Source of the DNA: Gammaproteobacteria bacterium
Lineage (GTDB): Bacteria > Pseudomonadota > Gammaproteobacteria > JBIOEC01
DNA: 32,000 bases
Reading direction: 5' to 3'
Assembly (NCBI GenBank): GCA_965279305.1
Contig: OZ257143.1
Coordinates: 120,001 to 152,000, forward strand
The translations under genes and the position numbers were made by a program. Of the stretch, positions 1 through 32,000 are shown piece by piece. How positions within the stretch are numbered: the stretch's first letter is position 1; each line of letters begins with the position of its first letter. Under the pieces are notes generated by a model, which had not been told where the DNA came from, made no database searches, and was given only the letters and a program-made list of their open reading frames with translations.

Positions 1-2
1 AT

Positions 3-392
3 ATTGCTAAATTACGTCAACAAGTATTTATTATAGAGCAAGCTTGTTTATTTTCTGATTTGGATGATCTAGATCCTATCACGCAACATTTAATGGCCAC
101 TCATGAAAACGAATTGATCGCTTATGCAAGAGTGTTAGCGCCACATAAGCCTAAAGATCCTGTTTATATAAGCCGGATCTGCACTGATATTAATCATAGA
201 AAGCATGGTGTGGGACATGAATTGGTGAAAAAAGCGTTGGAATATATTCACAAATATTATCCCAATAAAGAAGTGGTTATTTCAGCTCAATCGTATTTAG
301 AAAAATTTTATAATAAATTTGATTTCAAACCAATTGGAAAACCGTATTTAGAAGATGGGATCCCGCATATTGCTATGCATAGAACTGATTAA
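3..392 (+). CDS. elaA: ElaA-family GNAT N-acetyltransferase, 5' end cut by window edge
   Basis: The frame is open from base 3 (IAKLRQQVFIIEQACLFSDLD...), so the TTG at 60 in the ORF track is not the true start. VFxxEQxC and the C-terminal EDGIPHIAM match recalled E. coli ElaA (...VFVVEQNC..., ...EDGIPHIGM). Confidence 0.8.
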   Translation: MAKLRQQVFIIEQACLFSDLDDLDPITQHLMATHENELIAYARVLAPHKPKDPVYISRICTDINHRKHGVGHELVKKALEYIHKYYPNKEVVISAQSYLEKFYNKFDFKPIGKPYLEDGIPHIAMHRTD

Positions 393-1098
393 TTTGAATT
401 AATTTTTCTACCGGTTGCGGATGCCCCGTAATCATTCTGCCAATTACTAAATAATCACTGCCGGCTGCAATAGCGGCTTGCGGACTCATTGTGCGCTGTT
501 GATCATCAGCAGGCGAATCATTTGCACGAATACCTGGTGTCACTAATAAAAAATCTTTTCCGCATCGTTTGCGCAACACCGACGCTTCTTGACCAGAGCA
601 AACCACGCCGCCTAAACCTGATTCTTTTGCCAATAGCGCTAAGCGCTCTACTTCAGGTTCTACATTGGGCGGCAACCCTACTTCTTTGCACGCTTGACCA
701 TCCATGCTGGTTAAAATAGTAACACCAATTAAATGTGTAGCGTAGCGACGTTCTTTTAACATACGTGCGGCCAACTCCATCATTTGTCTTCCGCCTAAAC
801 AATGCACATTCACCATCCACACGCCTAAATCAGCAGCAGCAACACAGGCTTTTGCAACAGTGTTGGGAATATCATGAAATTTTAAATCTAAAAATACGGA
901 AAATCCGCGCTGAACTATTTTTTTAACAAACTCAGGCCCAGCGGCCGTGAAGAGCTCTTTGCCAATTTTCAAACGGCATAAATCGGGGGATACTTCATCT
1001 ACAAAGCGTAAAGCTTCAGAAGCGGTTGAATAATCTAATGCAACAATGATTTTAGGGGAAGACGAAGTTGTATCAGACGATGGCATATCCATGTTCAT
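373..1098 (-). CDS. pyrF: orotidine 5'-phosphate decarboxylase
   Basis: Motifs KIIVALDY, DLKFHDIPNTV and LVTPGIR are present. The track ORF (to 1182) reads through the tRNA-Arg gene. The internal ATG at 1098 (MNMDMPSS...) is the plausible start. Confidence 0.9.
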   Translation of the reverse strand: MNMDMPSSDTTSSSPKIIVALDYSTASEALRFVDEVSPDLCRLKIGKELFTAAGPEFVKKIVQRGFSVFLDLKFHDIPNTVAKACVAAADLGVWMVNVHCLGGRQMMELAARMLKERRYATHLIGVTILTSMDGQACKEVGLPPNVEPEVERLALLAKESGLGGVVCSGQEASVLRKRCGKDFLLVTPGIRANDSPADDQQRTMSPQAAIAAGSDYLVIGRMITGHPQPVEKLIQINQFYA

Positions 1099-1120
1099 CC
1101 TGAGGTGATTAGTAAGCAAA

Positions 1121-1197
1121 TGGTGCGCCCGGAAGGATTCGAACCTCCGACCACCAAGTTCGTAGCCTGGTACTCTATCCAACTGAGCTACGGGCGC
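1121..1197 (-). tRNA. tRNA-Arg (anticodon ACG)
   Basis: The reverse complement GCGCCCGTAGCTCAGTTGGATAGAGTACCAGGCTACGAACTTGGTGGTCGGAGGTTCGAATCCTTCCGGGCGCACCA folds as a cloverleaf. The anticodon loop is CTACGAA, the T-loop is GGTTCGAATCC, and CCA is encoded. Confidence 0.92.
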
Positions 1198-1360
1198 ATA
1201 TCGCTATTGGACGGCCATCATTATTCCAGATTTACTAACTTAGATCAATCATTACCGTATAGGCCTACCTCCCACTCCCACTTTTTAGTTTAATACTATT
1301 TGACGCCTATCATTCTGTTATATATTCTTAATTATCTCAAACTGTGAATAAGGCTATCTT

Positions 1361-2374
1361 ATGAAATGGCTAGATTTTCAAGCAAGCACCATCCTGTTAT
1401 CAAAACTGGGACTTGAAATTCAAAGCTATGCCTTAGTTCTTCCATCAGAGGTCTCGTTTTTTCTTTTTAATCCTGTTGGAACAAGACCACAAGAGATGGA
1501 TATCCGGGAAGAATGGGATAGAAAAATTGAAGAAGGATATATCCCTCTCATACAGCTTTCTTCTCAGCAATCTTCGAATGAGGATATTATTAAAATTGTT
1601 AATTACCTTATTTCGTCGCAATATTTGGCTGAACGTTCTGAAAATAATATTAAATTTTTACAACTTAACCCAGGAAAATCCCCTATTGATTTTCTTATTG
1701 GTTTACTCAACATTTATACCGCTGTGATCAAAGATAAAAACTTTTTACCCATTACTATTCCCATTGAAATCATGAGATTTATTAGACAAAATGTTAGAAT
1801 AAATAATAGATTAGAGCCGTATAAGAATTGGATTAATGAGCTACGCACTTATTTAAATCAACTTTGGCCAGGCAAAAACGATTTAGACGACGGTTTATGG
1901 GCGGTTTTGGTATCTCTCTCTCCTAAACCCAAAGAACTTCTCGATTTAAATACGGCTATTTATAATATGTTGGCAGAACATGAACATGTTTTATATCGTC
2001 CAAAACCATCACCACTACTTCCATTTCAACGCCCTACTATAGATTTTACAAATACTTCTTCTGCTGCAGATACTTCATCCCCTATTCCTACTATTATCGT
2101 ATCAGCACCTGGTTATCAACCACCCAACAGAGTTCTAACGCGAAGAAGAGGATTGCCGGGTAGAAGGGTATTGTCGGTTATAAGAGAAAAAAGTCGCTCT
2201 CCTAGCCCTAGTAGAGTAGTAAGCCCTCTTCATAGCCCAAAAGGATTGTCCGGTGTAAAAGCATGCAGCCGCACTCCTAGCCCTAGAAGAACCCCCATTC
2301 ATAGCCCCCCAATAAATGAAGTTAAATCCCCTCCTATCCCAGCAGATGTATCCGCCTTTATTTTCCCATCGTAA
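1361..2374 (+). CDS. hypothetical protein with Ser/Pro/Arg-rich C-terminal tail (candidate host-targeted effector)
   Basis: It is the only long ORF in the gap between the two tRNA genes and has an ATG start. I recognise no family. The last ~90 aa read RRRGLPGRRVLSVIREKSRSPSPSRVVSPLHSPKGLSGVKACSRTPSPRRTPIHSPPINEVKSPPIP, with an internal DNA repeat (2198..2237 vs 2274..2307). Confidence 0.7.
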   Translation: MKWLDFQASTILLSKLGLEIQSYALVLPSEVSFFLFNPVGTRPQEMDIREEWDRKIEEGYIPLIQLSSQQSSNEDIIKIVNYLISSQYLAERSENNIKFLQLNPGKSPIDFLIGLLNIYTAVIKDKNFLPITIPIEIMRFIRQNVRINNRLEPYKNWINELRTYLNQLWPGKNDLDDGLWAVLVSLSPKPKELLDLNTAIYNMLAEHEHVLYRPKPSPLLPFQRPTIDFTNTSSAADTSSPIPTIIVSAPGYQPPNRVLTRRRGLPGRRVLSVIREKSRSPSPSRVVSPLHSPKGLSGVKACSRTPSPRRTPIHSPPINEVKSPPIPADVSAFIFPS

Positions 2375-2410
2375 ATGTGTATCCTACTAACCCTCAATCG
2401 AATTTGATTT

Positions 2411-2503
2411 GGAGAGATGGCCGAGTGGCTGAAGGCGCTCCCCTGCTAAGGGAGTATGGGACCAAAAGTTCCATCGAGGGTTCGAATCCCTCTCTCTCCG
2501 CCA
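2411..2503 (+). tRNA. tRNA-Ser (anticodon GCT), long variable arm
   Basis: The sequence is GGAGAGATGGCCGAGTGGCTGAAGGCGCTCCCCTGCTAAGGGAGTATGGGACCAAAAGTTCCATCGAGGGTTCGAATCCCTCTCTCTCCGCCA. The acceptor stem is GGAGAGA/TCTCTCC, the anticodon arm is CTCCC-CTGCTAA-GGGAG, and the T arm is GAGGG-TTCGAAT-CCCTC. Confidence 0.92.
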
Positions 2504-2504
2504 T

Positions 2505-2542
2505 ATAAATAAATGAAAGCATGCATGCTTTCATTTATTTAT
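2505..2542 (+). terminator. perfect 38-bp palindrome immediately after tRNA-Ser (possible terminator)
   Basis: ATAAATAAATGAAAGCATG|CATGCTTTCATTTATTTAT was checked base by base and is perfectly self-complementary around 2523/2524. The right arm is T-rich. Confidence 0.4.
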
Positions 2543-2587
2543 CAGGTGAAACGGGTTCAAACCCTCGAATAAAATAAGTGGTTCGAC

Positions 2588-2652
2588 AAAACGGCAGGAC
2601 TGCCGTTTTGGACGCGCAAAGCGCGCCCGAAGGGCGAGGCACAGGATGTGCC
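2588..2652. repeat. string of four short GC-rich perfect hairpins
   Basis: The four hairpins are AAAACGGCA-ggac-TGCCGTTTT (2588..2609), CGCGC-aaa-GCGCG (2613..2625), GCCC-gaa-GGGC (2625..2635) and GGCACA-gga-TGTGCC (2638..2652). By eye the segment is much more GC-rich than its surroundings. Confidence 0.5.
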
Positions 2653-2657
2653 GAGTC

Positions 2658-2675
2658 AATCCCTCTCTCTCCGCC
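2658..2675 (+). repeat. 18-bp direct repeat of the tRNA-Ser 3' end (att-like scar)
   Basis: AATCCCTCTCTCTCCGCC at 2658..2675 is identical to tRNA-Ser positions 2485..2502. Both copies are followed by an A/T-rich run starting TATAAA or ATATAAA. Confidence 0.7.
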
Positions 2676-2707
2676 TATAAAAAAGTATTTCTAAATTATT
2701 TTATATA

Positions 2708-2742
2708 GATTGCCACGGACGCTTCGCGTCCTAGCAATGACG
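2708..2742 (-). repeat. short palindromic interspersed repeat (GTCATTGC...CGTGGCAATC type), copy 1
   Basis: The minus strand reads CGTCATTGCTAGGACGCGAAGCGTCCGTGGCAATC. The ATTGC/GCAAT and GGACGC/GCGTCC arms pair. It shares its termini with the copy at 30026..30070. Confidence 0.55.
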
Positions 2743-2757
2743 AGCTATACTTCCCTC

Positions 2758-3459
2758 ATGATCACCCTACGAAAAGCACAAGAACGCGGACATATACAAA
2801 ACGGCTGGCTCGAAAGCTGGCATACCTTCTCATTCGGCGAATACTTCGATCCTCACTACCGTTCATTTGCCGACTTACGCGTCATCAACGAAGACTTCGT
2901 TGCCGCAGCCGCAGGCTTCCCTACGCATCCGCACAACAATATGGAAATCATCACCTATATATTAGAAGGCAGCTTAGAGCACAAAGACTCCATGGGTACA
3001 GGCTCTGTGATCCGCCCTGGTGATATACAAAGAATGAGTGCAGGCTCAGGTGTTACGCATAGCGAATTTAATCCCTCTCCGACCGAAAAAACACACTTAT
3101 TACAGATCTGGTTCTTCCCCGATCAAAAAAACATCGAACCCAGTTATCAACAAAAAACATTCTCTGCTGAACAAAAGCGTGGTAAATTTTGCTTAGTAGT
3201 TTCAAAAACAGGGCGCGATGGTTCTATATCACTTAATCAAGATATGAACATGTCTGTAGCACTACTCGATGGAAAAGAAACCATAGAATATCCCATCAAA
3301 CCCGAAAGAAAAGTATGGATCCAACTCGCCAGAGGCGAGGTCAATGTAAATGGTCTTTCACTAAAAGCCGGTGATGGTGCCGCAGTTGAAACAGAAACCA
3401 GCCTACTCTTCACTCAACCCAAACAAGCCGAAATCGTTCTCTTTGATATGCAAGCCTAA
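2758..3459 (+). CDS. yhhW: pirin-family protein (YhhW-like quercetin 2,3-dioxygenase)
   Basis: MITLRKAQERGHIQNGWLESWHTFSF matches recalled E. coli YhhW [26 protein letters not shown]. The cupin metal site THPHNNMEIITY is present. The track start at 2710 (TTG) lies inside the palindromic repeat; ATG 2758 fits the homolog N-terminus, and ATG 2737 is an alternative. Confidence 0.88.
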   Translation: MITLRKAQERGHIQNGWLESWHTFSFGEYFDPHYRSFADLRVINEDFVAAAAGFPTHPHNNMEIITYILEGSLEHKDSMGTGSVIRPGDIQRMSAGSGVTHSEFNPSPTEKTHLLQIWFFPDQKNIEPSYQQKTFSAEQKRGKFCLVVSKTGRDGSISLNQDMNMSVALLDGKETIEYPIKPERKVWIQLARGEVNVNGLSLKAGDGAAVETETSLLFTQPKQAEIVLFDMQA

Positions 3460-3505
3460 GCTTTCATATTAAATCAATCTTACCCCTAGGAAAGTCTGAA
3501 TAACA

Positions 3506-3514
3506 TGGTAAAAT
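3506..3514 (+). promoter_or_regulatory. possible extended -10 element (TGgTAAAAT)
   Basis: ATGGTAAAAT lies about 35 nt upstream of the 3549 start. The same 10-mer occurs upstream of dsbC. Confidence 0.3.
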
Positions 3515-3548
3515 AGCCGCTTCATCTTCTATCATAAGGCTTAAAGCT

Positions 3549-4100
3549 ATGAATCGATCAATACGCCGCACTCCACGCTACCTGGCCTGCTTTGCTATTT
3601 GTTTAGGCTTAAGTTTTGGTACCGCAGCACTGGCTAGTGCCAAACAAACTGTAGGCGTTAATGAAACCATCACTATTCTTCCTGAAAATATTCGCCTGCA
3701 AGCTAAACTCGATACCGGCGCAGACACTTCTTCACTAGATGCTCGGCATATTGAGTTCTTCACTAAAGACAACAAAGAATGGGTACGTTTTAAAGTAATA
3801 AGAGCGATAGATCAAAAAACACATTCATTTGAATATCCTGTTTCGCGCCGCGCTAAAATTACCTCTCGAGTGCCATCAGAAAGTATTCCAGGTAAAACGC
3901 ACCAAAAACGTCCTGTGATCAAAATGGATATATGCATTGGTGACCAGCACAAAACCATCGAAGTCAATTTATTTGATCGTTCTAATTTCAAATATCCTTT
4001 TTTATTAGGCGCTTCAGCCTTAAGTGAATTTGACTATTTGGTAGATGTGCAGTCTAATCACGTATTACCAAACAAATGCACCGTTTCGACGGCTAAATAA
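3549..4100 (+). CDS. secreted retropepsin-like aspartic peptidase (so-called ATP-dependent zinc protease / RimB-like family)
   Basis: It has a Sec-type signal peptide (...LSFGTAALASA|KQ) and the D-T-G-A aspartic-protease signature KLDTGADTSSLD. It is the first gene of a co-oriented triad. Confidence 0.75.
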   Translation: MNRSIRRTPRYLACFAICLGLSFGTAALASAKQTVGVNETITILPENIRLQAKLDTGADTSSLDARHIEFFTKDNKEWVRFKVIRAIDQKTHSFEYPVSRRAKITSRVPSESIPGKTHQKRPVIKMDICIGDQHKTIEVNLFDRSNFKYPFLLGASALSEFDYLVDVQSNHVLPNKCTVSTAK

Positions 4101-4123
4101 ACAACTTACTAAGAGATAACCAC

Positions 4124-5668
4124 GTGTACAACAGCAAACATCTCCTTACCCTAACCTTCCTTCTTATTACCCTAGGTTTGGGCTTATTTTTATATAAATT
4201 TTTATGGTTAGGCCTGCCATTAGCACCCGATAACCAAACACCTATTTGGAGCATAGAAGCCAAGCTAACTTTTTATGCAAGCGATCCTGTTCGCGCTAGT
4301 TTTTTTGTTCCACCCGATCAAGAAAACTTTAAATTATTTGAAGAAAACTTTGTGACCGGTGGTGTTTATGGTGTTAACACACCCACCACACAAAGTGGAC
4401 GCAACCGTTTATCTGAATGGACACGCCGCACACCCAATGGCAAACAAACGCTTTACTATCAAGCACTCATTTATAAAACCGGTGATGCTTCTGTTACTGC
4501 AGGTCCTGGACTTACTATTTCTCCTTCTACCTTAACCGGTGCAAAAGCGTCCGCCGCAAAAACCATTATTGATAATACTTACGCCGCTTCTTCTGACAGC
4601 GTGAGCTTAGCAACAGGTGTAGTAAAACAATTACGTAGTAATCTAGATGGAAATACTAATGTCTTTTTACAAGGTGACAACTCCCCTGAAAACGTAGCGC
4701 GCGCTGCTGCTGAAGTATTAAGAGGCCGTGTTATTGCACAACTAGTTCATGGTATTTATTTGCCAAAAGATTTACATCAGCGCACAGAAGTGGTACTGGC
4801 CGATTTCTTACGCATTTTCGATGCTGAAAAAAATGTATGGCATTACATTGATCCTGCTACCGGGCGACAAGGTTTACCAGAAGATTTTTTTGTATGGTAT
4901 TACGGTGAAAAACCCTTATTAGAAGTAGATGGCGGCCGTAGTCCTAGCGTATCTTTTGCACTGAGCAAAGAATTAAAAAACACCTTACAACTCGCTAACC
5001 GTAATGAAGTGCGCAGCCAATCGTGGATGCTTGATTATTCTTTATTTAGCTTACCGCTCTCTACTCAATTAGCTTATCAAGTACTCATCATGATCCCGCT
5101 AGGCGCTTTAATTATTTTAGTCGTAAGAAACATTATTGGTATGCCTACCTTCGGAACTTTTATGCCCGTGCTAATTGCATTAGCTTTTAGAGAAACGCAA
5201 TTAATTCACGGTATTTTATTATTCAGTTTTATCGTAGGTATAGGATTGGGCGTACGGTTTTACTTCGAGCAATTAAAATTATTATTAGTACCGCGATTAG
5301 CCGCGGTGTTAAGTGCAGTGATTTTAATTATTTTAGTATTAAGCGTGATCAGTCATCGCTTAGGATTAGACATTGGATTATCGATTGCTATTTTCCCTAT
5401 CGTTATTATCACCATGACTATCGAACGTATGTCGGTAGTATGGGAAGAACATAGTGGATGGGAAGCGATGCGCCAAGGCGCAGGAAGCTTGTTTGCTGCT
5501 TCACTCGCTTATGGAGCCATGAGCAGTGAGTTTATTGAACATTTATTCTTTGTATTCCCTGAAGTGATTTTATTTATTATTGCAGGCATGCTCTGGTTAG
5601 GTCGTTATCGTGGATATCGCCTGTCTGAATTATTTCGTTTTAATACATTGTTTGAAAAGGCAAAATGA
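4124..5668 (+). CDS. membrane protein: N-terminal anchor, large extracytoplasmic domain, ~7-TM C-terminal domain (inactive-transglutaminase/7TM partner of RimK-related ligases)
   Basis: It starts at a GTG after AAGAGA. One TM lies at residues ~8-32, about 300 aa are soluble, and seven hydrophobic segments follow. Its stop overlaps the next start (ATGA at 5665..5668). Confidence 0.7.
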   Translation: MYNSKHLLTLTFLLITLGLGLFLYKFLWLGLPLAPDNQTPIWSIEAKLTFYASDPVRASFFVPPDQENFKLFEENFVTGGVYGVNTPTTQSGRNRLSEWTRRTPNGKQTLYYQALIYKTGDASVTAGPGLTISPSTLTGAKASAAKTIIDNTYAASSDSVSLATGVVKQLRSNLDGNTNVFLQGDNSPENVARAAAEVLRGRVIAQLVHGIYLPKDLHQRTEVVLADFLRIFDAEKNVWHYIDPATGRQGLPEDFFVWYYGEKPLLEVDGGRSPSVSFALSKELKNTLQLANRNEVRSQSWMLDYSLFSLPLSTQLAYQVLIMIPLGALIILVVRNIIGMPTFGTFMPVLIALAFRETQLIHGILLFSFIVGIGLGVRFYFEQLKLLLVPRLAAVLSAVILIILVLSVISHRLGLDIGLSIAIFPIVIITMTIERMSVVWEEHSGWEAMRQGAGSLFAASLAYGAMSSEFIEHLFFVFPEVILFIIAGMLWLGRYRGYRLSELFRFNTLFEKAK

Positions 5669-6627
5669 ATCTCTTAAATACTTACAAACAATTACAGCAC
5701 GCGGGTATTCTTGGAATGAACCGGCGAAATGCAGATTATATTACTTTATATAATCCACGTAATAAATATCCTTTAGTGGATGATAAACTCCGCACCAAAA
5801 AACTTGCTCAGGGCGCCAACATTGCTGTTCCTGAACTTTATTATTTAGTAGAGCACGAACATCAAATTGCTGATCTCGAAACCGTACTAAATCAACATCA
5901 AGATTTTGTGGTAAAACCAGCACATGGTAGTGGCGGCGAAGGAATTGTAGTGATCAGCGGCAGACGTGGTAATCGTTACCAAAAAGTGAATGGCACTTTT
6001 ATGTATCAAGATGAACTCAATCACCATGTTTCTAATATCTTAAGCGGTATGTATAGTTTAGGTGGGCATCCTGATCAAGCACTCATTGAATATCGCGTAG
6101 AATTCGACCCTCTTTTTGAAACCGTCAGTTACCAAGGCGTTCCTGATATTCGCGTGATTGTCTTTGTGGGCTATCCCGTGATGGCGATGGTACGTTTACC
6201 TACCCGAAATTCTCAAGGCAAAGCAAATTTACATCAAGGCGCCGTCGGCGCTGGTATTGATTTAAAAACCGGCAAAACCATGCATGGGGTTCTGCATAAT
6301 CATCTGGTCGACCATCACCCTGATACCGGCAACCCGATTGCTGGATTACAAATTCCTGGATGGCGAGCATTATTAGAGCTCTGCGCCCGCTGCTACGAAC
6401 TCACAGGCTTGGGCTATTTAGGGGCTGATATTGTATTAGATCGGAATAAAGGGCCGCTCATGCTAGAGCTTAATGCTCGCCCCGGTTTAAGCATTCAAAC
6501 TGCAAACCGCTCCGGTTTGGTTCCCCGCCTAGAATTTATTGAAAAACACCGCGATCCGTCGATTACCCCTGAGCAGCGAGTAGATTTTGTGCTGAAAAAC
6601 TTGGCCGATTTCCCTACTATCCCTTAG
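5665..6627 (+). CDS. alpha-L-glutamate ligase-related ATP-grasp protein (RimK-related)
   Basis: The N-terminal GILGMNRRNADYI...PLVDDKLRTKKLA signature and the ATP-grasp core (VVKPAHGSGGEGI, GADIVLD, LELNARPG) are present. It is translationally coupled to the upstream gene. Confidence 0.8.
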   Translation: MNLLNTYKQLQHAGILGMNRRNADYITLYNPRNKYPLVDDKLRTKKLAQGANIAVPELYYLVEHEHQIADLETVLNQHQDFVVKPAHGSGGEGIVVISGRRGNRYQKVNGTFMYQDELNHHVSNILSGMYSLGGHPDQALIEYRVEFDPLFETVSYQGVPDIRVIVFVGYPVMAMVRLPTRNSQGKANLHQGAVGAGIDLKTGKTMHGVLHNHLVDHHPDTGNPIAGLQIPGWRALLELCARCYELTGLGYLGADIVLDRNKGPLMLELNARPGLSIQTANRSGLVPRLEFIEKHRDPSITPEQRVDFVLKNLADFPTIP

Positions 6628-6634
6628 GCAACCA

Positions 6635-6663
6635 TTGACTACCAGACCCATACCCGATATTAT
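6635..6663 (+). promoter_or_regulatory. sigma70-like promoter of the rpsP operon
   Basis: TTGACT (6635..6640), a 17-nt spacer and TATTAT (6658..6663) are followed by SD AGAGGAAA and ATG 6692. Confidence 0.55.
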
Positions 6664-6691
6664 AGTCGGCTGAATTTAGAGGAAATGTATT

Positions 6692-6955
6692 ATGTTACGT
6701 ATTCGTTTAGCTAGAGCCGGCGCGAAAAAACGCCCTTTTTATCACATCGTAGTAGCCGATCAACGTCGCCCTTTAGGTGGCCGTTATATAGAGCGTATTG
6801 GTTTTTATAACCCTATTGCTGCTGGTAAAGAAGTGCGCTTAAAAATCGATCAAGAACTATTAAATCAGTGGAAAGAAAAAGGCGCTCAACCCACTGAACG
6901 CGTACTAGAATTGTTGCAAAATATTGCCCCAATTGAAAAAAGTGCAGCCGCCTAA
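6692..6955 (+). CDS. rpsP: 30S ribosomal protein S16
   Basis: [41 protein letters not shown] is the canonical S16 N-terminus. Confidence 0.95.
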
Positions 6956-7472
6956 TAACACCCCCCGCTCTCTTATCACCATTGGCCGTGTATTAGGCGC
7001 CTTTGGTGTTAGAGGGTGGGTGCATCTCGCCTCATTTACCTCCCCCGAAAACAATTTATTTACCTTAGCCCCTTTATATTTAAGCCAAGGCCAAACAACA
7101 CGCCCTATACATTTAAAAGCTCACCAAGCGCATCAAAAAGCCTGGGTGGCACAATTTGATGAATGTACCGATCGTGATATCGCATTAGCCTGGAGAGGCG
7201 CTTATATTCAAGTATCACGCGAGCAGTTGCCGCCGCTACCTGACAACCAATTTTACTGGGTAGATTTAGAAGGCCTAGAAGTAATCAATATGAAAAACGA
7301 AACCTTAGGCTACGTGGACCATTTATTTAATACCGGCGCCAACGACCTGATGGCCGTTAAAAAAGACGGTAAAGAAATTTATATTCCTTTTATTCCGCCC
7401 GATGTGGTTAAAAATATTGATATAGAGAACAAAGTTATTACCGTAGATTGGGGCAATGAAGATGAGATTTGA
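6924..7472 (+). CDS. rimM: ribosome maturation factor RimM
   Basis: [22 protein letters not shown] and the C-terminal PRC-barrel-like region are present, and the gene sits between rpsP and trmD. The start is uncertain: TTG 6924, TTG 6933 and GTG 6942 are all possible, and no ATG is available. Confidence 0.85.
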
Positions 7473-8217
7473 TATAGTCACTTTATTTCCAGAAATGTTT
7501 ACTGCCATCACCGAATATGGCATTACTCGTCGTGCCGCCTCAGAAAAATTAGTAGAGCTCAATTACTGGAACCCTCGTCGTTATACCCAGGATGTGCACC
7601 AGCAAGTGGATGATCGCCCCTATGGCGGCGGCCCTGGCATGGTTATGCAAGTAGCACCACTACGAGCAGCCATTAACGATGCGAAAAAAGCAGATCCGCG
7701 CCCTGCTCTCACCGTCTATTTATCCCCTCAAGGCACACCTATTACCCAAGAAAAACTGGTGCAAGTAAGCCAAAATCACGCCAGACTTATCTTAATTTGT
7801 GGCCGCTATGAAGGTATTGACCAACGTATTATCGACAGCGATGTGGATGAAGAATGGTCTATCGGTGATTATGTGCTTAGCGGAGGCGAATTACCCGCGA
7901 TGGTACTGATAGATGGGCTAATACGCCTATTACCAGGCGCTCTAGGCGACACAGAGTCGGCTCTGCAAGATTCTTTTATGAATGGGCTGTTAGACTGCCC
8001 TCATTATACTAGACCGCCTGTTATTGACGGAGAGGCTGTTCCTGCTGTATTATTGTCGGGCGATCATCAGGCTATCGAGCATTGGCGATTGCAACAGCAA
8101 TTAAGGCGTACCCTGCATCAGCGGCCCGATCTTCTCGCCCGCCTGCATCATTCCAGCCAATGGCCAGAATGGCAAGCCTTGTTAGAGGAAATGAAGAACC
8201 AGGACCAAGAGAATTAA
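7456..8217 (+). CDS. trmD: tRNA (guanine37-N1)-methyltransferase
   Basis: [26 protein letters not shown] and [11 protein letters not shown] motifs are present. Confidence 0.95.
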
Positions 8218-8218
8218 C

Positions 8219-8611
8219 ATGAACATTATTGAACAAGTAGAACAACAGCAATTACGTCACGATATCCCTGAATTTAGCACAGGCGATACTTTACTCGTAC
8301 AAGTAAAGGTAAAAGAAGGTAACCGTGAACGTTTACAAGCATTCGAAGGTATCGTGATTGCCAAGCGCAACCGCGGCCTTAACTCTGCATTTACTTTGCG
8401 TAAAATTTCGCACGGTGAAGGCGTAGAACGCGTATTCCAAACTCATAGCCCTGCTATTGCTTCTGTTAGTCTGAAGCGTCGTGGTGATGTGCGTAAAGCC
8501 AAATTGTATCACTTGCGTGATCTTAGCGGTAAAGCGGCACGTATTCGCGAAAAATTGGGTGGCAAAATCAGCACAGCTGCTGCTGAAAAAGCGACTCCTG
8601 AAGCTGAGTAA
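8219..8611 (+). CDS. rplS: 50S ribosomal protein L19
   Basis: [46 protein letters not shown] is a canonical L19 sequence. It is the last gene of the rpsP operon. Confidence 0.95.
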
Positions 8612-8618
8612 ATCCCTG

Positions 8619-8662
8619 AGAAGGAGATATTGTGAAACACTTCACGATTATCTCCTTTTTTC
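8619..8662 (+). terminator. rho-independent terminator of rplS, overlapping the 3' end of the convergent kinase gene
   Basis: AAGGAGATA (8621..8629) pairs with TATCTCCTT (8649..8657). An inner GTGAA-acac-TTCAC hairpin is present, followed by a T-run at 8656..8661. Confidence 0.6.
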
Positions 8663-9967
8663 ATCAACCGGTATTCTTACCGTAAACGTTGTACCTTTAC
8701 CTTCTACACTTTCTACTTGAATAGTTCCATCTAACTCTTCAATAAATTTCTTAACAATACTTAATCCCAAACCGGTTCCAGGATAAATACCTTCGTGCGA
8801 GGCGGTTAACCGAACAAATTTTTCAAAAATTAATTCTAGTTTATCCGCTGGCATTCCTATTCCTGTATCTGAAACTGCCATGTTCAAATATTTTTTATCT
8901 TTTTTCTCTTGTACAAGAGAAATATTAATAGTCACACCACCTTGGTTGGTAAACTTCAATGCATTACCTACCAAGTTTAATAAAATTCTTTCAATACGCA
9001 TAGGATCTGAGATAATAACAGATGGCACATCAGATGCTGTATGAACATGCAAATAAATATGTTTTTCATCCATCAGTGATGAATAAGACTCTTCAATGTG
9101 TTTTAATACACTCCTCACATCCACTTCTTCTTTTTTAATAGACAAACTGCCTGCTTCAATACTCACCGCATCTAAAATATTCGTAAACATTTGCAAAATA
9201 CGTTCGCCTCCGCGGTAAATCATCATCAAATGTTCTTTACGTGTTTTATCATCTTCCGTTTCAGATAATAACTCTGCCATTCCCATTACGTTCATTAAAG
9301 GATTTTTTAAATCATGGCTCATGTTTTGAATAAATTCTGATTTAGCCCAGCTCGCTTCTTCAGCTTTTTTCTTTTCAATCGCTAATAATTTAATCGTTTT
9401 CTTTTGCTCAGTAATATCAAATGCCGTTCCCAGCAAACCCACAATATCCCCTTTAGAATTTCTCAATGGAACTTTCGCCGATAAATAAGTACGCGCACCA
9501 TTTGCCGTATCAGGGGTTTCTTCAATAATAATTTCTTTTCCACTTCTCATCACTTGATTATTTACTTTATCAATAATTTTGGATTGTGCTTTCCAGGGTA
9601 ACTCAGCATTGGTTTTACCAATAATATCTTCACGTGCTGCTAAACCTGCCGCTTCTGCTTGCTCGTTATTACAACCTAAATACACATTATTGCGATCTAA
9701 CCAAAAAATATGGCCAGGGGCTAAAGAAATAATACTATCCATATAATTATGAGATTCAATCAAATAATCAACTATAGTAAATTTCTTTAAAGGATTTTGA
9801 CCGGTTATTTTTTTAAAAACAGAAGCTAGTTGTTTTAACTGTTTTTTATGATCATTTTCTTTTTTTTCTAGCTTTTCTTTTAAAAGGCGATATTTTTCTT
9901 GTAGTTTTTCTATCGTTTTTTTATGAGGCGAAGGGCTTTTTCTGGTTTTACTGATTTTTTTAGGCAT
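8648..9967 (-). CDS. cytoplasmic PAS-domain sensor histidine kinase
   Basis: It has a Lys-rich coiled-coil N-terminus, one PAS domain (PGHIFWLDRNNVYLGCN), an H-box EFIQNMSHDLKNPL, and N/G boxes (LVGNALKFT, DTGIGM, GTGLGLSIV). It has no TM segment. The ATG at 9967 is preceded by GGAGGA; the track start at 9979 is an alternative. Confidence 0.88.
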   Translation of the reverse strand: MPKKISKTRKSPSPHKKTIEKLQEKYRLLKEKLEKKENDHKKQLKQLASVFKKITGQNPLKKFTIVDYLIESHNYMDSIISLAPGHIFWLDRNNVYLGCNNEQAEAAGLAAREDIIGKTNAELPWKAQSKIIDKVNNQVMRSGKEIIIEETPDTANGARTYLSAKVPLRNSKGDIVGLLGTAFDITEQKKTIKLLAIEKKKAEEASWAKSEFIQNMSHDLKNPLMNVMGMAELLSETEDDKTRKEHLMMIYRGGERILQMFTNILDAVSIEAGSLSIKKEEVDVRSVLKHIEESYSSLMDEKHIYLHVHTASDVPSVIISDPMRIERILLNLVGNALKFTNQGGVTINISLVQEKKDKKYLNMAVSDTGIGMPADKLELIFEKFVRLTASHEGIYPGTGLGLSIVKKFIEELDGTIQVESVEGKGTTFTVRIPVDEKRR

Positions 9968-9996
9968 TGTTTCCTCCATGAAACGTCTGCGCTTAA

Positions 9997-10695
9997 TTAA
10001 GTGATCTTGACGACTAAAAAGCCTTGATCCGAAGAAATCATATCGCCATTTAAATATAACTCATTTAAATAAGGCGGAATTGAATGATACACAAAAAGAG
10101 AAGACTTTACCCCTAAAATATGAGGTACATCCTGAAACAAAGGAAACTCTCTTAAAAAATACTGTACCGCTAAATCGTAAGCTTTACCAGTAAAAGACGT
10201 ATCTCCTTCTTTATTATTAAGCACCCAAGAACAAGTAGAAAGGCAATTATTTCGAAATATAGGATCAGTGTCAAATCTTACCAAACATTCTTCATACAAA
10301 CGCTTGTAATGTGGATTCTCATATAACCCAGAAAGAGAAATAAACATTTTTGCTGCATCAAGATCACTAATCCCCACCTCGTTAAACGCTCTAAATACTT
10401 TATTTCTGAGATAACTATCTTGTCTGCGTGTTTTTTGCAGTGCCTTCTCTTCCGTATATCCCTTGGCCATTAACGTAAAAACCGAAATATTATCCGGAAC
10501 AAATATATGCATATGCTCAAAATTATCTAAAGCCCAACGGATTAATATCACCAAGTTTTCTATAGAAAAATAACTATTAAAAGGGCTAGCACCAATAAAA
10601 ACATGATGTTTGCCCGCATAGATCGAGGCTGATTTTTCACCAATGGGTAAAATTTCTAAACCATGGGGGTTTAAGCTCTGAATTAAAGTGTTCAA
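9997..10695 (-). CDS. tRNA-dependent cyclodipeptide synthase (CDPS), NYH subfamily
   Basis: It aligns with recalled AlbC. HHVFIGASPFNSYFS matches HALIGISAGNSYFS, giving Ser37 and Asn40. YFLREFPLF matches YVLAEAPLF, giving Tyr179 and Glu183. SSLFVYHSIPP matches SSVLCYHIDTP, giving Tyr203-His204. The start is TTG, with no ATG or GTG in the first 25 codons. Confidence 0.85.
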   Translation of the reverse strand: MNTLIQSLNPHGLEILPIGEKSASIYAGKHHVFIGASPFNSYFSIENLVILIRWALDNFEHMHIFVPDNISVFTLMAKGYTEEKALQKTRRQDSYLRNKVFRAFNEVGISDLDAAKMFISLSGLYENPHYKRLYEECLVRFDTDPIFRNNCLSTCSWVLNNKEGDTSFTGKAYDLAVQYFLREFPLFQDVPHILGVKSSLFVYHSIPPYLNELYLNGDMISSDQGFLVVKIT

Positions 10696-10789
10696 AAAAT
10701 ATCCAATATGTATAAAAGTATGTATATTAGTGAAGTATCAGAGTAAGGTCAATAAAGGTAGCTTGCTGAGATATTTAAAATTTCAAGCC

Positions 10790-10798
10790 TATTTACCA
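10790..10798 (-). promoter_or_regulatory. possible extended -10 (TGgTAAATA) for the CDPS-kinase operon
   Basis: The minus strand reads ATTTATGGTAAATA. It shares ATTTATGGTAAA with the dsbC upstream region and lies about 90 nt upstream of the CDPS start. Confidence 0.25.
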
Positions 10799-10993
10799 TA
10801 AATAACAACTCACAAATATATGTAGACAATTGATTTTAAATATAATTTTTCTATCCACTGGCCAAATTGAAAGAAACTTACCCTCTTATATCAGCAAGAT
10901 ATCTTACATTTATTTCAGCTATAGACTACAGCAACCTAACTACCATTTAAATATAATATCTGATAACATATTTTTTTGAGAAAGAGGATTGCC

Positions 10994-11395
10994 ATGGCTA
11001 ATGCCCCCATTTCAGCAAAAGTTCTTTTAGTAGAAGACGACCCGGTTAACCAGATTGTTATTAAGGGTTTACTTAACCTTATAGGATGCGACGTCACTGT
11101 TGCTAGCGGCGGTAAAGAAGCGCTCGCACTACTCACCGCACCCAATGCACCTTTTGAAGCTGTTCTTATGGATATTGGATTACCTGATATTAATGGAATG
11201 GAAGTAACACGACAAATGCGTGCGTCTGATAGCAAATTGCGCAATGTCCCTATTATTGCGTTAACAGGACATGTAACGAGTAAAGATCAACAAGCCTGTT
11301 TAGATAGTGGTATGAATCGTTTTGTTAGCAAACCCACCACTAAAGAAATATTACAAAAAGAACTTAACGCTTTATTTTCTGATGACACGATGTAA
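10994..11395 (+). CDS. single-domain (receiver-only, CheY-like) response regulator
   Basis: VLLVEDDPVN, VLMDIGLPDING (the phospho-acceptor Asp), IIALTGH and FVSKP are present, with no output domain. ATG 10994 is preceded by AAGAGGA; the track TTG at 10976 is less likely. Confidence 0.88.
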   Translation: MANAPISAKVLLVEDDPVNQIVIKGLLNLIGCDVTVASGGKEALALLTAPNAPFEAVLMDIGLPDINGMEVTRQMRASDSKLRNVPIIALTGHVTSKDQQACLDSGMNRFVSKPTTKEILQKELNALFSDDTM

Positions 11396-11717
11396 ATATT
11401 GATTCATCTCTATTTTATTATAAAAACTAAAAAAATTCTCAAATGTGAATTTTTAAAATAAATTTAGTGATTAAATAACTACTTGTTATCTATGCATTAG
11501 GCAAAATATTGCTATCTGACTTAAAAAATGATAATGTTGATGTGGGATATTGTATTTTTTGTTTGTGCGTTTTTTGCTATTATCGTTGGTAGCATGTAAA
11601 AAATAACTCACGTATAATGCCAATTACTTATCTACCAAAAGATAGGATGAGGCATGTATAAAGAAGTTATCACAACAGTTTAGGTAATAACTCAAGCGAA
11701 TGACTAAAGAATTTTAA

Positions 11718-14012
11718 ATGATGATAAATGAAGCTTTCAAAAACATAAAAGAGAGAGAAAAGCAGGCTGCTGCTGCAGAACAACTTCGAGCATCCGCTGC
11801 AGCTACTTCTGCTCATACTGCGCCTTTTGAGGATACCTCTGGAGAGCAATCTCCTCCCTCTCTTACTGCTGCTTTTTCTGACTCGAGTAGTGACAGAAGT
11901 AGTAGAGACCCTTCTCCTCCTATCAGGGCCATTATTCCAGTGGAAGTATTAGATGAAACGGGTCAAAAAAACATTCCTGATGATGATCTATTTCGTAAAA
12001 CGCCTGTTATTGTTGCGAGCATGGCTGGCAGAGGGATAGATGCAACCTCTACGCGTTCTCCACAAAAAACCTATTTTAACTCACCATTGTTTCAAGCTTA
12101 TATCACTTATTTTAAAGAACGAAACTTATCTCCCAAAGTGGGGATCGCTGACCATTTACAAATCTGGAATATACTACGAGCTTATTTTCCTGGTTTTCAC
12201 CTTAATCATGCGTTGTCCTTAGCGAGAGATTTATCTGTTCAAATATCTAAAGCAAAAATAAATGTTTTAAACAATGAAATGACCAGACGAAGAATTATAC
12301 TTTCGTCAGAAACAGATTTACCTACAGGTTTTGATGAACTAAGACAAGACATGCATGAGTTAGATATCAAATTGCATGATGATCCTAGACTCGAAACTCA
12401 AAGAAATCCTTTACCAGACATGGATTGGGAAGCTTTTATTAATGCTTTTGCTCCTCACCTTTTAACCAATACCATATTTAATGCTGATAATGTGGTACTT
12501 AATTCAGCTGCAAGCACTGATCTTTTAGCAAAAGTGCTTGAGTACTTGCGCCCCTATTTTCCCAGTGAAGAAAATTTATACACTTTTTTAGCTATTTTTG
12601 ATCCCCAAGGTGCAGAACTGATTAATGACAGAAGGGGGCAGGACTGGACTAGTTTTAGTCAAGTAGTCACTCCCATTATCCAACGTTTAACAAATTGGCA
12701 ATTACTTTACACAGCTTTTGCATTACCATTAGCAACACAAATTGTTCGTCTAGATTCTTATCTCTACCGACGAAGTTTTAAAACCACTATAATTGATTCT
12801 GCATTTGGCCATCATGGCAGCTGGGAAAGGGCTTATTTATCAGATGATTTTGTTACCGCGCAAGAAGTGGTTCGCACTGGATTGAAAAATGGCAGCGCCC
12901 GTTTTGATAGATGTGTAATCAATGGATCCCTAGATTTTCAAACCAGCAAAGTTTATAAACAAAATATACACCAAGCTCCAACAGAGCATAAACGTGCTTA
13001 TGAAATAGCCATAACAGATTTCACCCGAATTTATCAAATAACCGAAACAGCCATGTCAGTTTTAATGGCAACACTCATCGATGGCCCTAAAAGATTTTAT
13101 TATCCTAAACCATGGACATCTGGCAATCAAGAATTTTCATTATACGCTTATCATGCGACTGCCCCTATGTCGCCACCCGTACAATTTGGTGTGATTAGAG
13201 AAGTAAAAGTGTCAGAAGTAAAACTAGGTAGAACAAACAAACAATCAAAAAGACTCTCTGGCGAGATTAAACCACTTTTACCTGAGCATAGAGCCTCATC
13301 CACTCCCATACCGGTTATTGCTAGGATTGTTCAACAGGATGATAGCATGCGACCTTCTTCTTTCCCGGGGATGCCTGTGTTTTCTGAGTCACCTCCAAGC
13401 ATGACTAGTGGTTTTGGTATGGCTCCTCCAGTGGTACAGGGCGCACCAGATCCCGGTGCACCTCAAAAATCTCAAGCACAACAACAAGCTAATGCCACTC
13501 ATCAGTCAGTTTATGGATTCCAGAGCGTCCCTGGAGTCGTAGAAGTTCACCATTACCATCATACAACTGTATTTGTGGCAAGGCCTCCAATGCCGGGCGA
13601 TGCAAAAGACTACTATGCTGCCTATCCTACTATGATGATGCAAGGATATACACACCAAATGATGCCGCCTGGAGTTAATCCACAGATGGGTTATCACGCC
13701 ATTCCACAGCCAGCGGGTTATCCGCCACAAATCCCTTATGCATCTATGCCACAACCGGTCTATCCGCCACAAATCCCTTATGCATCTATGCCACAACCAG
13801 CATATCCGCCACAGATGCCTTATGCATCTATGCAACCGGGATATCCGCCACAGATGCCTTATGCGCAAGCAGTATACGCCGTGCCTACCATACCCAAACC
13901 TCCTACACCGGACGCATGGTCAAATGCTAATGAAGATGAAGATGAAATGCAAACTAATGATGTTCCACCGCCGCCACCTGATCTCCCAAGAACTGCTGAT
14001 CAACCAAGCTAA
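11718..14012 (+). CDS. large orphan protein with Ser-rich N-terminus and Pro/Gln/Tyr/Met-rich repetitive C-terminus (candidate secreted effector)
   Basis: It is a 764-aa ORF after a 320-bp AT-rich gap. I recognise no family for the ~450-aa core. The C-terminal ~230 aa are low-complexity, with tandem YPPQ(I/M)PYASMPQP units and an acidic NEDEDEM block near the end. Confidence 0.75.
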   Translation: MMINEAFKNIKEREKQAAAAEQLRASAAATSAHTAPFEDTSGEQSPPSLTAAFSDSSSDRSSRDPSPPIRAIIPVEVLDETGQKNIPDDDLFRKTPVIVASMAGRGIDATSTRSPQKTYFNSPLFQAYITYFKERNLSPKVGIADHLQIWNILRAYFPGFHLNHALSLARDLSVQISKAKINVLNNEMTRRRIILSSETDLPTGFDELRQDMHELDIKLHDDPRLETQRNPLPDMDWEAFINAFAPHLLTNTIFNADNVVLNSAASTDLLAKVLEYLRPYFPSEENLYTFLAIFDPQGAELINDRRGQDWTSFSQVVTPIIQRLTNWQLLYTAFALPLATQIVRLDSYLYRRSFKTTIIDSAFGHHGSWERAYLSDDFVTAQEVVRTGLKNGSARFDRCVINGSLDFQTSKVYKQNIHQAPTEHKRAYEIAITDFTRIYQITETAMSVLMATLIDGPKRFYYPKPWTSGNQEFSLYAYHATAPMSPPVQFGVIREVKVSEVKLGRTNKQSKRLSGEIKPLLPEHRASSTPIPVIARIVQQDDSMRPSSFPGMPVFSESPPSMTSGFGMAPPVVQGAPDPGAPQKSQAQQQANATHQSVYGFQSVPGVVEVHHYHHTTVFVARPPMPGDAKDYYAAYPTMMMQGYTHQMMPPGVNPQMGYHAIPQPAGYPPQIPYASMPQPVYPPQIPYASMPQPAYPPQMPYASMQPGYPPQMPYAQAVYAVPTIPKPPTPDAWSNANEDEDEMQTNDVPPPPPDLPRTADQPS
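13719..13865 (+). repeat. in-frame tandem repeat, ~3.5 units of 42/39 bp
   Basis: The units start at 13719, 13761, 13803 and 13842. They encode YPPQIPYASMPQPV, YPPQIPYASMPQPA, YPPQMPYASMQPG and YPPQMPYA. Confidence 0.85.
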
Positions 14013-15651
14013 TTTTTGACTGAGAAGCAGGAAGTTCAAACGGTAGATAACAAGAAAAAATAGAACCAATACCCAGTTGGCTTCGAACTTGAATACTTCC
14101 ACCTAATTCTTTGATAAATTGTTTAACAATATTGAGTCCTAAACCTGTTCCTCTATATTGTCCTTCATACGATCCACTAACACGAGTAAATTTACCAAAA
14201 ATAAATTCTAATTTATCTTCAGGGATCCCAATACCCGTATCAATCACTTGAATTTCAAGATCCACACCGTGCTCTTCAGTACAAGAAATCACCATTACTT
14301 TAATAGTAATTTTACCTTGATGAGTAAATTTAATTGCATTGCCTACTAAATTAAGAATAACACGCTCTAAGCGTTTGGCATCGCCTTCTAAAATAGTAGG
14401 CAAACTATTATCTATAACAACTTCTATTCCTAAACATTGTTGTTTCAGTTGAGGTGTCACCATATCAACAACAGATCCTATAATCTGCCTTATATCAAAG
14501 GAAATTTTTTCTATCTCCATTCTTCCCGATTCTACACTAGCAAATTCTACAATTTCATTAATAAATCCAAATAAGCGGCCTGCTGATTTATTAACAGCTT
14601 CAATAAAATCTCGTTTCAGCGGATCGGTTTCTAAATGTAATAACATATCGGAGCCGCCAATTATACCATTCATAGGGGTGCGAATATCATGGCTCATATT
14701 TTGAATAAATTCTGTTTTAGCGCGATTAGCTGCTTCAGCTCGTTCCTTTTCAATTTTTAATGATTGCTCTGCACGAATTCTGGCGGTAATATCAATAGAA
14801 ATACCTAACAAACCAGAAACCTCATCGTCATTATTAAATAAAGGCACTTTATAGGTTAAATAAATCGCAGGAACACCATCAGCATTAATCCCTTGCTCTT
14901 CTTCAAAACAAATCATTCTTCTGGATTTCATTACTTGTTGATCATCTTGAAAAACACGATCGGCCATCTCTTTAGGTAATAAATCATAAATATTCTTACC
15001 AACAAATTCACTTCTAGAATTAGCTTTAAACAGTTTTAAAATTTCTTTATTACAACCTAAGTAAATACCATTTTTATCACACCAATAAACATGGCCCGGC
15101 ATTAAATCAATAATATTTTCTAAATATTTTCGAATATTGATAACATAATATAAAAGTGATTCTTTAGTATTTAATGGCTGCCCTGTGATCTCGCTATATA
15201 AACGAGCCAGTTGATTTGTATTTTCAACGAGTTGTTTTTGATATTCATTATTTTCAGGTGAAAACAATTCTGAATTAATATTTTTAATATAAATAATAAC
15301 GCCAATGATTTCATTTTTATCATTTTTAAAAGGAGCACGGTGCAAGCTGCAGAATAATAAATTTCCGTCTGCATGCTTCCAGATTTCTTGACAGTGACTA
15401 GTAGTGCCAGAAGCAATAACAGCACGATCTTCTTTTTCTACTTCTTGTTGTTGATCATCTTGAAAAAAAAACGTATTGGGTTTCCCTACAATATCGTTTT
15501 TATGAAAAAAACCAAACGAATGGAGGAATGCATTATTACATCCTAAAAAAACGCCATGCTTATCTTTCCAAACAACAGGGGTGGGGATGGCTTCTAATAA
15601 ATCAGAAACGGAAGGAAATATCATATTTTTATTATCGGTAATAATAGTCAT
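13954..15651 (-). CDS. cytoplasmic sensor histidine kinase with multiple PAS domains, paralog of 8648..9967
   Basis: PAS signatures include VVWKDKHGVFLGCN and PGHVYWCDKNGIYLGCN. The H-box is EFIQNMSHDIRTPM, with LVGNAIKFT, DTGIGI and GTGLGLNIV. It has no TM segment. The 3' end overlaps the convergent 11718..14012 ORF by 59 bp. Confidence 0.88.
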   Translation of the reverse strand: MTIITDNKNMIFPSVSDLLEAIPTPVVWKDKHGVFLGCNNAFLHSFGFFHKNDIVGKPNTFFFQDDQQQEVEKEDRAVIASGTTSHCQEIWKHADGNLLFCSLHRAPFKNDKNEIIGVIIYIKNINSELFSPENNEYQKQLVENTNQLARLYSEITGQPLNTKESLLYYVINIRKYLENIIDLMPGHVYWCDKNGIYLGCNKEILKLFKANSRSEFVGKNIYDLLPKEMADRVFQDDQQVMKSRRMICFEEEQGINADGVPAIYLTYKVPLFNNDDEVSGLLGISIDITARIRAEQSLKIEKERAEAANRAKTEFIQNMSHDIRTPMNGIIGGSDMLLHLETDPLKRDFIEAVNKSAGRLFGFINEIVEFASVESGRMEIEKISFDIRQIIGSVVDMVTPQLKQQCLGIEVVIDNSLPTILEGDAKRLERVILNLVGNAIKFTHQGKITIKVMVISCTEEHGVDLEIQVIDTGIGIPEDKLEFIFGKFTRVSGSYEGQYRGTGLGLNIVKQFIKELGGSIQVRSQLGIGSIFSCYLPFELPASQSKISLVDQQFLGDQVAAVEHH

Positions 15652-15795
15652 AAATAAAAGAAGGACATTGTCCGATAAAAGTAAGGTGGTAACCTTATCA
15701 TTTTAACCGAAAAATAGAATAAAAACACTATAATCTTATACTTAAGTTAAGAAGCTCAGATGTTTTATTTATCAATAAAAAGAAATAAAAATTTA

Positions 15796-15804
15796 TGGTA
15801 AAAT
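15796..15804 (+). promoter_or_regulatory. possible extended -10 element (TGgTAAAAT) for dsbC
   Basis: ATTTATGGTAAAATGG lies about 40 nt upstream of ATG 15843, and SD AAGGA precedes the start. Confidence 0.35.
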
Positions 15805-15842
15805 GGTTGCATTAGTTTACTCACTTCACGAAAAGGATCTTT

Positions 15843-16595
15843 ATGAAACATCTATTTTATACAGTTACCCTACTAAGCTTATACGTAGGCTCGGCTATTG
15901 CCGCACCTACCGCTGAGACGCTAGAAAAAAACTGGAGCGAAGTATTATCAGGTAGCAAAATTAATCATATTGAAGCCTCCCCGATTGATGGCTTATGGGA
16001 AGTCGATGCAGGCGCTCATGTTTTTTATTCTAACGAGAAAGGCGATAAATTAATTTTTGGAGATATCTTAAGCCTTGATCCTAAAGAAGGTTATGTAAAT
16101 CTTACTGAAGAACGCCGTATGGGTACCCGAATGGAGGCACTTAAAGCATTAAATCAAAAAGACATGATTAGCTATAATGCAAAAAAGTCTAAGCATGATA
16201 TTTATGTATTTACCGATCCCGATTGCGGATACTGCCGTAAATTTCATAATGAACGTGCTGATTTACTAAAAGCGGGGATCAGCATACATTACTTAGCAAT
16301 GCCTCGTACACCACCAGGCAGCCCTTCTTACAATAAATCTGTTGCCATTTGGTGCGCGTCTGACAGACAAAAAGCTTTAACTGATTCTAAAAAAGATGCA
16401 TTTAAAGACGAAAACAAAACCTGTACTGCTGGCGAAAAGATTGTGGCTACCGATGTTAAACTTGCTAGAGAATTTGGTGCTCAAGGCACACCCACTATTG
16501 TTTTAGATACAGGTGAAGTAGTACCTGGTTATGTTCCTGCTGAAAAAATTATTGAATACTATAACGAAAATGCAAAAAAGACCTCTACCCAATAA
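15843..16595 (+). CDS. dsbC: periplasmic thiol:disulfide interchange protein DsbC/DsbG family
   Basis: It has a signal peptide (...LYVGSAIA|AP), an N-terminal dimerisation-type domain, and the thioredoxin active site FTDPDCGYCRKFH. Confidence 0.85.
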   Translation: MKHLFYTVTLLSLYVGSAIAAPTAETLEKNWSEVLSGSKINHIEASPIDGLWEVDAGAHVFYSNEKGDKLIFGDILSLDPKEGYVNLTEERRMGTRMEALKALNQKDMISYNAKKSKHDIYVFTDPDCGYCRKFHNERADLLKAGISIHYLAMPRTPPGSPSYNKSVAIWCASDRQKALTDSKKDAFKDENKTCTAGEKIVATDVKLAREFGAQGTPTIVLDTGEVVPGYVPAEKIIEYYNENAKKTSTQ

Positions 16596-17343
16596 AATAA
16601 AACGCATAGTGATCAAAGTAGGATCACAATTGCTAGTATCAAATGGAAAAGTACATTTACCTTTTGTGCGCGCACTCGTTAAACAAATTAGTGCGCTCAG
16701 AAGTAAAGGCATTGAATGTATTTTAGTTTCATCAGGTGCTATTGGCTGCGGCCGCTCTTCATTAAGACGCGCCTCTCAAACACTTAATCTATCTGAAAAA
16801 CAAGCCGCTGCTGCTATTGGGCAAAGCCGTTTAATGCATATTTATAATAAAACATTTGAAACACAAAAAATCAGCACCGCCCAATTATTACTCACTCGTG
16901 AAGACTTAGATAATGAGAAACGCAATACGAATGCGAGTCACACCTTAAAATGTTTATTAAAGAACAAAATAGTGCCTATTATTAATGAAAACGATACCGT
17001 CAGCGTAGATGAAATTAAATTTGGTGATAATGATATTCTTGCCAGCCTTATTGGCAAACTCACTAAATCTGATTTGCTTGTGCTACTCTCAAGCACCAAT
17101 GGCATGTTAGATCCAGCACATGAACGCATTAGCAAAGCGAGTATCAAAGACAAAACCTTATGGAAATGGATCCGTCCTGACAAAACTGCATTAGGAACGG
17201 GTGGAATGGAAAGTAAATTATTAGCCGCCAAAACCATGAGTGAAATAAAAAGATCGACTATCGTTGCTGATGGCAAAATTCCTGATGTTTTAATCAAGAT
17301 AATCGATCAGCAAGATATCGGCACCCTTTTCACCTCAAAATAA
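16570..17343 (+). CDS. proB: glutamate 5-kinase (short form, no PUA domain)
   Basis: RIVIKVGSQLL, SSGAIGCGR and NENDTVSVDEIKFGDNDILASL are present. ATG 16570 is chosen over the track start at 16531, and it overlaps the dsbC 3' end by 26 nt. Confidence 0.85.
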   Translation: MQKRPLPNKIKRIVIKVGSQLLVSNGKVHLPFVRALVKQISALRSKGIECILVSSGAIGCGRSSLRRASQTLNLSEKQAAAAIGQSRLMHIYNKTFETQKISTAQLLLTREDLDNEKRNTNASHTLKCLLKNKIVPIINENDTVSVDEIKFGDNDILASLIGKLTKSDLLVLLSSTNGMLDPAHERISKASIKDKTLWKWIRPDKTALGTGGMESKLLAAKTMSEIKRSTIVADGKIPDVLIKIIDQQDIGTLFTSK

Positions 17344-17346
17344 TTT

Positions 17347-17832
17347 CTACTTTACATAAGAAGCGCGGCTATTGGCGTGGCAGATGGCAATGGCTAAAGC
17401 ATCGGCTTCATCGGCTGTGGGCGCATGAGTGAGATTTAATAAGCACTTCACCATATGCTGCACTTGATGCTTTTCAGCATTACCATAGCCCACTACGGCT
17501 TGTTTCACTTGGCGTGCTGTAAACTCTGCGATGGGTAATCCTTGTTCTGCCAATGCGACTAAGGCAGCACCTCTGGCTTGCCCTAAAATAAGTGCAGAGC
17601 GTACATTTTTTTGCATAAACACTTGTTCAATGGCTGCATGGGTAGGCATATGATCGGCGAGAATAGTTCGTAGCGATCGATATAAAGTATGAAGTTTTTC
17701 TGATGGGGTATCTTTGCCTGTATTAACAACGCCACTGGCGATATAAGTAAAACGATTACCTTGCACTTGAATAATGCCATATCCCATTAGGCGGGAACCC
17801 GGATCAATACCTACTATCCTTGTAGCATTCAT
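17347..17832 (-). CDS. ruvC: crossover junction endodeoxyribonuclease RuvC
   Basis: RIVGIDPGSRLMGYGII, AIEQVFM and the C-terminal ADALAIAICH are present. Confidence 0.93.
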   Translation of the reverse strand: MNATRIVGIDPGSRLMGYGIIQVQGNRFTYIASGVVNTGKDTPSEKLHTLYRSLRTILADHMPTHAAIEQVFMQKNVRSALILGQARGAALVALAEQGLPIAEFTARQVKQAVVGYGNAEKHQVQHMVKCLLNLTHAPTADEADALAIAICHANSRASYVK

Positions 17833-17837
17833 ATTAT

Positions 17838-18569
17838 CTATTCTGAATATTCGATATCGGCGTTGGTATATACCTTCTGAACATCATCTAAATCTTCTAG
17901 CATATCAATTAATTTTTCCATTCTTTCAGCATCATCACCAGCAAGATGAACATAATTACCAGGCATCATCGTCACTTCCGCATTCCCAGGTTCTAAACCT
18001 GCTTGTTTCAATGCATCTTGCACATCACTAAAAATATCGGGAGGAGTGAGCACATCAATACTATTATCTTCGTTAGTCACTACGTCTTGAGCGCCTGCTT
18101 CTAAAGCAATTTCAATGATTTTATCTTCGTCTACACCCGGTGCAAAACAAATTTGACCTAATTTAGTAAACATAAAAGAAACAGAATTTTCTAAACCCAG
18201 ATTACCACCGCATTTAGTAAACGCATGTCGCACTTCACCTACTGTACGATTACGATTATTAGTCATGGTATCTACGATCACGGCAACACCTGCAGGGCCA
18301 TATCCTTCATATCTAATTTCTTCAATATTTTCCATTTCCATATTGCCAGAGCCACGTTTTACGGCACGGTCAATAGTATCATTAGTCATATTAGCGCCGC
18401 GACCCGCATCAATAGCGGCACGCAATCGAGGATTACTATTAACATCTCCACCGCCCATACGTGCAGCTACCGTAATTTCTCGAATATATTTGGTAAATAA
18501 TTTACCGCGCTTTTTATCTTGTGCGTTTTTACGGTGTTGTATATTGGCCCATTTACTATGCCCTGCCAT
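17838..18569 (-). CDS. yebC: YebC/PmpR family DNA-binding transcriptional regulator
   Basis: [27 protein letters not shown] is the canonical N-terminus. ATG 18569 is preceded by AAGAGGAA, and it overlaps the aspS stop by 14 nt. Confidence 0.92.
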
Positions 18570-20343
18570 CTTCTTTTCCTCTTTTAACACTAATATGTAA
18601 TTCTTTTAATTGCTGTGGATCTACTTCAGACGGCGCATGTGTTAATGGGCACGCAGCCGTTTGTGTTTTAGGGAATGCAATCACTTCACGAATAGAAGAC
18701 GCACCCGTCATTAACATCACTAAACGATCCACACCAAATGCAATACCGCCATGAGGAGGTGCACCATATTGTAAGGCATTCAATAAATGTCCAAACTTAC
18801 TTTCCGCTTCTTCAGGGCTAATACCTAACAAATTAAAAATGGTACGTTGCATTTCTAATTTATGTATACGAATCGATCCACCACCCACTTCAATACCATT
18901 TAATACCATATCGTAAGCGCGTGATAAACATCCGGTAGGATTGCGGATCACTTCTTCAACATCCGTAGTTTTGGGTGAAGTAAAAGGATGATGCACCGCT
19001 TCTAAATGTTTTGAATCGGCAGAGCGTAAAAACAAAGGAAAATCCACAACCCACATAGGTTGCCATTCGCCTACCACTAAACCTAAATCATTTCCCAATT
19101 TAACGCGTAAAGCACCAATCGCTTCACTCACTATTTTATATTTATCCGCACCAAAAAAGATAATATCGCCATCTTTAGCATCAACCAGATCTAAAATTGC
19201 ATCGATTATTTCGGGTTTAAAAAACTTAACAATAGGTGATTGCAAACCTTCCGCACCTTGGGCACGTTGATTTACTTTAATATAGGCCAATCCTTTTAAG
19301 CCATAAATACCCACAAACTGTGTATAGTCATCCAATTCTTTACGCGACAAACTTGCAGCCTTAGGCACTTTCATTGCTACTACACGGCCTTCAGGATTAT
19401 TAGCAATATCAGCAAACACTTTGAAATCGCTGCTCTTCACGAGATCAGCAATATCTACCATTTCTAAATCAATACGTAAGTCTGGTCTATCAATACCAAA
19501 ACGACGCATCGATTCATCATATGTCATTTGTGGAAATGGATTAGGTAAATCCACATTCAATACTTCTTTAAATAATTCGCGAATCATACCTTCCATTAAG
19601 GCCATAATGGATTGTTCATCCATAAATGATGTTTCAATATCGAGCTGAGTAAATTCAGGCTGACGATCGGCGCGTAAATCTTCATCGCGAAAACAACGCA
19701 CAATTTGATAATAACGATCAATGCCCGCCACCATTAATAATTGTTTAAAAATTTGTGGTGATTGTGGCAATGCAAAAAAAGAACCCTGATGAGTACGGCT
19801 AGGTACTAAATAATCGCGCGCACCTTCAGGAGTGGCTTTAGTTAAATAGGGTGTTTCAATATCTAAAAAACCATACGCATCTAAATAACGACGTAAGATT
19901 TGTGTAACTTCTGTTCTCACTAATAAACGCTGTAACACTTCAGGACGACGCAAATCAATATAACGATATTCTAAACGTCTTTCTTCGCCTACCGGTCTGT
20001 ATTGATCTACCATAAAGGGAGGTGTTTCAGAGGCATTTAATAAATTCACTTCTTCTGCTTCTAATTCTATTTTTCCGGTAGGCAATTCTGCATTCACCGT
20101 GCCAGTAGGACGAGGGCGAACTTTACCCGTAATTTGCACCACATATTCATTACGCAATTGTTCGGCAGTAGAAAATACTTTTTTATTATCAGGATTAACC
20201 ACCACTTGCAAAATACCCGTACGATCACGAATATCTAAAAATATAACACCACCATGATCACGGCGACGATGTACCCAACCACAAATCGTGATCACTTGTC
20301 CTGCTTGCTCTTCTCTTACGTCTCCGCAATAAATCGTACGCAT
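18556..20343 (-). CDS. aspS: aspartate--tRNA ligase
   Basis: It is class II with an OB-fold N-terminus ([11 protein letters not shown]) and the motifs [26 protein letters not shown] and [11 protein letters not shown]. Confidence 0.95.
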
Positions 20344-20359
20344 AATATTTTCCTATTGA

Positions 20360-20590
20360 TTATTTATCAGCCTCAGAAGAGGATTTTTTTGTTTCTGACG
20401 AGTTTTTAGTACCGCGAAAATCGGTCGCATACCAACCTTCCCCTTTCAATTGAAAGGCAGGCGCTGAAATTAAACGCATTAAATCTGGCTTTCCACATTT
20501 AGGACATTCCACCAACGGCGGATCACTCATTTTTTGCATATGCTCTACGCGGTTTCCGCAACTAGAACACTCATATTCATAAATAGGCAT
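20360..20590 (-). CDS. FmdB-family zinc-ribbon protein
   Basis: MPIYEYECSSCG...ECPKCG shows the paired CxxC motifs typical of the family. It lies immediately upstream of aspS. Confidence 0.8.
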   Translation of the reverse strand: MPIYEYECSSCGNRVEHMQKMSDPPLVECPKCGKPDLMRLISAPAFQLKGEGWYATDFRGTKNSSETKKSSSEADK

Positions 20591-20680
20591 GGATCTAACC
20601 TCGTGAAAACCCCTTAAATTAGGGTGTAAATGCTATTTTAACATAAAATTAGTGGTAATTAACCCCTCAGACAGGACTGA

Positions 20681-21169
20681 CTAGGGGGTCATTTCTCTTT
20701 CTAAGCTCTGCTGTGTTTGCTCCCCCATCAGGGTGGCCACTACTTTGCCTTCGGGGTTAATAATGAAGGTGGTGGGCAAAACCATCACAGGCTCTATGCT
20801 TAGTTGCTCGCGGGGATCATGATCGCTGGTTAATACGGGATAAGTCATGCCATATTTTTCAGCTAAGAGTGCAGTTTCTTCGGCAGTGGCAAAATCATAA
20901 TTCACGCCTAGAACTATAGCGTCCTTATCTTTATGGGCCTGATAAAACGCATCTAACTCGGGTACTTCGGTAATGCAAGGTTTACACCAGCTAGCCCAAT
21001 AATTAACAACAATCCATTTTCCTTTGTAATCCGAAAAACGCCAAGGCTCACCTGTTATGGTGATCAACGCTTTTCCACGATTATCATCTACCACAGTAGA
21101 ATTAGAAAAATCACAACTCACTAAAAACAATAGAGAAAATAAAAAAACAAAATAACGCATACTATTCAA
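20681..21169 (-). CDS. TlpA-family thiol-disulfide oxidoreductase lipoprotein
   Basis: It has a lipobox LFLVSC and the thioredoxin motif WASWCKPC. Confidence 0.8.
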   Translation of the reverse strand: MNSMRYFVFLFSLLFLVSCDFSNSTVVDDNRGKALITITGEPWRFSDYKGKWIVVNYWASWCKPCITEVPELDAFYQAHKDKDAIVLGVNYDFATAEETALLAEKYGMTYPVLTSDHDPREQLSIEPVMVLPTTFIINPEGKVVATLMGEQTQQSLEREMTP

Positions 21170-21175
21170 CCTATT

Positions 21176-23126
<1,951 letters not shown>

Positions 23127-23135
23127 ATAATGTCA

Positions 23136-23182
23136 CCTCTCCAGAGGGAGAGGTCGATGCCGACCTGCAAAGGTCGGCGTCG
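23136..23182. terminator. two GC-rich hairpins in the 69-bp gap between convergent wrbA and rpsI (bidirectional terminator / REP-like element)
   Basis: The first hairpin is CCTCTCC-agag-GGAGAGG (23136..23153). The second is CGATGCCGACC-tgcaaa-GGTCGGCGTCG (23155..23182, with one G.U pair). Confidence 0.5.
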
Positions 23183-23195
23183 GGTGAGGGGAATA

Positions 23196-23648
23196 CTATC
23201 GCTTGGAGTACTGTTCTGCCTTACGCGCCTTCTTCAAACCAAACTTCTTACGTTCAGTTTCGCGTGCATCACGAGTTACTAAGCCTGCTTTACGAAGCAC
23301 AGAGCGAAAACCTTGTGCTCCTACGCCATCAGGGCTGCCGGCTTCATCATATTTGATAAAAGCACGAGAAATACCATGACGAACCGCTTCAGCTTGACCT
23401 AGGTTACCGCCACCGGCTACGGTTGCGTTAACGTCGAACTGAGAAGCTAAATCAAGTACTTCAAGAGGCTGGCGAACCAAACCACGGAAAGTAAGACGGC
23501 CGAAATAGTTATCTAATTCGCGGCCATTAATAACGATTTTGCCTGTACCTTTGGTTAAGAACACACGGGCAGAAGCACTTTTGCGACGGCCTGTGGCATA
23601 AATAACATTGCTAGCTACGGCAGATTTTTTAGACTTTTTAACGCTCAT
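23196..23648 (-). CDS. rpsI: 30S ribosomal protein S9
   Basis: [15 protein letters not shown] and the C-terminal [12 protein letters not shown] are present. Compared with the S9 N-terminus as I recall it (not checked), there is an extra Lys/Ser-rich N-terminal extension. Confidence 0.93.
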
Positions 23649-23659
23649 TATTGCTCACC

Positions 23660-24094
23660 TTATGATGCTAATTCTAATACTTCAGGTTGTTGCGCCTCAT
23701 GTGGGTGCTCATTACCTGCATATACTTTCAATTTACGGAACATGTCACGACCTAAAGGGTTTTTAGGAAGCATGCCTTTCACTGCTAATTCTAAGATCCG
23801 CTGAGGGTTCTTAGCCATTAATTTTTCAAAAGTTGTTTCTTTAAGACCACCAGGGAAGCTGGTATGGTGATAATAGATTTTACCCTTGGCTTTATTACCG
23901 GTTACACGGATTTTTTCCGCGTTGATAATAACAATATAGTCACCGGTATCGGCATGAGGGGTATAAATCGCCTTATGCTTACCACGTAGTCTGCTAGCCA
24001 CTTCTGTAGCTAAACGGCCTAACACCTTATTGGTAGCATCAATCACGTACCACTGATGGCTTACGGTATTAGTGCTGGCTTGAAAAGTCTTCAT
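23660..24094 (-). CDS. rplM: 50S ribosomal protein L13
   Basis: [27 protein letters not shown] and [10 protein letters not shown] are present. Confidence 0.95.
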
Positions 24095-24200
24095 AAACTC
24101 ACTCCAAAATCTACAAGTAGGCCACTGGGCTGTACCTTATAGTACTGTACCTCGCGAGGACTATCATATATCATAATACGTTCACAAACATGAACCGCGT

Positions 24201-24229
24201 ATTCTACCGGATCCGGTTTTTGGATACAA
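24201..24229 (-). promoter_or_regulatory. candidate sigma70 promoter for rplM-rpsI
   Basis: The minus strand has TTGTAT (24229..24224), a 17-nt spacer and TAGAAT (24206..24201). This would give a ~100-nt leader before rplM. Confidence 0.4.
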
Positions 24230-24300
24230 GCACCCTGGACACCTTTTGAACCCTCAAAGACCATCCAGGGGAGAATTTGATACAAAAGGAAGGAGTCTTT

Positions 24301-25779
24301 ATGGAACTAACAGCCAAAGCCATCGCCCAATTACCCTCCAAAAGTGACTGTCTTATTGTAGGCATATTTGCCAAAAATGAGCTTTCTGACGTGGCAGAGC
24401 AGCTGGATAAAGCCAGTAAAGGCGCTATTAGCTCTTTCCTAGCCCAAGGCGACCTGGGTGGAAAACTAGGACAAACCGCCATCCTTTATAAAATACACGG
24501 TGTTCCAGCAGAGCGCTTATTATTAGTGTCTTGTGGCCCTAAAAAGGGCATTAACGACCAAGATTTCTATAAAATTCTAAAAGGCATTGGTTGCACATTA
24601 AAGCAAACCAAAGCGGCTCATGCTACTTATGCTTTAAATGACCTGAAAGTGGGCGAGCACGATGAAAGCTGGCAATTCCGCCAAGCCGTCATAGCGATAC
24701 GCGATGAAAATTACAGCTTTACTCAATTAAAAAGCAAAGCCGATTCAGCCCCTACTCTAAAACAAATAGATTTTCTAACGTCTGCTAAACACGCACAACA
24801 CGCGATTGATGCCGGAAATATTATTGCTGATAGCGTTAAAATTACAAAAGATTTAGCTTATTTACCTCCTAATATTTGCACACCGGAATATTTAGCAGAG
24901 CAAGCGAAAAAAACTGCTTCAGAAATTTCTTCTATTAAAGTTGAAATATTAGAAGAAGCGGATATGAAAAAATTAAAAATGGGTGCGATATTAGGCGTAA
25001 CACAAGGCAGCAAACATCCTGCTAAATTTATTATCTTAAGTTATAAAGGCGCGAAAAAAAGCGATGAAAAACCTATCGTATTAGTAGGCAAAGGTATTAC
25101 TTTTGATACCGGTGGTATTCAATTAAAAGCACCTGCCAATATTGTTGGCATGAAATTTGATATGTGCGGTGCTGCCAGTGTATTTGGTACTTTACGTGCA
25201 GCTGCATTATTAAAATTACCACTTAATATTATTGGTGTGATGGTATGCGTAGAAAACGCGATTGGCAGCAACGCATATCTTCCTGATAGCGTAGTGACCA
25301 GCATGTCAGGACAAACGATTGAAATAAATAATACGGATGCTGAAGGCCGCGTTATTTTATGCGATGCGCTTACCTATGTTGAACGCTTTAAACCCGATGT
25401 GGTTATTGATATGGCCACATTAACCGGTGCCATCATTACTGCACTCGGCAAACATGCTAGTGGTTTATTTAGTAATAACCAAACATTAGCTAATGCATTA
25501 TTAAAAGCTGGCCTTGAAAGCGGCGATCGCGCATGGCAATTACCGATTTGGGAAGATTATCAACCTCAACTTGATAGCACTGTTGCTGATATTGCAAACA
25601 CGGGTCCTGGTGGTGCAAATAGTATTACAGCAGCATGTTTTCTTGCGCGTTTTACCAAAGAATATCATTGGGCACATTTAGATATCGCCGGCACTGCATT
25701 CCAAACCGGAAGCAAAGCGGTTGCTACAGGTCGCCCTGTTCCCCTATTAGTGCAATATTTATTAGATCGCGCGCAGTAA
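24301..25779 (+). CDS. pepA: leucyl aminopeptidase (M17)
   Basis: VGKGITFDTGG and NTDAEGRVILCD are present. ATG 24301 is preceded by GGAAGGAG; the track start at 24277 is less likely. Confidence 0.93.
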   Translation: MELTAKAIAQLPSKSDCLIVGIFAKNELSDVAEQLDKASKGAISSFLAQGDLGGKLGQTAILYKIHGVPAERLLLVSCGPKKGINDQDFYKILKGIGCTLKQTKAAHATYALNDLKVGEHDESWQFRQAVIAIRDENYSFTQLKSKADSAPTLKQIDFLTSAKHAQHAIDAGNIIADSVKITKDLAYLPPNICTPEYLAEQAKKTASEISSIKVEILEEADMKKLKMGAILGVTQGSKHPAKFIILSYKGAKKSDEKPIVLVGKGITFDTGGIQLKAPANIVGMKFDMCGAASVFGTLRAAALLKLPLNIIGVMVCVENAIGSNAYLPDSVVTSMSGQTIEINNTDAEGRVILCDALTYVERFKPDVVIDMATLTGAIITALGKHASGLFSNNQTLANALLKAGLESGDRAWQLPIWEDYQPQLDSTVADIANTGPGGANSITAACFLARFTKEYHWAHLDIAGTAFQTGSKAVATGRPVPLLVQYLLDRAQ

Positions 25780-25791
25780 AGGAAACGTTTC

Positions 25792-28569
25792 ATGATGGAA
25801 AAAGTTTATAGCCCTAAAACCATTGAAAAACATTGGTATTCCACATGGGAAAAAAACGATTACTTTAAGCCTGCAAAAAATGCAAAGGGTTATTATTGCA
25901 TTGCACTTCCACCACCGAATATTACCGGCAGCTTACATATGGGACACGCGTTGGAAGCAACGCTGATCGATACCTTGATCAGACGTCAACGTATGTTAGG
26001 TAATGACACGCTCTGGCAAGTAGGAACCGATCACGCCAGTATTGCTACACAAATGGTAGTCGAACGCCAATTACCGGAAGGCACTTCTCGCTACGATATT
26101 GGCCGCGAAAAATTATTAGAAAAAATTTGGGATTGGAAAAGTGAATCCGGTGGCCGCATTATCGAACAATTACGCCGCATGGGTGCATCAGGCGATTGGT
26201 CTCGCGAACGCTTCACCATGGATCCGGATATGTCAGAAGCGGTATACAAAGTATTTATTCAATTATTTGATGAAGGTTTAATTTATCGCGCTAAAAAATT
26301 AGTGAACTGGGATCCGGTTTTTCACACTGCCCTTTCTGATCTAGAAGTCATGAGCGAAGAAGAAGATGGTTTTCTTTGGCATATCGCTTATCCATTAGCC
26401 GATGGTAAAGGATCACTCACTGTTGCAACCACTCGCCCTGAAACTTTATTAGGTGACGTGGCCGTTGCAGTGAACCCCGATGATGAACGTTACCAACAAT
26501 ATATTGGCAAAGAATTACTATTACCGCTCGTTAATAAACGCATTCCGATTATTGCCGATAGTTATGTAGAACCTGAATTTGGAACCGGTTGCGTTAAAAT
26601 AACACCCGCACATGATTTTAACGACTTCGCCATTGGCCAACGTCATCAATTACCTATTATTAATATTTTAACTAAAGAAGCGCATTTAAATGAAAACGTG
26701 CCTAAAGAATATCAAGGCTTAGAACGCTTTGCCGCCCGTAAAAAAATTATTGCTGATTTAGAAAAAGCAGGCGCACTGGTTGAAACCAAACCCTACAAAC
26801 GTATGGTTCCACGTGGTGATCGCTCAGGCGTTATTGTAGAACCTTTATTAACTGACCAATGGTTTGTCAAAGTAGAATCATTAGCCAAACCTGCGATTAA
26901 AGCGGTTGAAAATGGCGATATTCGTTTTATTCCTGAAAACTGGGACAAAACCTATTTCCATTGGATGAATAATATTCAAGACTGGTGCATTAGCCGACAA
27001 CTTTGGTGGGGACATCGCATTCCCGCCTGGTATGATGATAACGGTAATATTTATGTAGGAATGGATGAAAAAGAAGTACGCAGCAAATATAAACTTAAAT
27101 CTGATATTACATTACATCAAGACTCAGATGTATTAGATACCTGGTTCTCTTCTGCATTATGGCCTTTTGCGACTTTAGGTTGGCCAGAAAAAACTGAAGA
27201 ATTCAAACACTTCTACCCTACCAATGTATTAGTCACCGGATTTGATATTATTTTCTTCTGGGTCGCACGTATGATTATGTTTGGTCTGAAATTTACGGGA
27301 CAAGTGCCTTTCAAAGAAGTGTTTATTCACGGGTTAGTGTGCGATAACGAAGGCAAAAAAATGTCTAAATCCAAAGGCAACGTTATCGATCCGATTGATT
27401 TAATTGAAGGTGCCACCTTAGAAGACTTAATTAAAGAACGCACCAAAGATATGATGCAGCCGCAAAAAGCCAAACAAATGGCTGATGCCACTAAAAAACA
27501 ATTCCCTGAAGGCATTCCTGAATTTGGTACCGATGCGGTACGGTTTACGTTTTGCTCACTACCTTCCATGAATCGACATATTCCGTTTGATTTAGACAGA
27601 GTAGCGGGCTATCGCAACTTCTGTAATAAATTATGGAACGCCGCACGATTTGTATTAATGAATGTGTCTGAAGCCAAAACAATAAATGAAATTTCCGTAA
27701 AAGAAATAAAAGCCTCACCTAAAAATTCTCATATTATTAATCAATGGATTGTCAGCCGTTTACAAAACACGATTACGGAAGTGAATAAAGCGATTGATGA
27801 ATATCGTTTTGATTTGGCAGCACTTGCACTTTATGAATTTACCTGGCACGAATACTGCGACTGGTATTTAGAATTAACCAAACCCTTATTAAATAACGAT
27901 GCATTTAGCGAAGAGCAAAAAGCCGATACTCGCTACACATTAGTGTCCGTATTAGAAACTGTATTACGGTTATTGCATCCTATGATTCCTTTTATTACAG
28001 AAGAAATTTGGCAGAATATTGCGCCCTTACTAAACATCAAAGAAAAAAGCATAATGGTAGCGGATTACCCTCAAACCAATCAATCATTAATCAATGAAAA
28101 TGCGATTGCAGATATCACCTGGTTACAAAAAGTGATATTAGCTATTCGTAACTTACGCGGTGAAATGCAAGTATCCCCTGCTCAACCCATTACGGTTTTA
28201 TTTAACCAAGGCAATAAAGCGGATAAAAAACGTATAGAAGAATATCAAATATGGATCCATACCTTAGCCAAAGTAAAAGAAAGCTCATGGCTAAGCAGAA
28301 AACCACCTGAAGCTGCTACAGGATTAGTAGATGAATTAGAAATATTTATACCGCTAGAAGGTTTAGTAGACAAAACCGCAGAAGCCGCGCGCTTGAAAAA
28401 AGAAATCACTAAAATTGAAGAAGAAACCCATGTACTTCAACAACGCCTAGACAACCCAGGCTATAGAAGCAAAGCCCCAGCAAACGTAGTAGCACAAGCA
28501 GAACAACGCCTAGCAGAACTCAAGCAAAACCAAGTAAAACTCCAATCCCAACTCGATAAGTTTTCCTAG
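25792..28569 (+). CDS. valS: valine--tRNA ligase
   Basis: It has the HIGH region PPNITGSLHMGHA, KMSKSKGN, and a C-terminal coiled coil. It starts 12 nt after the pepA stop. Confidence 0.95.
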   Translation: MMEKVYSPKTIEKHWYSTWEKNDYFKPAKNAKGYYCIALPPPNITGSLHMGHALEATLIDTLIRRQRMLGNDTLWQVGTDHASIATQMVVERQLPEGTSRYDIGREKLLEKIWDWKSESGGRIIEQLRRMGASGDWSRERFTMDPDMSEAVYKVFIQLFDEGLIYRAKKLVNWDPVFHTALSDLEVMSEEEDGFLWHIAYPLADGKGSLTVATTRPETLLGDVAVAVNPDDERYQQYIGKELLLPLVNKRIPIIADSYVEPEFGTGCVKITPAHDFNDFAIGQRHQLPIINILTKEAHLNENVPKEYQGLERFAARKKIIADLEKAGALVETKPYKRMVPRGDRSGVIVEPLLTDQWFVKVESLAKPAIKAVENGDIRFIPENWDKTYFHWMNNIQDWCISRQLWWGHRIPAWYDDNGNIYVGMDEKEVRSKYKLKSDITLHQDSDVLDTWFSSALWPFATLGWPEKTEEFKHFYPTNVLVTGFDIIFFWVARMIMFGLKFTGQVPFKEVFIHGLVCDNEGKKMSKSKGNVIDPIDLIEGATLEDLIKERTKDMMQPQKAKQMADATKKQFPEGIPEFGTDAVRFTFCSLPSMNRHIPFDLDRVAGYRNFCNKLWNAARFVLMNVSEAKTINEISVKEIKASPKNSHIINQWIVSRLQNTITEVNKAIDEYRFDLAALALYEFTWHEYCDWYLELTKPLLNNDAFSEEQKADTRYTLVSVLETVLRLLHPMIPFITEEIWQNIAPLLNIKEKSIMVADYPQTNQSLINENAIADITWLQKVILAIRNLRGEMQVSPAQPITVLFNQGNKADKKRIEEYQIWIHTLAKVKESSWLSRKPPEAATGLVDELEIFIPLEGLVDKTAEAARLKKEITKIEEETHVLQQRLDNPGYRSKAPANVVAQAEQRLAELKQNQVKLQSQLDKFS

Positions 28570-28613
28570 GATTCTCACTATATCAATATAAACCCTAAGT
28601 ACTAGTGAGGAGC

Positions 28614-28642
28614 TTGACGCATTAGTTATCTGACTATATAAT
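28614..28642 (+). promoter_or_regulatory. near-consensus sigma70 promoter
   Basis: TTGACG (28614..28619), a 17-nt spacer and TATAAT (28637..28642) are present. Because the ATG at 28641 sits inside the -10 box, ATG 28671 is the more likely start of the downstream gene. Confidence 0.5.
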
Positions 28643-28670
28643 GCTGATTTTAACCACCAAGCGGTCATTT

Positions 28671-30001
28671 ATGCCTACTGTTGCAGAGATTTTAAAAGCC
28701 CTTGCTAGAGAGAGAGCCGATAGAGGTTCAATTAAAAAGGCTACTCCTGAAATAGCAAAAGCTGAAGCAGTTGCTGCTGTTGCTCTTTGTGTTCTTTCCG
28801 ATCCAGACCTATGTGATTATTACTTGAGAGAACTTGATAACGAGATTGGTATTATTCAACATCCTCTCTCTCTATACCTTCTCAGTATGAAACTCTACAT
28901 GGGATTTCACTCCCATACCCTACCTCTGAAAGGCCCAATAATCTAGAAACACTTAATGCTGTAAAAAGGTTTGAAGAAATTCTTTTACGCTACGAACAAA
29001 GTTGGGGTGTTAATCTAGGCCGAACACCTGATCAAATTGCTCAATTTACAAAAGCAGTTCCAAATAATGTAGCCGATAAATTATTAGAGGGTAATGATTT
29101 ATGGAAAGATCGTAATATAAGTTTAAATGCATTTATACATGCATCAGAGTCACATAGAATCCAATTTTACTTATTTATGCGCGCCGTTGAAGATGGAAAA
29201 GTAGATACCAGCCATTTAGAGCAGTTTTTTGATTTAGAAAATCCTTGTTTTTTATTTAAATATTTGACAGAACTGGCAACCAATGGATATATACTGAATT
29301 ATGGTGACGAAACAAAAAGCCTTTGGCACGTAGCACTTGAAAATAATAATGCTCGTGGAATGGGCAGAGGAACTTTCGTAGCTTTGTATAAAGAGGGATA
29401 CGTGATCTCCCATTTAGCGGGTCCTTCTCATTTACATGAATATTTACTTTCACCCAAAAGTTTCGAAAAAACACCTTCTTTAGCTCAAGTCATATATTAT
29501 TTATCTTATGATACTCTATTTTATTATGCTGATACTCTTAGCTTACCTGTTAAGGATATTTTTAATACATTCATAGTTCCACTCCATCCTAATGCTGCTT
29601 CCAATTTTGCAAGTTTCAGTGATTATAAAGCAATTAACCTAAAACTATCTTATTTGATGTATTGTATCATCTACAATTTATCAAACTCTAATGGCAGTAA
29701 AGCTTATATGGTTCCCAAAGCCAATCCTAACGTTGATTATATTGTTTCGTTTCTCGAAAAACCGATAACGGATCCTGCTGCACTTACTGAAATTTGTTAT
29801 ACCAACGGCGACAATGCACTTAAATCAGGGAATGAGAAAATGGCCAATAGATTTTTTACACAAGCTGAATATTTTTCTGAAAAAGCAGGCTTAGCACCAA
29901 GACCAAAAGTAACACCCGTAATGAAATTTGAATTTTGTGATGCGCCACCTGCCTCAAAGCCATCTGTTGTTCAAACTGTTTTATCGTGGTTCCCCAGTTA
30001 A
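28671..30001 (+). pseudogene. orphan protein gene split by a frameshift at a (CT)5 tract
   Basis: The upstream ORF (28641/28671..28946) and the downstream reading frame overlap; the latter is open from 28841 but has no ATG/GTG/TTG until 29177. The 112 start-less codons read like protein (...ETLNAVKRFEEILLRYEQSWGVNLGRTPDQIAQF...). Removing one CT from CTCTCTCTCT (28864..28873) joins the frames into a protein of about 442 aa. Confidence 0.65.
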
Positions 30002-30025
30002 ACTAACCGTCTGATCCCCAATTCT

Positions 30026-30070
30026 GTCATTGCGTGGCCCCTCTTTTTTATTAGGGCGACCGTGGCAATC
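30026..30070 (+). repeat. short palindromic interspersed repeat (GTCATTGC...CGTGGCAATC type), copy 2
   Basis: GTCATTGCGTGGCCCCTCTTTTTTATTAGGGCGACCGTGGCAATC has the same termini as the minus-strand copy at 2708..2742 but a different core. Confidence 0.5.
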
Positions 30071-30121
30071 CTCTGGTATGTTGGAGGCTTTTAACAATCA
30101 CCTGCTATACTTAGCCTCACT

Positions 30122-31534
30122 ATGAGTCATTTAATAACGAATACCCCTATCGCTGATATTAAGGTCGGCGATGAAATTGATTTAACCTGGCATGTGAGTG
30201 CTCGGGAGGCTCAGCTATTTAATATACAAAGCCCACCTGAAGATCCCTATGCCCAAGCTACCAATAGCTTTGGCGGCAGCTTACTGATTAAAACCCTTCT
30301 CTCTCAATTATTTAACCAAAGATTACCCGGGCCTGGCAGCACATTGGTTCATGATGAGCTTACCTACCATGCTCCTATTAATTTGCATGATGATTTAGTT
30401 TTAATTGCTCGGGTGACACACAAGCATGTACATGAGCGCACATTAGAATTTTCCATTAAATGCCATAACAAAAAGAAAAAACTGGTATGTGATGGAAGCG
30501 TTACCGTAAAAGCCAGCAAAGAAAGCATTTCATTATCTGAAATGGATTTGCCTGAAGCCGTTTTATTTAATACTGGTTTTAAATTTAAAAAATTAATGAC
30601 TAAAGCACAAAAAATGGGGAATACTCCACGAGTTGCCGTAGTTCATCCCATGAATGCGCCTACACTTGAAGCCGCGATTATGTCTGCCAAAAACAATTTA
30701 ATTATTCCTGTTTTTGTAGCACCACTTAAAAGACTAGAGCCGATTGCCAAAGAAATTGGTATTAACTTATCAGATTATACCTGCGTAGATGTTCCTTACA
30801 GTCATGCAGCTGCTAAACGAGCAGTGGAAATGGCACGTAATGGAGAAGTAGATGCATTGATGAAAGGAAGTCTACACACCGATGAATTAATGCATGAAGT
30901 ATTAGATAGTGCGACAGGAATTAAAACCGACAAACGGATCAGCCATTGTTTTGTCATGGATATTCCTACCTACCCTCTTATGTTAACCATAACCGATGCA
31001 GCTATTAATATTGCCCCTGATTTAATTAGTAAACAGCATATTGTGCAAAACGCGATTGATCTCTTGCATGCACTAGGCAATAAAAAACCTAAAGTAGGTA
31101 TATTATCAGCCGTAGAAACTGTTAATCCAAAAATGCCTTCTACCATTGATGCTGCTGCACTATGCAAAATGGCAGACAGAGGCCAAATTAAAGGCGGCAT
31201 TTTAGATGGCCCCTTAGCTTTTGATAATGCGATTTCTCGAACAGCCGCTAATATAAAAGGCATAGATACACCGATTGCAGGCGTAGCTGATATTTTATTA
31301 GTTCCGGATTTAGATGCAGGAAACATGTTGGTTAAACAATTAGCCTATTTAACTGGAGCAATTGGAGCAGGTATTGTACTAGGTGCGAAAGTACCCATTA
31401 TTTTAACAAGTCGTGCGGATTTACCCTTAGCTCGCGAAGCCTCATGTGCATTGGTAAAATATTTTATTGCTCATGAAAAGAAACAGCATAATCCAGCCAC
31501 ACCTCAAAAAACAAATAAGAAGTCGAAGAAATAA
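30122..31534 (+). CDS. pta: bifunctional MaoC-like hotdog domain / phosphate acetyl(butyryl)transferase
   Basis: The N-terminal ~150 aa are hotdog/MaoC-like. The C-terminal ~300 aa form a PTA_PTB domain (DALMKGSLHTDELM, ITDAAINI, LLVPDLDAGNMLVK, ILTSRAD). Confidence 0.82.
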   Translation: MSHLITNTPIADIKVGDEIDLTWHVSAREAQLFNIQSPPEDPYAQATNSFGGSLLIKTLLSQLFNQRLPGPGSTLVHDELTYHAPINLHDDLVLIARVTHKHVHERTLEFSIKCHNKKKKLVCDGSVTVKASKESISLSEMDLPEAVLFNTGFKFKKLMTKAQKMGNTPRVAVVHPMNAPTLEAAIMSAKNNLIIPVFVAPLKRLEPIAKEIGINLSDYTCVDVPYSHAAAKRAVEMARNGEVDALMKGSLHTDELMHEVLDSATGIKTDKRISHCFVMDIPTYPLMLTITDAAINIAPDLISKQHIVQNAIDLLHALGNKKPKVGILSAVETVNPKMPSTIDAAALCKMADRGQIKGGILDGPLAFDNAISRTAANIKGIDTPIAGVADILLVPDLDAGNMLVKQLAYLTGAIGAGIVLGAKVPIILTSRADLPLAREASCALVKYFIAHEKKQHNPATPQKTNKKSKK

Positions 31535-31536
31535 TT

Positions 31537-32000
31537 ATGGATAATATTCTTACCATTAACACTGGCTCTAGCAGTATTAAGCTGGCTTTATTTTCTGTTC
31601 AAAAAAACAAATTAAGTCCGCTCTATAAAGCATTTGCAGATAAATTAACTAAACCTCATCAATTACAAGTCTCTTCAAAAGAAGGTTTTTCAAAAACTTT
31701 AAAATTTCCGGCCAGTAGCACTGACGATCATTTTTATTCAGCGGCTATTTCCGTACTACTGGATTGGTTAGCGGATAAAGACATTCATATTACGGCGGTT
31801 AGCCATCGTGTGGTTCATGGTGGTATTTATTATGATAAACCTGTACGTATTGATCATAATGTGATTAATCGTTTATCTTTATTAATTCCTTTAGCTCCTT
31901 TGCATCAGCCATACAATTTACAAGGGATCAGCCAAGCCATGCAGCGCTTGCCCAAATGCCCGCATTTAGCTTGCTTTGATACCGCATTTCATCACACGAT
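31537..32000 (+). CDS. ackA: acetate kinase, 3' end beyond window
   Basis: It is absent from the ORF track because no stop is reached. From ATG 31537 it reads MDNILTINTGSSSIKLALF...HRVVHGG...PLAPLHQPYNL...ACFDTAFHHT. Confidence 0.9.
   Translation, partial: MDNILTINTGSSSIKLALFSVQKNKLSPLYKAFADKLTKPHQLQVSSKEGFSKTLKFPASSTDDHFYSAAISVLLDWLADKDIHITAVSHRVVHGGIYYDKPVRIDHNVINRLSLLIPLAPLHQPYNLQGISQAMQRLPKCPHLACFDTAFHHT

Follow-up and report, generated by a model that had tools for sequence, protein, structure and literature searches.

Whether cyclodipeptides act as genuine bacterial signals has, to our knowledge, been debated for over twenty years with no dedicated pair of synthase and receptor at hand. 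Such pairs are familiar from other chemistries: in the Cqs and Lqs systems, an autoinducer synthase and a sensor kinase are clustered with a second kinase and a response regulator, and the synthase is a PLP-dependent, aminotransferase-like enzyme producing alpha-hydroxyketones. Another described receptor is VqmA, which as far as we know is restricted to Vibrio and their phages, and synthesis of its ligand, DPO, depends on threonine dehydrogenase. DPO is the pyrazinone autoinducer 3,5-dimethylpyrazin-2-ol; VqmA K101 hydrogen-bonds its ring carbonyl, and the K101R substitution abolishes binding (bioRxiv 10.1101/2019.12.19.881847). A further paper reportedly implicates adenylate-forming enzymes in DPO synthesis (PMC12930378). 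The fusions listed for cyclodipeptide synthases (CDPSs) involve only methyltransferase, P450 and ABC-transporter domains (PMC5816076).

Here we describe a locus within the window, that is, the whole 32,000-nucleotide stretch analysed, in which a CDPS gene adjoins a cytoplasmic kinase with a VqmA-like PAS domain. The same pairing, sometimes fused, recurs across many bacteria, and thus looks like a dedicated make-and-sense signalling system. A preliminary description of this DNA knew of no described CDPS-two-component pairing, which is nearly right: we found no analysis or experiment, but brief mentions exist. Skinnider et al. 2018 (PMC5767969) give one sentence on PAS domains near CDPS genes, suggesting quorum sensing, and 'Hiskin+rec' stands uncommented among the gene and protein abbreviations of Aravind et al. 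2010 (PMC2922099).

Gene content of the module

The features, each verified at the coordinates below, are as follows.

8648-15651: whole module, containing the CDPS, HK1, receiver-only protein and HK2, with a 764-aa protein between
8648..9967, minus strand: HK1, PAS-HisKA-HATPase sensor histidine kinase, 439 aa from ATG 9967 (Pfam)
8663..9346, minus: HK1 transmitter, HisKA + HATPase_c (Pfam)
9316-9314, minus: codon of HK1 phospho-acceptor His222 (from the H-box EFIQNMSHD)
9380..9769, minus: HK1 VqmA-like PAS, residues 71-200 in 443-aa numbering (PDB sequence search, AF2, Foldseek)
9475-9473, minus: codon of HK1 Lys169, aligned with VqmA K101
9968..9996, minus: CDPS-HK1 junction, 29 nt with a GGAGGA ribosome-binding site (read from the sequence, CDPS stop to ATG 9967)
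9997..10695, minus: CDPS, NYH subfamily, 232 aa, TTG start (Pfam PF16715, TIGR04539)
10587-10585, minus: codon of the CDPS nucleophile Ser37 (alignment to AlbC)
10696..10993, no strand: AT-rich divergent intergenic region, 298 bp, between the CDPS and receiver genes
10994..11395, plus: receiver-only response regulator, 133 aa (PF00072, 8.5e-25, 87.5 bits)
11718..14012, plus: 764-aa protein with a Pro/Gln/Met-rich repeat tail, between receiver and HK2
13954..15651, minus: HK2, paralogous cytoplasmic kinase, PAS-PAS-HisKA-HATPase, 565 aa (Pfam)
About 14761-15156, minus: HK2 PAS-b, ligand lysine kept as K268
About 15274-15600, minus: HK2 PAS-a, Arg105 at the lysine position

Judged by its sequence, the window CDPS is an intact, NYH-type enzyme. 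It matches PF16715 at E 5.5e-52 (177 bits, cut-off 27) and TIGR04539 at E 9e-60 (202 bits, curated cut-off 45), and its closest solved relative is AlbC (3oqv, E 4e-22). Aligned to AlbC, it keeps S37, N40, Y179, E183, Y203 and H204, equivalent to AlbC S37, N40, Y178, E182, Y202 and H203. The pocket motifs, FGFPLLFF (P1) and TWVNSPP (P2), match none of the characterised specificity groups in Table 2 of PMC5816076.

The CDPS-HK1 junction is operon-like, and the two genes look like a single transcript: the 29 nt hold no terminator-like site, and their RNA folding is no better than that of shuffles (z 0.09). At other loci the corresponding junctions range mostly from -76 to +150 nt, some with overlapping genes. 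A strong sigma-70-like match lies within the CDPS gene (TTGACA-17-AATAAT, 11/12, 10274-10246, minus strand) and could uncouple HK1 expression, in a region where promoter-like matches are not above expectation (23 found versus 28.4 expected from shuffles). For the CDPS itself, the promoter scan gave a weak site at 10752-10724 (minus strand, 9/12), and the 298-bp intergenic region contains no Rfam family.

By its predicted domains (PAS_4 3e-11, HisKA 1e-16, HATPase_c 1e-29) and H-box, HK1 is a HisKA-type two-component sensor kinase. Its open reading frame begins at ATG 9979 (8648-9979, 443 aa); GGAGGAAACA precedes ATG 9967, which is the likelier start; the gene caller chose the equivalent one in the closest relative, L001 (93% identical, 439 aa). 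HK2 (HisKA 1e-14, HATPase_c 2e-29) shares with HK1 the PAS motif, the PAS subtype and the H-box EFIQNMSHD, in which its histidine is H321. Neither kinase has a TM segment, the maximum Kyte-Doolittle 19-mer being 1.09 in both. The receiver retains both its acidic EDD pocket and, within MDIGLPD, the phospho-acceptor Asp; its 133 residues contain no output domain and leave no room for one. Its best NCBIfam matches are receiver domains of the hybrid kinases PRK15347, TorS and ArcB, and comparison with the receivers fused to CDPS-linked hybrid kinases gives E 1e-22 to 1e-24. The window contains no HPt gene. These results bear out the preliminary description, which had read a CDPS frame ending 29 nt before a GGAGGA-preceded ATG with no hairpin between, a TM-less PAS-HisKA-HATPase kinase, a receiver transcribed divergently across 298 bp and a second kinase with the same PAS signature and H-box; the profile-HMM search that it proposed matched the CDPS, PAS, HisKA and REC domains alike.

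The island lies between rplS and dsbC and has a G+C content of 0.31-0.36, compared with 0.40-0.46 in the ribosomal-protein and ruvC flanks; thus, it was probably acquired horizontally. Domain annotation of the neighbours, including Pfam, revealed neither a tailoring enzyme nor an exporter within the island. The CDPS has as its neighbours the kinase, the receiver, the 764-aa protein, rplS and dsbC, and no cyclodipeptide oxidase, P450, methyltransferase or 2-OG oxygenase adjoins it there, so that the adjacent tailoring enzyme of a classical cluster is absent. The 764-aa protein has no match in Pfam or NCBIfam and is a doubtful member of the module: its only ortholog is in L001 (78% identity, with neighbouring genes at 92-99%), and it is missing from every other CDPS-kinase locus.

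The PAS subtype and its linkage to CDPSs

The top PDB match of the PAS domain is VqmA, at E 9e-6 for HK1 PAS alone and 2e-13 for the PAS profile. Searched by Foldseek with an AF2 model of HK1 PAS (pLDDT 97), the best six matches are all VqmA (rmsd 1.4-1.8 A), at 25-26% identity, compared with about 15% for generic PAS domains. The K101-equivalent lysine is invariant in PAS alignments A2 and A4 and near-universal among the tabulated PAS domains. Within the ligand-contact trio K101/F67/F99, this lysine is K169 in HK1 and K268 in HK2 PAS-b, with Arg in HK2 PAS-a, and the Phe pair is not kept. As HK1 has Ile and Ser in place of the DPO-stacking aromatics F67 and F99, its pocket is not the same as that of VqmA and the ligand is not readable from it. 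Replacement by Ile/Leu and Ser/Thr might fit the non-aromatic ring of a diketopiperazine.

We rejected HK1 as a VqmA ortholog, since its output is a kinase and none of the window PAS proteins has a fused LuxR-type HTH; the relationship is that of a homologous PAS domain. HTH-fused relatives are separate proteins elsewhere, and in L173 an XYP CDPS has a protein of VqmA architecture (PAS + LuxR-type HTH) 670 nt away. The PAS domain is not specific for CDPS products, because the family at large is very big (E<=1e-30 takes in 21,897 representative proteins), a CDPS is absent from about half of the closest PAS-selected loci, and some of these have other neighbours instead (a 420-480 aa family, an A-T-TE NRPS-like enzyme or FeeM).

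The preliminary description proposed asking whether kinase adjacency recurs among CDPS homologs, and it does so strongly from both directions of search. In the forward search, 80 genome loci found by CDPS profile were searched with the window kinases. In one CDPS clade, defined by an unbootstrapped NJ tree, every locus with enough flank has a kinase beside the CDPS or fused to it, always with the same PAS subtype (n=15, counted on stop-to-stop ORFs and including the window itself and its metagenome relatives: the window, L001, L002, L006, L009, L013, L014, L016, L017, L020, L047, L048, L061, L063 and L089). These loci span Gamma-, Beta- and Alphaproteobacteria as well as Elusimicrobiota; their sources are an uncultured gammaproteobacterium, a Coxiellaceae MAG, Ca. 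Finniella, a 'Janthinobacterium' MAG, alphaproteobacterial MAGs and Ca. Endomicrobiellum. No adjacent or fused kinase was found at about 60 actinobacterial, sphingomonad, Marinicaulis or Gemmatimonadota CDPS loci, and control CDPS loci totalling about 1.2 Mb contain neither an adjacent kinase nor a copy of the linked PAS subtype. The PAS subtype is identical in all CDPS-linked kinases; Pfam finds HisKA only in some of them, and some match the GHKL-type HATPase_c_5 instead. What travels with the CDPS is the PAS subtype.

The reverse search, its counts likewise based on stop-to-stop ORFs, covered 80 metagenome loci picked solely by PAS similarity. A CDPS lies within 600 nt of 42 of the 91 PAS genes (immediately upstream on the same strand in 30), is present for 40 of the 74 with at least 1 kb of upstream sequence, and stands directly beside the PAS gene in 32 of 71 non-redundant loci. 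These CDPSs are mostly XYP-type and missed by Pfam; their profile matches Cglo-CDPS (5ocd, E 1e-100), Fdum-CDPS (5mlq, 3e-59) and Rgry-CDPS (5mlp, 2e-23). Thus, two CDPS subfamilies are tied to one PAS subtype. Pfam-confirmed fusions take the forms CDPS-PAS-HATPase (L016, L020), PAS-HisKA-HATPase-CDPS (L063, L089) and XYP CDPS-PAS-kinase (L114, L115), and the two genes are convergent in L002/L017 and L133/L138. The genetic linkage that characterises quorum-sensing pairs was found between synthase and candidate receptor, as adjacency and as fusion, in both search directions. Nearly all kinase-linked CDPSs keep the full catalytic set, the sole exception being L020, where Y202 is Cys. The NYH-signature residue His203 is missing in L016, L020, L047, L048 and L061 and is Asn in L014.

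Explanations for the pairing

We consider it fairly probable that the CDPS product is sensed by the adjacent VqmA-like PAS kinases, making the island a self-contained make-and-sense signalling module. The CDPS would take two aminoacyl-tRNAs and release an untailored cyclodipeptide (2,5-diketopiperazine). This small, membrane-permeant ring would enter the VqmA-like PAS pocket of cytoplasmic HK1, itself presumably translated from the CDPS mRNA, and would probably also bind PAS-b of the paralog HK2. Binding may change, in one direction or the other, the kinase or phosphatase activity of HK1 and HK2 toward the neighbouring receiver-only protein, the presumed phosphotransfer partner of both and the putative detached equivalent of the REC that, with HPt, is fused to homologous kinases in other genomes. 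The phosphoryl group would then move from the receiver to a further partner and so to a putative output. The ring may act between cells, in quorum or confinement sensing, or solely within the producing cell.

An unlikely but substantial alternative is that the kinases are pathway regulators that sense another cue (a host metabolite, redox or other signal) and switch cyclodipeptide production, the product acting outward on a eukaryotic host or competitors. Regulators within biosynthetic clusters are a common arrangement, a CDPS does not adjoin half of the closest PAS relatives, and many carriers live inside cells or as endosymbionts (Coxiellaceae, Ca. Finniella, Ca. Endomicrobiellum and the Ca. 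Glomeribacter-like locus L133), bacteria of the type for which Aravind et al. 2010 (PMC2922099) proposed host-directed roles of CDPS products. However, the receiver lacks a DNA-binding output, and covalent fusion of enzyme and kinase in three architectures is hard to square with transcriptional control. The constant companion of the CDPS is the PAS subtype, with HisKA Pfam-detected in only some linked kinases, and the nearest characterised PAS relative binds a ring of nearly diketopiperazine size and chemistry.

We regard as improbable a role of the CDPS as kinase input through protein-protein contact, its aminoacyl-tRNA occupancy or acyl-enzyme state reporting amino-acid or tRNA-charging status, or conversely allosteric control of the enzyme by the kinase. 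Fusions in both orders do place the enzyme in the usual position of a sensor or output domain, tight and sometimes overlapping junctions suggest stoichiometric co-expression, and CDPSs bind aminoacyl-tRNAs directly (PMC7566563). Yet the window CDPS and nearly all linked ones keep the full catalytic set, which points to selection for product formation; the lysine of the PAS pocket is kept, as in ligand-binding VqmA, and the convergent gene pairs are not co-translated. Chance adjacency through island assembly, with no functional link, would accord with the low G+C and the rplS-dsbC position but is refuted by the comparative data and retains almost no probability: the pairing is seen in 15 loci selected by CDPS and in 32 of 71 selected by PAS, in different phyla and two CDPS subfamilies and with fusions, and the control loci have neither an adjacent kinase nor this PAS subtype.

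Our preferred reading of a CDPS product sensed by VqmA-like PAS kinases makes this locus and its relatives a candidate synthase-receptor pair for the cyclodipeptide-signal question. We lean, by a little, towards a widespread class of dedicated cyclodipeptide signalling, in which CDPSs are paired with, and sometimes fused to, VqmA-like PAS receptors whose output is a kinase, a hybrid phosphorelay or a LuxR-type HTH, and which is enriched in intracellular and endosymbiotic bacteria. If true, this would supply the missing cognate receptors for diketopiperazine signals, take the VqmA family of receptors outside Vibrio and their phages, and explain many 'orphan' proteobacterial CDPSs without tailoring genes, the crystallised Cglo-type enzyme included. 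A large CDPS group, among it Pfam-unrecognised XYP enzymes and at least one enzyme type known from crystallography, would be reassigned from 'secondary metabolite enzymes awaiting tailoring partners' to 'signal synthases'. As many carriers live inside eukaryotic cells, a diffusible ring peptide could serve in confinement or host-compartment sensing. The locus offers a one-gene synthase and a soluble PAS kinase with a pocket that can be modelled on VqmA, and the natural fusions are material for binding and structural work.

Comparison with known systems

The DPO-VqmA system of Vibrio cholerae and phage VP882 shares with this module a cytoplasmic PAS domain as receptor or candidate receptor. VqmA is the nearest solved relative of HK1 PAS by sequence and predicted fold, the carbonyl-binding lysine is kept, and the ligand, as proposed here, would likewise be a small six-membered N-heterocycle from two amino-acid-derived units. 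Additionally, PAS + LuxR-HTH proteins of this PAS subtype exist, one beside a CDPS. The systems differ in output, a fused HTH in VqmA and a predicted histidine kinase phosphorelay here, and in synthesis, as a tRNA-dependent CDPS is encoded next to the candidate receptor. In the pocket, F67 and F99 of VqmA contrast with Ile/Leu and Ser/Thr, and identity is 25-26%.

CqsA/CqsS of Vibrio and LqsA-LqsR-LqsS/LqsT of Legionella have the same layout, with a synthase gene by a sensor kinase, a paralogous second kinase and a response regulator without classical DNA-binding output. Their synthases are PLP-dependent alpha-hydroxyketone enzymes whereas ours is a CDPS, their kinases are membrane proteins sensing via TM helices whereas the window kinases are cytoplasmic, and there is no homology between the parts. 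PMC5289986 is a review of the Lqs system.

Classical CDPS clusters (albonoursin AlbABCD, pulcherriminic acid YvmC-CypX, mycocyclosin Rv2275-CYP121) share the core enzyme family and catalytic residues with this locus. They add an oxidase, P450 or methyltransferase, often with transporters, where the window has signal-transduction partners instead. Diketopiperazine effects on the LuxR-type receptors LuxR01/02 of Shewanella baltica likewise cast cyclodipeptides as bacterial signals (reviewed in PMC13220807). Those receptors are orphan AHL-type LuxR proteins without a linked synthase, whereas here a dedicated synthase is encoded alongside its candidate receptor or fused to it.

Gene content and setting of the island

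Five proteins are encoded in an island of about 7 kb between rplS and dsbC, as listed here with window positions and strand.

Genes of the island and its flanks
8219-8611, +, rplS, left flank of the island
8648-9979/9967, -, HK1, a PAS_4-HisKA-HATPase_c kinase (Pfam)
9997-10695, -, cyclodipeptide synthase (CDPS; Pfam CDPS, E 5.5e-52; NCBIfam TIGR04539, 202 bits)
10994-11395, +, receiver-only protein of 133 aa, Response_reg alone (Pfam)
11718-14012, +, 764-aa protein without a family match
13954-15651, -, HK2, a PAS-PAS-HisKA-HATPase_c paralogue of HK1 (Pfam)
15843-16595, +, dsbC, right flank of the island

The preliminary description had proposed that the CDPS and HK1 genes form one transcript, that the cyclodipeptide is perhaps the ligand of the kinase, and that the receiver is its phosphotransfer target. 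Pfam finds the CDPS, PAS, HisKA and Response_reg domains, with NCBIfam in agreement, and neither kinase contains a hydrophobic segment. GGAGGA precedes the HK1 ATG, which lies 29 nt from the CDPS stop; a site scan found no terminator-like site at this junction, and its RNA folds no better than shuffles, in line with the earlier report of no hairpin. Thus the observation is confirmed in every detail, namely a CDPS, PAS kinases without transmembrane segments, a 29-nt gap and a receiver-only gene. A sigma-70-like near-consensus match (TTGACA, 17 nt, AATAAT) lies inside the CDPS gene at 10274-10246 (-), about 280 nt upstream of HK1, and could allow HK1 to be expressed independently of the CDPS. 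Promoter-like matches in the AT-rich part of the island show no excess over shuffles, and an Rfam search of the island gave no match.

The G+C content of the island (8600-15700) is 0.31-0.36, against 0.40-0.46 in the flanking ribosomal-protein and ruvC regions, the exception being a Pro-rich stretch at 13-14 kb. This and the insertion between rplS and dsbC are consistent with horizontal acquisition. L001, the closest relative of the window, carries the same insertion and has the same synteny, with identities of 97-99% for housekeeping neighbours, 98.5% for the receiver, 94% for each of HK1 and HK2, about 92-93% for the CDPS and 78% for the 764-aa protein. Synthase and kinases may therefore evolve somewhat faster than their surroundings, which is anecdotal with two genomes only. 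The window comes from an uncultured gammaproteobacterium that lacks close relatives among sequenced genomes; its TrmD is 99% identical to that of the L001 contig and at most 80% to all else, and the only named matches are MAGs labelled 'Gammaproteobacteria bacterium', at about 60-66%. Intracellular or endosymbiotic lineages account for many of the other carriers of the module.

The window CDPS matches AlbC (E 4e-22) and retains the nucleophilic Ser, Y178, E182, Y202 and the N/Y/H signature (AlbC numbering), and thus is, judged by these residues, an intact enzyme of the NYH subfamily. An exact-sequence look-up found no record of it, and close relatives are few, with four clusters among 5.8 billion proteins and a best match of 47% identity among GTDB species representatives, which do not include the window genome. 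We name no product, because the P1/P2 pocket motifs match no published specificity group; the JGI label 'cyclo(Tyr-Tyr) synthase' on the database protein P0002 was set aside as generic annotation. In one sub-branch of the kinase-linked CDPSs, His203 of the NYH signature is Lys in L016, L020 and the Ca. Endomicrobiellum loci L047, L048 and L061, and Asn in L014; L020 also has Cys at the cyclisation residue Tyr202. Neither the island nor the rest of the window encodes a tailoring enzyme, a transporter or a further two-component protein.

The receiver has an acidic pocket and a phospho-acceptor Asp. Among NCBIfam models it fits best those for the receivers of hybrid kinases, for example TorS and ArcB, and it resembles the fused receivers of CDPS-linked hybrid kinases (E 1e-22 to 1e-24). 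In L017 and L136, too, the kinase is followed by a receiver gene of its own. On these grounds the receiver looks like a detached middle element of a phosphorelay, for which no HPt protein or final regulator is encoded within the window. The 764-aa protein carries a Pro/Gln/Met-rich C-terminal tail with PQIPYASMPQP three times, and its gene and that of HK2 share 59 nt at their 3' ends. The protein, which may be secreted or effector-like, was set aside as a module member since, apart from the window, only the nearest relative has it.

Linkage of cyclodipeptide synthases to one PAS subtype

Kinase adjacency recurs among CDPS homologues and, among loci chosen by similarity to the window CDPS, is confined to one clade and its sister branch. 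Beyond L001, L009 encodes a 53%-identical CDPS followed 24 nt downstream by a PAS_4-HisKA-HATPase kinase, L006 a 53%-identical CDPS convergent with a PAS-PAS-HisKA-HATPase-REC-HPt hybrid kinase, and L002 a 57%-identical CDPS convergent with a degraded hybrid kinase and a receiver. The L002 kinase (10884-11619, -) is seemingly internally deleted, comprising a 96-aa PAS ORF and then an HATPase tail with a receiver cut short, and the module may be undergoing decay in this locus. When GTDB was scanned with a CDPS profile, each species being represented by a single genome, another 80 CDPS loci came up; their stop-to-stop ORFs were searched with the window proteins. A kinase adjoins the CDPS in Ca. 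Finniella (L013), a 'Janthinobacterium' MAG (L014), a Coxiellaceae MAG that also has a receiver gene (L017) and three Ca. Endomicrobiellum species (L047, L048 and L061). CDPS and kinase are in frame in four loci and are true fusions by Pfam, with the order CDPS-PAS_4-HATPase_c in L016 and L020 and PAS_4-HisKA-HATPase_c-CDPS in L063 and L089. In a neighbour-joining tree of 84 CDPS domains the kinase-linked enzymes form one clade, with L063 and L089 on its sister branch. None of the remaining ~60 CDPS loci (mostly Actinobacteria, with sphingomonads, Marinicaulis/Kordiimonas and Gemmatimonadota) has an adjacent kinase, and a kinase-like ORF occurs within 10 kb in just five.

An iterative search seeded with the HK1 PAS region and run over 92 loci recovered a single PAS subtype, present once or twice in each CDPS-linked kinase and nowhere else in these loci. 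Its motif is P-G-x-[IV]-[YF]-W-[KL]-D-x2-G-x-Y-L-G-C-N ... G-K-T-D-x-x-L-x-W-K ... K-x-P-L ... G-[IV]-x-G-x-[SA]-x-D-I-T. The transmitter modules of the linked kinases do not appear uniform: HisKA is recognised by Pfam in the window, L006, L017, L063, L089 and L133 and not in L013, L016, L020 and L048, the last three of which also match the GHKL-type HATPase_c_5. Some linked kinases are of the hybrid type, with added REC and HPt domains. The fusions L016 (9941-12181) and L020 (9938-12091) have an extra C-terminal region of ~120-140 aa past the HATPase domain.

The linkage also holds when the PAS domain is the starting point. A protein search with the PAS profile returned only proteins of at most 231 aa, so that kinase architectures were not visible, and was replaced by a scan of metagenome contigs with the PAS alignment alone, which selected 80 loci with no reference to CDPS. 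On these loci an HMM trained on NYH enzymes gave one strong match; its four weak matches lay beside or within ~200 nt of the PAS gene, and these weakly matching ORFs carry the motifs ISVGQ, YL[IK]EEC and [IV]YP. A jackhmmer search from one weak match converged on the CDPS family, and such an ORF lies beside the PAS gene in 36 loci. Pfam matched only one of the CDPS-like ORFs beside PAS kinases, that of L133, and below threshold (1.3e-4). A profile of 21 ORFs missed by Pfam matched the crystallised enzymes of the XYP subfamily in the PDB (Cglo-CDPS, E 1e-100; Fdum-CDPS, 3e-59; Rgry-CDPS, 2e-23), and this search, together with the jackhmmer convergence, settles their family membership. The L133 CDPS, convergent with a PAS-PAS-HisKA-HATPase-REC-HPt kinase, is virtually the enzyme of Ca. 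Glomeribacter, a producer of cFF and cFL (PMC7566563).

Altogether, a CDPS lies within 600 nt of 42 of the 91 PAS genes in the PAS-selected loci; in 30 of these it is upstream on the same strand, with gaps mostly of -76 to +150 nt, and two are fused. The count is 40 of 74 when only PAS genes preceded by 1 kb or more of sequence are taken, and 32 of 71 loci after near-identical contigs were collapsed. Several contigs carry tandem modules, such as L102 (CDPS-kinase-CDPS-kinase) and L103, in which three CDPSs surround a single kinase. The XYP set and the NYH clade alignment do not match significantly in hhalign (probability 0.8%, E 0.067), yet both subfamilies are linked to one PAS subtype, which is hard to explain other than by function.

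The PAS domain, VqmA and alternative partners

Against all PDB sequences, the PAS profile matched three entries of Vibrio cholerae VqmA best (E 2e-13), followed by the BvgS PAS (3e-6) and the phage VP882 VqmA (1e-5); the HK1 PAS as a single sequence also ranked VqmA first (9e-6). An AlphaFold2 model of HK1 residues 71-200 (pLDDT 97) has VqmA chains as its top six Foldseek matches, at 1.4-1.8 Å over ~116 residues and 25-26% identity, with generic PAS domains next at ~15% identity. VqmA is the cytoplasmic receptor of DPO (3,5-dimethylpyrazin-2-ol), which is stacked between F67 and F99 with its 2' carbonyl hydrogen-bonded by K101, and K101R and F67A abolish binding (bioRxiv 10.1101/2019.12.19.881847). 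K101 corresponds to HK1 K169 in the HMMER alignment; this lysine is invariant in the PAS alignments and near-universal among the tabulated domains, and D85 corresponds to a near-invariant Glu. The aromatic stackers are replaced, F67 by Ile/Leu and F99 by Ser/Thr. Similar to DPO in size, the 2,5-diketopiperazine ring is six-membered, non-aromatic and bears two carbonyls, and a kept lysine with lost aromatic stacking might be what such a ligand would call for. The first PAS of HK2 has Arg at the lysine position and so may not bind a ligand.

Across the PAS domains of L093-L172 and the window kinases, two flavours co-vary at the VqmA K23/D71 positions, W-K-D...D and W-[LMVQ]-D...N. In kinases with two PAS domains the first is usually of the K/D and the second of the L/N flavour, and HK1 and the Coxiellaceae L017 kinase have L/N only. 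At the H97/F99 positions NYH-linked domains are mostly M/T and XYP-linked ones F/Y/S, and HK1 groups with the XYP-linked 'L...N' flavour in the same tabulation; as this trend is weak, we did not use pocket residues as evidence on CDPS type.

The ligand of this PAS domain cannot be assumed from its fold. The wider family comprises 21,897 representative proteins at E<=1e-30, and in many of these the domain is repeated in tandem numerous times; about half of the closest PAS-selected loci are without a CDPS. Directly upstream and on the same strand as CDPS-less VqmA-like PAS kinases, about ten loci encode a family of 420-480 aa (L099, 8499-9944; L111, 8433-9839; L147, 8548-9936; L106, 3747-5018; L160, 1025-2326; also L104, L109, L128/129, L161 and L169). 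The family has no Pfam or PDB sequence match and stays apart from the CDPSs in jackhmmer; it could represent an alternative type of signal synthase that has escaped recognition. The subtype also occurs with a LuxR-type HTH, the architecture of VqmA, as in L173, where 670 nt separate such a protein from an XYP CDPS, which in turn is transcribed divergently from a PAS-PAS gene. Additionally, PAS-LuxR-HTH relatives on the contigs of proteins P0098 and P0094 adjoin an A-T-TE NRPS-like enzyme with a PPTase, or a FeeM-type N-acyl amino acid synthase; near that A-T-TE enzyme there are also PAS kinases and a receiver-only gene. These neighbours suggest that the receptor family pairs with several synthase types. 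The PAS domain is thus better described as a receptor module partnered with various small-molecule synthases, with CDPSs its commonest partner among the closest members, which fits a logic of synthase and receptor.

Prior work and likeness to known systems

Full-text literature searches found no study of a CDPS-kinase system. One sentence of Skinnider et al. 2018 lists PAS among the commonest non-biosynthetic domains near CDPS genes, and the authors suggest quorum sensing 'akin to the dipeptide signaling system in Vibrio' (PMC5767969). In Aravind et al. 2010, 'Hiskin+rec' appears in the list of gene and protein abbreviations, all CDPSs are described as stand-alone and host-directed roles are proposed for intracellular bacteria (PMC2922099), and Gondry et al. 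2018 list CDPS fusions only with methyltransferase, P450 and ABC-transporter domains (PMC5816076). What appears to be new is the linkage at the level of a clade and in both search directions, the fusion of CDPSs with kinases, the participation of XYP enzymes and a PAS domain homologous to that of VqmA.

As far as sequence analysis reaches, the interpretation offered in the preliminary description is supported. A functional coupling of some kind between CDPS and PAS kinase is very probable. We lean, with distinctly less confidence, towards the cyclodipeptide being the ligand of the PAS domain and the signal passing to the neighbouring receiver. Inexpensive experiments are available for this module, which can be likened to systems that combine a signal synthase with a sensor kinase, here with a receptor domain of the VqmA type.
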